This document shows positions 1-64,000 of a stretch of DNA of 64,000 bases, piece after piece. Each line of letters starts with the position of its first letter. Position 1 is the first letter of the stretch. The stretch lies in assembly GCF_003018255.1 (NCBI RefSeq), contig NZ_CP027440.1; one strand, written 5' to 3'. This stretch comes from Escherichia coli. GTDB taxonomy: Bacteria; Pseudomonadota; Gammaproteobacteria; Enterobacterales; Enterobacteriaceae. The position numbers were made by a program, and so were the translations under genes. The notes beneath the pieces were generated by a model that made no database searches, had not been told where the DNA came from, and was given only the letters and a program-made list of their open reading frames with translations.

Positions 1-814
1 AGGCAATCCATAACGCTCCTACACCGAACAACTGCACTACAATTTTTGGAAGCGATGCTGCCGCCGCCATTTTTTCACCATAGGCGTCGAAGTGTAAGAC
101 GACTACCGTACATCCCCAGTAGACTAATCCTGCCAGCAGCAGACCAATCATCAAAGCACGAGGAAAATCACGCTCTGGATTTTTAAATTCCGAGGCGAGA
201 TGGGCAAATGCCTCCAGACCGACAAAACACCAGAACATCACTGATAACGCAGCAAATAACCCGGTAAGTTCGATATTACCAGGTGCCGGGAAGGGGATAT
301 TCGCAGGTTTGATATCGCCCGCCCACCAGATAGCGACAATCAGCGCGACGATAAGTCCGGCAATAACGGTTTGTAGATTTGCACTGGAACTGGCACCGCG
401 AGTACCGATATACCACACCAACGCCAGCGTACCGAGTTCTGCCAACAACAGTTGCCAGCTATGCCAGCCAAACATTGCCTGGCCGAACCCGGCGGCAATT
501 TGTAGTGCGGCAGGCAAACCCACGGGAATGACCGATAAAAACAGCCAGCCGGTGACTCGCTCAAGCCGCGAACCAAACGCCATACCGACGAAGTGCGCGA
601 CGCCGCCTGCGCTGGGATAGTGGCGACCCAGAATCGCAAACACAATCGCAATCGGGAACACTAAGATAATCAAAACGGGCCACGCCCACAGGCTGTTATT
701 GCCCGCTACCAGTGCAGCTAACGCAGGAACGGCAAACACGCCAGTGCCTAATAATGACGTCGATAGCAGGCCAATGCCCTGGGCCAGCCCCAGTTCTTGT
801 TTGAGTCCACTCAT
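1..814 (-). CDS. yjeH: Amino-acid exporter YjeH, N-terminal ~270 codons; gene runs off the window start
   Basis: Minus-strand frame open from ATG (revcomp at 812..814) to window edge; translation MSGLKQELGLAQGIGLLS... recognised as YjeH; not in ORF track because no stop lies in the window. Confidence 0.85.
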   Translation of the reverse strand, partial: MSGLKQELGLAQGIGLLSTSLLGTGVFAVPALAALVAGNNSLWAWPVLIILVFPIAIVFAILGRHYPSAGGVAHFVGMAFGSRLERVTGWLFLSVIPVGLPAALQIAAGFGQAMFGWHSWQLLLAELGTLALVWYIGTRGASSSANLQTVIAGLIVALIVAIWWAGDIKPANIPFPAPGNIELTGLFAALSVMFWCFVGLEAFAHLASEFKNPERDFPRALMIGLLLAGLVYWGCTVVVLHFDAYGEKMAAAASLPKIVVQLFGVGALWIA

Positions 815-974
815 GGGTTGATGTCCGATTGCGCCCAAATTTTGGGCAACTGCGTAGATTTTCGATGGTAGCACAATCAGATTCGCTTATGACGGCGATG
901 AAGAAATTGCGATGAAATGTGAGGTGAATCAGGGTTTTCACCCGATTTTGTGCTGATCAGAATTTTTTTTCTTT

Positions 975-1012
975 TTCCCCCTTGAAGGGGCGAAGCCTCA
1001 TCCCCATTTCTC
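975..1012 (+). promoter_or_regulatory. sigma32 (heat-shock) promoter of groESL
   Basis: cccccTTGAA (977..986) and CCCCATTT (1002..1009) match the sigma32 consensus, about 80 nt upstream of groS. Confidence 0.6.
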
Positions 1013-1038
1013 TGGTCACCAGCCGGGAAACCACGTAA

Positions 1039-1383
<345 letters not shown>

Positions 1384-1414
1384 TCCGCGCACGACACTGA
1401 ACATACGAATTTAA

Positions 1415-3073
<1,659 letters not shown>

Positions 3074-3099
3074 TTGCCCTGCACCTCGCAGAAATAAAC

Positions 3100-3136
3100 A
3101 AACCCCCGGGCAGAAATGTCTGGGGGTTTTTCTTTT
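3100..3136 (+). terminator. Rho-independent terminator of groESL
   Basis: GC hairpin ccccc(3103..3107)/ggggg(3122..3126) followed by T-tract. Confidence 0.8.
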
Positions 3137-3210
3137 GGTCATCTTTCTAGTATAAGATTCAGACACGGACGACGCGAGTGGCGTCCAGCTCATTGATTAT
3201 GGGGAATAAC

Positions 3211-3564
3211 ATGCACGTAAAATACTTAGCAGGGATTGTCGGTGCCGCGCTACTGATGGCGGGTTGTAGCTCCAGCAACGAATTGAGTGCTGCCGGTCAG
3301 AGTGTACGCATTGTGGACGAGCAGCCAGGCGCAGAGTGCCAGCTGATTGGTACTGCGACAGGTAAGCAAAGCAACTGGCTTTCCGGGCAACACGGAGAAG
3401 AAGGCGGTTCTATGCGCGGCGCAGCAAACGATCTGCGCAACCAAGCGGCTGCAATGGGCGGTAACGTGATTTATGGCATCAGCAGCCCGTCGCAGGGAAT
3501 GTTGTCCAGTTTTGTCCCGACGGATAGCCAGATTATCGGCCAGGTATATAAGTGCCCGAACTGA
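3211..3564 (+). CDS. yjeI: Lipoprotein YjeI (DUF4156)
   Basis: ORF track frame; start moved to internal ATG 3211 (MHVKYLAGIVGAALLMAGCSS, lipobox) giving 117 aa. Confidence 0.85.
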   Translation: MHVKYLAGIVGAALLMAGCSSSNELSAAGQSVRIVDEQPGAECQLIGTATGKQSNWLSGQHGEEGGSMRGAANDLRNQAAAMGGNVIYGISSPSQGMLSSFVPTDSQIIGQVYKCPN

Positions 3565-3613
3565 TGTGATCCAGAGGCTGGATACTTCCAGCCTCGTAGT
3601 AAAACAGATGGGA

Positions 3614-4483
3614 TTATTTCGCCTGTGGTGCAGTTTTGCTGGTGGATTGAACACGTAAGTGATGCAGCGCGCGTAAGCATTGATCCTGGGTTAGCGGTTG
3701 GGCGTTATTTGCCGCTACGGTGCGAACATAGACCTGACATGGCACACCCGCGAGTTTTTTCAGTCGGGGGCTGAAATCAAGCATTCGGCGAGTGATCGCC
3801 TCCACTTCTTTACCCGGCGTTGCTTCACGCGTTTTCACCACTGCGCCGCTAAATTGTTCTTTGCCACTTTCATCTTTAAAGCGGTAAAGCACCGCCAGAT
3901 AATGGTTGAACAAGTTATGTTTCCATTCCGGTTGGGAATAGGTGTCATATTCCAGATTGCCATTGTCCTGGCAGTCAACGTCGTATAACGGCAGGAAATC
4001 TAACAGTGAAGTAATACGTAATGCCAGTTCACGCATTTCCGCATTATTAATTGCATGAATGATTGCTCGCGCCAGCATTTCAATCTGTAATTCATTGATG
4101 ACTAACTCACATTTGCTACCGTCATGTAGTGTTAATACGAAGGTAAGATTTTCGCCCTGATTATCGGTAAGTTCCAGCGTGTTAACCCGACGATTAATAT
4201 CGGCATTTTTAAGCTCATCAACCAGAATTTCTGGGATATTTTCTGCCATTTTCTTAATGACTTTATCGCGAGCTTGCTCATACTGAAGGCGTGCAGCAGC
4301 ATCCAGTTTATGCTTTTGATGCAGACGGCTTTCCAGCGCAATCAGCAGGTCGCGCAGTTCCATGACAGACAGAAAGAACAACGATTCTTTATTGCGAGGC
4401 TCTTTAATTTTCAGCGCCAGTGCAATGAAATTATTGCTCTTGCGAATAACACCGGTATTAACACCCTTGATGCTTATGGCCAT
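3614..4483 (-). CDS. yjeJ: Uncharacterised protein YjeJ
   Basis: ORF track 3614..4513; start taken at MAISIKGVNTG (ATG revcomp 4481..4483), 289 aa; AT-rich gene. Confidence 0.8.
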   Translation of the reverse strand: MAISIKGVNTGVIRKSNNFIALALKIKEPRNKESLFFLSVMELRDLLIALESRLHQKHKLDAAARLQYEQARDKVIKKMAENIPEILVDELKNADINRRVNTLELTDNQGENLTFVLTLHDGSKCELVINELQIEMLARAIIHAINNAEMRELALRITSLLDFLPLYDVDCQDNGNLEYDTYSQPEWKHNLFNHYLAVLYRFKDESGKEQFSGAVVKTREATPGKEVEAITRRMLDFSPRLKKLAGVPCQVYVRTVAANNAQPLTQDQCLRALHHLRVQSTSKTAPQAK

Positions 4484-4717
4484 GTAGGTTCTCCCTAACC
4501 ATTTCTCAATCAAATAATTAATTTTAATTTATAAGCCAGATAAATGGGCTTGGTAGTAATAGTTGTTAAAATAACATAAATAGCCGTGCTCACTCTATAT
4601 AAACAGAAAAGAAAGGTTAATTATTGGTGTTGGTTATATAAAAAGTAATAACAGCAATGTATATGAATAATTAAAGGTTATGCAACGTGCAAAGATTAAA
4701 CTTCCCTGTTTAATCAG

Positions 4718-5746
4718 TTACTGCTGGCGTAGCTGGAGATCCAGCGGCGTTTTGCTGGGTTCGCCGCCAATTTCTCGCGCCAGTTTAGGCACCAGATATC
4801 CCGACACCAGTGTCAGCAACTCACGCATAATCTGCCGTGCTTCGTCATCACTCACCATAAAATGCGCCGCGCCCTGTACTTTATCGAGCACATGCAGGTA
4901 ATACGGCATCACGCCCGCATCGAACAACGCATTACTCAGGTTTGCCAGCGTTTGCGCGTTATCGTTCACACCACGTAACAGAACGCTCTGGTTGAGCAAA
5001 GTAACGCCTACCCGGCGCAACTTAGCCATCGCCTGACGGAATGTTTCATCTACCTCATTGGCATGGTTAATGTGATTCACCAGCAAGATTTGCAGCGTAG
5101 AATGAGAAAAGCGTTCAACCAGCGCATCTGTGATGCGTGCCGGGATCACAATCGGCAGACGGCTGTGAATCCGCAGACGTTTGATATGCGGGATGGCTTC
5201 CAGTTGTGTGAGCAACCAGTCCAGCTCGTGATCTTTCGCCATCAGCGGATCGCCGCCGGAGAAAATCATCTCGTCCAGTTCCGGATGCGCAGCAACATAC
5301 TCAAGTGCAGTCTGCCAGTTACGCTTGTTGCCCTGATTTTCGGCATAGGGGAAGTGGCGACGGAAGCAATAGCGGCAATTTACCGCGCAGCCGCCTTTGA
5401 CCAGCAAAAGCGCCCGGTTGTGGTATTTATGCAACAAACCTGGCACTACGCTGTGCTGTTCTTCCAGCGGGTCGGTGGAGAATCCGGGCGCGACAACAAA
5501 CTCATCTTGCGAGGTAAGTACCTGACGCAAAAGCGGATCGTTCGGATTGCCTTTCTCCATGCGATCGATAAATGAGCGGGGCACACGCAGGGCAAACAGC
5601 TTTTTGGCGCTGCGCCCGGCCAACAGTTTTTCGTCCGCGTCTATATTCAAAAGACGCAGAAGTTCATCAGGATCGGTCACAACATCGGCAAGTTGCGTTA
5701 ACCAATCTTCTCTGGATGGGGTATTTAGGGTTACAATATGCGCCAT
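4718..5746 (-). CDS. epmB: EF-P beta-lysylation enzyme, lysine 2,3-aminomutase-like radical SAM protein EpmB
   Basis: ORF track 342 aa; CAVNCRYC radical-SAM motif; recognised as YjeK/EpmB. Confidence 0.93.
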   Translation of the reverse strand: MAHIVTLNTPSREDWLTQLADVVTDPDELLRLLNIDADEKLLAGRSAKKLFALRVPRSFIDRMEKGNPNDPLLRQVLTSQDEFVVAPGFSTDPLEEQHSVVPGLLHKYHNRALLLVKGGCAVNCRYCFRRHFPYAENQGNKRNWQTALEYVAAHPELDEMIFSGGDPLMAKDHELDWLLTQLEAIPHIKRLRIHSRLPIVIPARITDALVERFSHSTLQILLVNHINHANEVDETFRQAMAKLRRVGVTLLNQSVLLRGVNDNAQTLANLSNALFDAGVMPYYLHVLDKVQGAAHFMVSDDEARQIMRELLTLVSGYLVPKLAREIGGEPSKTPLDLQLRQQ

Positions 5747-5787
5747 TTTGTGGCTTAGCTACCAATTAACAAATTTCAGAGGGCCTT

Positions 5788-6354
5788 ATGGCAACGTACT
5801 ATAGCAACGATTTTCGTGCTGGTCTTAAAATCATGTTAGACGGCGAACCTTACGCGGTTGAAGCGAGTGAATTCGTAAAACCGGGTAAAGGCCAGGCATT
5901 TGCTCGCGTTAAACTGCGTCGTCTGCTGACCGGTACTCGCGTAGAAAAAACCTTCAAATCTACTGATTCCGCTGAAGGTGCTGATGTTGTCGATATGAAC
6001 CTGACTTACCTGTACAACGACGGTGAGTTCTGGCACTTCATGAACAACGAAACTTTCGAGCAGCTGTCTGCTGATGCAAAAGCAATTGGCGACAACGCCA
6101 AATGGTTGCTGGATCAGGCAGAGTGTATCGTAACTCTGTGGAATGGTCAGCCGATCTCCGTTACTCCGCCGAACTTCGTTGAGCTGGAAATCGTTGATAC
6201 CGATCCGGGCCTGAAAGGTGATACCGCAGGTACTGGCGGCAAACCAGCTACCCTGTCTACTGGCGCTGTGGTTAAAGTTCCGCTGTTCGTACAGATCGGC
6301 GAAGTCATCAAAGTGGATACCCGCTCTGGTGAATACGTCTCTCGCGTGAAGTAA
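5788..6354 (+). CDS. efp: Elongation factor P
   Basis: ORF track 188 aa; [25 protein letters not shown]... recognised as EF-P. Confidence 0.97.
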
Positions 6355-6405
6355 TGCGGTTGTGGTGCGGCCTGCAGGCTGCACCATCACTTATTCAGGT
6401 CAGAG

Positions 6406-6531
6406 ATGATGAAACGCCTTATCGTTCTTGTTTTGCTTGCCAGTGCGCTGCTCACGGGCTGTAACACCGCTCGCGGTTTTGGTGAAGACATTAAACATCT
6501 CGGCAACTCCATCTCCCGCGCTGCCAGCTAA
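6406..6531 (+). CDS. ecnA: Entericidin A small lipoprotein
   Basis: 41-codon ORF MMKRLIVLVLLASALLTGCNTARGFGEDIKHLGNSISRAAS read directly from sequence; below the ORF-track size cutoff. Confidence 0.85.
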   Translation: MMKRLIVLVLLASALLTGCNTARGFGEDIKHLGNSISRAAS

Positions 6532-6641
6532 TTTTTCTTCTCCTCCGAAAAATCATCAGATTTCCATCATTTTTGGCGATGTTGTCTATTATTAATTTGC
6601 TATAGGCAAACATAAATAACATTACCTAAAAGGAAGACGTT

Positions 6642-6788
6642 ATGGTGAAGAAGACAATTGCAGCGATCTTTTCTGTTCTGGTGCTTTCAACAGTATTAAC
6701 TGCCTGCAACACCACGCGTGGCGTTGGTGAAGACATTTCTGATGGCGGTAACGCGATTTCTGGCGCAGCAACGAAAGCGCAGCAGTAA
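6642..6788 (+). CDS. ecnB: Entericidin B small lipoprotein
   Basis: 48-codon [51 protein letters not shown] with RBS aggaag; below ORF-track cutoff. Confidence 0.85.
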
Positions 6789-6796
6789 GCAATAAC

Positions 6797-6832
6797 GGTA
6801 CGACAGCTGTGTCGTGCCGTTTGTTTTTTTTG
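6797..6832 (+). terminator. Rho-independent terminator after ecnB
   Basis: 9-bp stem (6797..6805/6810..6818) followed by long T-tract. Confidence 0.75.
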
Positions 6833-6900
6833 CGATAGTCACAAAGGTAATAGTTGAAATTCCCCTGCCACCTGGCAAAATATCCGTTCAACCATCAGCT

Positions 6901-6945
6901 TTGCAGGACGACCTGCAAACGCCTCTTTTCACCGGGGACGGCCCC
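6901..6945 (+). promoter_or_regulatory. Guanidine-II riboswitch (mini-ykkC motif) in the gdx leader
   Basis: Two short hairpins with ACGR loops: gcaggACGAcctgc (6903..6916) and ggggACGGcccc (6934..6945), 18 nt before the gdx start. Confidence 0.8.
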
Positions 6946-6963
6946 AATTCTCCGGAGCCTGAT

Positions 6964-7281
6964 ATGTCCTGGATTATCTTAGTTATTGCTGGTCTGCTGG
7001 AAGTGGTATGGGCCGTTGGCCTGAAATATACCCACGGCTTTAGTCGTTTGACGCCAAGTGTTATTACTGTGACGGCGATGATTGTCAGTATGGCGCTACT
7101 TGCCTGGGCGATGAAATCGTTACCAGTAGGGACGGCTTATGCCGTGTGGACGGGTATTGGCGCAGTCGGCGCGGCCATCACCGGCATTGTGCTGCTCGGC
7201 GAGTCCGCTAACCCGATGCGCCTGGCGAGTCTGGCGTTAATCGTATTGGGGATTATTGGTCTGAAACTCAGCACTCACTAA
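6964..7281 (+). CDS. gdx: SMR-family guanidinium exporter Gdx (SugE)
   Basis: ORF track frame; start at internal ATG 6964 ([22 protein letters not shown]), 105 aa. Confidence 0.93.
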
Positions 7282-7815
7282 CTAACTACCGGGCTGCTGT
7301 ACCCAAATAAACTTACTGACATCAAACCCTTCCCGGGTCGCGACTGCCAGCATCTCCTGTTTCACTTCGTCAGAAATGGTTGGCGTGCGGGAGAGTATCC
7401 ACAGGTAGTCGCGGTCCGGACCGCAAACCAGCGCATGGCGGTATTCCCGATCGAGTGCAATAACGTTATAACCGCCATAGAAAGGACCAAAGAATGACAC
7501 TTTCAGCGCAGCGCGAGTTGGTGCGCCGGTAAAGTACGCTTTCCCTTCACTCTGCTGCCACATTTCTCTGTCAGGGTTATAGCCTTTATTAATGACATTC
7601 AGGCCGCCGTCATCACGCAGGCTGTATGTTGCGGTGACTTTTTCCAGTCCACGTTCAAAACGGTGATCAAAACGGGCAATCTCATACCAGGTACCGAGAT
7701 AGCGTTTAGCATCGAAATTATTCACTACGGTCACGCCACGGGGCGGCGTAGGAGAACTGCAGGCAACGACCAGAAATGCAGCTGTCGCTGCGGCAACGAG
7801 AGGGAGCAGGCGCAT
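7282..7815 (-). CDS. blc: Outer-membrane lipocalin Blc
   Basis: ORF track 177 aa; MRLLPLVAAATAAFLVVACSS lipoprotein signal; recognised as Blc. Confidence 0.93.
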   Translation of the reverse strand: MRLLPLVAAATAAFLVVACSSPTPPRGVTVVNNFDAKRYLGTWYEIARFDHRFERGLEKVTATYSLRDDGGLNVINKGYNPDREMWQQSEGKAYFTGAPTRAALKVSFFGPFYGGYNVIALDREYRHALVCGPDRDYLWILSRTPTISDEVKQEMLAVATREGFDVSKFIWVQQPGS

Positions 7816-7903
7816 AAATGTTTCCTTACTGGTTTTTTTCTAAGTGTAGATGACAGCAAGGAAAAGCGGAGAAAAGGTCCAAAAATTCGGACCCGATGAA
7901 ATT

Positions 7904-9459
<1,556 letters not shown>

Positions 9460-9469
9460 CTCAGGCTCC

Positions 9470-10602
<1,133 letters not shown>

Positions 10603-10610
<8 letters not shown>

Positions 10611-12411
10611 TCGCCTTCTCCTTCTTATTGGCTGCTTCCGCCTTATCGGCTGCATCCGCTTCGCCACCGTAAACACGTTTAGCTGGCGGCAGCGTAGTAA
10701 TCTTCACGTCGCTGTACTCCAGGCGAGTTGTGCCATCAGCATCGCGGAAGGCGAGGGTGTGTTTGAGGAAGTTGACGTCGTCACGCTCGGTGCAACCTTC
10801 GTCCAGACGCTGGTGCGCGCCGCGGGACTCTTTACGTGCCATTGCGGAGTGCGCCATACATTCAGCAACGTTCAGACCGTGGCCCAGCTCAATGGTGTAG
10901 AGCAGGTCGGTGTTGAACACGCTGGAAGTGTCGGTGATGCGCACGCGCTTGAAGCGTTCCTGCAGCTCTGCCAGCTTGTCGATGGTTTTCTGCATCAGTT
11001 CCGGCGTACGGTAGATACCGCAGCCTTCTTCCATGGCCATGCCCATTTCGTCGCGGATCTTAGCCCAGTTTTCGCCGCCATCCTGGTTAACCAGATCTTT
11101 CAGGCGCTGTTCAACGCCAGCAACCTGAGCATTGATTGCTGCATCGTTGCCATTACCGGCAGTAGATGCGCGTTCCATAGCTTGCTCACCGGCCAGACGA
11201 CCGAAGACCACCAGTTCCGCCAGCGAGTTGGAGCCCAGACGGTTCGCACCGTGCAGACCAACAGAGGAACATTCACCCACGGCGAACAGACCTTTAATGC
11301 GGGTTTCACAGTTCTGATCGGTTTCGATACCGCCCATGGTGTAGTGTGCGGTCGGACGTACCGGAATCGGTTCTTTAACCGGATCGACGCCAACGTACGC
11401 TTTCGCCAGTTCGCAGATGAACGGCAGACGTTCATGCAGTTTTTTCTCGCCGAGGTGACGCAGGTCGAGATAAACCACATCGCCACGTGGCGTGGAGATG
11501 GTGTTGCCTTTACGCCATTCGTGCCAGAAGGCCTGAGAAACTTTGTCGCGTGGACCCAGTTCCATATATTTGTTTTTCGGCTCGCCCAGCGGAGTTTCCG
11601 GGCCCATGCCGTAATCTTGCAGATAACGGTAGCCATTTTTGTTGACCAGAATACCACCTTCACCGCGGCAGCCTTCTGTCATCAGGATACCGGAACCGGG
11701 CAGACCGGTTGGGTGATACTGAACGAATTCCATGTCACGCAGCGGAACGCCGTGGCTTAGCGCCATACCCATACCGTCACCGGTAACGATGCCGCCGTTG
11801 GTGTTGTAACGATAAACGCGACCCGCACCGCCGGTAGCCATAACGACCGCGTTAGCACGGATCTGCACCAGCGTGCCTTCCATCATGTTCATTGCTACCA
11901 GGCCGCGAACATGACCATCATCAACCAGAATATCCAGCACGAAATGTTCGTCAAAACGCTGGATCTGCGGGAATTGCAGAGAGGTCTGGAACAGCGTGTG
12001 CAGCATATGGAAGCCGGTCTTATCGGCGGCGAACCAGGTGCGCTCGATTTTCATGCCGCCGAAGCGACGTACGTTGACGCTACCATCCGGGCGACGGCTC
12101 CATGGGCACCCCCACAGTTCCAGTTGGGTCATTTCGGTTGGGCAGTGGTGGACGAAATAATCCACGACATCCTGCTCACACAACCAGTCGCCACCCGCTA
12201 CTGTATCGTGAAAGTGATATTCGAAGCTGTCATGATCCTGCGCGACAGCGGCGGAGCCCCCTTCTGCAGCAACGGTATGGCTACGCATCGGGTATACTTT
12301 TGAGATTAGTGCGATTTTTGCATTTGGATTTGCCTGCGCGGCAGCAATTGCAGCACGTAATCCCGCGCCACCGGCGCCTACAATGGCAAGATCGGCTTGA
12401 AAGGTTTGCAC
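10603..12411 (-). CDS. frdA: Fumarate reductase flavoprotein subunit
   Basis: ORF track 602 aa; [21 protein letters not shown]... recognised as FrdA; overlaps frdB start by 8 nt. Confidence 0.97.
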
Positions 12412-12735
12412 GACATTCCTCCAGATTGTTTTTATCCCACAGCCCCGTACTTCAGGGTAAGTGCCTGAAAGTTACGGTCTGCGAACGCTATTCCACTGCT
12501 CCTTTATAGGTACAACAGTATAGTCTGATGGATAAGTCTGAAATTTGACGAGATCGATTTTTTTAGTGCGCAAGAGGGCTAAATTATCACTGAAGATGAT
12601 TAATTTAATTACTAAACCATCAGATCGTGCTTTTTTTAGTCACTGCCCACCCTTGTTTGATTCCTGCGTAAAATTTGTCTCGCCGTCGCGTTGCGAGTAG
12701 ACTTCGTGCCCTTGTCAAAAACTGGAGATTTAACT

Positions 12736-13713
12736 ATGAGCGAAACGGCATCCTGGCAGCCGAGCGCATCCATTCCTAACTTATTAAAACGCGCGGCGAT
12801 TATGGCGGAGATCCGTCGTTTCTTTGCCGATCGTGGAGTGCTGGAGGTGGAGACGCCTTGTATGAGCCAGGCGACGGTAACCGATATTCATTTGGTCCCG
12901 TTTGAGACACGTTTCGTAGGCCCCGGGCATTCGCAGGGGATGAATCTCTGGTTAATGACCAGCCCGGAATACCATATGAAACGCCTGCTGGTTGCTGGTT
13001 GTGGGCCGGTATTCCAGCTGTGCCGCAGCTTCCGTAATGAAGAGATGGGGCGTTATCACAACCCTGAGTTCACTATGCTTGAGTGGTATCGACCGCACTA
13101 TGATATGTACCGGTTGATGAACGAGGTGGACGATCTCTTGCAACAGGTGCTGGACTGTCCGGCAGCAGAAAGCCTTTCTTATCAACAAGCTTTCTTGCGT
13201 TATCTGGAAATTGACCCACTCTCTGCCGACAAAACGCAACTGCGGGAAGTGGCAGCGAAACTGGATTTGAGCAACGTTGCCGATACTGAAGAAGACCGCG
13301 ACACGCTTCTACAATTGCTGTTTACCTTTGGCGTAGAGCCAAATATTGGCAAAGAAAAACCGACCTTTGTGTACCACTTTCCAGCCAGCCAGGCATCACT
13401 GGCGCAAATCAGTACCGAAGATCATCGGGTCGCTGAACGCTTTGAGGTTTATTATAAAGGTATTGAGCTGGCGAATGGTTTCCATGAATTGACGGATGCC
13501 CGTGAGCAGCAACAACGCTTTGAACAAGATAACCGTAAGCGCGCGGCGCGCGGTTTGCCGCAGCACCCCATTGACCAGAATCTGATTGAAGCCTTGAAAG
13601 TCGGTATGCCTGACTGTTCCGGCGTGGCATTAGGCGTTGATCGTCTGGTGATGTTGGCGCTGGGCGCGGAGACACTGGCTGAAGTCATCGCCTTTAGCGT
13701 TGACCGGGCATAA
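12736..13713 (+). CDS. epmA: EF-P lysine-lysyltransferase EpmA (PoxA/GenX)
   Basis: ORF track frame; start at internal ATG 12736 ([17 protein letters not shown]), 325 aa; class II aaRS-like. Confidence 0.93.
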
Positions 13714-13931
13714 TTCTGAAAAATTACTGAATTAACCGCGAAGAATGGCGTGATAAGCGCCATTCTGTAGCATATGTTTTCATTTTTCCGCTAAAGGCCA
13801 CAATTTAAGACTGGATATTTGATATCATCCAGGTATCAATTCTGTATTGGTTTTTACGCTGCCCGCTCAATGTTGGGCAGTGCAGTTCAGTGGGCGCGTT
13901 TTATACACGCGCTGAAATGAAGGATGTTTTC

Positions 13932-15434
13932 ATGCCTCACACGATAAAAAAGATGAGTCTGATAGGACTCATATTGATGATCTTTACTTCCGTATTTGGA
14001 TTTGCCAATAGCCCATCGGCTTATTACTTAATGGGTTATAGTGCGATTCCCTTTTATATATTTTCTGCATTGTTATTCTTTATTCCATTCGCCTTAATGA
14101 TGGCTGAAATGGGAGCTGCTTATCGCAAAGAAGAAGGCGGTATCTATTCCTGGATGAATAATAGTGTCGGACCACGTTTTGCCTTCATTGGTACGTTTAT
14201 GTGGTTTTCCTCTTATATCATCTGGATGGTGAGTACCTCCGCGAAAGTTTGGGTACCGTTCTCAACATTCCTCTATGGTAGCGACATGACCCAGCACTGG
14301 CGTATTGCCGGACTGGAGCCTACGCAGGTGGTTGGTCTGCTGGCAGTGGCATGGATGATTCTGGTCACCGTCGTTGCTTCAAAAGGGATTAATAAAATTG
14401 CCCGCATTACTGCGGTGGGCGGTATTGCAGTAATGTGTCTGAATTTAGTATTGCTGTTAGTAAGCATTACTATTTTGTTATTAAATGGTGGGCATTTCGC
14501 GCAGGATATTAATTTCCTTGCATCACCGAACCCAGGTTATCAGTCCGGTCTGGCAATGCTATCGTTTGTGGTATTTGCTATTTTTGCCTATGGTGGAATT
14601 GAAGCGGTTGGTGGTCTGGTCGATAAAACGGAAAATCCAGAAAAGAACTTTGCCAAAGGTATTGTTTTTGCCGCTATTGTTATTTCAATCGGTTATTCGC
14701 TGGCAATATTTTTATGGGGCGTCAGCACAAACTGGCAGCAGGTATTAAGTAATGGTTCCGTTAACCTCGGCAATATTACCTATGTGCTGATGAAGAGCCT
14801 CGGGGTGACGCTGGGTAACGCACTGCATTTGTCACCTGAAGCGTCATTGTCGCTGGGCGTATGGTTTGCGCGTATTACCGGACTTTCGATGTTCCTCGCT
14901 TATACCGGTGCGTTCTTTACGCTTTGCTATTCACCGCTGAAAGCCATCATCCAGGGGACGCCGAAAGCGTTGTGGCCGGAACCGATGACGCGCCTGAATG
15001 CGATGGGGATGCCGTCTATCGCCATGTGGATGCAGTGCGGGTTGGTTACTGTCTTCATCCTGCTGGTTTCGTTTGGTGGCGGTACCGCATCGGCGTTCTT
15101 TAACAAGCTGACGCTGATGGCGAACGTGTCTATGACGCTTCCTTACCTGTTCCTCGCGCTGGCTTTCCCATTCTTTAAAGCACGTCAGGATCTCGACAGA
15201 CCGTTTGTGATTTTCAAAACGCATATGTCGGCAATGATTGCAACAGTGGTTGTCGTACTGGTGGTGACATTTGCGAACGTCTTCACCATCATTCAACCTG
15301 TGGTTGAAGCTGGAGACTGGGACAGCACATTGTGGATGATTGGCGGCCCTGTCTTCTTCTCGCTGTTAGCGATGGCGATTTACCAGAACTATTGCAGTCG
15401 CATGGCGAACAAACCTGAGTTAGCTCTCGACTGA
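13932..15434 (+). CDS. yjeM: APC-family amino-acid transporter YjeM
   Basis: ORF track frame; start at ATG 13932 (MPHTIKKMSLIGLILM), 500 aa, polytopic membrane protein. Confidence 0.88.
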   Translation: MPHTIKKMSLIGLILMIFTSVFGFANSPSAYYLMGYSAIPFYIFSALLFFIPFALMMAEMGAAYRKEEGGIYSWMNNSVGPRFAFIGTFMWFSSYIIWMVSTSAKVWVPFSTFLYGSDMTQHWRIAGLEPTQVVGLLAVAWMILVTVVASKGINKIARITAVGGIAVMCLNLVLLLVSITILLLNGGHFAQDINFLASPNPGYQSGLAMLSFVVFAIFAYGGIEAVGGLVDKTENPEKNFAKGIVFAAIVISIGYSLAIFLWGVSTNWQQVLSNGSVNLGNITYVLMKSLGVTLGNALHLSPEASLSLGVWFARITGLSMFLAYTGAFFTLCYSPLKAIIQGTPKALWPEPMTRLNAMGMPSIAMWMQCGLVTVFILLVSFGGGTASAFFNKLTLMANVSMTLPYLFLALAFPFFKARQDLDRPFVIFKTHMSAMIATVVVVLVVTFANVFTIIQPVVEAGDWDSTLWMIGGPVFFSLLAMAIYQNYCSRMANKPELALD

Positions 15435-15496
15435 TCATATGAAATCCTGCAACTCATCGTCTCTCCGGCGATGAGTTGTCTGGAAAGGAAGACGTT

Positions 15497-15811
15497 ATGG
15501 ACGACGCTAGTCGGGATCCAGTGATAACCGAAGATGAAATCAGGGAGCTGCAATTTTCTGCCGGGGATGTGGCGGAAATAGAGCAAACGGTCCTCTCTTT
15601 TGTCGATACCCGCCACACCCGCAAAGTAGCGATGGTGGTGGGTAACACTATTAATACCCTCAAAGAGCGCGATGGTCCGCGGTGGGGAAACCTGCCGGAT
15701 ATCTATTGCGCTTATCTTATTAGATGTCTGGTTTTTCGCGGAGAATTAGTGGGATACGGCGATTTGTTTCGTATGCGCTATAGCGAAATTAAGCGACCGA
15801 TTATCTCATGA
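15497..15811 (+). CDS. yjeN: Uncharacterised small protein YjeN
   Basis: ORF track frame; start at ATG 15497 with RBS aggaag, 104 aa. Confidence 0.8.
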   Translation: MDDASRDPVITEDEIRELQFSAGDVAEIEQTVLSFVDTRHTRKVAMVVGNTINTLKERDGPRWGNLPDIYCAYLIRCLVFRGELVGYGDLFRMRYSEIKRPIIS

Positions 15812-16122
15812 GTGCGCGCATGTTTATCTTGTGCTGCATCTGGTTTATTGTGGCGTTCCTCTGGATAACCATCACTTCCGCGCTGGACAAAGAGTGGATG
15901 ATTGATGGACGCGGGATTAATAACGTCTGCGATGTGCTGATGTATCTCGAAGATGACGATACCCGTGATGTCGGTGTGATAATGACGTTACCGCTCTTTT
16001 TCCCTTTTCTCTGGTTCGCTTTGTGGCGAAAAAAACGCGGCTGGTTTATGTACGCCACCGCGCTGGCTATTTTCGGCTATTGGCTGTGGCAGTTTTTTCT
16101 GCGCTATCAGTTTTGCTTATAA
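15808..16122 (+). CDS. yjeO: Uncharacterised inner-membrane protein YjeO
   Basis: ORF track 104 aa; start overlaps yjeN stop (ATGA). Confidence 0.8.
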   Translation: MSARMFILCCIWFIVAFLWITITSALDKEWMIDGRGINNVCDVLMYLEDDDTRDVGVIMTLPLFFPFLWFALWRKKRGWFMYATALAIFGYWLWQFFLRYQFCL

Positions 16123-16142
16123 GCCGGATGGGTTCATCCGGC
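16123..16142. terminator. Palindromic hairpin between convergent yjeO and mscM
   Basis: gccggatg-ggtt-catccggc perfect 8-bp stem in the 30-nt convergent gap. Confidence 0.5.
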
Positions 16143-16152
16143 CACAAAGACC

Positions 16153-19100
16153 TTACAAACTTCCCGCCTGACGACCTTTGCCCGCAGAAGTTAATGTTCT
16201 CCCCGTTTGCTTACCATTCAGGCTTTCCAAACGCATCTGGAAGGGCGGGAATGGCATATCAATACCGTGGGCATGGAATCCTGCCAGAATTAGCTGGTGA
16301 ATCTCATGGCGTAGTGGCATACGGTGACCCATCTCAGCGGCGTAAATACGCAGCTCGAAAATTTGAATCCCCTGTTGCAGATCCACCAGGAAGACTTCCG
16401 GTGCTGGGTTATCGATTACCAGCGAGCAGCGACGCGCTGCGGTGAGCAGGATTTCCGTCACTTCTTCACTGTTGGCATCGGCAGGGGCCGGAATCGTCAA
16501 CACCACGCGCGTGACCGAGTCAGAGAGCGACCAGTTGATAAACTGCTCGGTAATAAACGCCTTGTTCGGCACGATAATTTCTTTGCGGTCCCAGTCGCTG
16601 ATGGTGGTGGCGCGGGTGTTAATTTTCGTCACACTACCGGTAAGATCGCGGATCGTTACCGTATCGCCAATGCGAATCGGTTTTTCGAACAGGATAATCA
16701 GGCCAGAGATAAAGTTGGCGAAAATTTCCTGCAAACCAAAACCGAGACCAACACCGAGCGCGGCGACCAGCCACTGCAATTTCGACCACTCAATACCAAT
16801 CATCGAGAAGCCGACCAGCCCGCCAATCAGCATCAGCAGATATTTGGTGATGGTGGTGATGGCGTAGCCCGTACCCGGCGTTAAATCCAGGTGCTGCAGA
16901 ATCGCCAGTTCCAGCAGCGCGGGCAGGTTGCGCACCAGCTGCGTGGTGATGATAAACACCAGAATGGCAATCAGCACCGCACCGAGGGTAATCGGCTCCA
17001 GGCTTTCTACGCCCTGTACCGTGGAAGTGACATCCCACAGCGAAATATTTTCGAGGAAGCCGAAAGCGGAATGGATTTCTGACCACAGCACAATGACCGA
17101 AAGCAGGGCGATCAACATCAAAATTGAGCGCACCAGCCGCAAGGATTGCGCACTGATGGCATCGAGATCGACTTCGCTTTCATCGACTTCAATTGCTCCT
17201 TCCGGGCTACTGTGATGATGCGCTTCCTCTTCGCCACGCGCACGCTGCGCTAACATCTCTGCCCGGCGATGCTTCGCCCGGTCAAACGCCAGCCTGCGGC
17301 GCTGGATCAGCATCCAGCGGCGGATAACGTGATAAACCACCAGTAGCAGGAACCAGATGGCAACCGAGGTTTCAAGCCTCGCTAACAGCGCCTGCGCCGT
17401 TGCCAGATAACCCACCGCCGACGCCAGAATGGCAACCAGCGGTGCGCCAATCATCATGTTCCACAGCATATGGTTGGTAATGTTGTCGCCGCTGCCTTCT
17501 TTGTTGAGATACAGCGGGATCCCGGCCTTTTTCAGACTGAGAGTGACCACCGCCAGCGCACCGCAAATGAGGATAAAGCAAAGCCGTCCCAGCGAACCGG
17601 AGAATTCACGGTCGTCGAGGTTATCGAACATCATCAGCGCCATAATCAGCGGCACAATAAGCCCGATGCTCATCAGGTAGTAGCGCATCCCACGGGAAAC
17701 CCGTTCGCGCGGCCAGCCAAAATGAGCGATAAACAAGCCGTTCGGGCGGGCAAAGGTGGCGCAAATCATCACTACCCACAGCAGCGGCACGGTGGCTGTT
17801 ACGCCATCACCAATCGCGACCGCCAGCGGATAAGGCCACGCCTCGCGCAAGCCGTAACCCAGCGTCATCCACAGCACAGGCAGCGGTGACGCGACGAGAA
17901 TCGACCAGAAAAGAGTGCGTAACGTCAGCCAGAAGTGATCCTGAGTCACTTTGCCGACTTTCGCCGCCGAACGTTCAAGAAAACGGGTGAAATAGCGGCG
18001 CGAGTAAATACTGCAACCGACCAGAATCAACGCGCCAAACAGCGGCAAAATCGTCTCTTTACTGGTCAGCATCATTACACTGGCTTTGCCCAACTGACTG
18101 AAGGTGTCCAGCGAAATGAGACGACGCAGATCCTGGGCGATTTCCAGCGGCCAGGCGATGGTCATCGGGCGCACGTCAGAGGTCCAGAACAGATAGCGGT
18201 GCGTCGCTTCATTCACCTCTTTCAGCGCATCCTCCAGTTGCCCGTTGGAGACTTTCAGCTTGGTCAGTTCCAGTAGTAGCGTGTCTCCACCCTGCAACAA
18301 TGAGTTCAGCAACTCACGCTGAGTGCGTAGCTGTGCTTCCAGAATACGGTTTTGCTCGGCGGTCAGCGGCTGACCGTCGGCCTGATGGATTTGCCGTAGC
18401 AGCGGCTGTTTATTTAGCAGATCCTCATAACGTAACCGTTGCACACGCAACTGCGCCATTTCGGTATCAAGCTGTTGTGGTTTTGGCATTTCCGGTAGCC
18501 GTGCCACCTGCGCCCGCAACGCTTCGCCGAGCAGGTTGGACGAGCCCAGCCATTGCGACTGTTCACGCAGCGTATTCAACGCCTGCCGGACCTGTAACGT
18601 CTGGCTGGCAGCCTGACGCTGTTGCGAGGCAACGAGATCCATCCGCTGCGCCTGTTGATTCAGCGCTGCCGATAGTTCGCGGTTAATTTTGAATTGCGCG
18701 ACGATATCTTTCGGCAAATCGGCACTGTTTTCTGCCAGTAATTCGGTACTTTCCAGCGCCCGCTCCGCCTCAAGCTGACGTTGGCTGTTCAACTGATTAC
18801 GTAAGGCCTGCAAATACGCATCCAGTTGCTGGCTCTCTTTTTCCGCCAGCTCTGAGCGTAAGCGCGCTAATTCCTGACGGTTATTGGCAGACAGCTGCGC
18901 CAGTTCCAGTTCATCGACGAGCGCTTTCAGGCGTGCGGAGTCAGACTGCAACGCGAAATTTTGTGCCTGATTGAGCGGGGAATTGCCGGTAAGCGTCCCC
19001 AGGCGGCGCTCGATTTCATTTAACTGACGGCGGGCATCGGTTTGCTGTTGCGGCAGTTGATTCAGCGAATCGGCAATCTCGCGGGCGCGTTCCTGCTCTT

Positions 19101-19476
19101 GCTGGGCCTGACGGCTTTTATCCAGCAACTGGCTGCTGACCTGGAGAATTTCCTGATTCAGCGCGTCGGTAGACATTCCCGGTGACACGCTGCGCGGTTC
19201 GTCACGCATGTTGTTTAATTGTGCGCGCAGAGTAGCGGAAAGTTTCGGGTAATTATCAATGACTTCTTGATATTGCTTGATGCGCTCAAGGGAACCTTTT
19301 CGTTCCTCAAGCGCATTTAAGGCGGACTGGAGCGCCTCTACGACTTCCGGCTGCGCGGGTTTCGCCGCTTTTGCCTGCTCCAGTTCTTGTGAGATTTGTT
19401 TGCTATCGGGGGCCGTCGCGGCGTACGCCCCCCAACTGAGGCACCAGGCCATCAGAAAAGTGATAATCAGGCGCAC
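16153..19476 (-). CDS. mscM: Miniconductance mechanosensitive channel MscM (YjeP)
   Basis: ORF track 1107 aa; signal peptide, long coiled-coil periplasmic region, C-terminal MscS-like channel domain. Confidence 0.93.
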   Translation of the reverse strand: MRLIITFLMAWCLSWGAYAATAPDSKQISQELEQAKAAKPAQPEVVEALQSALNALEERKGSLERIKQYQEVIDNYPKLSATLRAQLNNMRDEPRSVSPGMSTDALNQEILQVSSQLLDKSRQAQQEQERAREIADSLNQLPQQQTDARRQLNEIERRLGTLTGNSPLNQAQNFALQSDSARLKALVDELELAQLSANNRQELARLRSELAEKESQQLDAYLQALRNQLNSQRQLEAERALESTELLAENSADLPKDIVAQFKINRELSAALNQQAQRMDLVASQQRQAASQTLQVRQALNTLREQSQWLGSSNLLGEALRAQVARLPEMPKPQQLDTEMAQLRVQRLRYEDLLNKQPLLRQIHQADGQPLTAEQNRILEAQLRTQRELLNSLLQGGDTLLLELTKLKVSNGQLEDALKEVNEATHRYLFWTSDVRPMTIAWPLEIAQDLRRLISLDTFSQLGKASVMMLTSKETILPLFGALILVGCSIYSRRYFTRFLERSAAKVGKVTQDHFWLTLRTLFWSILVASPLPVLWMTLGYGLREAWPYPLAVAIGDGVTATVPLLWVVMICATFARPNGLFIAHFGWPRERVSRGMRYYLMSIGLIVPLIMALMMFDNLDDREFSGSLGRLCFILICGALAVVTLSLKKAGIPLYLNKEGSGDNITNHMLWNMMIGAPLVAILASAVGYLATAQALLARLETSVAIWFLLLVVYHVIRRWMLIQRRRLAFDRAKHRRAEMLAQRARGEEEAHHHSSPEGAIEVDESEVDLDAISAQSLRLVRSILMLIALLSVIVLWSEIHSAFGFLENISLWDVTSTVQGVESLEPITLGAVLIAILVFIITTQLVRNLPALLELAILQHLDLTPGTGYAITTITKYLLMLIGGLVGFSMIGIEWSKLQWLVAALGVGLGFGLQEIFANFISGLIILFEKPIRIGDTVTIRDLTGSVTKINTRATTISDWDRKEIIVPNKAFITEQFINWSLSDSVTRVVLTIPAPADANSEEVTEILLTAARRCSLVIDNPAPEVFLVDLQQGIQIFELRIYAAEMGHRMPLRHEIHQLILAGFHAHGIDMPFPPFQMRLESLNGKQTGRTLTSAGKGRQAGSL

Positions 19477-19497
19477 GTCAGCGTTTCCTTTGATGGA

Positions 19498-20466
19498 TTA
19501 GACCTGGTCTTTGTTGTCGTCAACCAATGGGTTGGCGTCGTGTTCTGCTTCGATCTCTTCAGCAGGAAGCGGGGCCGGTTCAGCGTCTGGTGTAACAAAG
19601 GTTTCGGTAGATACTGCCAGCGGCTGGCCAATTTTCGTGACAGACAGGCTTTCCAGTTGCTCAACCAGATTCACTTTACCCGGTGCAAACAGGTTGATAA
19701 CGGTGGAACCGAGTTTAAAGCGACCCATTTCCTGGCCTTTCAGCAGTGCCACAGAACCGTCGTTTTCCCCGGCAGGCCAGGTCCAGCGCTTGATGATACC
19801 TTCGCGCGGCGGCGTAATGGTGCCCGCCCAGACCGTCTCAATGCTGCCTACAATCGTCGCCCCGACCAGAATCTGCGCCATTGGGCCAAATTCGGTATCG
19901 AACAGGCAGATCACGCGTTCGTTACGGGCAAACAGATTCGGCACGTTCTGAGCGGTGAGATGGTTAACGGAAAAGAGATCGCCCGGCACGTAGATCATCT
20001 CACGCAGAATACCGTTGCACGGCATGTGTACGCGGTGGTAGTCACGTGGGGAGAGGTAAGTGGTCACAAACGTACCGTTGCGGAACAGGTCCGCCATCAG
20101 ATAGTTGCCAGCCAGCAGGGCTTCGAGGCTGTAGTTGTGGCCTTTGGCTTGCAGGATTTTATCTTCTTCGATTTTACCCAACTGGCTGATAACGCCATCG
20201 GCAGGCATAACCAGTACATTCGGATCGGTATCGATTGGGCGTACTTCGTCACGCAGCGGACGGACAAAGAATTCGTTAAAGGTGCGGTAGCTGGCGGTGT
20301 CCGGCTTTTGCGCCTCTTTCATATCGACCTTGTAGTATTTAACGAACAGATCGATAACCAGTTTTGTCAGCCATCCTGCCCGCTTGCTTGCGCCCCAACC
20401 CGCCAGGCGAGTAAGCCATAGTTTCGGCAGAATGTACTGTAGCGAAAGTTTAAATGAATTTAACAA
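19498..20466 (-). CDS. psd: Phosphatidylserine decarboxylase proenzyme
   Basis: ORF track 322 aa; [24 protein letters not shown]... recognised as Psd. Confidence 0.96.
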
Positions 20467-20498
20467 GGTAGCCTCCAGGCCATTGTTTTGTCGTTCCT

Positions 20499-20520
20499 GA
20501 TCCGGCCTACATGCCGGATC
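20499..20520. repeat. REP-like palindromic unit between rsgA and psd
   Basis: gatccggc-ctacat-gccggatc inverted repeat resembling REP core. Confidence 0.4.
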
Positions 20521-20562
20521 CTGAAAAAAAGGGGACGATTCTAACGACGGTTAGCTTAATTG

Positions 20563-21615
20563 TCAGTCATCCGTATCAGAAAAGTTTTTACGCGTTTTTA
20601 CCTGCGCCATGCTTTCCAGAATACGGTGATAGTTTTCGAAACGGGTTTCCGCGATTTTTCCTTCCTCAACCGCTTCCCGGATAGCGCAGCCCGGATCGGT
20701 ATCGTGTTTGCAATCGCGATATTTACACAGACCTAAGTAGTCATGGAATTCGACAAAGCCCTGAGTGATTTGTTCCGGCTCCAGGTGCCAGAGGCCGAAC
20801 TCACGCACTCCTGGGGAGTCAATCACATCACCGCCGTGCGGGAAGTGATACAGCCGAGCGGCGGTCGTGGTGTGCTGACCGAGACCCGAGTTGTCAGAGA
20901 CATCGTTGGTCAGGATCTCTTTTTGCAGACCCAGCAATGCGTTCAGCAGGCTGGATTTGCCAACGCCAGACTGCCCGGCAAAAATGCTGATGCGCCCGGT
21001 CAACGCCTCTTCCAGCGGTTTCAGCCCATCCTGAGTATGACTGGAAACCATCAATACGCGATAACCGATATTGCGGTAGATATCCATCTGCTCGTTGACG
21101 AATGCCATGCCTTCGTCGTCCAGCAGGTCTATCTTGTTGAGCACAATAATCGGCTCAATCTGCAAGGTTTCGCAGGCCACCAGGTAACGGTCGATAATAT
21201 TGAGCGACAGCTCCGGCAAAATGGCGGAGACAATGACAATCTGGTCGATGTTGGCAGCAATAGGTTTCACACCGTCGTAAAAATCCGGGCGCGTCAACAC
21301 TGAGGTGCGCTCATGCACCGCTTCCACGATCCCTTTGACATTTACGCCTTCCGCCGCTGGTTTACCCGGACGCCAGACTACGCGGTCGCCGGTCACCAAC
21401 GAACGGATGGTACGGCGAATATTGCAGCGGTGAACGTCGCCATCGGCGGATTCCACATCAGCGTGCATACCAAAGCGGCTGATGACGATACCTTCATCAG
21501 GCTCGCCAAACAGATTGTCGTCGTAGTCGGGCTTCTCCTTAGACGTTTTAAGACGACGCTGGTGATTGGCGTTCACGCGGCGCTGCTGGCCTTTGGAGAG
21601 TTTATTTTTACTCAA
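20563..21615 (-). CDS. rsgA: Ribosome small-subunit biogenesis GTPase RsgA (YjeQ)
   Basis: ORF track frame; start taken at TTG (revcomp 21613..21615) giving [13 protein letters not shown], 350 aa; GTPase motifs. Confidence 0.9.
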
Positions 21616-21709
21616 TCGTACAGACTCCTGGTCGCCCCTGATGGGCAAAACATCTATGATACACGCAATTGTGGATCAATATAGTCACTGTGAATGGGTG
21701 GAAAATAGC

Positions 21710-22255
21710 ATGAGTGCCAATGAAAACAACCTGATTTGGATCGATCTTGAGATGACCGGTCTGGATCCCGAGCGCGATCGCATTATTGAGATTGCCACGC
21801 TGGTGACCGATGCCAACCTGAATATTCTGGCAGAAGGGCCGACCATTGCAGTACACCAGTCTGATGAACAGCTGGCGCTGATGGATGACTGGAACGTGCG
21901 CACCCATACCGCCAGCGGGCTGGTGGAGCGCGTGAAAGCGAGCACGATGGGCGATCGTGAAGCTGAACTGGCAACGCTCGAATTCTTAAAACAGTGGGTG
22001 CCTGCGGGAAAATCGCCGATTTGCGGTAACAGCATCGGCCAGGATCGTCGCTTCCTGTTTAAATATATGCCGGAGCTGGAAGCCTACTTCCACTACCGTT
22101 ATCTCGATGTCAGCACCCTGAAAGAGCTGGCGCGCCGCTGGAAGCCGGAAATTCTTGATGGTTTTACCAAGCAGGGGACGCATCAGGCGATGGATGATAT
22201 CCGTGAGTCGGTGGCAGAACTGGCTTACTACCGCGAGCATTTTATCAAGCTGTAA
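21710..22255 (+). CDS. orn: Oligoribonuclease
   Basis: ORF track frame; start at internal ATG 21710 ([20 protein letters not shown]), 181 aa. Confidence 0.95.
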
Positions 22256-22465
22256 AATTTTTCCTGGTCACGTAAGCGCCGGAATCCACTTGCGGCGGCG
22301 TGATTTTGACGCTAAATTGAACGTCTTGCTGATAATTTCAGCACTTGAGATAAAAACTCAAAAAAAATTTTTTAGGGGGGTTGCAGAGGGAAAGATTTCT
22401 CGTATAATGCGCCTCCCGTAACGACGCAGAAATGCGAAAATTACGAAAGCAAAATTAAGTAGTAC

Positions 22466-22541
<76 letters not shown>

Positions 22542-22698
22542 AAATTTGAAAAGTGCTGCAAAGCACAGACCACCCAATCGCAGTATTTCGAATTGCGACA
22601 AGGCGGCAACTGAACGAATCCTTGGGAACTTACAAAAGTAAGTGACTAAGGTGAGTGAAGGCAGCCAAGGCAGTAGCGGTTCGAAAGACGAAGATTAA

Positions 22699-22774
<76 letters not shown>

Positions 22775-22809
22775 AAATTTGAAAGTGCTGTAAAGCACAG
22801 ACCACCCAA

Positions 22810-22885
<76 letters not shown>

Positions 22886-23154
22886 AATTCTTCTCTCAAT
22901 AAAATATCCACAGCGACGCGATGCGTTATTGCTGGTTTTTGTTGTCTCTGACAAACTCTTGTAAACAGAGTTATCCACAGCCTCAGGCCGTAATCTTAAT
23001 TTCAAAGAAACTTCGCACGGTGAATAGTATTTTTTTAACCTATTGATAGATAAGTTAAAAATTAAGATTTCGTTTTGTCGAGTCGATCACTTGACGATTT
23101 TATTCGTCTTGAATTGCAATGCGTTTTTATTTTTATTCACAAGCTGTGGATGAA

Positions 23155-24292
23155 TCAGGCGTCACGCGGTAACCCTTTTTCAATCACCCGAACCAGACGC
23201 TGTTTTTTGGGTAATTGCACTTCGACCACGCACGCATTTCGCCTCTCGATTTGCTGCGCAATCGCCCACGCTATGTGCTCATCAAGAAGTGGGTGCTCAC
23301 CTTTACGACTTTCCAGCGCTGTCAAAATCGTTTCATCCCAGGGGGCATTGCCTAATGCTACGGCGATATTACGCAGCCAACGCAGGTGACCTATACGGCG
23401 AATCGCCGAACCTTCCGTGACTTTTAAAAACTTCTCTTCACTCCAGGCGAATAACTCAATGAGTTCCGGTGCGTGTAGCGGCTTACGCGGGCTGAAATCG
23501 TCTTCTGTAGTGAGTTGCGAATAGCGATTCCACGGGCAGATAAGCTGGCAGTCATCGCAACCGTAAATACGGTTTCCCATTAACGGTCGCAACTCTTCCG
23601 GGATCGCCCCTTCCAGTTCGATGGTGAGATAAGAGATACAGCGGCGAGCATCGACGGTATATGGCTCGACGATGGCACCGGTCGGGCAAATCGTCATACA
23701 GGCCACGCATTTACCGCATCCTTCCTCGACTGGTTGATCCACGGGCAGCGGAATATCGACCAGCAATTCGCCTAAAAAGAAGAACGAACCGGCCTCGCGA
23801 TTGAGGATAAGTGAGTGCTTACCTGTCCAGCCAAGACCTGCTTTTTCAGCTAACGGGCGCTCGAGAATAGGCGCAGAATCGACAAACGGTCTAAAATTCA
23901 GCGAAACACAATGTTGCTGAATCATCTCGCCCAGCTTTTTGAGTCGGTTGCGCAGAAGCTTGTGATAGTCACGGCCCAGCGCATAACGGCTAACATAGCC
24001 GAGTTTGGGATTTTTCAGCGTGCTGGCAAATGCGGCGTTAGCAGGAAGGTAATTCATCCGAACGCTGATCACGCGCAGCGTACCGGGCAATAATTCGTGA
24101 GGACGAGCACGCAGCATACCGTGACGCGCCATCCAGTCCATTTCGCCGTGGTATTGTTTGTCCAGCCATGCTTGCAGTTTGGGCTCGGACGCGCTGAGAT
24201 CGGTATCGGTAATACCTACCTGCTGAAAGCCCAGTTCCAGCCCCCACTGTTTAATATTTTGCGCTAATTGATTGAGATCGAGGGGCTCTGAC

Positions 24293-24294
<2 letters not shown>
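23155..24294 (-). CDS. queG: Epoxyqueuosine reductase QueG
   Basis: ORF track frame; start at MSEPLDLNQLAQNIKQWG (ATG revcomp 24292..24294), 379 aa; ferredoxin-type Cys motifs. Confidence 0.9.
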
Positions 24295-26273
<1,979 letters not shown>

Positions 26274-26291
26274 CCTTTGAAAGGTGGCGGG

Positions 26292-27629
26292 ATGATGTAT
26301 CGCATCAGAAATTGGTTGGTAGCGACGTTGCTGCTGCTGTGCGCGCAGGTGGGTGCCGCGACGCTCTCTGATATTCAGGTTTCTAACGGTAATCAACAGG
26401 CGCGGATAACGTTGAGTTTTATTGGCGATCCTGATTATGCGTTTAGCCATCAAAGCAAACGCACCGTGGCGCTCGATATCAAACAAACGGGCGTGATTCA
26501 GGGACTGCCGTTGTTGTTCAGCGGCAATAATCTGGTGAAGGCGATTCGCTCTGGAACGCCTAAAGATGCACAAACGCTACGGCTGGTGGTCGATCTTACC
26601 GAAAATGGTAAAACCGAAGCGGTGAAGCGGCAGAATGGCAGCAATTACACTGTCGTCTTTACGATTAACGCCGATGTGCCGCCACCGCCTCCTCCGCCGC
26701 CTGTGGTTGCGAAACGCGTTGAAACGCCTGCGGTTGTCGCACCGCGCGTCAGCGAACCGGCGCGCAATCCGTTTAAAACGGAAAGTAACCGCACTACGGG
26801 TGTTATCAGCAGTAATACGGTAACGCGTCCGGCAGCGCGTGCGACGGCTAACACTGGCGATAAAATTATCATCGCTATTGATGCCGGACACGGCGGTCAG
26901 GATCCTGGCGCTATCGGCCCCGGTGGTACGCGGGAGAAAAATGTCACCATCGCCATCGCGCGTAAATTGCGTACTTTGCTCAATGACGATCCGATGTTTA
27001 AAGGCGTTTTAACCCGTGACGGGGATTACTTTATCTCGGTGATGGGGCGCAGCGATGTGGCACGTAAGCAAAACGCCAATTTCCTCGTGTCGATTCACGC
27101 TGATGCCGCACCGAACCGCAGTGCGACTGGCGCTTCCGTATGGGTGCTCTCTAACCGTCGCGCCAACAGCGAAATGGCCAGCTGGCTGGAGCAGCACGAG
27201 AAACAGTCGGAGCTACTGGGCGGAGCGGGCGATGTGCTGGCGAACAGTCAGTCTGACCCCTATTTAAGCCAGGCGGTGCTGGATTTACAGTTCGGTCATT
27301 CCCAGCGGGTAGGGTATGATGTAGCGACCAGTATGATCAGTCAGTTGCAACGCATTGGCGAAATACATAAACGCCGACCAGAACACGCGAGTCTCGGCGT
27401 TCTGCGTTCGCCGGATATTCCGTCAGTACTGGTCGAAACCGGTTTTATCAGTAACAACAGCGAAGAACGTTTGCTGGCGAGCGACGATTACCAACAACAG
27501 CTGGCAGAAGCCATTTACAAAGGCCTGCGCAATTACTTCCTTGCGCATCCGATGCAATCTGCGCCGCAGGGTGCAACGGCACAAACGGCCAGTACGGTGA
27601 CGACGCCAGATCGCACGCTGCCAAACTAA
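26292..27629 (+). CDS. amiB: N-acetylmuramoyl-L-alanine amidase AmiB
   Basis: ORF track frame; start at ATG 26292 ([22 protein letters not shown]), 445 aa; contains an 8-Pro linker. Confidence 0.93.
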
Positions 27630-27638
27630 GGACGATTG

Positions 27639-29486
27639 ATGCCAATTCAGGTCTTACCGCCACAACTGGCGAACCAGATTGCCGCAGGTGAGGTGGTCGA
27701 GCGACCTGCGTCGGTAGTCAAAGAACTGGTGGAAAACAGCCTCGATGCAGGTGCGACGCGTATCGATATTGATATCGAACGCGGTGGGGCGAAACTTATT
27801 CGCATTCGTGATAACGGCTGCGGTATCAAAAAAGACGAGCTGGCGCTGGCGCTGGCGCGTCATGCCACCAGTAAAATCGCCTCTCTGGACGATCTCGAAG
27901 CCATTATCAGTCTGGGCTTTCGCGGTGAGGCGCTGGCGAGTATCAGTTCGGTTTCCCGCCTGACGCTCACTTCACGCACCGCAGAACAGCAGGAAGCCTG
28001 GCAGGCCTATGCCGAAGGGCGCGATATGGACGTGACGGTAAAACCGGCGGCGCATCCTGTGGGGACTACACTGGAGGTGCTGGATCTGTTCTACAACACC
28101 CCGGCGCGGCGCAAATTCCTGCGCACCGAGAAAACCGAATTTAACCACATTGATGAGATCATCCGCCGCATTGCGCTGGCGCGTTTCGACGTCACGATCA
28201 ACCTGTCGCATAACGGGAAAATGGTCCGCCAGTACCGCGCCGTGCCGGAAGGTGGACAAAAAGAGCGCCGTTTAGGGGCGATTTGCGGCACCGCTTTTCT
28301 CGAACAAGCGCTGGCGATTGAATGGCAACACGGCGATCTCACGCTGCGCGGCTGGGTGGCAGATCCGAATCACACCACGCCCGCACTGGCGGAAATTCAG
28401 TATTGCTACGTGAATGGTCGCATGATGCGCGATCGCCTGATCAATCATGCGATCCGCCAGGCCTGCGAAGACAAACTGGGGGCCGATCAACAACCGGCGT
28501 TTGTGTTGTATCTGGAGATCGACCCGCATCAGGTGGACGTCAACGTACACCCCGCCAAACACGAAGTGCGTTTCCATCAGTCGCGTCTGGTGCATGATTT
28601 TATCTATCAGGGCGTACTGAGCGTGCTACAACAGCAACTGGAAACGCCGCTACCGCTGGACGATGAACCCCAACCTGCACCGCGTGCTATTCCGGAAAAC
28701 CGCGTGGCGGCGGGGCGCAATCATTTTGCTGAACCGGCAGTTCGTGAGCCAGTAGCTCCGCTTTACACTCCTGCGCCCGCCTCAGGCAGTCGTCCGGCTG
28801 CCCCCTGGCCGAATGCGCAGCCAGGTTACCAGAAACAGCAAGGTGAAGTGTATCGCCAGCTTTTGCAAACGCCCGCGCCGATGCAAAAACCAAAAGCGCC
28901 AGAACCGCAGGAACCTGCACTTGCGGCGAACAGTCAGAGTTTTGGTCGGGTACTGACTATCGTCCATTCCGACTGTGCGTTGCTTGAGCTCGACGGCAAC
29001 ATTTCACTTTTAGCCTTGCCAGTGGCAGAACGTTGGCTGCGTCAGGCACAATTGACGCCGGGTGAAGCGCCCGTTTGCGCCCAGCCGCTGCTGATTCCGC
29101 TGCGGCTAAAAGTTTCTGGCGAAGAAAAATCTGCATTAGAAAAAGCGCAGTCTGCCCTGGCGGAATTGGGTATTGATTTCCAGTCCGATGCGCAGCATGT
29201 GACCATCAGGGCCCTGCCTTTACCCTTACGCCAACAAAATTTACAAATCTTGATTCCTGAACTGATAGGCTACCTGGCGAAGCAGTCCGTATTCGAACCT
29301 GGCAATATTGCGCAGTGGATTGCACGAAATCTGATGAGCGAACATGCGCAGTGGTCAATGGCGCAGGCCATAACCCTGCTGGCGGACGTGGAACGGTTAT
29401 GTCCGCAACTTGTGAAAACGCCGCCGGGTGGTCTGTTACAATCTGTTGATTTACATCCGGCGATAAAAGCCCTGAAAGATGAGTGA
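27639..29486 (+). CDS. mutL: DNA mismatch repair protein MutL
   Basis: ORF track frame; start at ATG 27639 ([23 protein letters not shown]), 615 aa. Confidence 0.96.
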
Positions 29487-30429
29487 TATCAGTAAGGCGA
29501 GCCTGCCTAAGGCGATTTTTTTGATGGGGCCGACGGCCTCCGGTAAAACGGCGTTAGCCATTGAGCTGCGTAAAATTTTACCAGTAGAGTTGATAAGCGT
29601 TGATTCTGCCCTTATTTACAAAGGGATGGATATCGGGACGGCGAAGCCGAACGCTGAAGAGTTACTCGCCGCGCCGCACCGATTGCTGGATATTCGCGAT
29701 CCGTCGCAGGCTTACTCGGCTGCTGATTTTCGCCGCGATGCGCTGGCGGAAATGGCCGATATCACCGCGGCGGGGCGGATCCCACTGTTAGTGGGCGGTA
29801 CGATGTTGTATTTCAAGGCATTGCTGGAAGGGTTGTCGCCGCTACCGTCGGCAGACCCGGAAGTGCGGGCCAGAATTGAGCAACAGGCGGCAGAGCAAGG
29901 TTGGGAGTCATTGCATCGTCAACTTCAGGAGGTAGATCCGGTTGCGGCAGCAAGGATTCATCCAAATGATCCACAAAGGCTTTCCCGGGCACTGGAAGTT
30001 TTTTTCATTTCGGGTAAAACTTTAACGGAACTGACGCAAACGTCAGGAGACGCTCTACCGTATCAGGTGCATCAGTTCGCCATCGCCCCGGCGAGCCGTG
30101 AACTGCTCCATCAACGAATTGAGCAGCGTTTTCATCAGATGTTGGCTTCAGGTTTTGAAGCAGAAGTCCGGGCGCTTTTTGCCCGAGGAGATTTGCATAC
30201 GGATTTGCCTTCCATTCGTTGCGTGGGTTATCGCCAGATGTGGTCTTACCTTGAAGGCGAAATCTCATACGATGAAATGGTTTATCGAGGTGTTTGCGCC
30301 ACGAGACAGTTGGCGAAGCGGCAGATAACCTGGCTGCGTGGTTGGGAAGGGGTTCACTGGCTTGACAGTGAAAAACCAGAACAAGCGCGTGACGAAGTAT
30401 TACAGGTTGTTGGTGCTATCGCAGGCTGA
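29479..30429 (+). CDS. miaA: tRNA dimethylallyltransferase MiaA
   Basis: ORF track 316 aa; P-loop GPTASGKT; overlaps mutL stop. Confidence 0.96.
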
Positions 30430-30502
30430 ATGTGTACAATTGAGACGTATCGTGCGCAATTTTTTCAGAATCGAAAGGTTCAAAGTACAAATAAGCATAT
30501 AA

Positions 30503-30843
<341 letters not shown>

Positions 30844-30899
30844 ACACGGGGAGCCAGCGATCCTGCGTTCCCCGCTGATCTATTTAGAGGGTTATACGC

Positions 30900-32180
30900 T
30901 TGTTTGACCGTTATGATGCTGGTGAGCAGGCGGTACTGGTACACATCTATTTTACGCAAGACAAAGATATGGAAGACCTCCAGGAGTTTGAATCTCTGGT
31001 CTCTTCCGCCGGTGTCGAAGCATTGCAGGTGATTACCGGTAGCCGTAAAGCGCCGCACCCAAAGTATTTTGTAGGTGAAGGTAAAGCAGTTGAAATTGCG
31101 GAAGCTGTCAAAGCGACGGGTGCTTCGGTCGTTCTTTTTGACCATGCCCTGAGCCCGGCGCAAGAGCGTAACCTGGAGCGTTTGTGCGAGTGTCGTGTTA
31201 TCGACCGCACCGGCCTTATTTTAGATATTTTCGCCCAACGTGCGCGTACCCATGAGGGTAAGTTGCAGGTTGAGCTGGCGCAGCTGCGCCATCTGGCTAC
31301 GCGCCTGGTGCGTGGCTGGACCCACCTTGAAAGACAGAAAGGCGGGATAGGTTTGCGTGGTCCGGGTGAAACCCAGCTCGAAACCGACCGTCGTTTGTTG
31401 CGTAATCGCATCGTGCAGATACAGTCGCGCCTGGAAAGAGTTGAAAAGCAGCGTGAGCAGGGGCGGCAATCGCGTATCAAAGCCGACGTTCCTACTGTTT
31501 CGCTGGTGGGATATACCAACGCCGGTAAATCTACCCTTTTCAATCGCATCACCGAAGCGCGGGTCTACGCGGCAGACCAGTTGTTTGCCACCCTCGACCC
31601 GACGTTGCGGCGTATTGACGTCGCAGATGTCGGTGAAACCGTGTTGGCAGATACCGTAGGGTTTATTCGCCACCTGCCGCACGATCTGGTGGCGGCATTT
31701 AAAGCCACGTTACAAGAGACGCGGCAAGCCACATTGCTGCTGCACGTCATTGATGCGGCGGATGTGCGTGTACAAGAAAACATCGAAGCGGTGAATACGG
31801 TTCTTGAAGAGATCGACGCTCACGAGATCCCAACCCTGCTGGTGATGAACAAGATCGATATGCTGGAAGATTTCGAACCGCGTATTGATCGGGACGAAGA
31901 GAACAAACCGATCCGTGTCTGGCTTTCCGCACAGACCGGAGCGGGGATACCACAGCTTTTTCAGGCTTTGACGGAGCGGCTTTCCGGCGAGGTGGCGCAG
32001 CATACATTGCGTCTGCCACCGCAGGAAGGGCGTCTGAGAAGTCGTTTTTATCAGCTTCAGGCAATAGAAAAAGAGTGGATGGAGGAGGACGGCAGCGTAA
32101 GTCTGCAAGTTCGTATGCCGATCGTTGACTGGCGTCGCCTCTGTAAACAAGAACCGGCGTTGATCGATTACCTGATCTAA
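30900..32180 (+). CDS. hflX: Ribosome-associated GTPase HflX
   Basis: ORF track 426 aa with TTG start at 30900; G-domain motifs GYTNAGKST and DTVGF. Confidence 0.93.
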
Positions 32181-32265
32181 CGGCGTAGCGTCTGAAGCGT
32201 GGAGTCATATCCTCTGGCGTCGAAAGACAACAGGGATCACCGCATAACAAATATGGAGCACAAAC

Positions 32266-33525
32266 ATGGCGTGGAATCAGCCCGGTAATAACGGACAAGA
32301 CCGCGACCCGTGGGGAAGCAGCAAACCTGGCGGCAACTCTGAGGGAAATGGAAACAAAGGCGGTCGCGATCAAGGGCCACCTGATTTAGATGATATCTTC
32401 CGCAAACTGAGCAAAAAGCTCGGTGGTCTGGGCGGCGGTAAAGGCACCGGATCTGGCGGTGGCAGTTCATCGCAAGGCCCGCGCCCGCAGCTTGGCGGTC
32501 GTGTCGTTACCATCGCAGCGGCAGCGATTGTCATTATCTGGGCGGCCAGTGGTTTCTATACTATTAAAGAAGCCGAACGTGGCGTGGTAACACGCTTTGG
32601 TAAATTCAGCCATCTGGTTGAGCCGGGTCTGAACTGGAAACCGACGTTTATCGACGAAGTCAAACCGGTGAACGTGGAAGCCGTGCGTGAACTGGCCGCT
32701 TCTGGTGTGATGCTGACGTCGGACGAGAACGTAGTGCGCGTTGAGATGAACGTGCAGTACCGCGTCACCGATCCGGAAAAATATCTGTATAGCGTGACCA
32801 GCCCGGATGACAGCCTGCGTCAGGCTACCGACAGCGCCCTGCGTGGGGTTATCGGTAAATACACCATGGACCGCATTCTGACGGAAGGTCGTACCGTGAT
32901 TCGTAGCGATACTCAGCGCGAACTGGAAGAGACGATTCGTCCGTATGACATGGGTATCACGCTGCTGGACGTCAACTTCCAGGCAGCTCGTCCGCCGGAA
33001 GAAGTAAAAGCGGCGTTTGACGATGCGATTGCCGCGCGTGAAAACGAACAGCAATACATTCGTGAAGCAGAAGCGTATACCAACGAAGTTCAGCCGCGTG
33101 CGAACGGTCAGGCGCAACGTATCCTCGAAGAGGCGCGTGCGTACAAGGCCCAGACCATCCTGGAAGCTCAGGGTGAAGTGGCGCGCTTTGCTAAACTTCT
33201 GCCGGAATATAAAGCCGCGCCGGAAATTACTCGCGAGCGTCTGTATATCGAGACGATGGAAAAAGTGTTGGGCAACACCCGCAAAGTGCTGGTTAACGAT
33301 AAAGGTGGCAACTTGATGGTTCTGCCGTTAGACCAGATGCTGAAAGGTGGTAACGCCCCTGCGGCGAAGAGCGATAACGGTGCCAGCAATCTGCTGCGTC
33401 TGCCGCCAGCCTCTTCCTCCACAACCAGTGGAGCAAGCAACACGTCGTCCACCAGTCAGGGCGATATTATGGACCAACGCCGCGCCAACGCGCAGCGTAA
33501 CGACTACCAGCGTCAGGGGGAATAA
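32266..33525 (+). CDS. hflK: FtsH modulator HflK (SPFH/band-7)
   Basis: ORF track 419 aa; recognised as HflK. Confidence 0.95.
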   Translation: MAWNQPGNNGQDRDPWGSSKPGGNSEGNGNKGGRDQGPPDLDDIFRKLSKKLGGLGGGKGTGSGGGSSSQGPRPQLGGRVVTIAAAAIVIIWAASGFYTIKEAERGVVTRFGKFSHLVEPGLNWKPTFIDEVKPVNVEAVRELAASGVMLTSDENVVRVEMNVQYRVTDPEKYLYSVTSPDDSLRQATDSALRGVIGKYTMDRILTEGRTVIRSDTQRELEETIRPYDMGITLLDVNFQAARPPEEVKAAFDDAIAARENEQQYIREAEAYTNEVQPRANGQAQRILEEARAYKAQTILEAQGEVARFAKLLPEYKAAPEITRERLYIETMEKVLGNTRKVLVNDKGGNLMVLPLDQMLKGGNAPAAKSDNGASNLLRLPPASSSTTSGASNTSSTSQGDIMDQRRANAQRNDYQRQGE

Positions 33526-33527
33526 CG

Positions 33528-34532
33528 ATGCGTAAGTCAGTTATCGCGATTATCATCATCGTGCTGGTAGTGCTTTACATGTCTGTCTTTGTCGTCAAAG
33601 AAGGTGAGCGCGGTATTACGCTGCGTTTTGGTAAGGTACTGCGTGACGATGACAACAAACCTCTGGTTTATGAGCCGGGTTTGCATTTCAAGATACCGTT
33701 CATTGAAACGGTGAAAATGCTCGACGCACGTATTCAGACCATGGACAACCAGGCCGACCGCTTTGTGACCAAAGAGAAGAAAGACCTGATCGTCGACTCT
33801 TACATCAAATGGCGCATCAGCGATTTCAGCCGTTACTACCTGGCAACGGGTGGTGGCGACATTTCGCAAGCGGAAGTGCTGTTGAAACGTAAGTTCTCTG
33901 ACCGTCTGCGTTCTGAAATTGGTCGTCTGGACGTGAAAGACATCGTCACCGATTCCCGTGGTCGTCTGACCCTCGAAGTACGTGACGCGCTGAACTCCGG
34001 TTCTGCGGGTACAGAAGATGAAGTTACTACCCCGGCGGCAGATAACGCCATTGCCGAAGCGGCAGAGCGCGTAACGGCTGAGACGAAGGGCAAAGTTCCG
34101 GTCATCAACCCGAACAGTATGGCGGCGCTGGGTATTGAAGTTGTCGATGTGCGAATTAAGCAGATCAACCTGCCGACCGAAGTGTCTGAAGCGATCTACA
34201 ACCGTATGCGCGCCGAGCGTGAAGCGGTAGCGCGTCGTCACCGTTCACAAGGTCAGGAAGAAGCGGAAAAACTGCGCGCGACTGCCGACTATGAAGTGAC
34301 CAGAACGTTGGCTGAAGCTGAGCGTCAGGGCCGCATCATGCGTGGTGAAGGCGATGCAGAAGCAGCCAAACTGTTTGCTGATGCATTCAGTAAAGATCCG
34401 GACTTCTACGCATTCATCCGTAGCCTGCGTGCTTATGAGAACAGCTTCTCTGGCAATCAGGACGTGATGGTCATGAGCCCGGATAGCGATTTCTTCCGCT
34501 ACATGAAGACGCCGACTTCCGCAACGCGTTAA
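33528..34532 (+). CDS. hflC: FtsH modulator HflC (SPFH/band-7)
   Basis: ORF track 334 aa; recognised as HflC. Confidence 0.95.
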   Translation: MRKSVIAIIIIVLVVLYMSVFVVKEGERGITLRFGKVLRDDDNKPLVYEPGLHFKIPFIETVKMLDARIQTMDNQADRFVTKEKKDLIVDSYIKWRISDFSRYYLATGGGDISQAEVLLKRKFSDRLRSEIGRLDVKDIVTDSRGRLTLEVRDALNSGSAGTEDEVTTPAADNAIAEAAERVTAETKGKVPVINPNSMAALGIEVVDVRIKQINLPTEVSEAIYNRMRAEREAVARRHRSQGQEEAEKLRATADYEVTRTLAEAERQGRIMRGEGDAEAAKLFADAFSKDPDFYAFIRSLRAYENSFSGNQDVMVMSPDSDFFRYMKTPTSATR

Positions 34533-34561
34533 TATAACGACTGCGGTACAGGTCAATAAAG

Positions 34562-34598
34562 CCACCGCATCCTCAGGGATGTCGGTGGTTTTATTTTT
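34562..34598 (+). terminator. Rho-independent terminator after hflC
   Basis: Hairpin ccaccgcatcc-tcag-ggatg(t)cggtgg followed by ttttattttt. Confidence 0.75.
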
Positions 34599-34613
34599 CT
34601 ATAAGGATAATGA

Positions 34614-34811
34614 ATGAATTCGACAATCTGGCTGGCGCTTGCCCTGGTTTTGGTACTGGAAGGTTTAGGGCCGATGCTTTACCCGAAGGCATGGAAGAAG
34701 ATGATCTCTGCGATGACCAATTTGCCCGATAATATTTTACGTCGTTTTGGCGGTGGACTTGTGGTTGCGGGCGTTGTGGTCTACTACATGTTGAGGAAAA
34801 CGATTGGCTGA
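34614..34811 (+). CDS. yjeT: Small membrane protein YjeT (DUF2065)
   Basis: ORF track 65 aa, two hydrophobic segments. Confidence 0.8.
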   Translation: MNSTIWLALALVLVLEGLGPMLYPKAWKKMISAMTNLPDNILRRFGGGLVVAGVVVYYMLRKTIG

Positions 34812-34911
34812 ACAAAAAATAGACTGATCGAGGTCATTTTTGAGTGCAAAAAGTGCTGTAACTCTGAAAAAGCGATGGTAGAATCCATTTTTAAGCAAAC
34901 GGTGATTTTGA

Positions 34912-36213
<1,302 letters not shown>

Positions 36214-36417
36214 TTCTGGTACGCCTGGCAGATATTTTGCCTGCCGGGCTAACAGTGTGATACATTGCTGTGTCGGTTAAGCCATTACGCTATCCGACAC
36301 AGTGTTAAATCCTCGCTTTTTTCCTTCCCCGAACTGAAATAAATTAGCGACACAGCTTGTGGCTGGTTTATCATCAATATAAATGTATTTTTCCCCGATT
36401 TCCCTTTTGAGGTTGAT

Positions 36418-36843
36418 GTGCAGTTAACGAGTTTCACTGATTACGGATTACGTGCGCTGATCTACATGGCGTCATTGCCAGAAGGGCGGATGACCAGTAT
36501 TTCTGAAGTGACTGACGTCTACGGCGTCTCCCGTAATCATATGGTCAAAATAATCAATCAACTTAGTCGTGCCGGCTACGTGACTGCTGTTCGTGGAAAA
36601 AATGGCGGCATTCGCTTGGGTAAACCGGCGAGTGCGATACGTATTGGTGATGTGGTGCGCGAGCTGGAGCCCTTATCGCTGGTGAATTGCAGCAGTGAGT
36701 TTTGCCACATTACACCTGCCTGTCGGTTGAAACAGGCACTTTCTAAGGCCGTGCAAAGTTTTCTTACGGAACTGGATAACTACACGCTTGCCGATTTGGT
36801 TGAAGAGAATCAACCGCTTTATAAATTATTGCTGGTGGAGTGA
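36418..36843 (+). CDS. nsrR: NO-sensing Rrf2-family repressor NsrR
   Basis: ORF track 141 aa with GTG start at 36418; Rrf2 HTH and three Cys. Confidence 0.93.
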
Positions 36844-36881
36844 CGAAAATCTTCATCAGAGATGACAACGGAGGAACCGAG

Positions 36882-39323
36882 ATGTCACAAGATCCTTTCC
36901 AGGAACGCGAAGCTGAAAAATACGCGAATCCCATCCCTAGTCGGGAATTTATCCTCGAACATTTAACCAAACGTGAAAAACCGGCCAGCCGTGATGAGCT
37001 GGCGGTAGAACTGCACATTGAAGGCGAAGAGCAGCTTGAAGGCCTGCGTCGCCGCCTGCGCGCGATGGAGCGCGATGGTCAACTGGTCTTCACTCGTCGT
37101 CAGTGCTATGCGCTGCCGGAACGCCTCGACCTGGTGAAAGGTACCGTTATTGGCCACCGTGATGGCTACGGCTTTCTGCGGGTTGAAGGGCGTAAAGATG
37201 ATTTGTATCTCTCCAGCGAGCAGATGAAAACCTGCATTCATGGCGATCAGGTGCTGGCTCAGCCGCTGGGCGCTGACCGTAAAGGTCGTCGTGAAGCGCG
37301 TATTGTCCGCGTACTGGTGCCAAAAACCAGCCAGATTGTTGGTCGCTACTTCACCGAAGCGGGCGTCGGCTTTGTGGTTCCTGACGACAGTCGTTTGAGC
37401 TTCGATATCTTAATCCCGCCCGATCAGATCATGGGCGCGCGGATGGGCTTTGTGGTGGTGGTTGAACTGACCCAACGCCCGACTCGCCGTACCAAAGCGG
37501 TGGGTAAAATCGTCGAAGTGCTGGGCGACAATATGGGCACCGGCATGGCGGTTGATATCGCTCTGCGTACCCATGAAATTCCGTATATCTGGCCGCAGGC
37601 TGTTGAGCAACAGGTTGCCGGGCTGAAAGAAGAAGTGCCGGAAGAAGCAAAAGCGGGCCGTGTCGATCTGCGCGATTTACCGCTGGTCACCATTGATGGC
37701 GAAGACGCCCGTGACTTTGACGATGCAGTTTACTGCGAGAAAAAACGCGGCGGCGGCTGGCGTTTGTGGGTCGCAATTGCCGACGTCAGTTACTATGTGC
37801 GTCCGCCAACACCGCTGGACAGAGAAGCGCGTAACCGTGGTACGTCGGTGTACTTCCCTTCGCAGGTTATCCCGATGCTGCCGGAAGTGCTCTCTAACGG
37901 CCTGTGCTCGCTCAACCCGCAGGTAGACCGCCTGTGTATGGTGTGTGAGATGACCATTTCGTCGAAAGGTCGCCTGACGGGCTACAAATTCTATGAAGCG
38001 GTGATGAGCTCTCACGCGCGTCTGACCTACACCAAAGTCTGGCATATACTGCAGGGCGATCAGGATCTGCGCGAGCAGTACGCCCCGCTGGTTAAGCACC
38101 TCGAAGAGCTGCATAACCTCTATAAAGTGCTGGATAAAGCCCGTGAAGAACGCGGCGGGATCTCGTTTGAGAGCGAAGAAGCGAAGTTCATTTTCAACGC
38201 TGAACGCCGTATTGAGCGTATCGAACAGACCCAGCGTAACGACGCACACAAGTTAATTGAAGAGTGCATGATTCTGGCGAATATCTCGGCGGCGCGTTTC
38301 GTTGAGAAGGCCAAAGAACCGGCACTGTTCCGTATTCACGACAAGCCGAGCACTGAAGCAATAACCTCTTTCCGTTCAGTGCTGGCGGAACTGGGGCTGG
38401 AATTGCCTGGCGGTAACAAGCCGGAACCGCGTGACTACGCGGAACTGCTGGAATCGGTTGCTGACCGTCCTGACGCAGAAATGCTGCAAACCATGCTGTT
38501 GCGCTCGATGAAACAAGCGATTTACGATCCGGAAAACCGTGGTCACTTCGGTCTGGCATTGCAGTCCTATGCGCACTTTACTTCGCCGATTCGTCGTTAT
38601 CCTGACCTGACGCTGCACCGCGCCATTAAGTATCTGTTGGCGAAAGAGCAGGGGCATCAGGGGAATACCACTGAAACCGGCGGCTACCATTATTCGATGG
38701 AAGAGATGCTGCAACTGGGTCAGCACTGTTCGATGGCGGAACGTCGTGCCGACGAAGCAACGCGCGATGTGGCTGACTGGCTGAAGTGTGACTTCATGCT
38801 CGACCAGGTAGGTAACGTCTTTAAAGGCGTAATTTCCAGCGTCACTGGTTTTGGCTTCTTTGTTCGCCTGGATGACTTGTTCATTGATGGTCTGGTCCAT
38901 GTCTCTTCGCTGGACAATGACTACTATCGCTTTGACCAGGTGGGGCAACGCCTGATGGGCGAATCCAGCGGCCAGACTTATCGCCTGGGCGATCGCGTGG
39001 AAGTTCGCGTCGAAGCGGTTAATATGGACGAGCGCAAAATCGACTTTAGCCTGATCTCCAGCGAACGCGCACCGCGCAACGTCGGTAAAACGGCGCGCGA
39101 GAAAGCGAAAAAAGGCGATGCAGGCAAAAAAGGCGGCAAGCGGCGTCAGGTCGGCAAAAAGGTCAACTTTGAGCCAGACAGCGCCTTCCGCGGCGAGAAA
39201 AAACCGAAGCCGAAAGCAGCGAAGAAAGACGCGAGAAAAGCGAAAAAGCCATCGGCGAAAACGCAGAAAATAGCCGCAGCGACCAAAGCGAAGCGTGCGG
39301 CGAAGAAAAAAGTGGCAGAGTGA
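36882..39323 (+). CDS. rnr: Ribonuclease R
   Basis: ORF track frame; start at ATG 36882 ([20 protein letters not shown]) with RBS ggagg, 813 aa; Lys-rich C-terminal tail. Confidence 0.96.
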
Positions 39324-39413
39324 TCATTACCCTCTTCAAACAGAAGAGGGTGAATTATCCGTAGGCCGGGCAAGCGTGGCGCTCCCGGCAAAACGTAAAT
39401 AACGAGTACATTA

Positions 39414-40145
39414 ATGAGCGAAATGATTTACGGCATCCATGCAGTGCAGGCCCTGCTGGAGCGCGCCCCTGAACGTTTTCAGGAAGTCTTTATTTTAAAA
39501 GGCCGTGAAGATAAACGTCTGTTACCGCTGATTCACGCCCTTGAGTCTCAGGGCGTGGTTATCCAGTTGGCAAACCGCCAATATCTCGACGAGAAAAGCG
39601 ACGGTGCCGTGCATCAGGGCATTATCGCTCGTGTGAAGCCAGGACGGCAGTATCAGGAAAACGATCTGCCGGATCTGATCGCTTCGCTCGATCAACCGTT
39701 CCTGCTGATCCTCGACGGCGTAACCGATCCGCACAACCTCGGCGCGTGCCTGCGTAGCGCGGACGCCGCTGGTGTTCATGCGGTGATTGTGCCGAAAGAT
39801 CGCTCCGCACAGCTCAACGCCACGGCGAAAAAAGTGGCCTGTGGTGCGGCAGAAAGCGTTCCGCTGATTCGGGTGACTAATCTGGCGCGCACCATGCGTA
39901 TGTTGCAGGAAGAGAATATCTGGATCGTCGGTACGGCAGGCGAGGCGGATCATACACTCTATCAGAGCAAAATGACCGGACGCCTGGCGCTGGTGATGGG
40001 CGCGGAAGGTGAAGGTATGCGTCGCCTGACCCGTGAACATTGCGATGAGTTGATCAGCATCCCAATGGCAGGAAGTGTTTCTTCCCTGAACGTTTCGGTT
40101 GCAACCGGAATTTGCTTATTTGAAGCGGTTCGTCAGCGCAGCTAG
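39414..40145 (+). CDS. rlmB: 23S rRNA (Gm2251) 2-prime-O-methyltransferase RlmB
   Basis: ORF track 243 aa; SpoU/TrmH family, recognised as RlmB. Confidence 0.95.
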
Positions 40146-40160
40146 TTCCTCTGAATTATG

Positions 40161-40192
40161 AAAAGCCATCCAGATTTGGATGGTTTTTTTTT
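40161..40192 (+). terminator. Rho-independent terminator after rlmB
   Basis: Hairpin ccatcca-gatt-tggatgg followed by 9-nt T-tract. Confidence 0.8.
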
Positions 40193-40271
40193 GTCTATAG
40201 CTGGTAAGATAATTACGTACTGCAAATATTCATTTTATTAATATTTAAACTTAATTTATATGGAATAATAT

Positions 40272-40673
40272 ATGACATGGAATCCGTTGGCGCTGGCGAC
40301 GGCGCTGCAAACTGTACCTGAACAAAATATTGATGTAACAAATAGCGAGAACGCATTAATTATTAAAATGAATGATTATGGCGATTTGCAAATCAATATT
40401 CTATTTACTTCCCGCCAAATGATTATCGAAACCTTTATTTGTCCGGTAAGTAGTATCAGCAATCCAGATGAATTTAATACCTTCTTATTAAGAAATCAGA
40501 AGATGATGCCGTTGTCATCGGTAGGGATCTCCAGCGTGCAACATGAAGAGTATTACATTGTTTTCGGTGCGTTATCGCTTAAATCTTCTCTTGAAGATAT
40601 CCTGCTTGAGATAACCTCGCTGGTAGATAACGCATTGGATCTGGCTGAAATTACAGAAGAATATTCACACTAA
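40272..40673 (+). CDS. yjfI: Uncharacterised protein YjfI (DUF2170)
   Basis: ORF track 133 aa. Confidence 0.85.
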   Translation: MTWNPLALATALQTVPEQNIDVTNSENALIIKMNDYGDLQINILFTSRQMIIETFICPVSSISNPDEFNTFLLRNQKMMPLSSVGISSVQHEEYYIVFGALSLKSSLEDILLEITSLVDNALDLAEITEEYSH

Positions 40674-40691
40674 TTACAAGGACGGGTATTT

Positions 40692-41390
40692 ATGGGAATT
40701 TTAAAAAGTTTATTTACGCTGGGGAAATCGTTTATCTCCCAGGCGGAAGAATCCATTGAAGAAACCCAGGGCGTGCGCATGCTGGAACAGCATATTCGTG
40801 ACGCTAAAGCTGAACTCGATAAAGCCGGAAAATCTCGCGTTGATCTGCTGGCGCGGGTGAAATTAAGTCACGATAAGCTGAAAGATTTACGTGAGCGCAA
40901 AGCCAGTCTGGAAGCTCGTGCGCTGGAAGCGTTAAGCAAGAACGTTAATCCGTCGTTGATTAACGAAGTTGCTGAAGAAATCGCGCGCCTTGAGAATCTC
41001 ATTACCGCTGAAGAGCAAGTGTTGTCGAATCTGGAAGTCTCTCGTGATGGCGTGGAAAAAGCAGTTACAGCGACAGCGCAGCGTATCGCTCAGTTTGAGC
41101 AGCAAATGGAAGTCGTTAAAGCTACTGAAGCCATGCAGCGTGCACAACAGGCTGTAACGACCTCTACTGTTGGCGCATCTTCCAGCGTTTCGACAGCGGC
41201 AGAATCCTTAAAACGCCTGCAAACGCGTCAGGCCGAACGTCAGGCTCGCCTGGATGCTGCCGCACAGTTGGAAAAAGTCGCAGACGGTCGCGATCTTGAT
41301 GAAAAGCTGGCGGAAGCCGGAATTGGCGGTAGCAATAAAAGTAGCGCCCAGGATGTATTAGCAAGACTGCAACGCCAACAGGGCGAGTAA
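40692..41390 (+). CDS. yjfJ: PspA/IM30-family protein YjfJ
   Basis: ORF track 232 aa; coiled-coil rich; recognised as YjfJ. Confidence 0.88.
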   Translation: MGILKSLFTLGKSFISQAEESIEETQGVRMLEQHIRDAKAELDKAGKSRVDLLARVKLSHDKLKDLRERKASLEARALEALSKNVNPSLINEVAEEIARLENLITAEEQVLSNLEVSRDGVEKAVTATAQRIAQFEQQMEVVKATEAMQRAQQAVTTSTVGASSSVSTAAESLKRLQTRQAERQARLDAAAQLEKVADGRDLDEKLAEAGIGGSNKSSAQDVLARLQRQQGE

Positions 41391-41439
41391 TTTTTTGCCA
41401 GCCTCACTGCAAGGCTGGCAACTATTTTAAGGATAAAAT

Positions 41440-42099
41440 ATGTCTGGTTTTTTCCAGCGTCTGTTTGGCAAGGATAATAAGCCTGCTATCGCTCGCGGTC
41501 CTCTGGGACTTCATCTCAATAGTGGCTTTACGCTCGACACGTTAGCGTTTCGTTTGCTGGAAGATGAATTGCTGATTGCGCTGCCGGGTGAGGAATTTAC
41601 GGTAGCCGCTGTCAGCCGCATCGATCTGGGCGGCGGTAGCCAGATTTTCCGCTACTACACTTCAGGCGATGAGTTTCTGCAAATCAATACCACTGGCGGC
41701 GAAGATATTGATGACATTGATGATATCAAGCTCTTTGTCTATGAAGAGAGCTACGGTATCAGTAAAGAGAGTCACTGGCGCGAGGCGATCAATGCCAAAG
41801 CGATGGGGGCAATGACCTTAAACTGGCAGGAAAAACGCTGGCAGCGATTTTTTAATAGCGAAGAACCGGGAAATATCGAACCCGTCTACATGCTGGAAAA
41901 AGTAGAAAATCAAAACCATGCTAAATGGGAGGTCCATAATTTTACCATGGGCTATCAACGGCAAGTGACCGAAGATACTTACGAATATCTGCTGTTAAAT
42001 GGTGAGGAATCTTTTAATGATCTCGGCGAGCCGGAGTGGTTATTTTCGCGCGCGCTGGGGGTCGATATCCCGCTGACATCACTTCATATTATTGGTTAA
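41440..42099 (+). CDS. yjfK: Uncharacterised protein YjfK (DUF2491)
   Basis: ORF track 219 aa. Confidence 0.85.
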   Translation: MSGFFQRLFGKDNKPAIARGPLGLHLNSGFTLDTLAFRLLEDELLIALPGEEFTVAAVSRIDLGGGSQIFRYYTSGDEFLQINTTGGEDIDDIDDIKLFVYEESYGISKESHWREAINAKAMGAMTLNWQEKRWQRFFNSEEPGNIEPVYMLEKVENQNHAKWEVHNFTMGYQRQVTEDTYEYLLLNGEESFNDLGEPEWLFSRALGVDIPLTSLHIIG

Positions 42100-42116
42100 T
42101 TACAAGGACGTTTACG

Positions 42117-42515
42117 ATGCATATACTGGATTCACTTCTTGCCTTTAGCGCTTATTTTTTTATTGGTGTGGCTATGGTGATTATTTTTCTGTTTATCTAC
42201 TCCAAAATTACACCGCACAACGAATGGCAGTTAATCAAAAATAATAACACCGCGGCGGCACTGGCGTTCAGCGGAACATTGTTGGGGTACGTGATCCCCT
42301 TATCCAGTGCGGCAATCAATGCGGTGAGTATTCCAGACTATTTCGCATGGGGCGGGATTGCTCTGGTGATTCAATTACTCGTTTTTGCTGGCGTCAGGCT
42401 TTATATGCCCGCATTAAGCGAAAAAATTATTAATCACAATACCGCAGCAGGAATGTTTATGGGAACCGCCGCGCTGGCTGGCGGTATTTTTAACGCAGCT
42501 TGTATGACATGGTAA
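42117..42515 (+). CDS. yjfL: Inner-membrane protein YjfL (DUF350)
   Basis: ORF track frame; start at ATG 42117 (MHILDSLLAFSAYFFIGVAMV), 132 aa. Confidence 0.85.
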   Translation: MHILDSLLAFSAYFFIGVAMVIIFLFIYSKITPHNEWQLIKNNNTAAALAFSGTLLGYVIPLSSAAINAVSIPDYFAWGGIALVIQLLVFAGVRLYMPALSEKIINHNTAAGMFMGTAALAGGIFNAACMTW

Positions 42516-42524
42516 TGGACGATC

Positions 42525-43163
42525 ATGGCCAGAAAACGCAAATCCAGAAATAACAAAAATATCGGATATGGGGCAATCAGTCGCATTGGTAGACCGCATA
42601 ATCCTTTTGAGCCGCGCCGCAATCGCTACGCACAAAAATACTTAACGTTGGCGCTAATGGGCGGTGCCGCTTTTTTCGTATTGAAAGGTTGTGGCGATAG
42701 TGGCGATGTCGATAACGACGGCGACGGAACGTTTTACGCGACTGTGCAGGATTGTATTGATGACGGTAATAATGCAGACATTTGCGCGCGTGGCTGGAAC
42801 AACGCCAAAGCGGCGTTTTATGCCGATGTTCCGAAGAATATGACTCAGCAGAATTGTCAGTCTAAGTACGAAAATTGCTACTACGACAATGTTGAACAGA
42901 GTTGGATCCCGGTCGTTTCTGGATTTTTGTTAAGCCGGGTTATTCGTAAAGATCGCGATGAGCCGTTCGTCTATAACAGCGGCGGATCCTCATTTGCTTC
43001 GCGCCCCGTCTGGCGCAACACTTCTGGTGATTACTCCTGGCGCTCCGGTTCTGGCAAAAAAGAGTCTTACTCTTCGGGCGGCTTTACCACCAAAAAAGCG
43101 TCAACCGTTTCTCGCGGCGGCTATGGTCGTTCTTCCAGCGCCCGTGGGCATTGGGGAGGCTAA
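42525..43163 (+). CDS. yjfM: Uncharacterised protein YjfM (DUF1190)
   Basis: ORF track 212 aa; N-terminal membrane anchor, Cys-rich segment. Confidence 0.85.
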   Translation: MARKRKSRNNKNIGYGAISRIGRPHNPFEPRRNRYAQKYLTLALMGGAAFFVLKGCGDSGDVDNDGDGTFYATVQDCIDDGNNADICARGWNNAKAAFYADVPKNMTQQNCQSKYENCYYDNVEQSWIPVVSGFLLSRVIRKDRDEPFVYNSGGSSFASRPVWRNTSGDYSWRSGSGKKESYSSGGFTTKKASTVSRGGYGRSSSARGHWGG

Positions 43164-43165
43164 TC

Positions 43166-44329
43166 ATGCTGAGACACAACGTTCCTGTGCGGCGGGATCT
43201 GGACCAGATCGCCGCTGACAACGGTTTCGACTTTCATATCATCGACAATGAAATCTATTGGGACGAGAGTCGAGCTTACCGTTTTACTCTGCGCCAGATT
43301 GAAGAGCAGATCGAAAAACCGACTGCGGAACTGCATCAGATGTGCCTTGAGGTGGTGGATCGCGCGGTTAAAGACGAAGAGATCCTGACGCAACTGGCGA
43401 TCCCGCCGTTGTACTGGGATGTGATCGCCGAAAGCTGGCGCGCACGCGATCCTTCGTTGTATGGCCGTATGGATTTTGCCTGGTGTGGTAATGCACCGGT
43501 TAAGTTGCTGGAGTACAACGCCGATACGCCAACTTCATTGTACGAGTCGGCTTATTTCCAGTGGTTGTGGCTGGAAGATGCCCGGCGCAGCGGCGTTATT
43601 CCGCGCGATGCCGATCAGTACAATGCCATTCAGGAGCGCCTGATTTCACGCTTTAGCGAGCTTTACAGTCGGGAACCGTTTTATTTTTGCTGCTGTCAGG
43701 ACACCGACGAAGACAGGAGTACCGTGCTGTACTTGCAGGACTGCGCCGAGCAGGCAGGGCAGGAGTCGCGGTTTATCTACATTGAAGATCTCGGTTTGGG
43801 CGTCGGCGGTGTGCTGACCGATCTTGATGATAATGTCATCCAGCGTGCATTTAAGCTGTATCCGCTGGAGTGGATGATGCGTGACGATAACGGTCCGCTG
43901 CTGCGCAAGCGTCGCGAGCAATGGGTGGAGCCGTTATGGAAAAGTATCTTGAGTAATAAAGGGCTAATGCCGCTGCTTTGGCGCTTCTTCCCTGGTCATC
44001 CTAACCTTCTTGCATCCTGGTTCGATGGTGAAAAACCGCAGATTGCCGCTGGCGAAAGCTATGTGCGTAAACCGATTTACTCGCGCGAAGGCGGAAACGT
44101 CACCATTTTCGACGGTCAGAATAACGTTGTTGACCACGCTGATGGTGATTACGCCGATGAACCGATGATCTACCAGGCGTTTCAACCTCTGCCGCGATTT
44201 GGCGATAGCTACACACTCATCGGTAGCTGGATTGTCGATGATGAAGCGTGCGGAATGGGGATCCGTGAAGATAACACGTTGATCACCAAAGACACCTCAC
44301 GTTTCGTTCCGCATTACATTGCTGGATAA
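43166..44329 (+). CDS. yjfC: Glutathionylspermidine-synthetase-like ATP-grasp protein YjfC
   Basis: ORF track frame; start at ATG 43166 (MLRHNVPVRRDLDQIAADNG), 387 aa. Confidence 0.88.
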   Translation: MLRHNVPVRRDLDQIAADNGFDFHIIDNEIYWDESRAYRFTLRQIEEQIEKPTAELHQMCLEVVDRAVKDEEILTQLAIPPLYWDVIAESWRARDPSLYGRMDFAWCGNAPVKLLEYNADTPTSLYESAYFQWLWLEDARRSGVIPRDADQYNAIQERLISRFSELYSREPFYFCCCQDTDEDRSTVLYLQDCAEQAGQESRFIYIEDLGLGVGGVLTDLDDNVIQRAFKLYPLEWMMRDDNGPLLRKRREQWVEPLWKSILSNKGLMPLLWRFFPGHPNLLASWFDGEKPQIAAGESYVRKPIYSREGGNVTIFDGQNNVVDHADGDYADEPMIYQAFQPLPRFGDSYTLIGSWIVDDEACGMGIREDNTLITKDTSRFVPHYIAG

Positions 44330-44412
44330 GAATGTTTTAGCAATCTCTTTCTGTCATGAATCCATGGCAGTGACCATACTAATGGTGACTGCCATTGATG
44401 GAGGGAGACACA

Positions 44413-46038
44413 GTGCACTGGCAAACTCACACCGTTTTTAATCAACCTATACCATTAAATAACAGCAACTTATACCTGTCTGATGGCGCGCTCTGCGAAG
44501 CGGTAACGCGTGAAGGTGCTGGCTGGGATAGCGATTTTCTCGCCAGTATTGGTCAGCAGTTAGGGACGGCTGAATCCCTTGAACTGGGGCGGCTGGCGAA
44601 TGTGAATCCGCCTGAATTATTGCGCTACGATGCCCAGGGGCGGCGTCTGGACGATGTGCGTTTTCACCCCGCCTGGCACCTGCTGATGCAGGCGCTATGT
44701 ACCAATCGGGTGCACAATCTTGCCTGGGAAGAAGACGCTCGCTCCGGCGCATTTGTGGCGCGCGCGGCGCGTTTTATGTTGCACGCACAGGTTGAGGCAG
44801 GGTCGTTATGTCCGATAACGATGACCTTTGCCGCCACGCCATTGCTGTTACAGATGTTACCCGCGCCGTTTCAGGACTGGACCACGCCGCTGTTGAGCGA
44901 TCGCTACGATTCTCACTTATTGCCAGGTGGGCAAAAACGCGGTTTGTTGATTGGCATGGGAATGACGGAAAAACAGGGCGGTTCCGATGTCATGAGCAAC
45001 ACCACCCGCGCAGAGCGCATGGAAGATGGCTCTTATCGGCTGGTGGGGCATAAATGGTTTTTCTCGGTGCCGCAAAGCGATGCGCATCTGGTGCTGGCGC
45101 AGACTACGGGCGGTTTGTCCTGCTTTTTTGTGCCGCGCTTTTTGCCTGACGGGCAACGCAACGCGATTCGCCTCGAGCGGCTGAAAGATAAGCTGGGTAA
45201 TCGCTCTAACGCCAGCTGCGAAGTGGAGTTTCAGGATGCCATTGGCTGGTTGTTGGGGCAGGAAGGGGAAGGAATTCGTCTGATCCTGAAAATGGGTGGG
45301 ATGACGCGTTTTGATTGCGCCCTGGGTAGCCATGCCATGATGCGCCGTGCATTTTCGCTAGCGATTTATCATGCACATCAACGCCATGTTTTTGGTAATC
45401 CATTGATCCAACAGCCCCTTATGCGTCATGTCTTAAGTCGCATGGCACTTCAGCTTGAAGGGCAAACGGCGTTGCTGTTTCGTCTTGCTCGAGCGTGGGA
45501 CCGGCGTGCCGATGCCAAAGAAGCCCTGTGGGCGCGTTTATTTACGCCTGCGGCGAAATTTGTGATCTGCAAACGAGGTATGCCGTTTGTGGCCGAAGCG
45601 ATGGAGGTGCTGGGCGGCATTGGTTATTGCGAGGAGAGCGAGCTGCCGCGGCTTTACCGGGAGATGCCGGTAAACAGTATTTGGGAAGGTTCCGGTAATA
45701 TTATGTGCCTGGATGTACTGCGCGTGCTCAATAAGCAAGCGGGTGTATACGACTTATTGTCGGAAGCATTTGTGGAAGTGAAAGGGCAGGATCGCTATTT
45801 TGATCGCGCGGTTCGTCGTTTACAGCAGCAGCTGCGTAAGCCAGCTGAAGAACTGGGGCGAGAGATTACTCATCAGCTATTCCTGCTGGGCTGCGGTGCG
45901 CAAATGTTGAAATATGCCTCTCCGCCAATGGCGCAGGCGTGGTGTCAGGTGATGTTAGATACGCGCGGCGGCGTACGGTTGTCAGAGCAGATCCAGAATG
46001 ATTTATTGCTGCGGGCGACGGGAGGAGTGTGTTTGTAA
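44413..46038 (+). CDS. aidB: Adaptive-response protein AidB (acyl-CoA dehydrogenase family)
   Basis: ORF track frame; GTG start at 44413 with RBS gagggag, giving MHWQTHTVFNQPIPL, 541 aa. Confidence 0.93.
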   Translation: MHWQTHTVFNQPIPLNNSNLYLSDGALCEAVTREGAGWDSDFLASIGQQLGTAESLELGRLANVNPPELLRYDAQGRRLDDVRFHPAWHLLMQALCTNRVHNLAWEEDARSGAFVARAARFMLHAQVEAGSLCPITMTFAATPLLLQMLPAPFQDWTTPLLSDRYDSHLLPGGQKRGLLIGMGMTEKQGGSDVMSNTTRAERMEDGSYRLVGHKWFFSVPQSDAHLVLAQTTGGLSCFFVPRFLPDGQRNAIRLERLKDKLGNRSNASCEVEFQDAIGWLLGQEGEGIRLILKMGGMTRFDCALGSHAMMRRAFSLAIYHAHQRHVFGNPLIQQPLMRHVLSRMALQLEGQTALLFRLARAWDRRADAKEALWARLFTPAAKFVICKRGMPFVAEAMEVLGGIGYCEESELPRLYREMPVNSIWEGSGNIMCLDVLRVLNKQAGVYDLLSEAFVEVKGQDRYFDRAVRRLQQQLRKPAEELGREITHQLFLLGCGAQMLKYASPPMAQAWCQVMLDTRGGVRLSEQIQNDLLLRATGGVCL

Positions 46039-46090
46039 GCGTATACGACGCTGGTTTCGATTAACTCAATGAAATATGTGAAAATTGTTA

Positions 46091-46120
46091 GCCGGACAAG
46101 GCGCTCGCGCCGCATCCGGC
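46091..46120. repeat. REP element
   Basis: gccggacaaggcgctcgcgccgcatccggc matches the REP palindromic unit; in the aidB/yjfN convergent gap. Confidence 0.7.
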
Positions 46121-46145
46121 ATTGTTCATTTGCTGTAGATGACAC

Positions 46146-46421
46146 TCACGCATACAGGATCGCCTGTACGCGCCAGTTATCAGGCTGCTGGTCTTCGTAC
46201 ATGGTAATAATGCGGTACCATGACGCACCTTGTTCATCAGCCTTTAACGCCACGATACGTTCCACGTCCTGCGGATCCCCTGAAATATTGCTAACTGAGA
46301 TCTGACCTATTTCATTCAGGCCTGTCACGCAGTCAGCACTGGCGAATTCTGCAGACTGTGCCGTGGCGCTCGCAGGATAAGTCACTAATTGCAGCGAGGA
46401 TGAGGCAAGGAATTGTTTCAT
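46146..46421 (-). CDS. yjfN: DUF1471-family periplasmic protein YjfN
   Basis: ORF track frame; start at MKQFLASSSLQLVT (ATG revcomp 46419..46421), 91 aa. Confidence 0.85.
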   Translation of the reverse strand: MKQFLASSSLQLVTYPASATAQSAEFASADCVTGLNEIGQISVSNISGDPQDVERIVALKADEQGASWYRIITMYEDQQPDNWRVQAILYA

Positions 46422-46569
46422 CGTCAGCTCCATTTTTCGTTTCCCCACATGTTGCAGGGCATTCCATCGCGGTAATAAACGCCCAGGCTTCCAGCCGGTA
46501 ATTTATTGTGCACAGGTAAACGCATAGGGACGCAAAGCAATGTAAAGCTGACTATGTAAGTTGTCTGAT

Positions 46570-46899
46570 TTATTTACGGTACAAAATGGCTTGTGAATAC
46601 CACTGTCCTGTGACGATGGTTTCGTCCACCATGACGACAACGTAATAATCAGCTTTTGCAGCGACAGCTTTCGCTCTGATTTCTGCTAATGCGTCATCCG
46701 GAGAACCCCGAACCATCGTGCTTACGCTACCTATTCGCTGTAACCCTTGCGTCTGGTCGCGGCGAATCTCTTGCGGATGGTCGGTTACTGGCGGTGCTGG
46801 CTGTGGCGTACCTTGTAGTGCGCTACAGGCACTTAACATCAACACCAATAATAAACTGGCAAACCGGTAAATAACGCTATTACGTTTCCTGCTAACCAT
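46570..46899 (-). CDS. bsmA: Biofilm/stress lipoprotein BsmA (YjfO), DUF1471 family
   Basis: ORF track frame; start at MVSRKRNSVIYRFASLLLVLMLSACS (ATG revcomp 46897..46899), 109 aa. Confidence 0.85.
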   Translation of the reverse strand: MVSRKRNSVIYRFASLLLVLMLSACSALQGTPQPAPPVTDHPQEIRRDQTQGLQRIGSVSTMVRGSPDDALAEIRAKAVAAKADYYVVVMVDETIVTGQWYSQAILYRK

Positions 46900-47080
46900 A
46901 GTGTAGTGCCTTATTAATTTAACTTTGGGGGAATGTTCCCGAATTGTTACCTGGTACGCGATTTTCGAATGAAAACGTGATGAAAGCGTAACCCACATCT
47001 CAACATTATGAACTAATACCGCCAGCAGAAACTTGTGCTAAGGATTTCTTCATGTCATACCAGACAAAAAGGAGAGACAG

Positions 47081-47830
47081 ATGATTGAAATAGAATCACG
47101 CGAGCTGGCAGATATTCCCGTTCTTCATGCTTATCCTGTCGGGCAAAAAGATACCCCGTTACCGTGCGCGATTTTTTATCACGGCTTTACTTCGTCCAGT
47201 CTGGTGTATAGCTATTTTGCCGTTGCGCTGGCGCAGGCTGGTTTGCGGGTGATCATGCCGGATGCGCCCGATCACGGTAGTCGTTTTAGTGGCGACGCAG
47301 CGCGGCGGTTAAATCAATTCTGGCAAATCTTGCTACAAAGTATGCAGGAATTCACTACTTTACGTGCGGCAATAGCCGAAGAAAACTGGCTGCGTGATGA
47401 CCGTCTGGCAGTCGGTGGCGCGTCGATGGGCGCGATGACGGCACTGGGAATTACCGCTCGCCACTCCACGGTGAAATGTACCGCCAGCATGATGGGATCG
47501 GGCTATTTTACATCGCTCGCCCGTTCACTGTTTCCACCGCTGATACCTGAAACGGCAGCACAGCAGAATGAATTCAATAACATTGTCGCGCCGCTGGCAG
47601 AGTGGGAAGCGACAAACCACCTGGAACAACTTGCTGACAGACCTCTACTGCTGTGGCATGGCCTTGACGATGACGTCGTGCCTGCCGACGAATCACTACG
47701 TTTGCAGCAGGCCTTAAGCGAGACGGGACGGGATAAACTGCTAACCTGTTCATGGCAGCCAGGCGTGCGTCACCGCATTACGCCTGAGGCGTTAGATGCT
47801 GCCGTGACATTTTTCCGCCAGCATCTTTAA
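47081..47830 (+). CDS. yjfP: Alpha/beta-hydrolase esterase YjfP
   Basis: ORF track 249 aa; GASMG nucleophile-elbow motif. Confidence 0.9.
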
Positions 47831-48582
47831 ACACGCAGAATGCTGACCCCTTGCGCTTCCAGTTGTTGCAGGATTTCCGGGTTAGCATTTTTGCCGGTGA
47901 TCAGCATATCGATTTGATCGGCACGGCTAAAAAGCATTCCCGCGCGTTCGCCGATCTTACTGCTATCAACCAGTACCACCAGTTTCCCTACCACGCTTAG
48001 CATCTTCTGCTCTGCCATTGCCGTCAGCATATCGGTTTTATACAACCCTTCTGCTGTCAGCCCTTTGCCGCTGGTAAACATCCAGTGCCCGGCATAGAGA
48101 CTGTTTTCGCTGCCTTGCGGGCTTAAAGTGATGGACTGACTTTTGTTGTACTGTCCGCCCATAATGATCACGCTGTCATGCTCCTGATCGATCAGGTAAT
48201 TTGCCAGCGGTAGATAATTAGTGATGATTTGCACTGGCTTGCCACACATTTCCCGCCCAAGCAGAAACGCGGTGGAGCCGCAGTTGATGACTACGCTTTC
48301 GCCCGGATTAACCAGCTGCGAGGCCGCTTTAGCAATACGTACTTTTTCATCGTGATTCTGCGCCTGATGCAGATTCATCGGCGTCCAGCGTGGGCGCTGC
48401 TGGGTAATAGCTTCTGCGCCATTGCGCACTTTTTTCAGTTTGCCGCTTTCGTCAAGTTTATTGATATCGCGTCGCGCAGTGGCAGGCGAAATTCCCAGAC
48501 GCTCAACGACTTTCTCAACGGTCACAAAGCCCAATTGTGCGAGCATTTCCAGGAGGATTTGATGTCTTTGTGCTTCAGTCAT
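47827..48582 (-). CDS. ulaR: DeoR-family repressor of the ascorbate regulon UlaR
   Basis: ORF track 251 aa; recognised as UlaR. Confidence 0.93.
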
Positions 48583-48689
48583 GAGCTATTCCGATAAAAT
48601 TTGATTTTTTTAGATGATATTTGAAATAGCCAGGAAATACTACGCCGGATAGCGCGAACTACTCCACGCTATCCGGTACAAGCGACAGA

Positions 48690-49754
48690 TTACAGGAACG
48701 ACTTGAACGGCAGATCCGGTTCAATAGTGAAGCAATCATCGAAACCACGCGGATAGTGGTACTCGAAGTTGTCTTTATCCAGCGGCCAGGTAAATTTGCC
48801 GCCGACCTGCCAGATAAACGGCTTGAAGCCATACTTCAGGCGATCTTTTTTCATCTCCCACAGCACGCGGATCTCTTGCGGATCGGCCTGGAAGTTTGAC
48901 CAGATATCGTGGTGGAACGGGATCACTACTTTAGCATTCAGCGCTTCGCCCATACGCAAGATATCAGCACTGGTCATTTTGTCGGTAATACCGCGTGGGT
49001 TTTCGCCGTATGAACCTAAAGCCACGTCGATCTGATGCTCGTTGCCATGTTTTGCATAGTAGTTAGAGTAGTGGGAATCGCCGCTGTGATACAGAGAACC
49101 GCCCGGTGTTTTGAACAGATAGTTTACTGCGCGATCGTCCATGCCGTCTGGCAGCACGCCAGCCGCTTTTTGATCCGCTGGTAGGGTGATCAGTGCAGTA
49201 CGGTCGAACGCGTCAAGGGCATGAATTTCAATGTCTTTCACTTTTACGACATCGCCCGGTTTGACCACGATGCAACGCTCTTTCGGTACGCCCCAGCCAA
49301 TCCATAAATCCACGCAGGTTTTCGGTCCGATAAACGGTACGTCATCAGCACAGTTCTGCATCACGGCAGCAGCGACGTTGACGTCGATATGATCGTTGTG
49401 ATCGTGAGTTGCCAGTACCGCGTCGATCTGGCGAATCGCAAACGGATCAAGAACAAACGGGGTGGTGCGCAGGTTTGGCTGCAGTTTTTTCACGCCAGCC
49501 ATGCGCTGCATCTGGTGACCCTGTTTCATCAGCGGGTTACCGTGACTTTGTTTGCCAGTACCGCACCAGAAATCAACGCAAACGTTGGTGCCACCTTCCG
49601 ATTTCAGCCAGATCCCGGTGCAGCCTAGCCACCACATCGCGAATGTGCCAGGGGCGACCTGCTCTTGTTCAATTTCTTCATTCAGCCAGCTACCCCACTC
49701 CGGGAAAGTGCTCAGGATCCAGGATTCTCGGGTGATACTTTTCACTTTACTCAT
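48690..49754 (-). CDS. ulaG: L-ascorbate-6-phosphate lactonase UlaG
   Basis: ORF track frame; start at [12 protein letters not shown] (ATG revcomp 49752..49754), metallo-beta-lactamase HxHxDH motif. Confidence 0.93.
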
Positions 49755-51506
<1,752 letters not shown>

Positions 51507-51521
51507 TAAGGAGTTTTGATT

Positions 51522-51827
51522 ATGACCGTACGTATTCTGGCTGTGTGTGGCAACGGACAAGGCAGTTCCATGATCATGAAAATGAAAGTGGACCAGTTTT
51601 TAACCCAGTCGAACATTGACCACACGGTAAACAGCTGCGCGGTTGGCGAATACAAAAGCGAGTTGAGCGGCGCGGATATCATCATCGCTTCTACCCATAT
51701 TGCGGGCGAAATCACTGTGACCGGCAACAAATATGTGGTTGGCGTGCGCAATATGCTCTCTCCTGCCGACTTTGGCCCGAAATTGCTGGAAGTGATCAAA
51801 GAGCATTTTCCGCAGGACGTGAAGTAA
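51522..51827 (+). CDS. ulaB: Ascorbate PTS EIIB
   Basis: ORF track frame; start at ATG 51522 ([16 protein letters not shown]), 101 aa. Confidence 0.95.
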
Positions 51828-51836
51828 GGACGCGCC

Positions 51837-52301
51837 ATGAAATTACGTGATTCGCTGGCGGAGAATAAATCCATCCGCCTGCAGGCTGAAGCTGAGACAT
51901 GGCAGGACGCAGTAAAAATCGGCGTTGACCTGCTGGTGGCGGCGGATGTTGTCGAGCCGCGTTACTACCAGGCGATTCTGGATGCGGTTGAACAGCACGG
52001 TCCGTACTTTGTGCTCGCACCCGGCCTGGCAATGCCGCACGGTCGCCCGGAAGAGGGCGTTAAGAAAACCGGTTTTGCGCTGGTGACGCTGAAAAAGCCG
52101 CTGGAGTTCAACCACGAAGATAACGATCCGGTGGATATCCTCATCACCATGGCGGCGGTCGATGCCAACACTCACCAGGAAGTGGGCATCATGCAGATCG
52201 TCAATCTGTTTGAAGATGAAGAGAATTTCGACCGTTTACGTGCCTGCCGTACCGAGCAGGAAGTACTGGATCTCATTGACCGCACCAACGCGGCAGCTTA
52301 A
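51837..52301 (+). CDS. ulaC: Ascorbate PTS EIIA
   Basis: ORF track 154 aa. Confidence 0.95.
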
Positions 52302-52314
52302 GAAGGAATTGAAA

Positions 52315-52965
52315 ATGTCATTACCGATGTTGCAGGTCGCGCTGGACAACCAGACTATGGATAGCGCCTATGAAACCACTCGCCTGATTGCCGAAGAAGT
52401 CGACATTATCGAAGTGGGTACCATTCTGTGCGTGGGCGAAGGCGTGCGTGCGGTTCGCGATCTGAAAGCGCTTTACCCGCACAAAATCGTACTGGCAGAC
52501 GCCAAAATTGCCGATGCGGGCAAAATCCTTTCTCGTATGTGCTTCGAAGCTAACGCTGACTGGGTGACCGTGATTTGCTGTGCGGATATCAACACAGCTA
52601 AAGGTGCGCTGGACGTGGCAAAAGAGTTTAACGGCGACGTGCAGATCGAACTGACCGGTTACTGGACCTGGGAACAGGCGCAACAGTGGCGCGACGCAGG
52701 CATTGGGCAGGTGGTTTATCACCGCAGCCGTGACGCACAGGCCGCAGGTGTGGCGTGGGGCGAAGCGGACATTACCGCGATCAAACGTCTTTCCGATATG
52801 GGCTTCAAAGTCACCGTCACCGGTGGTCTGGCGCTGGAAGATCTGCCGTTGTTTAAAGGCATTCCGATTCATGTGTTTATCGCTGGTCGCAGCATTCGTG
52901 ATGCCGCTTCTCCGGTGGAGGCCGCACGTCAGTTCAAACGTTCCATCGCTGAACTGTGGGGCTAA
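52315..52965 (+). CDS. ulaD: 3-keto-L-gulonate-6-phosphate decarboxylase UlaD
   Basis: ORF track frame; start at ATG 52315 ([19 protein letters not shown]), 216 aa. Confidence 0.95.
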
Positions 52966-52974
52966 GGAGCGGAT

Positions 52975-53829
52975 ATGTTGTCCAAACAAATCCCGCTTGG
53001 CATCTATGAAAAAGCGCTCCCCGCCGGGGAGTGCTGGCTGGAACGGCTGCAACTGGCAAAAACGTTAGGCTTCGATTTTGTCGAGATTTCGGTAGATGAA
53101 ACGGACGATCGCCTGTCGCGCCTCGACTGGAGCCGCGAGCAGCGTCTGGCGCTGGTGAACGCGATTGTTGAAACCGGCGTGCGCGTGCCGTCCATGTGCC
53201 TTTCTGCTCATCGTCGTTTCCCGCTGGGCAGCGAAGATGACGCAGTGCGGGCGCAGGGGCTGGAGATTATGCGCAAAGCTATCCAGTTCGCCCAGGATGT
53301 CGGTATTCGCGTGATCCAACTGGCGGGCTACGACGTTTACTATCAGGAAGCCAATAACGAAACGCGTCGTCGTTTCCGTGACGGCCTGAAAGAGAGCGTT
53401 GAGATGGCAAGCCGCGCGCAGGTGACGCTGGCGATGGAGATCATGGATTACCCGTTGATGAACTCCATCAGCAAGGCGCTGGGTTACGCGCACTATCTTA
53501 ACAACCCGTGGTTCCAGCTCTACCCGGATATCGGCAACTTGTCGGCGTGGGACAACGACGTGCAGATGGAGTTGCAGGCCGGGATCGGGCATATCGTCGC
53601 GGTGCATGTGAAAGACACCAAACCAGGCGTCTTCAAAAACGTCCCGTTTGGCGAAGGTGTAGTGGATTTCGAACGTTGCTTCGAAACGCTCAAACAGAGT
53701 GGTTATTGCGGGCCGTACCTGATTGAGATGTGGAGCGAAACGGCGGAAGACCCGGCGGCAGAAGTGGCGAAAGCGCGTGATTGGGTGAAAGCGCGCATGG
53801 CCAAAGCCGGCATGGTGGAGGCGGCATAA
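52975..53829 (+). CDS. ulaE: L-ribulose-5-phosphate 3-epimerase UlaE
   Basis: ORF track 284 aa. Confidence 0.95.
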
Positions 53830-54515
53830 TGCAAAAGCTAAAACAGCAGGTATTTGAAGCCAATATGGATCTGCCGCGCTACGGGCTGGTGACCTTTACC
53901 TGGGGCAACGTCAGCGCCATTGACCGCGAACGCGGGCTGGTGGTGATCAAGCCCAGCGGCGTTGCCTACGAAACCATGAAAGCAGACGATATGGTGGTGG
54001 TTGATATGAGCGGCAAGGTGGTGGAAGGGGAGTATCGTCCGTCTTCCGACACCGCGACGCATCTTGAACTCTACCGCCGTTATCCGTCGCTTGGCGGCAT
54101 TGTCCATACCCATTCCACGCATGCCACCGCATGGGCGCAGGCGGGGCTGGCTATCCCGGCATTAGGCACCACGCACGCTGACTACTTCTTTGGCGATATC
54201 CCCTGTACGCGCGGGTTAAGCGAAGAAGAAGTGCAGGGGGAATACGAGCTAAACACTGGCAAAGTGATTATCGAAACGCTGGGTGACGCCGAGCCGCTGC
54301 ATACGCCGGGAATTGTGGTGTATCAGCACGGGCCATTCGCCTGGGGGAAAGATGCTCACGATGCGGTGCATAACGCGGTGGTGATGGAAGAAGTGGCGAA
54401 AATGGCGTGGATTGCCCGCGGCATTAACCCGCAACTGAATCACATCGACAGCTATCTCATGAATAAACACTTCATGCGTAAGCACGGTCCCAACGCCTAT
54501 TACGGGCAGAAGTAA
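53829..54515 (+). CDS. ulaF: L-ribulose-5-phosphate 4-epimerase UlaF
   Basis: ORF track frame; start at ATG 53829 overlapping the ulaE stop (TAATG), 228 aa. Confidence 0.95.
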
Positions 54516-54572
54516 AACACGCGCTGCGGAGATTTCCTTCTTCGGGAGATAACTGGTCTAAGTCCGCAGCCG

Positions 54573-54603
54573 TTTTTCAAAAAAAGCCCCCTGAAAAGGG
54601 GGC
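54573..54603 (-). terminator. Rho-independent terminator of yjfY
   Basis: Hairpin gccccc-tgaaaa-gggggc (54586..54603) with T-tract on the minus strand. Confidence 0.75.
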
Positions 54604-54643
54604 AAAGCAAACTATGGCAATGTTTCGTTGGTTATACCTGGTG

Positions 54644-54919
54644 CTAGCGATAAATATCCGCGCTGGCGTGCATATTGCCGTTACTCCCCGGTTCCCGCAT
54701 CAGAATCACGTGGTAGTACGTTGCGCCCTGCGCATCTGTCTCTTCATTTAATGCCTGACGCGCTTCGCTTTCAGTGGCGAAATTATGATTGATATAAATC
54801 ACGCCTAAGCTTTGCACATCGTCCATATTTCTGGCCTGGTGGTTATTAATTTCAATGGCTGCCCATGTATTTGCACTTAGCAAAAGCACAGCCAGAAGGG
54901 CTAAAACACGGCTGAACAT
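54644..54919 (-). CDS. yjfY: DUF1471-family periplasmic protein YjfY
   Basis: ORF track 91 aa; signal peptide MFSRVLALLAVLLLSANTWA. Confidence 0.85.
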   Translation of the reverse strand: MFSRVLALLAVLLLSANTWAAIEINNHQARNMDDVQSLGVIYINHNFATESEARQALNEETDAQGATYYHVILMREPGSNGNMHASADIYR

Positions 54920-55228
54920 AGATACCTCCTCGACGGCTGACTTTGTGTGCTCTCCTCTTGTGGTGATCTTCTGATTTAATTTTAATCAATGATAAAGAAG
55001 TGGATGGTGACCATTTCTGATGCAGTTGTTCAAAAAAACACCATGATGAAGTGTGATGAACTTCAAATCAGCGTGTTAGTACGATTTGGTGAAGGATGAG
55101 ATTTATTTGTCGGCTGGCCTTGAGTTTAGCGGGGTATGTCAGTACTATAACGCGTCATTTTTCAGCCGACCTTTAACACGTTCCTTGCCTCCCCGGGATT
55201 CGGCTGACCCAGACAGGAGGCTGAATAA

Positions 55229-55642
<414 letters not shown>

Positions 55643-55648
55643 TTTCTG

Positions 55649-56195
<547 letters not shown>

Positions 56196-56224
56196 TCGGT
56201 CACGGTCCATTAATACGACTTTGA

Positions 56225-56686
<462 letters not shown>

Positions 56687-56707
56687 TTCGTTATTCAACG
56701 AGACGTA

Positions 56708-56740
56708 AAAACGCCGACCAGTGGTCGGCGTTTTGCTTTT
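56708..56740 (+). terminator. Rho-independent terminator of the rpsF-priB-rpsR-rplI operon
   Basis: Hairpin cgccgacca-gt-ggtcggcg (56712..56730) followed by ttttgctttt. Confidence 0.85.
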
Positions 56741-57048
56741 AAGTGATAAAAACCGCAGAAACAGACGTTCCCTCCATAAATCTCTTGCTATTCCTTTTAT
56801 AAAAAGTTCGCAGTACCCATACCTGGCCCCCAGCCTCGCCGCTGGTAGTTCGTGTCATGTTTTTTACGCGTAAAACACGACAAAAGCATCAATACAGCGA
56901 TCGTCTCACTTGTATGATAATAAAAACAATATGTTATATATGAATGTGCTGTTATTTTATTGTTTTTATATATAAAAAGATAAAATACCATCACTTTCGT
57001 AATCTTGAACGCTTTGCAGGTGCGTTCAATCCAATAAATGCTAATATT

Positions 57049-57065
57049 ATGGCTATCATAGCCAT
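57049..57065. promoter_or_regulatory. Candidate operator: 17-bp perfect palindrome upstream of the HTH gene
   Basis: atggctat-c-atagccat with 8-bp perfect arms, 23 bp before the HTH start codon; function inferred. Confidence 0.4.
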
Positions 57066-57087
57066 AAAAAGATAAAATATTATCACT

Positions 57088-57579
57088 ATGGGTAAAAAAA
57101 CAGCACCGTTACTCCCTTATACGAATCAGATGCTTAGTGAATTTGGTGAGCGGCTGAAACTTGCTCGTTTACGACGCAGGCTTACCGCAAAGCAAGTTGC
57201 TGAACGTGCTGGGATGTCGCCAATAACATTGCGCTCTCTGGAGTCAGGAAGTGCAGGGGTCACGATAGGGGCATATTTGTCTGTGATGCAGGTTTTGGGC
57301 CTGGAAACGGATTTAAATAAGCTTGCAGCTGAAGACGACTTAGGGCGTCAGCTCCAGGATTCCCGTTTGATTAAAAAAAGAGGGCTTTCTCGTGCATCAA
57401 GTAAGAATGAAGAAGGTTCTCAGACAGCCTCATTGCAGATGAGGCACGAGAAAGAAGGTCATCTCACCACGGATTTAACAGCACTGGCAGAAGGCTCGAC
57501 GCCATCTATTACAGGAGAAACATCAACCTCTCTTGCAGCACTATTAAAACCGATAAAAAAACCGTTAAAAGGAAATTAA
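57088..57579 (+). CDS. XRE-family helix-turn-helix protein with extended Ser/Thr-rich C-terminal tail; putative HipB-like antitoxin/repressor
   Basis: ORF track 163 aa; N-terminal region ([32 protein letters not shown]) has the XRE/Cro-type HTH pattern; stop lies 2 nt before the kinase start. Confidence 0.7.
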
Positions 57580-57581
57580 TT

Positions 57582-58850
57582 ATGGCATTAATCGGAGTGT
57601 ATGCGGATTGGGAAGGCCTGGATGGTCCGGAGCGGATTGGTTATTTACACAGTCGCCGCACTCGGACGCGTGAGATATTTGAGTTTGAGTACGATAAAAA
57701 GGCGCTTGCAGATCCTTCACTTAATTTCATTCAGTTAGATCCTGAAATAATGTTGTATGAGGGAGCACACTACCCAATTCCTCCAAAGGATAAATTTGGT
57801 GCATTTAGTGATTCCTGCCCGGATCGTTGGGGGCGTATGCTAATGAAGCGTCGTTTTGAGAGGGATATTCGAGACGGGTTATGTGATAAAGACTCCCACC
57901 TTTATGAGTCTGATTATCTACTAGGTGTTCATGATCTTTATCGGGTTGGGGCCCTTCGATACAAACGTGAAGACGCTGGAGAGTTTCTTGATAATCGCAT
58001 TGATGTTGCAGCCCCACCATTTACCGAAATAGCGAGTCTGGAAAGGGCTAGCCGGGCAATTGAAGAAGATCCTGATAATAAAGAGCTAATGGGGCAAAAA
58101 TGGTTAAGAATGCTAATCGCTCCGGGGGGATCATTAGGGGGGGCACGTCCGAAAGCCAGTGTTGTTGATGAAGCTGGGCATCTCTACATCGCTAAATTTC
58201 CCAGTGTAAAAGATGAGTATGATGTTGGTGGATGGGAAATGGCCGTTAATGCACTTGCTGTTGGCTGTGGACTGAATGTTGCACCTGCTCAGGCGCATAA
58301 ATTTGCCAGCAATTACCATTGTTTTATGGTTCGTCGTTTTGACCGCACTAATGCGGGAAGGCGTCTGCATTTTGCTTCGGCTATGACACTAACCAGGCAT
58401 CAGGATGGTGAAGATGCCTCTACAGGTGTGAGTTATCTGGAATTAGCAGATGTTCTTATCAGGCATGGCGCGCAGACTAATACTGATCTTAAGGAACTCT
58501 GGTCCAGGATTGTTTTTAATATTCTTGTTTCTAATACCGATGATCATTTACGCAATCATGGATTTATCTTGATACCAGGAAAAGGTTGGCGGCTTTCTGA
58601 GGCATATGATTTGAATCCTGTGGTCAGGTCTGATGGTTTAAAACTCAATATTACGGAAAATGACAATGCACTTGATTTGGAATTAGCTAGAGAAGTTGCA
58701 GAGTATTTTCGACTTAGTTTGACGGAAGCTGATGACATTATTGCTAATTTTAGAGGGATTGTCAGTCAGTGGCGAATCATTGCCGAGCGTCTGAGATTAC
58801 CTGGTCGTGAGCAAGAGTTAATGGCAGAGGCATTCAGAGCGTCAATTTAG
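57582..58850 (+). CDS. HipA-family serine/threonine kinase (putative toxin)
   Basis: ORF track 422 aa; HipA-like motifs GGARPK (res ~186-191), NTDDHLRNHG (res ~318-327), AYD (res ~341-343) and N-terminal SDSCPDRWGR resembling the HipA N-subdomain; RBS aaaagga. Confidence 0.75.
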   Translation: MALIGVYADWEGLDGPERIGYLHSRRTRTREIFEFEYDKKALADPSLNFIQLDPEIMLYEGAHYPIPPKDKFGAFSDSCPDRWGRMLMKRRFERDIRDGLCDKDSHLYESDYLLGVHDLYRVGALRYKREDAGEFLDNRIDVAAPPFTEIASLERASRAIEEDPDNKELMGQKWLRMLIAPGGSLGGARPKASVVDEAGHLYIAKFPSVKDEYDVGGWEMAVNALAVGCGLNVAPAQAHKFASNYHCFMVRRFDRTNAGRRLHFASAMTLTRHQDGEDASTGVSYLELADVLIRHGAQTNTDLKELWSRIVFNILVSNTDDHLRNHGFILIPGKGWRLSEAYDLNPVVRSDGLKLNITENDNALDLELAREVAEYFRLSLTEADDIIANFRGIVSQWRIIAERLRLPGREQELMAEAFRASI

Positions 58851-58948
58851 AATAGTTATTTCGATATATTCGCTAAATCATAAATTTGCGAAGCAATGCC
58901 AGTAGATACTGAACGTTTTGGAAGAGACGTTTAATTTATGAGAAAAAT

Positions 58949-58981
58949 AGAAACGCTACAAAGCTAAATTATAGCGTTTCT
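58949..58981. terminator. Perfect 10-bp stem hairpin between convergent kinase gene and MFS gene
   Basis: agaaacgcta / tagcgtttct with 13-nt loop; T-rich run follows on the minus strand, so probably the MFS operon terminator. Confidence 0.55.
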
Positions 58982-58992
58982 ATGTAAAATAA

Positions 58993-60270
58993 TTAGCTTG
59001 TCGCTAACTGTACTTGTGGTTCTTCGTCTTTAACTTTGATAAGCATCCACAGCGCAATGGCGCCAATAATGTCAAAGAAAGCCAGGGCAATAAAGAACGG
59101 CGCGAAGCCAATAATGTGAACGAATGCCCCGATAAACAGGTTGAAAATCAACTGACCGCTCCATGCACAGGCTCCTGCCATACCCACAGCGGTAGCTACT
59201 TCGTCTTTTTTGAATAGGTCACCGCCCAGAGTTGCTGCAACAGTAGAAAGACATTGATGCGAGAATGCGCCAATGCTAATCAGTAATACGGCGATGTAGG
59301 GATTTTCGACAATACTCACCAGACCAATCGTCATCATAATGACGGCTGCAATAGTGAAGGTAATTCTTCGTGAGTTAATTAAACTCACGCCGCGATCGTG
59401 GAAGAACTTCGCGACAAAACCACTGGCTAAACAGCCGAGATCGCCCAGCAGGAAAGGTAGCCAGACGAACATGGCAATTTCTTTCAGGCTAAAATGCAGC
59501 GTTTCGACGAAGAAAATCGGTACCCAGAAGTTAATGGTTCCCCATGCCGGGTCAGCGAGAAAACGCGCGATGCCAATCCCCCAGAAATTACGTTGGCTGA
59601 GGATATGCTTGATTGACGTTTTTTCTTTCTTATCTGTTTTAAGATGCTGTTCTTGCCCAGACTCAATATAGTGGCGCTCTTCATCAGAAAGGCGTTTAGC
59701 ATCTTTTGGATCTTTATAACAAAAGAACCAAAATAAAGCCGCGAGTAAAGCAAGGCTACCTGAGACAATAAACGCAAATTGCCAGCTATGAAACATAATG
59801 CACCAGGCAATCAACGGTGGAGCAAGCATCGCGCCGAGTGAGGTGCCCATATTGAAAACACCTGTCGCCACGCCACGCTCTTTTGCCGGGAACCATGTTG
59901 ATGCGGTTTTTACACCCGCAGGAATTGCCGATGCTTCGCTGAAACCCATCAGGGCGCGCATAAATGCCAGACCTGACCATGTTCCTGTCAAGGCATGCCC
60001 CATTGTCGCCAGGCCCCAGATTGCGGCACATATCGCAAAACTTAACTTCAGACCCACGGTATCAATAAAGAAGCCCATTATCGGTTGCCCCAATGTATAG
60101 GCCAACTGGAATGCACTGACAATCCATGAATATTGTTCTTTGGTTATTCCGGTTGTCTCCATAATCGTTGGAGCCGCAATACCTAACGCCGTTCTGTCCA
60201 GATAATTGATTACAGTGATAAAGCATACGAGGGCAATCATATGCCATCGATAATTCTTTATTTTATTCAT
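58993..60270 (-). CDS. MFS transporter, probably anion:cation symporter (ACS) type
   Basis: ORF track 425 aa; about 12 predicted hydrophobic helices; N-terminal NYLDRT motif resembling ExuT/DgoT-type carriers. Confidence 0.75.
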   Translation of the reverse strand: MNKIKNYRWHMIALVCFITVINYLDRTALGIAAPTIMETTGITKEQYSWIVSAFQLAYTLGQPIMGFFIDTVGLKLSFAICAAIWGLATMGHALTGTWSGLAFMRALMGFSEASAIPAGVKTASTWFPAKERGVATGVFNMGTSLGAMLAPPLIAWCIMFHSWQFAFIVSGSLALLAALFWFFCYKDPKDAKRLSDEERHYIESGQEQHLKTDKKEKTSIKHILSQRNFWGIGIARFLADPAWGTINFWVPIFFVETLHFSLKEIAMFVWLPFLLGDLGCLASGFVAKFFHDRGVSLINSRRITFTIAAVIMMTIGLVSIVENPYIAVLLISIGAFSHQCLSTVAATLGGDLFKKDEVATAVGMAGACAWSGQLIFNLFIGAFVHIIGFAPFFIALAFFDIIGAIALWMLIKVKDEEPQVQLATS

Positions 60271-60362
60271 TTTTAAACCTTTTAATTATATTAATAAACC
60301 CTGGTTGTTGGTATTTCCATGTAATAGGCAATAAAAATCAGGTACAGAGGAAATATTGAAAA

Positions 60363-62435
60363 TTATTGTGTGTAAATGTCTCCCTTTAAAAAATCTGGCC
60401 AGTTTTTTTCAAAGTAAATACCGTTAATACACGGTTGCATACGTAAAGACTTTACTTCGGTAATAAAAGAACCTTGCGAATATTGAATTGTTAATTTGTG
60501 ATTTTTGTCTTCAGCGAGTTCAGAGCGAAAACGCCATTCTTCTTTTGCGCCGCGACGAGTTTGTGGTAGGCATTTGCCTTGTGGATCAATAACCATACGC
60601 GCCCCACGGCTACCACCACCAGCATCAATATAATGCGTTAATTGTGTTAATACCGCGGCAGAAGTCAGCGCCATATGCCGCCACATAAACAGCTCGGCAA
60701 CTTCACCCACATGTTTGATTGCCAATCCATGCCGTTGGACAAATTCGTTCAATAGCAGGGCATCACGAGTGGCACGTCGGACTTTATCGGCATGGCAAAT
60801 AAATCCCGCATAGTCAGACATTCGTGCCTGAATTTTTTCTCTCACAACCGACAACGGCATCCCGGTCCCGTTATCGTGCGCCTGAGTAATGATCTCTCTT
60901 ATAGAAGCCAGTGCCGGAGCTACCAGCTGTGCTATATCTCCATCAATATTACGTTTTTGCGTGCAACCAATAAAACGTGCCAGACGAACAGCAAAAACCT
61001 GCCCGGCATTCAATGCCGCACCACCAGGGCGAGTGACGCCGTGTGTGCCAGCAACTTCCCCCACGGCGAAACAGCCGGGCAGGGAGGTTTGTCCCCAGAT
61101 ATCCACTTCAATGCCGCCATTCATATGCTGATTATTCATGGCAAACTGCAAAGGCTGTGTGGTGAGATCGTAACCGTGCATCTTATACAGCGAGATAGAC
61201 AGCGGATTCATTCGTTGCAGCCGTTCGATGGGCGATGGTGCCAGAGCGTCGTTATTTTCCAGATACGCGCGAACGTCGTCGTCCAGTCGATCTAATGAGA
61301 AGGGCAGGTCACCCGGCACCGCTTCAGGATTGCGATTGAAATCCATAAATACCTGACGCCCTGATTGCTGCTCTTGCGCTACAGCCATATCTAACAAGCT
61401 GGAGCCAAACTCCATTACCCGAGTGGCGTGGAACGGCCACTGATAGCCTTTACGAAAAATGTTTGAAGCCAGCTCCTGGGTGGTGCGATAGTAATCCGCG
61501 AGGAAGTTATACTCGTTGCCCCCGGCATCCACGGAATAGATATGTGGGATCACCTGCACATAGGTGCCGGACAAATTCCACGGAAACGTGCTGCGCGGTG
61601 TGCCTATACCAAACTGGCTTTCAGTCAAATTGGTTAGCGTCAGACCTTCTTCCAGCGCCAGCCCCAGCGAGCCGAAACATTTGTGTGGGTACACACTGTC
61701 GCGATAAAGCTCGCCAGGCCCTCCTGTTGCCAGTACCACATTGGGCGCAATCACAATTGCCAGCCCCCATGGGTTATGGACGCGATGACCGGTCGCGAGG
61801 ATAGCCCCCGCCACGCGGTCTTCGCCGTTTTCGTCACGCTGATGCAGCAGTTTAATCACTGTTGCACTGGTCAACATTGGGATAGCAAGACGCTGTACTT
61901 CTTCCAGCAGCACTTTCACCATTAACCTTGAGGTACGTGGCCCACACGAGGTTGCACGCCCGGCTTCGTCATGGTCGGTTTGATAACGAAGAATCGCACC
62001 ATAGCGATCTTCCGGTAATTCCAGACCAAGATATTGCAACCCGCCAAGAGTGTGCAGAGAACCTACCGCTTCGACATAAGCAGTGTCGTGATCCATCGCC
62101 CCACCACTCGCCAGTGCCTCTGCCAGTTTGGTGAAGTTGTCGCCGTTGCCCGCGGTAGCGGCGGTAAACAGCGTCTGTTTATCGGAACCGGAGCAGGCCG
62201 ATGTTCCCATGTATAACCCGGCGGTGGCGATTAACACATTTTGCTGGCGGCGTTTAAGTTCCACAGCTGCACGCAGCCCGGCTGCACCACTGCCGACTAC
62301 CAGGGCATCTGTTTGCCAAAGTGGGTAATCAACACCGTCTACCGTGACAACCCATGCGGGTTCTGCCTGTGCAAAACCCTTTGGGAAAGTAACGTGCGTC
62401 AGCGCATCAAGGATGGTGTCATCAAGCTGACTCAT
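60363..62435 (-). CDS. FAD-dependent oxidoreductase, fumarate reductase/succinate dehydrogenase flavoprotein-like
   Basis: ORF track 690 aa; dinucleotide-binding VVGSGAAGLRAA and FrdA-like segment CFAVGEVAGTHGVTRPGGAALNAGQVF; ATG overlaps the upstream stop (ATGA). Confidence 0.7.
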   Translation of the reverse strand: MSQLDDTILDALTHVTFPKGFAQAEPAWVVTVDGVDYPLWQTDALVVGSGAAGLRAAVELKRRQQNVLIATAGLYMGTSACSGSDKQTLFTAATAGNGDNFTKLAEALASGGAMDHDTAYVEAVGSLHTLGGLQYLGLELPEDRYGAILRYQTDHDEAGRATSCGPRTSRLMVKVLLEEVQRLAIPMLTSATVIKLLHQRDENGEDRVAGAILATGHRVHNPWGLAIVIAPNVVLATGGPGELYRDSVYPHKCFGSLGLALEEGLTLTNLTESQFGIGTPRSTFPWNLSGTYVQVIPHIYSVDAGGNEYNFLADYYRTTQELASNIFRKGYQWPFHATRVMEFGSSLLDMAVAQEQQSGRQVFMDFNRNPEAVPGDLPFSLDRLDDDVRAYLENNDALAPSPIERLQRMNPLSISLYKMHGYDLTTQPLQFAMNNQHMNGGIEVDIWGQTSLPGCFAVGEVAGTHGVTRPGGAALNAGQVFAVRLARFIGCTQKRNIDGDIAQLVAPALASIREIITQAHDNGTGMPLSVVREKIQARMSDYAGFICHADKVRRATRDALLLNEFVQRHGLAIKHVGEVAELFMWRHMALTSAAVLTQLTHYIDAGGGSRGARMVIDPQGKCLPQTRRGAKEEWRFRSELAEDKNHKLTIQYSQGSFITEVKSLRMQPCINGIYFEKNWPDFLKGDIYTQ

Positions 62436-63973
62436 GCATCCTCCATCGGCGTAAACAGGCTACTTTCCATCAGGCGTGGGTGCTTGATAATTGGACGGAA
62501 AGCCATATACGGCAGAATGTCGCGCTCAATCTCCACACCCGGCGCGATTTCAATTAATTCAACGCCTTCTGCCGTTAACTGGAATACTGCGCGTTCAGTG
62601 ATATACAGCACTTCCTGACCACTTTGCTGTGCGTAGGCGGCGCTAAAAGTGATTTTTTCCACTTGGGTAACCAGTTTAGGGATTTGACCTGACTGGGCGA
62701 TATGCAGGCCATCAGGCGTTACATCAATCTTGCTGCCTTTGGCGTCAAACGTACCGCAGAACACCACTTTACGGGCGTTTTGCGCAATTTCGAGGAAGCC
62801 GCCGGGGCCAATGAGATTGCCATTGAGATGGGATACGTTGACGTTACCGTACCGATCCATCTCTCCCATGCCGAGGAAGGTGATATCGATACCGCCGCCA
62901 CTGTAGAATTCGAATTGATCGAGTGATGGAATAATGGCGTCGGCGTTACGGGCGCAGCCGAACAGAGCATCATCCAGCATCATGCCGTTATGTACGCCTT
63001 GCTCGACGCTCATCCATAAACTTTGATAAGGCACGCCTTCGCGCAGCGCAACCCCAGGAATACCGCCCGGAATACCAAAGCCAAAGTTGGTTGAAGCGCC
63101 TGCCACCAGTTCCCGTGCTGCCCGACGGGCAATCAGGCGACGCACCGGATGACTAACCAGTTCAATAGCGTCGTTAGAACTTAGACGGCGATGTTGACCG
63201 CTGATCGTCAGGTCGTAACCGCCAAGATAGGTTTGCGGTTGTTCGCGGTGTTCAACGATACCATCGACCAGAATCCCCGGTAGCTTGACCTTGCGAGGTT
63301 CAATGGCGCCAGCTTCCAGTACATCGCGCACCTGTACAAACACTTTGCCGCCACTGTTGTGTGCTGCCAGCGCCATCGAATAGCTATCCATATCAATCGC
63401 TTCTTCTTCGAGGCTAACGTTGCCACGCGGATCGGCATAGGTGCCGCGCAAAATCGCGTAGTCCACTTTGAAAGGGCGATAGCGGAGTTTGGTTTCACCG
63501 TCGATTTCAATCAGTTCTACCAGGTCGTCGGTCGTGCATTCATTCGACTTACCGCCACCATTGCGTGGATCAACAAACGATCCCAGCCCAACGTGGGTAA
63601 AAAGCCCCGGACGTCCGGCACCGATCTCCCGCAGCAGTGCCTGAATTACGCCACCAGGGAAACAGTAGGCTTCAATAGCATTGCTTTTCACCAGTTCCTG
63701 CATCTTGGGCGACCAGGTAAAATGTCCGGCAATAATGCGTTTGAGCATTTCGGCGTGAGCAAAACGGTTAGTGCCTTTGCTGTCGCGATCGCCAATACCC
63801 AGCGAGTGGATTAATGTCAGATCGCGCGGGTGTCCGGTTTGCAGGAAACGCGCTTCAATGGCGGCCATAATATGGTCAGCTTCCACCATACCGCCGCCGT
63901 TACCGCTAATGGCAATGGTTGCGCCGTCCTGAATTTGCGCCGCCAGTGTCTCGGCGGTTGATAACTTACGCAT
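62432..63973 (-). CDS. Fused two-domain acyl-CoA:acetate/3-ketoacid CoA-transferase (YdiF-like)
   Basis: ORF track 513 aa; strong resemblance to E. coli YdiF along its whole length by recall; RBS aggaaa; promoter lies beyond the window end. Confidence 0.75.
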   Translation of the reverse strand: MRKLSTAETLAAQIQDGATIAISGNGGGMVEADHIMAAIEARFLQTGHPRDLTLIHSLGIGDRDSKGTNRFAHAEMLKRIIAGHFTWSPKMQELVKSNAIEAYCFPGGVIQALLREIGAGRPGLFTHVGLGSFVDPRNGGGKSNECTTDDLVELIEIDGETKLRYRPFKVDYAILRGTYADPRGNVSLEEEAIDMDSYSMALAAHNSGGKVFVQVRDVLEAGAIEPRKVKLPGILVDGIVEHREQPQTYLGGYDLTISGQHRRLSSNDAIELVSHPVRRLIARRAARELVAGASTNFGFGIPGGIPGVALREGVPYQSLWMSVEQGVHNGMMLDDALFGCARNADAIIPSLDQFEFYSGGGIDITFLGMGEMDRYGNVNVSHLNGNLIGPGGFLEIAQNARKVVFCGTFDAKGSKIDVTPDGLHIAQSGQIPKLVTQVEKITFSAAYAQQSGQEVLYITERAVFQLTAEGVELIEIAPGVEIERDILPYMAFRPIIKHPRLMESSLFTPMEDA

Positions 63974-64000
63974 ACAATTTCCTTATTGATTGTGGAAGCT

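Follow-up and report, generated by a model that had tools for sequence, protein, structure and literature searches.

What does the long C-terminal tail of a HipB-like antitoxin contribute to its pairing with a HipA-family kinase? The question is raised by a gene pair of Escherichia coli that lies in the window, i.e., the whole stretch of 64,000 nucleotides of contig NZ_CP027440.1 that was analysed here. A sequence-only reading of this DNA described the tail as disordered, of low complexity and rich in Ser and Thr, and proposed that it could be a substrate or pseudosubstrate of the kinase or a degradation tag; a frameshift artefact was named among the findings that would refute this.

The hipBA locus and the identity of the gene pair

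The window is chromosomal and 100% identical to E. coli strain JNE23-011. The order of genes is rpsF-priB-rpsR-rplI, an AT-rich spacer of about 400 bp, hipB, hipA and a convergent gene for an MFS transporter. The hipB-like gene appears in the list of open reading frames with an ATG start and is separated by 2 nt from hipA in the same orientation. The principal features are the following.

57088-57579, + strand: hipB-like antitoxin/repressor gene, an open reading frame of 163 aa (RefSeq CDS WP_000516891.1; 2362 homologues; 62% identity to the HipB of structure 9u9g)
57582-58850, + strand: intact gene of a hipA-family Ser/Thr kinase, 422 aa (WP_001562534.1; Pfam HipA_C, E 3.4e-47)
57569-57573, + strand: Shine-Dalgarno sequence AAGGA of hipA, within hipB codons 161-162 and 8 nt ahead of the hipA ATG

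RefSeq labels the two products, respectively, 'helix-turn-helix domain-containing protein' and 'type II toxin-antitoxin system HipA family toxin'. The pair is carried by about 1040 of 5426 complete E. coli genomes (about a fifth). In the kinase, the HipA_C domain occupies residues 184-397, and the motifs GGSLGGARPKA, DDHLRNHGF and AYDLNP are all present; the same motifs are invariant in alignment A2, which consists of 30 natural HipA/HipB pairs arranged as HipA-(GGGGS)6-HipB fusions, with at least 61% overall identity to the E. coli fusion. The nearest kinase matches by sequence, HipT structures and the YjjJ/HipH model, are far under the cut-off. The HipA part of the structural model of the fused E. 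coli pair aligns over the full length, about 455 columns, with the K-12 and Shewanella HipA, at 16-19% identity.

The product of the upstream gene is about twice the size of canonical HipB, as the sequence-only reading had stated (163 aa compared to 88 aa for K-12 HipB, 2wiu_B, and a length of 88 for profile NF007271). It scores 17.1 bits against a cut-off of 79 for the NF007271 equivalog and 30.3 bits against 71.65 for TIGR03070 (couple_hipB); being under both curated HipB cut-offs, it represents a separate subfamily and not the K-12 HipB equivalog. The Foldseek matches of the HipB model include the HipB structures 9u9g, 8ezt, 3dnv and 4pu7. The names drawn from NCBIfam and PADLOC (PRK08154 benzoate regulator, RmrA, CapH) were rejected as far under the cut-off; HTH-only similarity accounts for some misleading database names. 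Judging from its sequence, the 57088-57579 frame most likely encodes HipB, the antitoxin and putative autorepressor of a HipBA kinase subfamily that is large and experimentally almost untouched. None of the diagnostic peptides for assigning the kinase to a clade of Gerdes et al. 2021 occurs in the accessible part of Table S1 of that study.

Domain architecture and conservation of HipB

Alignment A3, which comprises 82 diverse members of the family, yielded mean top-residue frequencies that, together with domain searches and structure predictions, delineate the following segments of HipB.

57088-57138, + strand: N-terminal arm, residues 1-17 (top-residue frequency 0.68; residues 1-9 predicted as coil)
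57139-57312, + strand: XRE/Cro-type HTH, residues 18-75 (HTH_31, E 6.6e-11; HTH_3, E 2e-6; pLDDT 89-96; frequency 0.82)
57313-57375, + strand: helical extension, residues 76-96 (frequency 0.62; helices predicted at 73-81 and 84-94, pLDDT 72-79)
57376-57507, + strand: hypervariable disordered linker, residues 97-140 (frequency 0.18; 27% Ser+Thr; pN/pS of about 0.75)
57508-57552, + strand: C-terminal motif, residues 141-155 (frequency 0.46; helix predicted at 146-150)
57553-57579, + strand: basic C-terminal cluster IKKPLKGN, residues 156-163, and stop codon (frequency 0.24; overlaps the hipA ribosome-binding site)

The XRE-type HTH, which Pfam HTH_31 places at residues 18-75, falls within the first 75 or so residues, in agreement with the sequence-only reading. 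The description of the following 85 or so residues as a low-complexity, Ser/Thr-rich tail fits residues 97-163, with the exception of the conserved terminal motif, but does not extend to residues 76-96, which are conserved and helical. Residues K4, T5, A6, P7, L8 and P10 of the arm are invariant in alignment A1, and D83, G86, R87, Q90 and D91 of the extension are invariant in all 82 sequences.

Within the family, the tail ranges from about 50 to 230 residues, and the motif, with the consensus [GS]GF[VI][ST][SA]xxLAxL[LI]xP, resides 6-27 residues ahead of the C-terminus. The column counts include L149 (80 of the 82 sequences), L/I153 (79), L152 (77), S/T/N/D145 (74) and A150 (58). Many relatives have an extra D-W a few residues upstream of the motif; the E. 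coli tail contains no Trp. The equivalents of residues 156-163 are Lys/Arg-rich in nearly all homologues. The location of the hipA ribosome-binding site inside the 3' end of hipB may constrain the last few hipB codons and could explain part of the nucleotide conservation at the extreme C-terminus, but not that of LAxLL, which is 30-50 nt upstream. A search of 5.8 billion proteins with the tail-motif profile yielded only four matches and no new context for the motif: two E. coli hipB fragments, one hipB fragment at a contig edge beside hipA, and one orphan 51-aa Rhizobacter ORF with no kinase nearby.

Spread of the family and short homologues

Homologues of the window HipB number 2362 at E <= 1e-3, with 2340 clusters at 50% identity, and their hosts include Salmonella, Serratia, Yersinia, Pectobacterium, Erwinia, Pseudomonas, Azotobacter, Burkholderia, Achromobacter, Stenotrophomonas and others. 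Many genomes of Pseudomonas, Burkholderia, Serratia and Yersinia carry the subfamily. Nearly all homologues are 150-200 aa long or longer. Among 80 related loci taken from species-representative genomes, 59 consist of a hipB encoding 140-200 aa directly followed by a hipA encoding 405-440 aa. The junction between the two genes is mostly a 4-nt overlap, and the C-terminal motif is in frame and kept across the related loci and genera.

Shorter forms exist as well. In Limnohabitans, a 96-aa HipB is paired with a 412-aa HipA, which counts against the docking model set out below, and homologues of 104-115 aa lack the linker and the motif, yet keep the Lys/Arg cluster. The database also has entries of 117-129 aa, which derive from the window hipB sequence itself by a -1 frameshift at one of two runs.

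57373-57384, + strand: A7 run (57373-57379) and GGG run (57382-57384) at the start of the linker, a natural -1 frameshift site at which the tail is lost

Start codon, promoter and candidate operators

In line with the sequence-only reading, neither of the two candidate start codons, 57088 and the internal ATG at 57130, is preceded by a Shine-Dalgarno sequence. The 10 N-terminal residues of HipB are kept in all homologues, including the crystallised 9u9g construct, which confirms 57088 as the start codon. The alternative start at M15 was rejected: this position is Leu in other genera, and the preceding 14 residues are conserved.

A pattern search revealed two candidate operators upstream of hipB.

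56946-56994: distal operator candidate, an inverted 13-bp pair (56946-56958 on the + strand, 56982-56994 on the - strand; inverted repeat I1)
57038-57086: proximal operator candidate, an inverted 13-bp pair (57038-57050 on the + strand, 57074-57086 on the - strand)

The pattern GTGmTAATATTwT matches at 56946(+), 56982(-), 57038(+) and 57074(-), which form two inverted pairs 92 bp apart, and has just six further matches of equal quality elsewhere in the 64 kb. The second site of the proximal candidate stops 1 nt short of the hipB ATG. The arrangement is kept across genera: 62 of 79 loci have the distal half-site at -47/-48, and 50 of 79 have a half-site next to the ATG, at -11/-12.

By manual reading, the TAAAAT at 57073-57078 predicts a transcription start about 3 nt ahead of the hipB ATG, and a reasonable hypothesis from the sequence is that the hipB message is leaderless or nearly so. 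Because a scan with the sigma-70 consensus called no promoter directly upstream of hipB, the leaderless idea derives solely from the manual reading. The hipBA pair may accordingly be one that is translated from a leaderless or Shine-Dalgarno-less message, with the start located under its own candidate operator.

Divergence and inactivation among E. coli strains

Comparison of two E. coli alleles of hipB reveals 16 nucleotide differences in codons 97-128 (pN 0.155, pS 0.208); in codons 1-96, pN is 0 and pS is 0.014, in codons 129-163, pN is 0 and pS is 0.035, and in hipA, pN is 0.007 and pS is 0.060. The linker is a local hotspot of divergence under little constraint, and the last 35 hipB codons are protected.

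Although the window copy of hipA is intact, the gene has been inactivated several times independently in E. coli. Among complete genomes, ST131 carries a -1 lesion at 58086, Nissle 1917 a +1 lesion after 58136 and CT265 a -1 lesion at 58657, and in all three an intact hipB stands beside the dead hipA. Such repeated loss of hipA with hipB kept, like the conserved inverted 13-bp sites over the hipB start, is indirect evidence for a HipB that would neutralise HipA and autoregulate the operon. In Logan assemblies, a nonsense codon at position 169 was found in one case and a deletion of about 800 bp in another. These last two lesions adjoin hipB frameshifts that remove the tail and account for two of the three alleles of this kind. 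In RS218, a G deletion in the GGG run of hipB leads to the loss of the tail next to an apparently intact hipA (with R18W); the RS218 genome is an older assembly and, if it is correct, the HipB tail is not indispensable. For allele P0025, the 117-aa HipB, worked out by hand, fits a shift of -1 within the A run. Loss of the tail mostly beside a dead hipA is what would be expected if the tail matters when the kinase is live, but three alleles prove nothing. Together, the intact hipB genes next to a dead hipA, as in ST131 and Nissle 1917, and the tail-less hipB alleles provide natural experiments.

Disorder of the tail and a model of docking

The disorder check proposed by the sequence-only reading came out in its favour: AlphaFold pLDDT is 44-54 over residues 100-140 or so of HipB modelled alone, and the fused model stays below 50 over this stretch. 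The model of HipB alone, built from 82 sequences, has pLDDT of 89-96 in the HTH, 72-79 in residues 71-100, 44-54 between about 100 and 140, and 65-67 in the motif. The closest structure, 9u9g ('antitoxin HipB from Pseudomonas fluorescens 2P24', released 2026-04-01; Foldseek TM 0.92, 62% identity over the modelled part), points in the same direction. The deposited chain is 153 aa long and 77-85 residues are modelled, so the extension equivalent to residues 76-96 is at most partly seen in the crystal. The unseen C-terminal half fits either a disordered segment or the proteolytic loss of one.

The E. coli pair was modelled as a fusion from only the 30 pairs of A2, all with at least 61% overall identity, and the model is of mediocre quality (mean pLDDT 65.7, pTM 0.63, linker below 50). 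In this model, the pLDDT of the motif is 68 for HipB residues 139-148 and 80 for residues 149-158, compared to 65-67 in HipB alone, a modest gain. According to DSSP, HipB 144-145 form a two-residue strand or bridge, and residues 146-150 form a helix directly after it. Because HipB has no other strand, the partner of this bridge, on DSSP and pLDDT evidence, would be in HipA. The fused model is thus weakly supportive of a contact between the motif and HipA.

The reading that we prefer, and hold to be moderately probable, is that the tail is a disordered leash that carries a HipA-docking helix. Under this model, HipB residues 1-96 would dimerise, bind the inverted repeats over the hipB start and contact HipA, and the tail would act as a flexible leash, with a hypervariable, positively charged linker (residues 97-140). 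The terminal amphipathic helix (F/V-x-[S/T N-cap]-xxx-L-A-x-L-L-x-P) would fold upon docking in a hydrophobic site of HipA, and this docking would either raise the HipB-HipA affinity or occlude the function of the kinase. The bound motif would be hidden from proteases, and free HipB, with about 67 exposed disordered residues, would be quickly degraded, a lability that would underlie the toxin-antitoxin behaviour of the module. A finding that counts against docking comes from K-12, where removal of the HipB tail leaves the affinity for HipA unchanged (PMC3376134).

Another possibility, which we regard as unlikely, is that the C-terminal helix is an inhibitory element on a long leash, aimed at the active site or the Gly-rich loop of HipA. 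If so, it would amount to a third mechanism of neutralisation, unlike that of K-12 HipB, which locks the dimer far from the active site, and that of HipS in HipBST, which inserts a Trp; the length of the leash, hypervariable even between E. coli alleles, would then tune the threshold of kinase escape.

Alternative functions of the tail

A primary role as a degradation tag, in which Lon or ClpXP would recognise the disordered stretch together with the hydrophobic motif and set the half-life of HipB with no specific contact with HipA, seems improbable to us. Lon recognises exposed hydrophobic stretches in a disordered context, the window tail is predicted to be disordered, and its counterpart is unseen in 9u9g. 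The 16-residue tail of K-12 HipB is itself a Lon degron (PMC3376134), and by this analogy a degradation tag is still plausible. However, a degron alone would have no need of so precise a helix, complete with N-cap, L-A-x-L-L core and Pro terminator, or of a bounded spacing to the C-terminus that is kept from Enterobacterales to Burkholderiales, and the motif is predicted to be ordered in the fused model. Degron and docking roles are compatible and may coexist.

We consider it quite doubtful that the motif and the basic cluster bind a partner other than HipA, such as DNA (for operator affinity or bridging), another HipB dimer or a cellular hub. The Lys/Arg cluster that follows the motif, and that persists in the 104-115-aa homologues in which the linker and the motif are missing, is compatible with such a partner, and the spacing of 92 bp between the two pairs of candidate operator sites, four sites in all, would be well matched by a bridging element of long reach. 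However, the motif is a hydrophobic and not a basic one, the beta-bridge of the fused model would imply a strand-bearing protein partner, and the loss of the tail accompanies that of hipA in two of the three alleles.

The proposal that HipA takes the Ser/Thr-rich tail as a substrate or pseudosubstrate, with the tail either phosphorylated to tune neutralisation or filling the substrate site, received no support from the comparative data and is, in our estimate, highly improbable. The partner is indeed a Ser/Thr kinase with intact catalytic motifs, and residues 97-163 contain 9 Ser and 8 Thr (25%, compared to 14% in residues 1-96), with a hydrophobic content of 18% (compared to 32%). Furthermore, the T-S-T-S-L-A-A of the tail loosely resembles G-G-S-L-G-G-A, the Gly-rich loop of HipA itself, where K-12 HipA carries the Ser that it autophosphorylates, and a pseudosubstrate would likewise manifest itself as a conserved docking motif. 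Within the family, however, the Ser+Thr content of the tail has a median of 19% and a range of 8-32%, the E. coli tail ranks 11th of 82, and none of the Ser/Thr positions of the linker is conserved. By composition, richness in Ser and Thr appears as a trait of the E. coli allele more than of the family, in which Ala, Arg, Pro and Lys are also abundant in the tails and aromatic residues are scarce; we read this as the ordinary make-up of a disordered basic linker, with no array of phosphorylation sites.

What stays conserved, instead, is a hydrophobic helix (L149 in 80 and L152 in 77 of 82 sequences). Position 145, directly ahead of the predicted helix 146-150, is Ser or Thr in 63 of 82 sequences, but 11 have Asn or Asp there; at position 146, 24 have Ala. 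Helices are classically N-capped by Ser, Thr, Asn or Asp; because Asn is not phosphorylatable, an N-cap fits position 145 better than an obligatory phospho-acceptor. There is also no likeness between the tail and the KMSKS-type loops of known HipA/HipT targets, save for a non-conserved G-L-S-R in E. coli. The alternation of Ser and Asp at position 148 was considered as a phospho-mimic and rejected, given that Ala, Thr, Glu, Gln and Lys occur there too.

Finally, the chance that the long frame is spurious, owing to a frameshift, a mistaken start codon or read-through of a shorter HipB, is negligible: certain database entries are indeed shorter, at 117-129 aa, or begin at M15, but the short forms arise from the window sequence by -1 shifts in its A7 and GGG runs, the full-length frame, the N-terminus and the C-terminal motif are kept across genera, the crystallised homologue is a 153-aa construct that begins at the equivalent Met, and the 59 of 80 loci with a 140-200-aa hipB next to hipA and the motif in frame refute the frameshift artefact that the sequence-only reading had named as a refuting case.

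Implications for the mechanism of neutralisation

How HipB restrains HipA is a matter of debate: in K-12, HipB and HipA meet at a distance from the active site, and Evdokimov and Hansen differ over what the HipB C-terminus does (reviewed in PMC3376134). With its longer tail and sharply defined terminal motif, the HipB described here makes the role of the C-terminus testable by simple truncations and point mutants.

Comparison with known systems

The closest known relative is the P. fluorescens HipB of structure 9u9g, which is similar over residues 1-99 (phmmer E 9.5e-31) and shares the N-terminal arm, but has a shorter linker and, in the visible part of its tail sequence, a Pseudomonas-type variant, ...PSEFHWNNLVSV.... 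In the literature collection searched, no paper on 9u9g or the HipB of P. fluorescens 2P24 was found, and no complex with HipA is deposited for this protein.

The HipB of Shewanella oneidensis MR-1 (4pu3, 4pu4, 4pu7), likewise an XRE-HTH antitoxin, provides the precedent for the tail mechanism proposed here. Its tail, disordered both in unbound HipB and in the DNA-bound form, becomes ordered in the complex with HipA; in the ternary complex, G95-W96-Y97 are inserted in a hydrophobic pocket of HipA, and the authors propose that the ordering protects HipB from proteolysis (PMC4150777). The Shewanella protein ends at residue 97, so that the anchor consists of its last three residues, whereas the window HipB has a leash of about 45 residues, an internal L-A-x-L-L helix as the predicted anchor and a basic cluster thereafter. 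The likeness between the two HTH domains is at the level of the fold only (Foldseek E about 1e-2).

K-12 HipB (88 aa; 3dnv, 2wiu) resembles the window protein in being an HTH repressor encoded upstream of hipA, with several operators and an unstructured C-terminus. Its last 16 residues are unstructured, are needed for degradation by Lon and are enough to destabilise GFP, and HipA shields this degron (PMC3376134). The two proteins are nevertheless only marginally similar in sequence (phmmer E of only 0.4), their operator sequences differ, and the kinases are 16-19% identical. The K-12 tail comprises 16 residues up to Trp88, and the window tail comprises 67 residues with a helix motif and a basic cluster but no terminal Trp.

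The classical type II antitoxins of the Phd, CcdA, RelB and MazE type combine a DNA-binding N-terminus with a disordered C-terminus that folds on the toxin (PMC3376134). There, the greater part of the disordered segment is wrapped around the toxin, whereas the tail of the window HipB is mostly an unconserved spacer, with only about 13 conserved residues. The tripartite HipBST systems differ in having a separate hipS, placed between hipB and the gene of a short kinase without the N-terminal subdomain; in the window, no third ORF is present, with hipB and hipA being 2 nt apart, and the kinase is full-length, at 422 aa compared to about 335 aa.

In the portion of Table S1 of Gerdes et al. 2021 that could be consulted, several clade-I HipBs of 87-107 aa have C-termini of the form [IL]-D-[IL]-D-x-h-h with basic residues after it, such as ...ELRDLASLIESYERGDE, and these ends resemble the D-L-A-S-L-L-K-P variants of the window subfamily. 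The same portion of the table includes a 206-aa HipB; long HipBs are thus on record, but the text does not discuss them. The papers on the HipBA systems of A. citrulli and K. michiganensis deal with other HipA clades and do not discuss the HipB tail.

These comparisons do not imply a new kind of system. The window HipB is an elaboration of a known theme, with a leash about fourfold longer, an internal helical anchor and a basic cluster, within a separate subfamily.

Frameshifts and divergence in the HipB linker

The hipB linker begins with homopolymer runs, A7 followed by GGG (57373-57384), that are natural -1 frameshift sites at hipBA loci of other genomes (L086 and L087), where the frameshifts yield tail-less HipB proteins of 117 or 129 aa. 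A dead hipA adjoins two of the three tail-less frameshift alleles; in the remaining one, from strain RS218, hipA is intact and carries R18W. The same region also diverges by substitution: between two E. coli/E. albertii alleles, hipB codons 97-128 (57376-57471) have pN of 0.155 and pS of 0.208, and the codons on either side are nearly identical. This stretch, limited to the linker, is either a hotspot of local divergence or a segment that recombined long ago.

Inactivation of hipA

Independent inactivation of hipA is seen in several E. coli lineages (loci L082, L083, L085, L087 and L089; lesions in window coordinates, with the gene at 57582-58850):

58086, -1 in ST131
after 58136, +1 in Nissle 1917
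58657, -1 in CT265
codon 169, nonsense mutation in one Logan assembly
deletion of ~800 bp in the other Logan assembly

All three complete genomes with an inactivated hipA (ST131, Nissle 1917 and CT265) keep hipB intact; in both Logan assemblies with an inactivated hipA, hipB is frameshifted and the tail is lost. The hipA gene of the window is itself intact.

Tail-less and orphan relatives

Limnohabitans sp. B9-3 (locus L081, 4001-4291 in its own coordinates) encodes a naturally tail-less HipB of 96 aa, which terminates directly after the conserved helices and is followed by a HipA of 412 aa. Further short HipB homologues, of 104-115 aa, retain the basic cluster alone beyond the helices. The tail motif also occurs by itself, as DWIEKHGFISAEALAALLD in an orphan 51-aa ORF of Rhizobacter sp. 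OV335 (locus L090, 3001-3156 in its own coordinates), which lacks an HTH and has no kinase in its vicinity at this locus; this ORF is probably the remnant of a deleted hipBA module.

Module borders and expression signals

The hipBA module is flanked on both sides by terminator-like hairpins, listed here in order of position with the expression signals that lie between them:

56708-56734, terminator-like hairpin after rplI, 12 pairs and a T-run
56946-57086, candidate operator of four 13-bp sites, GTGmTAATATTwT, in two inverted pairs 92 bp apart
57569-57573, hipA Shine-Dalgarno AAGGA within hipB codons 161-162, 8 nt 5' of the ATG at 57582
58947-58983, terminator-like hairpin called on the minus strand, 15 pairs, in the interval separating hipA from the convergent MFS gene

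In the window, the final 13-bp site stops 1 nt short of the hipB ATG. The site layout is kept from Serratia through Pseudomonas and Burkholderia in a cross-genus comparison, a conservation that points to the array as a candidate HipB operator. Between the proximal half-sites lies a perfect 10+10 palindrome (57047-57067, TTATGGCTAT-C-ATAGCCATAA), which looks E. coli-specific because its right arm is not kept in other genera, e.g., Serratia. Since no Shine-Dalgarno precedes E. coli hipB, its mRNA may lack a leader; the putative -10 element would then be TAAAAT (57073-57078). At the opposite end of the gene, the overlap with the hipA Shine-Dalgarno means that the C-terminal residues K-G-N may be doubly constrained.

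The N-terminal arm

The N-terminal arm ahead of the HTH (57088-57138) is strongly conserved and predicted to be coil. It could serve as a DNA-contacting arm or as a contact with HipA. In this respect the HipB described here differs from that of K-12, which has no equivalent of the conserved arm.

Follow-up and report, generated by a model that had tools for sequence, protein, structure and literature searches.

A HipBA-type gene pair downstream of rplI in Escherichia coli probably forms a self-contained toxin-antitoxin operon of a large subfamily distinct from K-12 hipBA

The gene pair described here probably constitutes (we put the probability at about 70%) a self-contained HipBA operon of the type II toxin-antitoxin kind, from a large subfamily to which K-12 hipBA does not belong; the locus is known in the literature as hipA-2/xre-3. 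It lies in a stretch of 64,000 nucleotides of the E. coli contig NZ_CP027440.1, the whole of which was analysed and is called the window below. The locus is a correct but ordinary finding, already annotated and published: in RefSeq, the kinase carries the product name "type II toxin-antitoxin system HipA family toxin", and with its textbook HipBA architecture the pair adds little as a sequence finding. A preliminary description, made from the nucleotide sequence, had proposed a HipBA-like, bicistronic and probably active kinase module on a low-GC insertion missing from K-12, and this proved right on all points that were tested. Its term "atypical" was overstated, because the gene order is the canonical hipB-hipA one and the kinase family is very large, with 754 cluster representatives at E<1e-30.

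57088 to 57579, plus strand: hipB-like gene (published name xre-3), 163 aa, supported by Pfam, alignments and an AF2 model
57582 to 58850, plus strand: hipA-family Ser/Thr kinase gene (published name hipA-2), 422 aa, intact
57569 to 57573, plus strand: Shine-Dalgarno sequence AAGGA of the kinase gene, within the end of the HTH gene and 8 nt before the ATG

The preliminary description had read a 163-aa HTH frame, 2 nt and then a 422-aa kinase frame with its own ribosome-binding site, and all of these were recovered at the positions listed above. The TAA stop codon of the HTH gene (57577-57579) is separated from the ATG of the kinase gene (57582-57584) by the two nucleotides TT, a spacing compatible with translational coupling of the kinase gene. 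A Shine-Dalgarno site was absent from the HTH gene. The HTH gene has a GC content of 45.9% (GC3 37%) and the kinase gene one of 44.6% (GC3 34%), compared to 50-53% for the rpsF-rplI genes and 51.6% for the whole 64-kb window, so that both genes are indeed AT-richer than the flanking ribosomal-protein operon, as had been noticed.

Pfam searches with the HTH protein gave matches to HTH_31 (6.6e-11) and HTH_3 (2e-6) over residues 18-75. Alignments and the AF2 model delineated a conserved N-terminal peptide, KKTAPLLP, and an Xre HTH core with helices at residues 10-94; the C-terminal part consists of a disordered, variable tail (residues 95-140) and then a short conserved helix and motif, SLAALLKP (residues 146-155). 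The fold was compared with HipB structures and matched 9U9G with a TMt of 0.91, HipB(Lp) and K-12 HipB being also among the matches.

The kinase exhibited a match to HipA_C (PF07804) with an E value of 3.4e-47 over residues 184-397, covering the full model length. Among the profiles that the preliminary description had put forward for a search, HipA_C and HTH_3 were thus found, and Couple_hipA gave only a marginal match (E 0.25).

58131 to 58154, plus strand: codons S184-K191 of the Gly-rich (P-)loop, with the G7 homopolymer 58137-58143 inside
58539 to 58610, plus strand: codons of the catalytic loop D320-N325 (DDHLRN) and of the Mg-binding D343 (AYD), equivalents of HipA D309, N314 and D332

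The motifs GGARPK, NTDDHLRNHG and AYD were located at residues 186-191, 318-327 and 341-343 of the kinase. The hhalign profile alignment with K-12 HipA, which has a probability of 97% and begins at residue 14, paired S184 with S150, K191 with K157, K205 with K181, D320 with D309, N325 with N314 and D343 with D332 (K-12 HipA second), K205 being the equivalent of the ATP-anchoring lysine K181. The P-loop-like GGARPK, the catalytic loop and the AYD motif had already been said to align to HipA, in agreement with this mapping, and the two residues singled out at that stage, K191 and D320, are real positions because they fall on HipA K157 and D309. By this alignment, the four core motifs of Hip kinases, namely the Gly-rich loop, the ATP-binding lysine, the catalytic Asp/Asn loop and the Mg-binding aspartate, are all present. 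Over 61 diverse homologues, down to 33% identity, the mapped catalytic residues and S184 are invariant or at least 90% conserved; S184, aligned to the HipA autophosphorylation site S150 and itself at least 90% conserved, is the predicted autophosphorylation site. The AF2 model of the kinase has a pLDDT of 94.2. Its top Foldseek matches were E. coli HipA structures 3DNV and 3TPT (TM 0.68-0.70, full length, about 460 alignment columns), and full-length E. coli and Shewanella HipA together gave the best structural matches (TM 0.64-0.70). As modelled, the kinase has a full-length HipA fold that includes the N-terminal (HipS-like) subdomain, despite the marginal Couple_hipA match.

57043 to 57081, plus strand: proximal operator-like box pair AATATT-N27-AATATT, with boxes at -45 and -12 from the ATG
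56951 to 56989, plus strand: distal operator-like box pair, degenerate in E. coli, GTTATT-N27-AATACC, partly in a direct repeat

The proximal box pair occurs once in the 64-kb window, with 0.01 occurrences expected by chance, and encloses a perfect palindrome, TTATGGCTAT-C-ATAGCCATAA, at 57047-57067. It is kept at an equal distance from the ATG in loci of Enterobacterales, Azotobacter, Burkholderiales and Xanthomonadales, with the consensus TGCTAATATTnTGGC...GrAATATTAGC across loci, and represents a putative binding site of the HTH protein. The right proximal box overlaps the expected place of a -10 element or of a Shine-Dalgarno site. A 24-nt direct repeat links the distal region (56972-56995) to the proximal one (57064-57087), and 17 other loci have intact distal AATATT pairs in the corresponding position (about -150/-117), the spacing being always 33 bp. 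The conserved AATATT pairs, with their 33-bp spacing, overlie the promoter and start-codon region. A simple consensus scan of the plus strand upstream of the HTH gene gave no sigma-70 promoter, and the Rfam scan of 56500-59100 returned sub-threshold chance matches only. Within the kinase gene, a terminator-like site (57623-57639) did not exceed chance expectation and was set aside.

By analogy with the HipBA systems of K-12, Shewanella and Caulobacter, the HTH protein would bind the AATATT boxes as a dimer, probably together with the kinase, and thereby repress the operon, and it would also keep the kinase inactive. On loss of the labile, disordered-tailed antitoxin, the free kinase would phosphorylate an essential protein, for which an aminoacyl-tRNA synthetase or another translation factor would be the likeliest candidate. 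Growth would then stop, and the kinase might subsequently inactivate itself by autophosphorylation at S184. A more speculative version, which we regard as quite unlikely, is that the subfamily, which is very widespread (from E. coli B2 strains to Bacteroides), uses a substrate other than a tRNA synthetase together with a new mode of control, in which the conserved N-terminal peptide of HipB and, in Proteobacteria, the long disordered tail with its terminal "ALLKP" docking motif would serve as a sensor or a pseudosubstrate, with phage defence as a possible role; the mRNA might even be leaderless, with its start codon under the operator.

The two genes stay together across phyla. An HTH homologue stands directly upstream of the kinase in 83 of the 84 related loci, which span gamma- and betaproteobacteria (including Enterobacterales), Acidobacteria and Bacteroidota (including Bacteroides), and the gap between the two genes ranges from -4 to +21 nt, with a 4-nt overlap in 33 loci. 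A conserved third gene beside the pair was not found in 85 loci. The sole neighbour cluster present in more than 8 loci, identified as LysR-type regulators from the Pfam matches of one member, was considered as a third component and rejected; its recurrence was taken as chance because LysR regulators are a very large paralogous family. Pfam annotation of the neighbourhoods in Pseudomonas, Burkholderia, Stenotrophomonas and Yersinia showed metabolic and housekeeping genes around the pair, and no adjacent defence or mobility genes were seen.

These surroundings bear on another reading, a non-toxic regulatory duo in which the kinase would be a signalling enzyme or co-repressor that tunes the HTH regulator or metabolic targets, in the manner of HipH/YjjJ. 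Metabolic operons often adjoin the pair, which resides on the chromosome, is conserved very widely and evolves under purifying selection, and the HTH core is about 50% identical between Bacteroidota and E. coli, a conservation unusual for an antitoxin. However, the neighbour genes differ in every genus, so that no regulon is apparent, and the tight coupling and self-operator layout are typical of toxin-antitoxin pairs. The repeated decay of the kinase gene with an intact HTH gene, encountered in Nissle 1917, Ec55, CFT073 and the Pseudomonas loci L097 and L098, is moreover a toxin-like pattern, and we consider the regulatory duo very unlikely.

56708 to 56734, plus strand: rplI intrinsic terminator, from a terminator scan
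56740 to 58989, no strand assigned: cassette of roughly 2.2 kb that some E. coli strains carry and others lack
58947 to 58983, minus strand: terminator hairpin belonging to the convergent MFS transporter gene, on the right-hand cassette edge

The preliminary description had judged the position to be unlike K-12. Blastn against K-12 and STB20-1 confirmed this, since homology to K-12 and to empty-site strains stops at 56739, 5 nt past the rplI terminator, and K-12 carries yjfZ there. The right edge of the cassette lies between 58948 and 58989 depending on the comparison strain, homology with cassette-free strains resuming at 58948-58990. The cassette contains the two genes and their control region only, and neither flanking repeats nor mobility genes or mobility signatures were seen at its ends. 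The alternative states downstream of rplI are an empty site (locus L100) and yjfZ (locus L101 and K-12). Among 5426 complete E. coli genomes, 1044 (about a fifth) carry the cassette, including ST131 and Nissle 1917.

Several copies are damaged, and the module could be an inert, decaying remnant in E. coli. A frameshift allele with one additional G at the G7 tract (G8) was found in Nissle 1917 and 18 other complete genomes, Ec55 also has a pseudogene copy, and IS1, IS4 and IS5 insertions interrupt the module in several strains; the CFT073 copy of the kinase gene was likewise reported as a pseudogene (PMC7232551). Against this, the copy in the window is full length with every catalytic residue, and the exact in-frame 80-mer over the G7 tract is kept in 868 of the 1044 cassette genomes, so that at least 83% of the carriers are in frame there. 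The kinase gene of the window differs from that of strain NRG857c by 20 synonymous and 8 non-synonymous codons, and in NRG857c the gene is transcribed and responsive to stress (PMC7232551). A decaying remnant is therefore extremely unlikely. In the HTH gene, all 9 of the 9 non-synonymous changes between the window and NRG857c fall in the tail.

Many toxin-antitoxin systems defend against phage, and the main role of the pair could be abortive infection, with infection lifting the control by HipB and the kinase then shutting down the host or phosphorylating a phage protein. The AT-rich, strain-variable cassette occupies a hot spot whose cargo differs by strain, as such a role would suggest, and another HipA-family kinase system, DS-6/HipAD, has been validated as defensive in E. 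coli, although its partner is a DUF3037/DUF1829 protein and not an HTH protein (PMC13092281). In PADLOC-DB v2, the HTH protein gave generic HTH matches only (N-terminal domains of RmrA and capH) and the kinase a single marginal match (PDC-M03A, E 0.004, 14.7 bits). This result, together with the metabolic and housekeeping surroundings devoid of defence or mobile-element genes in the four genera above and the lack of a conserved neighbour over 85 loci, argues against abortive infection, which we hold to be rather unlikely; the alternative had been raised in the preliminary description and found no support in the PADLOC check or the gene neighbourhoods. Toxin-antitoxin mechanics would accommodate such a role, which is nonetheless a separate biological function.

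The locus was published as the putative toxin-antitoxin system hipA-2/xre-3 (TA28) of adherent-invasive E. coli (AIEC) NRG857c, in a study that used bioinformatics and qRT-PCR only (Bustamante and Vidal 2020, PMC7232551). The NRG857c pair occupies this very locus, with rplI on one side and the MFS/"fatty-acid" gene cluster on the other. The NRG857c kinase is identical to that of the window at 414 of 422 residues (98%), the 8 differences including A188T in its Gly-rich loop, and xre-3 is identical to the HTH protein over residues 1-102. The antitoxin was given there as a 97-aa frame (PMC7232551), whereas RefSeq and the conservation across phyla favour the 163-aa one. In NRG857c, bile salts reportedly raised the hipA-2 mRNA 8-32-fold, and high expression was also reported within macrophages (PMC7232551). 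The preliminary description had considered that the pair might turn out to be an already characterised, named system with a known target: it is named and catalogued, and data on target or toxicity were not found. Our literature search, whose coverage was incomplete, found no toxicity, neutralisation, DNA-binding or substrate experiment for any subfamily member and, as to a characterised homologue, only the 2020 AIEC catalogue paper (PMC7232551). The hipBA clades II and IV-VIII are described as lacking an experimentally analysed module (Gerdes et al. 2021), and comparison of the kinase with the clade I-type sequences of Table S1 of that work gave no match by motif or label. The cassette is found in B2 lineages of clinical importance (ST131, AIEC NRG857c) as well as in the probiotic Nissle 1917; in view of this carriage and of the reported induction by bile salts and expression in macrophages, a defined target could be relevant to antibiotic tolerance of these strains or to their persistence in the gut.

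In K-12 HipBA, HipA phosphorylates GltX and HipB is both antitoxin and repressor. The pair of the window shares with it the order hipB then hipA, the tight coupling, the full-length HipA fold (TM 0.70), the catalytic residues, the P-loop serine, an Xre-HTH partner with a disordered C-terminus and several upstream operator boxes. The sequences are nevertheless distant: the kinase is 26% identical to K-12 HipA over 147 aa by BLASTP and 18% by structural alignment, and the HTH protein (163 aa against 88 aa) shows no BLAST similarity to K-12 HipB; compared with the latter, it has an additional conserved peptide at its N-terminus and a tail of some 65 residues. The NCBIfam HipB equivalog (PRK09726) scored 17.1 bits on the HTH protein against a cut-off of 79, and the kinase matched none of the NCBIfam HipA equivalogs, the HipA, HipB and YjjJ models being far below their cut-offs. 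Judged by these models, the pair falls outside the GltX-targeting HipA/HipB orthologue group of K-12. The K-12 hipBA operator, TATCC-N8-GGATA, is also unlike the AATATT-N27-AATATT boxes.

For the HTH partner, a structure is available as PDB 9U9G, named "antitoxin HipB" of P. fluorescens 2P24 by its depositors and released on 2026-04-01, which belongs to the same subfamily as the HTH protein of the window. Identity between the two proteins is 62% in the HTH core, a region that takes in the N-terminal KKTAPL(L/M)P, and their lengths are comparable (153 aa for 9U9G); in the crystal chains, only about 78-85 residues of 9U9G are ordered. The kinase adjoining this type of HipB in matching Pseudomonas genomes is 58% identical to that of the window, in another genus and at another genomic site (downstream of glmS). 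An accompanying paper was not found in our literature search.

Among solved structures, the C-terminal kinase core is closest by sequence to HipBST of E. coli O127:H6 and Legionella pneumophila (2.7e-22 for HipT(Lp), 1e-16 for HipT of O127 and 1e-11 for HipA). HipT is devoid of the N-terminal subdomain, which is supplied by the separate antitoxin HipS. In contrast, the kinase of the window is full length (422 aa), the pair consists of two genes only with hipS absent, and the structural match to HipT is limited to the C-terminal part (TMq 0.43-0.51). HipH/YjjJ of K-12 shows that HipA-like kinases can hit targets other than tRNA synthetases, and it has many substrates. It has the HipA_C kinase core in common with the window kinase, whose sole NCBIfam match is the YjjJ model (NF007297, 44.5 bits against a cut-off of 401) and which is 26% identical to YjjJ over 109 aa by BLASTP; YjjJ is however monocistronic and carries the HTH as an N-terminal fusion, whereas the HTH of the window is a separate protein. 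Finally, HipAD/DS-6 (DefensePredictor) is likewise a two-gene unit of E. coli with a HipA-family kinase, whose function requires the catalytic residue, but its partner has no similarity to HipB (PMC13092281), whereas the partner in the window is an Xre-HTH protein.

We interpret the two genes that follow rplI, coding for a helix-turn-helix (HTH) protein and a HipA-family kinase, as a HipBA-type toxin-antitoxin operon, with a probability of about 0.7. The two ORFs come from the ORF listing, and the ribosome-binding sequence was read from the DNA:

57088-57579, + strand: HTH ORF, 163 aa
57569-57573, + strand: Shine-Dalgarno-type AAGGA for the kinase gene
57582-58850, + strand: kinase ORF, 422 aa

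The junction reads TAA-TT-ATG; the ORFs, the junction and the AAGGA bear out the preliminary description of a 163-aa HTH gene and a 422-aa kinase gene 2 nt apart, the latter with its own ribosome-binding site. The same description had called both genes AT-richer than the ribosomal-protein operon, and their GC contents are 45.9% (HTH, GC3 37%) and 44.6% (kinase, GC3 34%) versus 50-53% for the rpsF-rplI genes and 51.6% for the whole window. On these points, as on the kinase motifs and the K-12 comparison below, its reading of the sequence was correct.

A phmmer search against 1.84 billion cluster representatives returned 6995 relatives (E<1e-3), 754 of them at E<1e-30. Relatives at the closer level of 72-82% identity come from Enterobacter, Yersinia, Serratia, Pseudomonas, Stenotrophomonas, Burkholderia and Alcaligenes. 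A scan with one genome per species gave 181 loci, and the 80 fetched for study come from gamma- and beta-proteobacteria, Acidobacteria and Bacteroidota, with Bacteroides fragilis among them. In 83 of 84 loci, the gene directly preceding the kinase gene, in the same orientation, codes for an HTH homologue, the lone exception being cut by a contig end; the two genes overlap by 4 nt (n=33), stand 2 nt apart (n=12) and are never separated by more than 21 nt. The neighbours vary by genus and are metabolic or housekeeping genes in the Pfam-annotated cases, and an all-against-all comparison of 1150 neighbouring ORFs gave no conserved third gene. The HTH and kinase genes thus form one unit.

The Pfam search proposed in the preliminary description found HipA_C in the kinase (residues 184-397, E 3.4e-47), with a marginal Couple_hipA match (E 0.25), and HTH_31 (6.6e-11) and HTH_3 in the HTH protein. 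The announced kinase motifs were located as GGARPK (186-191), NTDDHLRNHG (318-327) and AYD (341-343). The AlphaFold2 model of the kinase, built from a 61-sequence alignment, reached a pLDDT of 94.2 and a pTM of 0.93. In Foldseek against the PDB, it matched first the full-length E. coli K-12 HipA (3DNV, 3TPT, 3DNT) and Shewanella HipA, with TM scores of 0.64-0.70 over about 460 columns and 17-19% identity, and the match to HipT and CtkA was confined to the C-terminal half. From the full-length match, the kinase contains the N-terminal HipA subdomain, though Pfam barely detects it. Across homologues as distant as 33% identity, the counterparts of the functional HipA residues are either invariant or conserved to at least 90%.

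Kinase residues paired with K-12 HipA by profile alignment (probability 97%)
S184: HipA S150, autophosphorylation site
K191: HipA K157, Gly-rich loop lysine
K205: HipA K181, ATP-anchoring lysine
D320: HipA D309, catalytic Asp
N325: HipA N314, catalytic-loop Asn
D343: HipA D332, Mg-binding Asp

Residues 1-95 of the HTH protein are strongly conserved in all related loci, including the N-terminal peptide KKTAPLLP ahead of the HTH and the helix DDLGRxLQDxRL. The annotated start differs from that of the 2020 paper (PMC7232551), which has a 97-aa ORF; residues 1-14, conserved across phyla, support the ATG at 57088. The AlphaFold2 prediction gave helices at 10-94, disorder at 95-140 and a short helix at 146-150 within the conserved end SLAALLKP. 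The homologues fall into two size classes, one of 97-109 aa, mostly from Bacteroidota, in which the tail is absent, and one of 141-183 aa from Proteobacteria with a variable tail and the end motif. This proteobacterial tail is a low-complexity, fast-evolving stretch of 45-90 residues, and its conserved (A)LLKP end is predicted to be a short helix. BLAST detected no similarity between the HTH protein and K-12 HipB, and the protein scored below the NCBIfam cut-offs for the HipB and Y4mF antitoxins. Its core is 62% identical to PDB 9U9G, released on 2026-04-01 as 'Crystal structure of antitoxin HipB from Pseudomonas fluorescens 2P24', for which no accompanying paper was found in the literature. 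In Pseudomonas genomes encoding exactly this protein, the next gene codes for a HipA_C kinase 58% identical to that of the window; the HipB gene lies there (L096-L098) just downstream of glmS, adjoining a 418-aa kinase gene. The subfamily is evidently already treated as HipBA by structural biologists.

Upstream of the HTH ATG, loci of four orders share the arrangement TGCTAATATTnTGGC-(about 17 nt)-GrAATATTAGC, with AATATT boxes at -45 and -12. Another pair precedes these by about 90-108 bp. In every pair the boxes stand 33 bp from each other, and the distance between pairs varies. This architecture was seen in the window and in comparison loci L003, L006, L008, L010 and L014-L036; the motif is absent from a more distant Pseudomonas clade (62-69% kinase identity). 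In the window, the pairs are:

56951-56989: distal pair, degenerate (GTTATT at 56951, AATACC at 56984), inside a 24-nt direct repeat
57043-57081: proximal pair (57043-57048 and 57076-57081), enclosing a perfect palindrome at 57047-57067

The 64 kb contain a single AATATT-N27-AATATT, versus 0.01 expected. We infer that the box pairs are HipB operators; K-12 hipBA has a four-operator layout, which the four boxes resemble. No Shine-Dalgarno sequence precedes the HTH gene (57060-57090), and a consensus scan gave no promoter at the right-hand box or elsewhere upstream of this gene. Speculatively, the right-hand box (-12 to -7) might also serve as a -10 element, in which case transcription would start at about the AUG and the mRNA would be leaderless.

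As the preliminary description had supposed, the position after rplI does not match K-12, whose homology ends at 56739, directly after the rplI terminator. The window is E. coli DNA and is 100% identical to strain JNE23-011 in this region, which holds the cassette formed by the two genes with their control region. Of 5426 complete E. coli genomes, 1044 carry the kinase segment, chromosomal in every case, including ST131 and Nissle 1917. The adjacent catabolic cluster of about 8 kb (MFS transporter, 690-aa FAD oxidoreductase, CoA-transferase, enoyl-CoA hydratase, sugar-phosphate isomerase, 3-ketoacyl reductase, TetR) is commoner, being at least partly present in 3158 of the 5426. Strains with the cluster that lack the cassette have just 45 bp (STB20-1) or yjfZ (SMN013SH2) between rplI and the MFS gene, so the cassette, about 2.2 kb long and running from 56740 to about 58950-58989, is an indel independent of the cluster. 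Neither repeats nor mobility genes were seen at its ends. In K-12, yjfZ is present and the cluster has been deleted, the ytfA pseudogene being a remnant of the TetR gene. The region after rplI (window 56740-64000 and beyond) is a multi-state hot spot holding the hip cassette, yjfZ or an empty site.

The kinase differs from that of the adherent-invasive strain NRG857c (414/422 residues identical) by 20 synonymous and 8 non-synonymous codons, a sign of purifying selection. The HTH gene differs by 4 synonymous and 9 non-synonymous codons, all 9 in the tail (residues 103-125). A G7 tract (58137-58143) encodes G186-G187-A188 of the Gly-rich loop, whose codons also include a G6 homopolymer (58124-58129). 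Nissle 1917 has one additional G in the G7 tract, causing a frameshift, and the exact G8 allele occurs in a further 18 complete genomes, APEC O18 and PMV-1 among them; the exact G7 80-mer is kept in 868 of the 1044 carriers, and in NRG857c GCA>ACA (A188T) shortens the tract. The tract may be a slippage hot spot inactivating the toxin, or G8 may be a homopolymer sequencing error. In E. coli Ec55 (L099, 1159-1959), IS1 lies between the two genes and truncates the HTH tail, and the kinase is frameshifted as well; other strains have ISVsa5 (IS4-like) and ISEc35 (IS5-like) insertions within the module. Two sister Pseudomonas genomes, L097 and L098, have a kinase that is split (189+246 aa) or shortened (386 aa), with HipB intact and unchanged. 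Loss of the kinase with retention of the HTH gene is the pattern expected of a toxin. Because of this decay pattern, and because the window allele is intact and under selection, a non-toxic regulatory pair is improbable and an inert remnant more improbable still.

For a HipBA-type operon, operator binding by the HTH protein, neutralisation of the kinase and growth arrest would be the steps, by analogy. The kinase target might be an aminoacyl-tRNA synthetase, a guess made because HipA acts on GltX, HipT on TrpS and Caulobacter HipA1/2 likewise on such enzymes. Phage defence as the main role of the cassette had no positive support and seems unlikely.

The locus belongs to a known kind and is already catalogued. 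RefSeq/PGAP names its products 'helix-turn-helix domain-containing protein' and 'type II toxin-antitoxin system HipA family toxin', and Bustamante and Vidal (Front Microbiol 2020, PMC7232551) listed exactly this locus in NRG857c as TA28, hipA-2/xre-3, for which no report of toxicity, substrate or phenotype was found in the literature. Three features from the present analysis are possibly worth recording: the conserved candidate operator boxes spaced 33 bp apart, the extension of HipB in two parts and the frameshift alleles of the G tract. According to Gerdes et al. 2021 (PMC8262856), experimental analysis had been limited to hipBA modules of clade I, HipBST and YjjJ. By sequence comparison, the kinase is distant from the characterised Hip kinases: it shares 26% identity with K-12 HipA over 147 aa and 26% with YjjJ/HipH over 109 aa, and the sole NCBIfam model matching it is YjjJ, at 44.5 bits versus a cut-off of 401. 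No kinase of this subfamily has a solved structure, and the best profile match among solved structures is HipT(Lp), at 2.7e-22 in the C-terminal part.

Follow-up and report, generated by a model that had tools for sequence, protein, structure and literature searches.

The window, a stretch of 64,000 nucleotides of Escherichia coli DNA, ends within a set of minus-strand genes that raises the question of which compound their products act on and by what chemistry. The original prediction was an accessory three-gene operon for an uncharacterised organic acid whose substrate could not be inferred, including a YdiF-like CoA-transferase, an FrdA-like FAD flavoprotein and an ACS-type MFS carrier.

Genes and signals in the window

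The three genes are co-directional on the minus strand and were found in the ORF list with exactly the predicted boundaries (Table 1). Their identities were borne out by matches to PDB structure 2AHU, Pfam FAD_binding_2 and TIGR00893, respectively. The predicted overlap and the 92-bp gap were both read from the sequence: the TGA of the CoA-transferase gene and the ATG of the flavoprotein gene overlap as ATGA at 62432–62435 (...GAT GCA TGA / ATG AGT CAG).

Table 1. Features of the operon, with positions in the window where applicable.
Feature	Position	Strand	Basis
Terminator-like hairpin, 15-bp stem, then T-run	58947..58983	-	Terminator scan and sequence reading
ExuT-type (ACS family) MFS transporter, 425 aa, last operon gene	58993..60270	-	ORF list and profile search
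Spacer between flavoprotein and MFS genes, 92 bp, AT-rich	60271..60362	-	GC 0.36
Cytoplasmic FAD flavoprotein, 690 aa	60363..62435	-	ORF list, profile search, AlphaFold model
Variable 3' part of the flavoprotein gene, last ~77 codons	60363..60595	-	blastn breakpoint
Fused family-I (YdiF/Pct-like) CoA-transferase, 513 aa	62432..63973	-	ORF list, profile and PDB match
Upstream enoyl-CoA hydratase, last five codons and stop (..SFHNQ*)	63983..64000	-	Translation; collinear locus L001
22-bp palindrome ATCAACCAtctagtTGGTTGAT, candidate TetR target			

The terminator scan found no terminator-like structure in the spacer between the flavoprotein and MFS genes, and the folding of the spacer (MFE -8.4 kcal/mol) was weaker than that of shuffled sequence (z = +1.78). 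An own terminator or a separate promoter for the MFS gene was rejected, as nothing above chance was present. The same scan detected no terminator between the operon genes until past the MFS gene, where the hairpin immediately following the stop codon is likely the end of the operon. At the other end, the stop codon of the hydratase gene lies 9 bp from the ATG of the CoA-transferase gene, and the operon runs off the window. Also the predicted location of the promoter and regulator beyond the window end agrees with this, since 63983–64000 belongs to a further upstream gene.

Similarity of the flavoprotein gene to the allele associated with a TRAP transporter ends at about 60595, and partial matches begin at query 1696. 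The C-terminal 77 residues were only 47–56% identical, as against 80–96% over residues 1–612. A genuine frdABCD is present elsewhere in the window (approximately 9876–12411), and a HipA-like neighbouring gene had no match to the PADLOC defence-system models.

The whole operon, its conservation and loss

When the sequence was extended through related genomes, as had been suggested for finding the regulator, a divergent TetR gene was found. The gene order, read in the collinear E. coli locus L001, REL606, Klebsiella and Salmonella, was SDR, TIM barrel (xylose-isomerase-like), enoyl-CoA hydratase, CoA-transferase, flavoprotein and transporter, with spacings of 9, 9 and 9 bp, a 4-bp overlap and 92 bp. 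The predicted operon thus held in that the genes belong to one unit with no terminator between them, but the unit comprises six genes plus TetR instead of three. The window genes form the distal half of this operon, which on balance is probably functional, under the control of TetR as a putative repressor, and used to catabolise an imported hexuronate-type sugar acid.

Comparison of the operon enzymes of E. coli with their Klebsiella or Salmonella orthologues gave dN/dS values of 0.02–0.07, and the three window ORFs are therefore real genes and not chance ORFs. The operon matched 3159 of the 5426 complete E. coli genomes (about 58%), and its carriers include the workhorse or probiotic strains BL21/REL606 and Nissle, some Salmonella and the Klebsiella oxytoca group. 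It lies in the rplI/ytfB interval in E. coli, Klebsiella oxytoca and Salmonella. In K-12 this site includes yjfZ and the ytfA pseudogene, with only scars of the operon, and a K-12 counterpart at the same position was consequently rejected. The ytfA pseudogene is a remnant of the TetR gene. Among the genomes counted, those of the yjfZ type and those of the operon type overlap in number.

Klebsiella and Salmonella have the operon in synteny, and in K-12 scars of a deletion are left, so that it is accessory through loss and not through gain. The original description as accessory and uncharacterised was thus correct in that K-12 has no characterised pathway at the site, but not if accessory is understood as gained. 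A direct check for a characterised pathway at the K-12 position found none that corresponds. In the freely available full-text literature searched, no characterisation of the operon or of the flavoprotein clade was found; the absence of the operon from K-12 is a plausible reason for its having gone unstudied.

The absence of the operon, by loss, from the K-12 lineage and about 40% of the complete genomes, together with IS1 insertions and fused or partial ORFs in some strains, could also be read as a decaying or silent remnant with no present function in E. coli. This is extremely improbable in view of the intact ORFs in more than 3000 genomes and in two allelic forms, the low dN/dS across genera, and the conserved catalytic residues.

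The flavoprotein

The flavoprotein matched Pfam FAD_binding_2 at 2e-25. With its AlphaFold model (pLDDT 91.9), the best Foldseek matches in the PDB were FrdA/SdhA structures, 1KF6 and 5VPN among them (TM 0.65–0.79, 18% identity). The GxGxxG site for FAD is present and conserved (GSGAAG at residue 48), and FrdA H355/R390 align with the invariant H437/R469, according to the sequence alignment only.

The term FrdA-like holds for the fold alone, because the features defining a fumarate reductase are missing. The segment aligned with the covalent 8-alpha-FAD histidine (FrdA His44), GLYMGTSACSGSDKQT, contains no histidine, and in the sequence alignment the position of FrdA H232 is the invariant G276. 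At the position of the FrdA proton donor R287 there is H298 in this protein and Y in the other allele, Klebsiella and Salmonella, with R only in the 35–41% identical clade. This difference between the enterobacterial and the distant proteins suggests that the chemistry may differ between the subclades. The complete FrdA/SdhA dicarboxylate site (H232, T244, R287, H355, R390) was not recovered in the sequence alignment. Neither an adjacent FrdB/SdhB Fe-S subunit nor membrane anchors were found in the operon of any genus examined, and the E. coli operon encodes no electron partner. In the Pfam analysis the E. coli protein had FAD_binding_2 only, with no OYE-like, FMN_bind or NADH:flavin domain. 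Against the NCBIfam models of the FrdA/SdhA/NadB type it scored 80–125 bits, the cut-offs being 450–720. A true fumarate reductase was rejected on the basis of the low scores and the missing features, and L-aspartate oxidase (NadB) on scores of 99–105 bits against equivalog cut-offs of 453–639.

Judged by its sequence, the flavoprotein is a member of an uncharacterised clade of the FrdA/SdhA/NadB superfamily. The clade included 412 clusters (50% identity) at E<1e-30, distributed among Proteobacteria, Planctomycetota, Verrucomicrobiota and Firmicutes. Within 6 kb of the flavoprotein gene, the neighbours in 81 loci included SDR (34), Gfo/Idh/MocA (25), GMC (20), LacI (17), KdgK-like (16), TIM (15) and Eda-like (14) genes. 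The CoA-transferase and hydratase were occasional partners, adjacent in a minority of the 81 loci and recurring in Rhizobium and in loci L017 and L080. Their being obligate partners was rejected on account of this minority and of the Rhizobium copies being only 40% and 34% identical to the E. coli proteins.

Because SDR, Gfo/Idh/MocA, TIM-barrel and KdgK-like proteins are the recurrent partners and the CoA-transferase and hydratase only occasional ones, a simple activation followed by redox of the thioester is not the best fit. Of the originally proposed import, CoA activation and flavin redox, there remains a catabolic operon for an imported organic anion, with CoA chemistry and a flavoprotein.

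The operon could instead form a carnitine-like reductive electron sink, the second of the originally proposed options, and its combination of transporter, CoA-transferase, crotonase and flavoprotein parallels the cai operon. A beta-hydroxy acid would be converted to its CoA thioester and dehydrated, the flavoprotein would reduce the unsaturated acid or thioester, and the CoA would be recycled to the next substrate, all for anaerobic redox balance and not for carbon supply. The strict anaerobes among the hosts of the clade (a Succinatimonas-like MAG and Subdoligranulum) are consistent with this, as are the N-terminal OYE-like domain fused to the 41% identical relative P0152 and the OYE-type neighbours in 15 of the 81 loci, since cytoplasmic NADH:2-enoate reductases are built from an OYE-like domain and FAD_binding_2 (bioRxiv 10.1101/2023.03.04.531086). 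The E. coli flavoprotein, however, has neither an OYE nor an FMN_bind domain and no adjacent electron donor, and the enterobacterial clade lacks a conserved Arg at the proton-donor position. An electron sink also gives no role to the SDR and the TIM barrel, the commonest partners, and among the hosts are many aerobes, Rhizobium and Rhodobacteraceae, in which genes for a kinase and an aldolase follow. We regard this explanation as unlikely.

The CoA-transferase, crotonase, SDR and TIM barrel

The CoA-transferase aligned with YdiF (PDB 2AHU) at E=3e-114 (query 8–508 to chain 19–518) and matched the models of both the A and B subunits as a single fused polypeptide. The YdiF segment ..LTVE333TG.. 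aligns with ..MSVE324QG.., which places Glu324 at the position of the catalytic Glu; in YdiF, the glutamyl-CoA thioester is formed on Glu333. The crotonase retains the oxyanion-hole AGGD at 64, GGGIE at 111–115 and the NPE in ..FSNPEVILG.., and both catalytic Glu motifs are present. The SDR carries TGxxxGxG and YxxxK. For the TIM barrel, an AsbF-type dehydroshikimate dehydratase was rejected, AsbF being only at rank 26 among the structural neighbours, and likewise a C-glycoside/levoglucosan-type lyase, which was not among the nearest ones.

The best database matches of these enzymes would suit a module for short-chain acids in which the enzymes act on small acyl-CoAs, whether it resembles beta-oxidation or serves C3 acids (3-hydroxypropionate, acrylate, lactate, acetoacetate). 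The best NCBIfam match of the transferase was Staphylococcus FadX (381 bits), that of the crotonase in the PDB was 3-hydroxypropionyl-CoA dehydratase, PRK12745 names the SDR a 3-ketoacyl-ACP reductase, and in Rhizobium the CoA-transferase and crotonase are accompanied by an aldehyde dehydrogenase. We consider such a module highly improbable: the scores behind it are below family cut-offs or the names are legacy names, the flavoprotein keeps the His/Arg pair binding a free carboxylate, and the hexuronate-type transporters, the TIM barrel and the sugar-acid neighbourhoods would be left unexplained.

Transporters and substrate class

The top profile of the window MFS was TIGR00893 (ACS family) with 314 bits, the cut-off being 395. 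Over its full length it was 47% identical to K-12 ExuT, and it was 83–86% identical to Gilliamella and Providencia carriers adjoining uxuA-uxuB-uxaC plus GntR. Klebsiella and Salmonella carry in this slot an MFS only 50–52% identical to it. In about 1445–1481 E. coli genomes a TRAP system replaces the MFS in the last slot. The best scores of its DctP, 206–243 bits, were against glucuronate/galacturonate-binding proteins, and R146, R166 and N206 are retained; relatives of this allele with 59–61% identity are located in GH2/uxaC/uxuB/uxuA/PfkB loci. The last slot of the operon is occupied by three transporters of hexuronate lineages, two ExuT-like MFS types and one TRAP system.

The original statement that the substrate was not inferable did not hold for its class, because both alternative cassettes belong to hexuronate/glucuronate transporter lineages. 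From transporter relationships, the substrate is probably D-glucuronate or a close relative, that is, another uronate stereoisomer or a uronate-derived acid; transporter ancestry indicates the class of the substrate and not its identity. Some observations count against this. E. coli already owns ExuT/UxaC/UxuAB for glucuronate, and a second route for it therefore needs a rationale. None of the uronate schemes considered accounts for the CoA-transferase and hydratase, which most loci of the flavoprotein lack. Profile search and annotation found no homologues of uronate-pathway enzymes among the operon enzymes.

In Brenneria, a PcaK-like aromatic-acid carrier follows the flavoprotein, which also counts against a uronate and would suit quinate, shikimate or another carbocyclic acid. 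A hydroaromatic acid of this kind (quinate, shikimate or a dehydro form) would be isosteric with a pyranuronate, and the SDR would be its dehydrogenase and the TIM barrel a dehydratase. The flavoprotein would act on the ring beside the carboxylate, by reduction or desaturation, and later CoA steps would resemble those in cyclohexanecarboxylate formation. We find this scheme improbable, as the transporters in E. coli, Klebsiella and Salmonella resemble ExuT, the binding protein of the TRAP system is hexuronate-like, AsbF is far from the nearest neighbour of the TIM barrel, and KdgK-like, Eda-like and sugar-ABC contexts dominate elsewhere.

Proposed pathway and its significance

For a hexuronate-type sugar acid, import would take place by the ExuT-like MFS, or by the TRAP system in the other allele. 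The His437/Arg469 pair of the flavoprotein may bind the substrate carboxylate, and flavin redox would then occur at the carbon or carbons beside it, either as oxidation of C-alpha-OH or C-alpha-C-beta or, in reverse, as enoate reduction. The SDR would make or remove a carbonyl, next to which the putatively metal-dependent TIM barrel could catalyse epimerisation or isomerisation. What the family-I CoA-transferase and the crotonase may add in the Escherichia/Klebsiella/Salmonella version is a hydration or dehydration, dependent on a thioester, of an intermediate that is a beta-hydroxy or beta-keto acid. In other phyla the flavoprotein clade would feed KdgK-like kinases and aldolases that are Eda-like or of class I. 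The order of these steps and the direction in which the flavin reaction runs are inferences within this working model, which narrows the substrate to a class only.

Only tentatively, and with more doubt than for the operon itself, it can be suggested that E. coli, the Klebsiella oxytoca group and some Salmonella possess an undescribed second route for a hexuronate from the host or the diet, be it glucuronate or one of its stereoisomers or derivatives, for instance iduronate. Its key enzyme would found a new, widely distributed clade of FrdA/NadB-like flavoproteins for sugar acids, and in enterobacteria CoA-thioester chemistry would have been recruited. To our knowledge, such chemistry is otherwise almost unknown in sugar-acid catabolism. 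In the gut, Enterobacteriaceae have major nutrients in glucuronate and related uronates, which are set free from host glucuronides, glycosaminoglycans and pectin. If the function of the operon were assigned, the flavoprotein clade, with its more than 400 clusters (50% identity), would have its first known function, the use of CoA thioesters in uronate metabolism would be tested, and the ytfA pseudogene of K-12 would be explained. As three transporters can replace one another in a single slot, the operon is also a clean natural case of transporter cassette exchange.

Comparison with known systems

The flavoprotein shares with FrdA/SdhA/NadB the fold, the GxGxxG, the carboxylate-binding His/Arg pair and a C-terminal SRGA motif, but is without the covalent-FAD His and an FrdB-type partner, and has Gly for H232. 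YdiF (PDB 2AHU) is a short-chain acyl-CoA:acetate transferase at another K-12 locus. Another close known system, SMc04130 of Sinorhizobium meliloti (PDB 3QC0/3JU2), has no assigned function.

The cai operon combines a transporter, a CoA-transferase, a crotonase-type (de)hydratase and a flavoprotein acting on a hydroxy acid, and the operon described here shows the same logic. However, CaiB is a family-III transferase and CaiA of the acyl-CoA-dehydrogenase type, whereas here the transferase is of family I and the flavoprotein an FrdA-like FAD_binding_2 protein. The SDR and the TIM barrel, both present here, are absent from the cai operon.

The soluble NADH:2-enoate reductases (Klebsiella NADH:fumarate, Vibrio acrylate and cinnamate reductases) have a similar non-covalent FAD_binding_2 domain, and also their OYE-like domain is found, though only in the distant relative P0152. 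The cytoplasmic enzymes join OYE-like and FAD_binding_2 domains (bioRxiv 10.1101/2023.03.04.531086); unlike these three-domain proteins, the E. coli flavoprotein has FAD_binding_2 only, and its subclade does not conserve the proton-donor Arg.

The 2-deoxyribonate pathway of Klebsiella michiganensis is an enterobacterial precedent for breaking down a sugar acid by way of CoA thioesters (Price et al. 2019, PMC6365646). Its cluster includes a CoA synthetase, beta-hydroxyacyl-CoA dehydrogenase, thiolase and glycerate kinase, and is without an FrdA-like flavoprotein, crotonase or TIM barrel; identity of the operon with this acyl-CoA pathway was rejected because of the different gene set.

With the Ashwell hexuronate system (exuT-uxaCA / uxuAB), the five operon enzymes have no homology to UxaC, UxuB/UxaB or UxuA/UxaA, and the GntR-type regulators ExuR/UxuR of that system differ from the TetR found here. 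What the two have in common is the transporter lineage, shared by the window MFS and the TRAP allele, and hence probably the substrate class.

Operon structure

The ORF list returned the three co-directional minus-strand ORFs of the original prediction at the same coordinates, together with the predicted ATGA overlap, in which GAT GCA TGA at the end of the CoA-transferase gene is overlapped by ATG AGT CAG, and the 92-bp gap between the flavoprotein and MFS genes. The YdiF-like CoA-transferase (CoAT) aligned end to end with PDB 2AHU (E=3e-114), its Glu324 aligning with YdiF Glu333, and the ACS-family model TIGR00893 was the top-scoring one for the MFS transporter (314 bits, below the cut-off of 395). 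As an operon of three genes, however, the prediction was incomplete. The stop of an upstream gene lies 9 bp before the CoA-transferase gene, and in L001, a collinear E. coli locus extending beyond the window, the unit continues with an enoyl-CoA hydratase (crotonase, ECH), an AP_endonuc_2 TIM barrel ("sugar phosphate isomerase/epimerase") and an SDR, with 9-bp gaps. Beyond the SDR gene, as expected of a regulator outside the window end, a divergent TetR gene abuts ytfB. The layout in REL606 is the same.

The sole terminator-like hairpin downstream was the one after the MFS gene. Since the flavoprotein–MFS spacer was without structure in the folding analysis, co-transcription is the simplest reading. 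Some E. coli records include CoA_trans and FAD_binding_2 domains in one ORF (proteins P0004, 1078 aa, and P0030, 1043 aa), which suggests a transferase–flavoprotein gene fusion at the ATGA overlap, via frameshift or annotation.

Coordinates of the features discussed (window positions unless another locus is named)
Feature	Coordinates	Strand	Basis or remark
ACS-family MFS transporter gene, 425 aa	58993-60270	-	ORF list; TIGR00893 profile
Flavoprotein (FAD) gene, 690 aa	60363-62435	-	ORF list; Pfam FAD_binding_2
CoA-transferase gene, 513 aa	62432-63973	-	ORF list; YdiF alignment
Upstream gene, 3' end (last five codons and stop)	63983-64000	-	translation
Terminator-like hairpin, after MFS gene	58983-58947	-	terminator scan
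frdA and frdB, genuine fumarate reductase genes	~9876-12411	-	frdA = internal comparator for flavoprotein
HTH and HipA-family kinase genes	57088-58850	+	
ula (ascorbate) operon	~50109-54515	+	
TRAP DctQMP cassette	L010 12083-14990		E. coli TRAP allele
Palindrome and CRP-like site	L001 19583-19621		SDR–TetR intergenic region
ytfA pseudogene	L094 (K-12 locus) 2588-3096 = NC_000913.3 4427587-4428095		

The crotonase keeps the oxyanion-hole motif and both catalytic glutamates, and the SDR has the classical TGxxxGxG, NNAG and YxxxK motifs. In the TIM barrel E146, D185, H210 and E252 are invariant; because they resemble the metal and catalytic tetrad of ketose 3-epimerases, the protein is most likely an epimerase or isomerase acting beside a carbonyl. 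The ula operon, about 5 kb away, encodes another AP_endonuc_2 TIM barrel, UlaE, and enzymes for 3-keto-L-gulonate-6-phosphate, and a metabolic link from glucuronate-derived keto-gulonate to these enzymes is conceivable.

The divergent promoter region between the SDR and TetR genes (213 bp, outside the window) includes a near-perfect 22-bp palindrome, ATCAACCAtctagtTGGTTGAT, kept in three E. coli loci and lying immediately ahead of a one-mismatch CRP-like site, TGCGATAATGATCACA. We infer that the former is a candidate TetR operator and the latter a candidate for catabolite control.

Distribution and history

Of the 5426 complete E. coli genomes, 3159 matched the region, 1656 of them with a coverage of 80% or more. 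In the remaining matching genomes the match started only at query position 1696 (window ~60595), and the strains with a partial match have the TRAP system DctQ-DctM-DctP in place of the MFS (cassette present in 1445–1481 complete genomes). Strain FDAARGOS_1297 has an IS1 inserted inside the region. The K-12-type yjfZ segment was present in 2513–2539 complete genomes; the operon genomes (3159) and yjfZ genomes (2539) together are ~270 above the total, so some genomes must carry both.

The predicted accessory nature of the operon held for its absence from K-12, where yjfZ stands in its place; the cause is loss, not gain, since Klebsiella oxytoca and Salmonella have the same arrangement (TetR/SDR-TIM-ECH-CoAT-FAD-MFS) flanked by ytfB and rplI. 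The homology of MG1655 to L001 picks up again midway through the TetR gene, making the ytfA pseudogene, which covers the 3' two-thirds of that gene, a TetR remnant. A 102-bp SDR gene fragment (80% identity) also remains just upstream of ytfA. Judged from this synteny and the K-12 remnants, the operon is ancestral at the ytfB–rplI site and has been lost repeatedly, and a recent island is ruled out. The dN/dS values of TetR and all five enzymes (0.02–0.07, E. coli against Klebsiella or Salmonella orthologues) indicate functional genes, and decay is a very improbable account of the operon.

Between rplI and the operon terminator the window has a pair of genes encoding an HTH protein (163 aa) and a HipA-family kinase (422 aa), found in 1046 of the 5426 complete E. 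coli genomes. REL606 is without the pair, and there the operon directly follows rplI. The kinase had only a weak YjjJ-type NCBIfam match (44 bits) and no match among PADLOC models.

The flavoprotein

The Pfam matches of the flavoprotein included FAD_binding_2 only, and weak sub-threshold matches were found to the TfrA, NadB and SdhA models and to FrdA, SdhA and NadB chains. Its AlphaFold model (pLDDT 91.9) was most similar to FrdA/SdhA (TM 0.65–0.79, ~18% identity). In alignments with the genuine FrdA of the window (10603-12411) and across 34 family members, the FrdA carboxylate-binding pair H355/R390 corresponded to invariant H437 and R469, and the GxGxxG and C-terminal SRGA motifs were likewise invariant. 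In the alignment with FrdA the covalent-FAD position lacks a histidine, and the H232 position is an invariant Gly. The position of the proton donor Arg287 is His in the window protein and Tyr in the TRAP allele, Klebsiella and Salmonella, Arg being found only in the 35–41% clade. No genes for Fe-S or anchor subunits were detected near the flavoprotein gene in the E. coli, Klebsiella or Salmonella loci.

The predicted FrdA-like character was thus upheld for the fold and the H355/R390 pair, but not for the covalent-FAD His, H232, an invariant proton-donor Arg or an Fe-S partner. With these features missing and no extra domains, the protein is a member of the superfamily, and fumarate reductase, succinate dehydrogenase and aspartate oxidase were rejected as its identity. 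The clade comprises 412 representative clusters at E<1e-30, whose members are named only "FAD-binding protein" in the sources.

Transporter slot and substrate class

The last slot of the operon is exceptionally plastic. The window MFS has 50–52% identity to the same-slot MFS of Klebsiella and Salmonella, a third transporter type, compared with 78–94% for the enzymes. As the cassette breakpoint (~60595) lies inside the flavoprotein gene, the exchanged stretch reaching 58993, the last 77 or so flavoprotein residues co-vary with the transporter cassette (47–56% identity between alleles or genera in the last 77 residues, 80–96% in residues 1–612). GC is 0.36–0.48 in the MFS gene and upstream spacer (58993-60499) and 0.52–0.55 in the enzyme genes, and the MFS shares 80–86% identity with carriers of Providencia, Gilliamella, Edwardsiella, Pantoea and Yersinia. 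The low GC and the similarity to low-GC Orbaceae/Morganellaceae carriers suggest that the MFS cassette was horizontally acquired.

The window MFS was 47% identical to K-12 ExuT over its full length, and the Klebsiella slot MFS 48%. In Gilliamella apis and Providencia rettgeri the MFS homologue adjoins uxuA, uxuB (Mannitol_dh), uxaC and a GntR/FCD regulator, the canonical glucuronate pathway. The binding protein of the TRAP allele had its top scores (206–243 bits) against 4OVR, 4X8R, 4N8Y, 4N15, 4N91 and 4MIJ, and its R146, R166 and N206 match the conserved Arg/Arg/Asn positions of such proteins in the alignment. Glucuronate is the reported ligand in 4X8R and galacturonate that in 4N8Y (PMC11668362); 4N91 (Apre_1383) and 4MHF (Bpro_3107) are reported to bind glucuronate or galacturonate (PMC7660916). 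Outside Escherichia and Klebsiella, the nearest relatives of the TRAP binding protein (Providencia, Vibrio; 59–61% identity) sit among GH2, GH31, uxaC, uxuB, uxuA, PfkB and GntR genes. All three transporter types point to hexuronates, which makes the substrate class inferable where the original prediction had held the substrate not to be; a hexuronate-type sugar acid is the class that they indicate. A hydroaromatic acid as the substrate is improbable.

Gene neighbourhoods and proposed function

One genome per species was scanned, 80 loci being kept (counts are given over 81), and ORFs within 6 kb of the flavoprotein gene were called and clustered. The neighbours included SDR (34/81 loci), Gfo/Idh/MocA (25/81), GMC oxidoreductase (20/81), LacI and sugar-ABC ATPase (both 17/81), KdgK-like PfkB (16/81), AP_endonuc_2 TIM barrel and OYE-type proteins (both 15/81), Eda-like aldolase (14/81), TetR (10/81) and TRAP (8/81). 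Gene order was TetR-SDR-TIM-FAD and then a PcaK-like MFS in Brenneria, TetR-SDR-Gfo-TIM-MFS-FAD in Pseudescherichia, Phytobacter and Mangrovibacter, TetR-SDR-FAD-TIM-TRAP in a Succinatimonas-like MAG, and OYE/GltD fusion-SDR-Eda-BNR_4-FAD-KdgK-MtnA in Phycisphaerae. A Rhizobium plasmid had CoA-transferase-crotonase-aldehyde dehydrogenase-sugar ABC-GMC-GMC-Gfo-FAD-KdgK-like-class I aldolase, its Gfo/Idh/MocA protein scoring 306 bits, below cut-off, with the levoglucosan dehydrogenase model. These families place the flavoprotein clade within the catabolism of sugar acids and keto-deoxy acids. CoA-transferase and crotonase were recurrent minority partners (Escherichia, Klebsiella, Salmonella, the Rhizobium plasmid and loci L017 and L080) with family-level similarity only (34–41% identity). 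A short-chain acyl-CoA module is hardly a probable reading of the operon.

A carnitine-like reductive sink, the main rival, is unlikely. It draws on the OYE-type neighbours and on an OYE::FAD fusion in one flavoprotein relative, OYE with FAD_binding_2 being the known architecture of NADH:2-enoate reductases (bioRxiv 10.1101/2023.03.04.531086), but E. coli lacks any donor domain, and this reading does not account for the SDR and TIM barrel.

We lean towards reading the unit as an operon under TetR repression that serves the catabolism of an imported hexuronate-type acid. In this scheme redox chemistry beside the bound carboxylate would fall to the flavoprotein, the SDR and TIM barrel would make and then rearrange a keto intermediate, and the enterobacterial CoA-transferase and crotonase would allow thioester-dependent hydration or dehydration of a beta-hydroxy or beta-keto acid intermediate. 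In relatives elsewhere the product would be passed to KdgK-like kinases and aldolases; KdgK and Eda are encoded elsewhere in E. coli. The order of the steps, the direction of the flavin reaction and the compound are what we infer.

Comparison with known systems

A full-text literature search, covering few subscription journals and no fitness databases, returned nothing on the operon, the origin of ytfA or the flavoprotein clade. The operon transporter is of the ExuT lineage, whereas the operon enzymes all fall outside the Ashwell pathway. The cai operon and the Klebsiella deoxyribonate acyl-CoA route are somewhat alike in their working, but the window operon is a member of neither. We read it as a sugar-acid catabolic operon whose superfamilies are known but whose combination of them is undescribed, with a flavoprotein clade without assigned function. 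As such it marks a gap in E. coli and gut metabolism that is concrete and testable, short of a categorically new system.

Follow-up and report, generated by a model that had tools for sequence, protein, structure and literature searches.

The locus examined here raises the question of what a flavoprotein resembling the catalytic subunit of fumarate reductase (FrdA) does as a single polypeptide, encoded next to a CoA-transferase in Escherichia coli. Its gene occupies positions 60363..62435 on the minus strand of the 64,000-nucleotide stretch of E. coli DNA that was analysed (the window) and, as judged from the open reading frame, family searches and a structural model, specifies a 690-aa stand-alone FAD protein with the NadB/SdhA/FrdA fold. 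The frdA gene of the same window lies about 48 kb away.

Gene start, length and fold

The open reading frame is intact, starts with ATG and is present as the same 2073-nucleotide CDS in the RefSeq annotation, and homologues with 77-98% identity align over 100% of the flavoprotein. Its ATG (62435-62433) overlaps the TGA of the CoA-transferase gene by 4 nucleotides (ATGA, 62432-62435), and a Shine-Dalgarno-like GGAGGA (62439..62444, minus strand) is found within the end of the CoA-transferase gene, 3 nucleotides 5′ of this ATG; the overlap together with the GGAGGA at 62444-62439 indicates that the long N-terminus represents the real start of the flavoprotein. The original prediction gave the lengths of this protein and of FrdA, encoded at 10603..12411 on the minus strand, as 690 aa and 602 aa, both of which are right, and placed a GSGAAG motif in the N-terminal part around residue 46, its exact position being residues 48-53. 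The excess of 88 aa over FrdA is thus real; the N-terminal extension that had been offered to explain it accounts for less than half, as a profile alignment matching residues 38-623 to FrdA residues 2-543 distributes the excess over the N-terminus (+37 aa), insertions in the core, mainly in the capping domain (+44 aa), and the C-terminus (+8 aa). Residues 1-30 are found in a proteobacterial subgroup only, with a column occupancy of 14-38%.

Neither a signal peptide nor a transmembrane segment was detected in the flavoprotein, for which the maximum 19-aa hydropathy (1.38) falls within a Rossmann strand. The gene is flanked by an MFS transporter gene and the CoA-transferase gene, and no FrdB/C/D-like gene adjoins it or occurs anywhere in the operon, which, combined with a confident single-chain model, upholds the proposal that this is a soluble protein acting without partner subunits. 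The AlphaFold model (pLDDT 92.5) comprises FAD-binding, capping, helical and C-terminal domains, a four-domain architecture held in common with FrdA/SdhA, which were also its top Foldseek matches (TM 0.66/0.78), while NadB was among the top structural neighbours as well. Pfam assigned FAD_binding_2 to residues 43-475 plus a Pyr_redox_2 fragment, and nothing else.

Every curated NCBIfam model scored the flavoprotein 5-20 times under its cut-off, the top scores being 125 bits for TfrA (cut-off 718) and 99-105 for the NadB models (cut-offs 452-639), followed by the complex II models TIGR01812 (80 against 567), TIGR01816 (45 against 727) and PRK09231 (43 against 854). The best PDB sequence match had an E value of 7e-9, and clear orthology to a characterised enzyme was not found among the curated families or in the PDB. 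The flavoprotein does not belong to the 3-ketosteroid/cyclohexanone dehydrogenases, which have a two-domain KstD-type fold lacking the SdhA helical domain, nor to the FRD/ARD/Crd/UrdA type, as it contains no FMN_bind domain and the operon no OYE or ApbE gene.

A rebuilt active site

The residues of FrdA were mapped by profile alignments at approximately 17-24% identity and not by structural superposition, the equivalent of Arg287 being uncertain. With the roles of the fumarate-binding and proton-relay residues taken from 10.1101/2022.01.20.477176, just one of the seven is kept, FrdA Arg390, which corresponds to the invariant Arg469. His232 is replaced by an invariant Gly276 and His355 by an invariant Gln436, Thr244 and Glu245 become Gln294 and Val295, Arg248 aligns with a gap, and the region of Arg287 is unconserved. 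The label 'FrdA/SdhA-like' used in the original prediction therefore holds for the fold and fails for the fumarate site, which is lost. In addition, inspection for the histidine that binds FAD covalently (FrdA His44) revealed no such residue, the aligned segment being GTSACSGSDKQ and the clade consensus GTSRNTGSDKQT. The flavoprotein is thereby set apart from FrdA/SdhA by the absence of the covalent-FAD histidine, of FrdB/C/D partners and, except for Arg469, of the dicarboxylate and proton-relay residues, and as read from its sequence it is a fumarate-reductase fold without the fumarate-binding residues and not a fumarate reductase.

NadB is likewise a stand-alone member of the SdhA/FrdA superfamily, about 150 aa shorter than the flavoprotein. 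Tested for the NadB substrate residues (the HPT His, the HYxxGG His and two Arg) and the curated cut-off, the flavoprotein fails, the HPT His aligning with Gly276 and the HYxxGG His with Gln436, and its sugar-acid operon contrasts with the NAD biosynthesis context of NadB. [quoted passage not shown]

The replacements are not peculiar to the E. coli protein, the founding E. coli representative of a large uncharacterised clade within the NadB/SdhA/FrdA superfamily. This clade comprises 412 clusters at 50% identity (E<1e-30), mostly of 620-700 aa, from Proteobacteria, the Planctomycetota-Verrucomicrobiota group, Bacteroidia and Firmicutes. The window flavoprotein matches a 50-sequence clade alignment in each of its 62 invariant columns, and invariant residues include G48xG50, S79, G83-S-D-K-Q-T88, Y151/T153/D154, Q274/G276, W286/N287/S289/G290, K329/Y331/W333, Q436/H437 and R469, so that the motifs GSDKQT, YxTD, QxG, WNxSG, KGYxWP, QHxNGG and RPGG are all present. 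The active site of the clade is one rebuilt on the fumarate-reductase scaffold.

The operon, its transporters and related loci

The flavoprotein gene is the fifth of an operon encoding, in order, an SDR, an isomerase/epimerase-like TIM-barrel protein, an enoyl-CoA hydratase, the CoA-transferase, the flavoprotein and a transporter, with a divergent TetR gene; the TetR, SDR, TIM-barrel and hydratase genes are located past the end of the window. The CoA-transferase gene (62432..63973, minus strand), whose translation is coupled to that of the flavoprotein gene via the ATGA, encodes a fused family-I protein of 513 aa resembling YdiF/FadX/Pct, and the last gene (58993..60270, minus strand) an MFS protein of 425 aa that belongs to the anion:cation symporter family of transporters. 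A terminator-like hairpin with a 15-bp stem and a subsequent T-run, 10 nucleotides past the MFS stop codon (58947..58983, minus strand), is likely the 3′ end of the operon. The operon contains no obvious gene for an electron donor or acceptor of the flavin and no homologues of UxaC, UxuA or UxaA. With approximately 42-47% G+C, the MFS gene is less G+C-rich than the enzyme genes (53-55%).

The operon maps between rplI and ytfB in Escherichia, Salmonella and Klebsiella, and in Salmonella and Klebsiella oxytoca it occupies the identical locus with about 78% protein identity; for the orthologue of Klebsiella michiganensis or K. oxytoca at this locus the value is 79%. Approximately 58% of 5,426 complete E. 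coli genomes carry it, 1,656 in the form with the MFS transporter and about 1,480 in an alternative form in which a TRAP transporter takes the place of the MFS protein. In K-12 the operon is deleted, with the ytfA pseudogene alone left, which is largely why it is without an assigned function; no published account of the operon or of the flavoprotein clade was found in the literature searched.

The two transporters agree in the type of compound that they suggest. The MFS protein shares 47% identity with ExuT across 99% of its length, as compared to 24-28% with DgoT, LgoT and GudP, and the TRAP binding protein (WP_000695886.1) has as its highest-scoring PDB relatives (230-243 bits) binders of glucuronate or galacturonate, whose ligands were confirmed indirectly through PMC11668362 and PMC7660916. 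4OVR is among these relatives, probably with a ligand of this kind. An ExuT paralogue in one form and a TRAP binder grouping with glucuronate/galacturonate binders in the other lead us to infer a hexuronate-like substrate class, and the operon thereby resembles the known system by which E. coli catabolises hexuronates (ExuT, UxaC, UxuAB, UxaAB). As E. coli already degrades glucuronate and galacturonate via UxaC/UxuAB/UxaAB, the compound actually used is probably another uronate or a uronate derivative.

The E. coli SDR (420 bits) and the SDR from loci of the PVC group (Planctomycetota, Verrucomicrobiota and relatives; 326 bits) both score above the PRK12745 cut-off of 250, and the SDR relatives in the PDB, 4da9 and 4one, are both uncharacterised. 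For the TIM-barrel protein the close PDB relatives 3qc0, 3ju2 (SMc04130) and 7vpf are unannotated structural-genomics entries, and a search of 5.8 billion proteins returned 'sugar phosphate isomerase/epimerase' names only. A deoxyribonate acyl-CoA cluster of Klebsiella michiganensis (PMC6365646), consisting of a CoA synthetase, hydroxyacyl-CoA dehydrogenase, thiolase and glycerate kinase, was considered and differs from the operon.

A survey of about 80 clade loci, whose homologues are 36-58% identical so that their contexts may not transfer to E. coli, placed clade genes in carbohydrate operons with partners that include orthologous SDRs, KDG-type kinases and aldolases. The neighbours recorded in these loci were LGDH-like Gfo/Idh/MocA proteins (31), SDRs (29), LacI regulators (21), paired GMC oxidoreductases (21), sugar ABC transporters (20), KdgK-like kinases (17), KDPG aldolases (15) and TIM-barrel proteins (12). 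The transporters vary across the clades (sugar ABC, FucP-like, other MFS and TRAP), and the substrate may therefore differ between them too. In 18 loci an orthologous OYE partner adjoins the flavoprotein gene, and one natural OYE-FAD fusion (P0152) was identified, recalling the OYE-like domain of the 2-enoate reductases; this adjacency and fusion are confined to a distant branch of the clade at 36-41% identity, and the counts, from phmmer after single-linkage clustering, exclude a GltD-like flanking gene of Pseudescherichia and Phytobacter. Coupling to a CoA-transferase had been regarded as atypical, and indeed a CoA-transferase is nearby in only 4 of the roughly 80 loci outside the enterobacterial operon.

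Oxidation-elimination sugar routes are among the nearest known pathways, as exemplified by levoglucosan degradation, which relies on LGDH-like dehydrogenases and enzymes of the TIM-barrel type (PMC7676230). The likeness lies in the SDR and Gfo dehydrogenases and AP_endonuc_2 TIM barrels among the clade neighbours and in a likely KDG-type end-point; unlike the operon, none of the known hexuronate or oxidation-elimination pathways has an FAD_binding_2 flavoprotein, a CoA-transferase or a crotonase.

Proposed reaction and competing readings

On balance we favour, by a modest preference, a cytoplasmic single-subunit enzyme with non-covalent FAD that acts on a sugar-acid intermediate, and not on fumarate, succinate or aspartate, in an operon for uptake and degradation of a hexuronate-like compound. 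In the mechanism we propose, Arg469, with Gln436 and His437, would hold a carboxylate or carbonyl of the substrate above the flavin, hydride would pass between flavin N5 and the neighbouring substrate carbon, and the proton would be transferred by clade-specific residues of the capping domain in place of the Arg287/Glu245/Arg248 relay of FrdA. It would follow from these three steps that the flavoprotein makes or removes a C=C bond or an enol in the sugar acid beside its carboxylate or carbonyl, the particular bond attacked and the redox partner being matters of speculation. The SDR could next adjust a keto group and the TIM-barrel protein epimerise or isomerise the product, with a KDG-type 2-keto-3-deoxy acid, usable by the KdgK/Eda of the cell itself, as the likely end-point. 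The CoA-transferase and hydratase would constitute an add-on module, belonging mainly to the enterobacterial operon and a few other lineages, that may activate the acid catalytically, in the manner of CaiB/CaiD with carnitine, or else act on a small acid product. No one chemical scheme fits every context of the clade: routes of 1,5-anhydro sugars and inositol-like routes were considered, as were C4-C5 uronate dehydrogenation and a redox-neutral dehydration by FAD plus OYE, and each fell short in this respect.

The tight coupling to the CoA-transferase gene could mean that the flavoprotein instead acts on a CoA thioester. The CoA-transferase would then activate an acid, the hydratase dehydrate it and the flavoprotein reduce or form the enoyl-CoA or a released enoate, providing an electron sink akin to CaiB/CaiD/CaiA in carnitine metabolism or to the acrylate pathway. 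Besides the 4-nucleotide ATGA overlap and the hydratase gene directly upstream, this is consistent with a CoA-transferase of a type that acts on short acids, with a CoA-transferase and hydratase near clade members in Devosia, Rubellimicrobium and a Rhizobium plasmid operon, and with their occurrence in a Desulfobacterales MAG, there with acyl-CoA dehydrogenases and MaoC. We nevertheless consider it unlikely, as about 70 of the loci surveyed have neither CoA-transferase nor hydratase, among them the closest relatives that are not enterobacterial (Brenneria, Pseudescherichia and Succinatimonas-like contigs), which have TetR, SDR, TIM-barrel and FAD genes and a transporter. Furthermore, the clade retains the Arg that in FrdA and NadB binds a free carboxylate, and use of CoA thioesters is known for no surveyed member of the superfamily.

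Less likely still is a desaturase, similar to KstD or cyclohexanone dehydrogenase, for the ring of an alicyclic hydroxy-acid (quinate, shikimate or a derivative of cyclohexanecarboxylate, for example). The SDR would then be a ring alcohol dehydrogenase and the TIM-barrel protein a dehydratase comparable to 3-dehydroshikimate dehydratases, with Bad-like ring processing left to the CoA-transferase and hydratase. That the flavoprotein is a soluble, divergent paralogue of fumarate reductase, succinate dehydrogenase or L-aspartate oxidase for redox balancing, as its closest structural neighbours, its FAD_binding_2 domain and the name 'succinate dehydrogenase flavoprotein subunit' of homologues in some database entries would suggest, is very improbable given the clade-invariant residues that replace six of the seven fumarate-site residues, scores far below all curated cut-offs, a TetR-regulated catabolic operon carrying a transporter and the FrdA, SdhA and NadB already present in E. 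coli.

Within the preferred reading of a sugar-acid enzyme, a broader proposal, which we advance tentatively and think rather doubtful, is that the clade with its SDR and TIM-barrel or OYE partners forms an undescribed flavin-dependent route that would turn sugars and uronic acids into 2-keto-3-deoxy acids and dispense with the classical isomerase and dehydratase steps, the enterobacterial form being CoA-activated. In the latter the uronic acid would transiently become a CoA thioester, permitting a crotonase to carry out beta-elimination, as in the CaiB/CaiD treatment of carnitine. If true, most E. coli would possess a CoA-dependent hexuronate pathway, the first of its kind, that went unnoticed through the K-12 deletion.

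Many Salmonella and Klebsiella oxytoca-group strains also carry the operon. The evidence from the transporters cuts the candidate substrates to a short, testable list of compounds. Identification of the substrate would give a textbook enzyme superfamily one new reaction and could bring to light a nutrient niche that uronic acids from the host or the diet offer to E. coli of the gut and urinary tract.

The flavoprotein and its active site

The flavoprotein is encoded on the minus strand at 60363-62435 by a 690-aa ORF with an ATG start, which at the ATGA of 62432-62435 shares bases with the TGA of the upstream gene for a 513-aa CoA-transferase; GGAGGA is located just 5′ of this ATG, and an identical coding sequence is present in the RefSeq annotation of E. 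coli genomes. Homologues cover the protein end to end down to 77% identity, indicating that the long N-terminus is real, and 620-700 aa is the usual length among its relatives. The lengths set against each other in the original prediction, 690 aa versus 602 aa for the FrdA of the window (10603-12411, minus strand), were both borne out, as was an N-terminal extension ahead of the GSGAAG motif, albeit with the motif at residues 48-53 and not beginning around residue 46. In a profile alignment of the flavoprotein family, residues 38-623 pair with FrdA residues 2-543, the excess over FrdA being approximately 37 residues at the N-terminus, 44 in the core and 8 at the C-terminus. Residues 1-30, the only part peculiar to the proteobacterial subgroup (alignment occupancy 14-38%), were modelled as a helix and a beta-hairpin with pLDDT values of 84-97. 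Neither a signal peptide nor a hydrophobic segment was found in the sequence, and the adjoining genes were assigned by Pfam to CoA_trans upstream and MFS_1 downstream, with no iron-sulfur or membrane-anchor partner, which supports the predicted stand-alone soluble protein.

Pfam FAD_binding_2 spans residues 43-475. Orthology to a characterised enzyme was sought, yet all NCBIfam models scored far below their curated cut-offs (TfrA 125 against 718, NadB 105 against 639, SdhA/FrdA 80 against 567) and the top PDB sequence match had an E value of 7e-9. The roles of the active-site residues of fumarate reductase have been summarised (10.1101/2022.01.20.477176), and three independent alignments, based on sequence and not on structural superposition, indicate that the active site of the flavoprotein is rebuilt relative to that enzyme. 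The covalent-FAD histidine is absent, the corresponding segment being GTSACSGSDKQ. FrdA His232 aligns with the clade-invariant Gly276, His355 with the invariant Gln436 (an invariant His437 follows one position on), and Thr244, Glu245 and Arg248 with Gln294, Val295 and a gap, while the Arg287 region appears without conservation; Arg390 is the sole survivor, as the invariant Arg469. The invariant residues of the clade itself include D85, K86, Y151, D154, W286, N287, K329, Y331 and W333, many of which have aromatic or polar side chains, a frequent feature of carbohydrate sites.

Operon layout, history and forms

The CoA-transferase gene starts 27 nt from the window end, on the upstream side of the operon. 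In the closest complete E. coli genome, the best match of the window operon at 98.4% identity, it is preceded by genes for an enoyl-CoA hydratase, a TIM-barrel protein and an SDR, separated by 9-nt gaps, and past the SDR a divergent TetR regulator (TetR_C_29) adjoins ytfB. Downstream of the flavoprotein gene, after 92 nt, lies the MFS gene, and beyond it a terminator-like hairpin (58983-58947). From frd to rplI the window is collinear with the E. coli chromosome; as in K-12, the ula (L-ascorbate) operon and yjfP, at 47000-54515, directly precede rpsF-priB-rpsR-rplI. Genes for a HipB-like HTH protein (163 aa) and a HipA_C kinase (422 aa) occupy 57088-58850 on the plus strand, in the interval from rplI to the operon and convergent with its MFS gene; this pair, which scores 44 bits to the YjjJ model (cut-off 401), resembles an inserted type II toxin-antitoxin module, and in Klebsiella and Salmonella an EamA gene is present instead.

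The same operon occurs at the same rplI-ytfB locus in Klebsiella oxytoca and Salmonella enterica (approximately 78% protein identity), which makes it a long-standing enterobacterial locus rather than a recent island. In K-12 MG1655 the operon is deleted and yjfZ fills the space: the ytfA pseudogene (L097, 4427694-4428095) corresponds at 99% identity to the C-terminal 133 codons, residues 83-215, of the operon TetR (compared with the gene at L001 19727-20374), and beside it lies a 48-codon SDR remnant, demonstrating that K-12 lost the whole operon. Matches were obtained in 3,159 of 5,426 complete E. coli genomes, both forms counted, with 1,656 carrying the MFS form (coverage of 80% or more) and approximately 1,480 a TRAP form, in which DctQMP stands in place of the MFS gene and the enzyme genes are about 92% identical (E. 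coli 13KWH46, L091 3074-12845; L008). The G+C content of the MFS gene in the window is 42-47% as compared to 53-55% for the enzyme genes, which together with the two forms fits a swap of the transporter cassette. Certain E. coli and Shigella genomes carry the TRAP form in a state of decay (L092 9001-11960), with only 207 codons left of the TIM-barrel gene and the CoA-transferase gene broken into ORFs of 151 and 339 codons. Rare entries of 1043-1078 aa (P0004, P0030), in which part of the CoA-transferase is joined to the flavoprotein, probably arose by mutations at the 4-nt overlap.

Genomic contexts of the clade

When 1.84 billion cluster representatives were searched exhaustively with HMMER, 412 clusters were obtained at E<1e-30, and no name among the homologues examined was more specific than 'FAD-binding protein'. 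A genome scan located clade members in Enterobacteriaceae, Rhizobiales, Rhodobacteraceae, Betaproteobacteria, Desulfobacterales, Planctomycetota/Phycisphaerae, Lentisphaerae, Verrucomicrobia, Bacteroidia, Clostridia and Aminicenantes. Across approximately 80 loci the neighbours included a Gfo/Idh/MocA dehydrogenase resembling levoglucosan dehydrogenase (31 loci; 306 bits to that model), SDRs (29), LacI regulators and paired GMC oxidoreductases (21 each), sugar ABC transporters (20), KdgK-like kinases (17), KDPG aldolases (15, one aldolase/kinase fusion passing its cut-off) and AP_endonuc_2 TIM-barrel proteins (12). In 18 loci of a branch at 36-41% identity, the clade gene adjoins that of an orthologous old-yellow-enzyme (OYE)-like flavoprotein, and in P0152 (1084 aa) an OYE-like Oxidored_FMN domain and the clade flavoprotein are naturally fused. 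Long OYE forms bear a C-terminal GltD-like NAD(P)H/Fe-S module (a Phycisphaerae gene, L075 4043-6688, has about 880 codons), and the OYE protein may feed electrons to the FAD enzyme or act as a separate ene-reductase. The SDRs of OYE-branch operons and of E. coli both pass PRK12745 (326 and 420 bits; cut-off 250), so that the SDR and the flavoprotein are paired as orthologues across phyla. This shared SDR and the surveyed neighbours assign the clade to carbohydrate catabolism with 2-keto-3-deoxy acids as its end-point, rather than to fumarate respiration. In a Bacteroidia MAG (L086 12952-14214) a permease passing the L-fucose:H+ symporter model (324 against 280 bits) comes next after the OYE-flavoprotein-SDR trio, and on one metagenome contig (L007 655-2049) the flavoprotein gene comes after a GH4 glycosidase gene; because of these neighbours, distant members may use a neutral or deoxy sugar as substrate in place of a uronate.

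Substrate class and the CoA module

Over 99% of its length the MFS protein of the window shares 47% identity with ExuT, the hexuronate transporter of K-12, compared with only 24-28% for DgoT, LgoT and GudP. The nearest PDB relatives of the TRAP binding protein are 4ovr, 4x8r, 4n8y, 4n15, 4n91 and 4mij/4mhf (230-243 bits), the ligands being galacturonate for 4N8Y and glucuronate for 4X8R (PMC11668362), and glucuronate or glucuronate plus galacturonate for 4N91 and 4MHF (PMC7660916). Two transporters of unrelated type thereby point to one predicted substrate class, a hexuronate-like sugar acid. As E. coli already degrades glucuronate and galacturonate by the UxaC route, the true substrate is more likely another uronate or a derivative.

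The CoA-transferase coupling, originally judged atypical, is real, given the ATGA overlap, and lineage-specific, albeit recurring in a few other lineages. The nearest non-enterobacterial relatives (Brenneria, the Pseudescherichia/Phytobacter/Mangrovibacter group and, with TRAP, Succinatimonas-like contigs) have TetR, SDR, TIM-barrel, flavoprotein and transporter genes without CoA genes. CoA-transferase and hydratase accompany the flavoprotein in Devosia, Rubellimicrobium, a Desulfobacterales MAG and a Rhizobium plasmid, where the genes lie in one long single-strand operon in the order CoA-transferase, hydratase, aldehyde dehydrogenase, ABC transporter, two GMC oxidoreductases, levoglucosan dehydrogenase-like dehydrogenase, flavoprotein, KdgK-like kinase and aldolase. 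Since the module is lineage-specific and missing from the nearest relatives, we favour action on the free sugar acid with an accessory CoA module; that the flavoprotein instead takes a CoA ester, or the enoate released from it, by analogy with the carnitine pathway, seems unlikely.

The scaffold, the retained Arg469 and known superfamily chemistry suggest that a hydride passes between flavin N5 and the position beta to a carboxylate or carbonyl, the alpha carbon being protonated. Such a reaction would desaturate a uronate-derived intermediate adjacent to its acid group or, in the opposite direction, act as an ene-reduction there, following which the SDR and TIM-barrel enzyme would adjust the keto group and stereochemistry towards a KDG-type product. 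The E. coli operon carries no electron donor or acceptor gene for the flavin, and by analogy to NadB the acceptor could be quinone, fumarate or O2. The flavoprotein belongs to a known superfamily as an uncharacterised variant, and its operon is widespread in E. coli but unstudied; the substrate class can now be tested, and a CoA-dependent or dehydratase-free uronate pathway, if true, would raise the interest of the finding.
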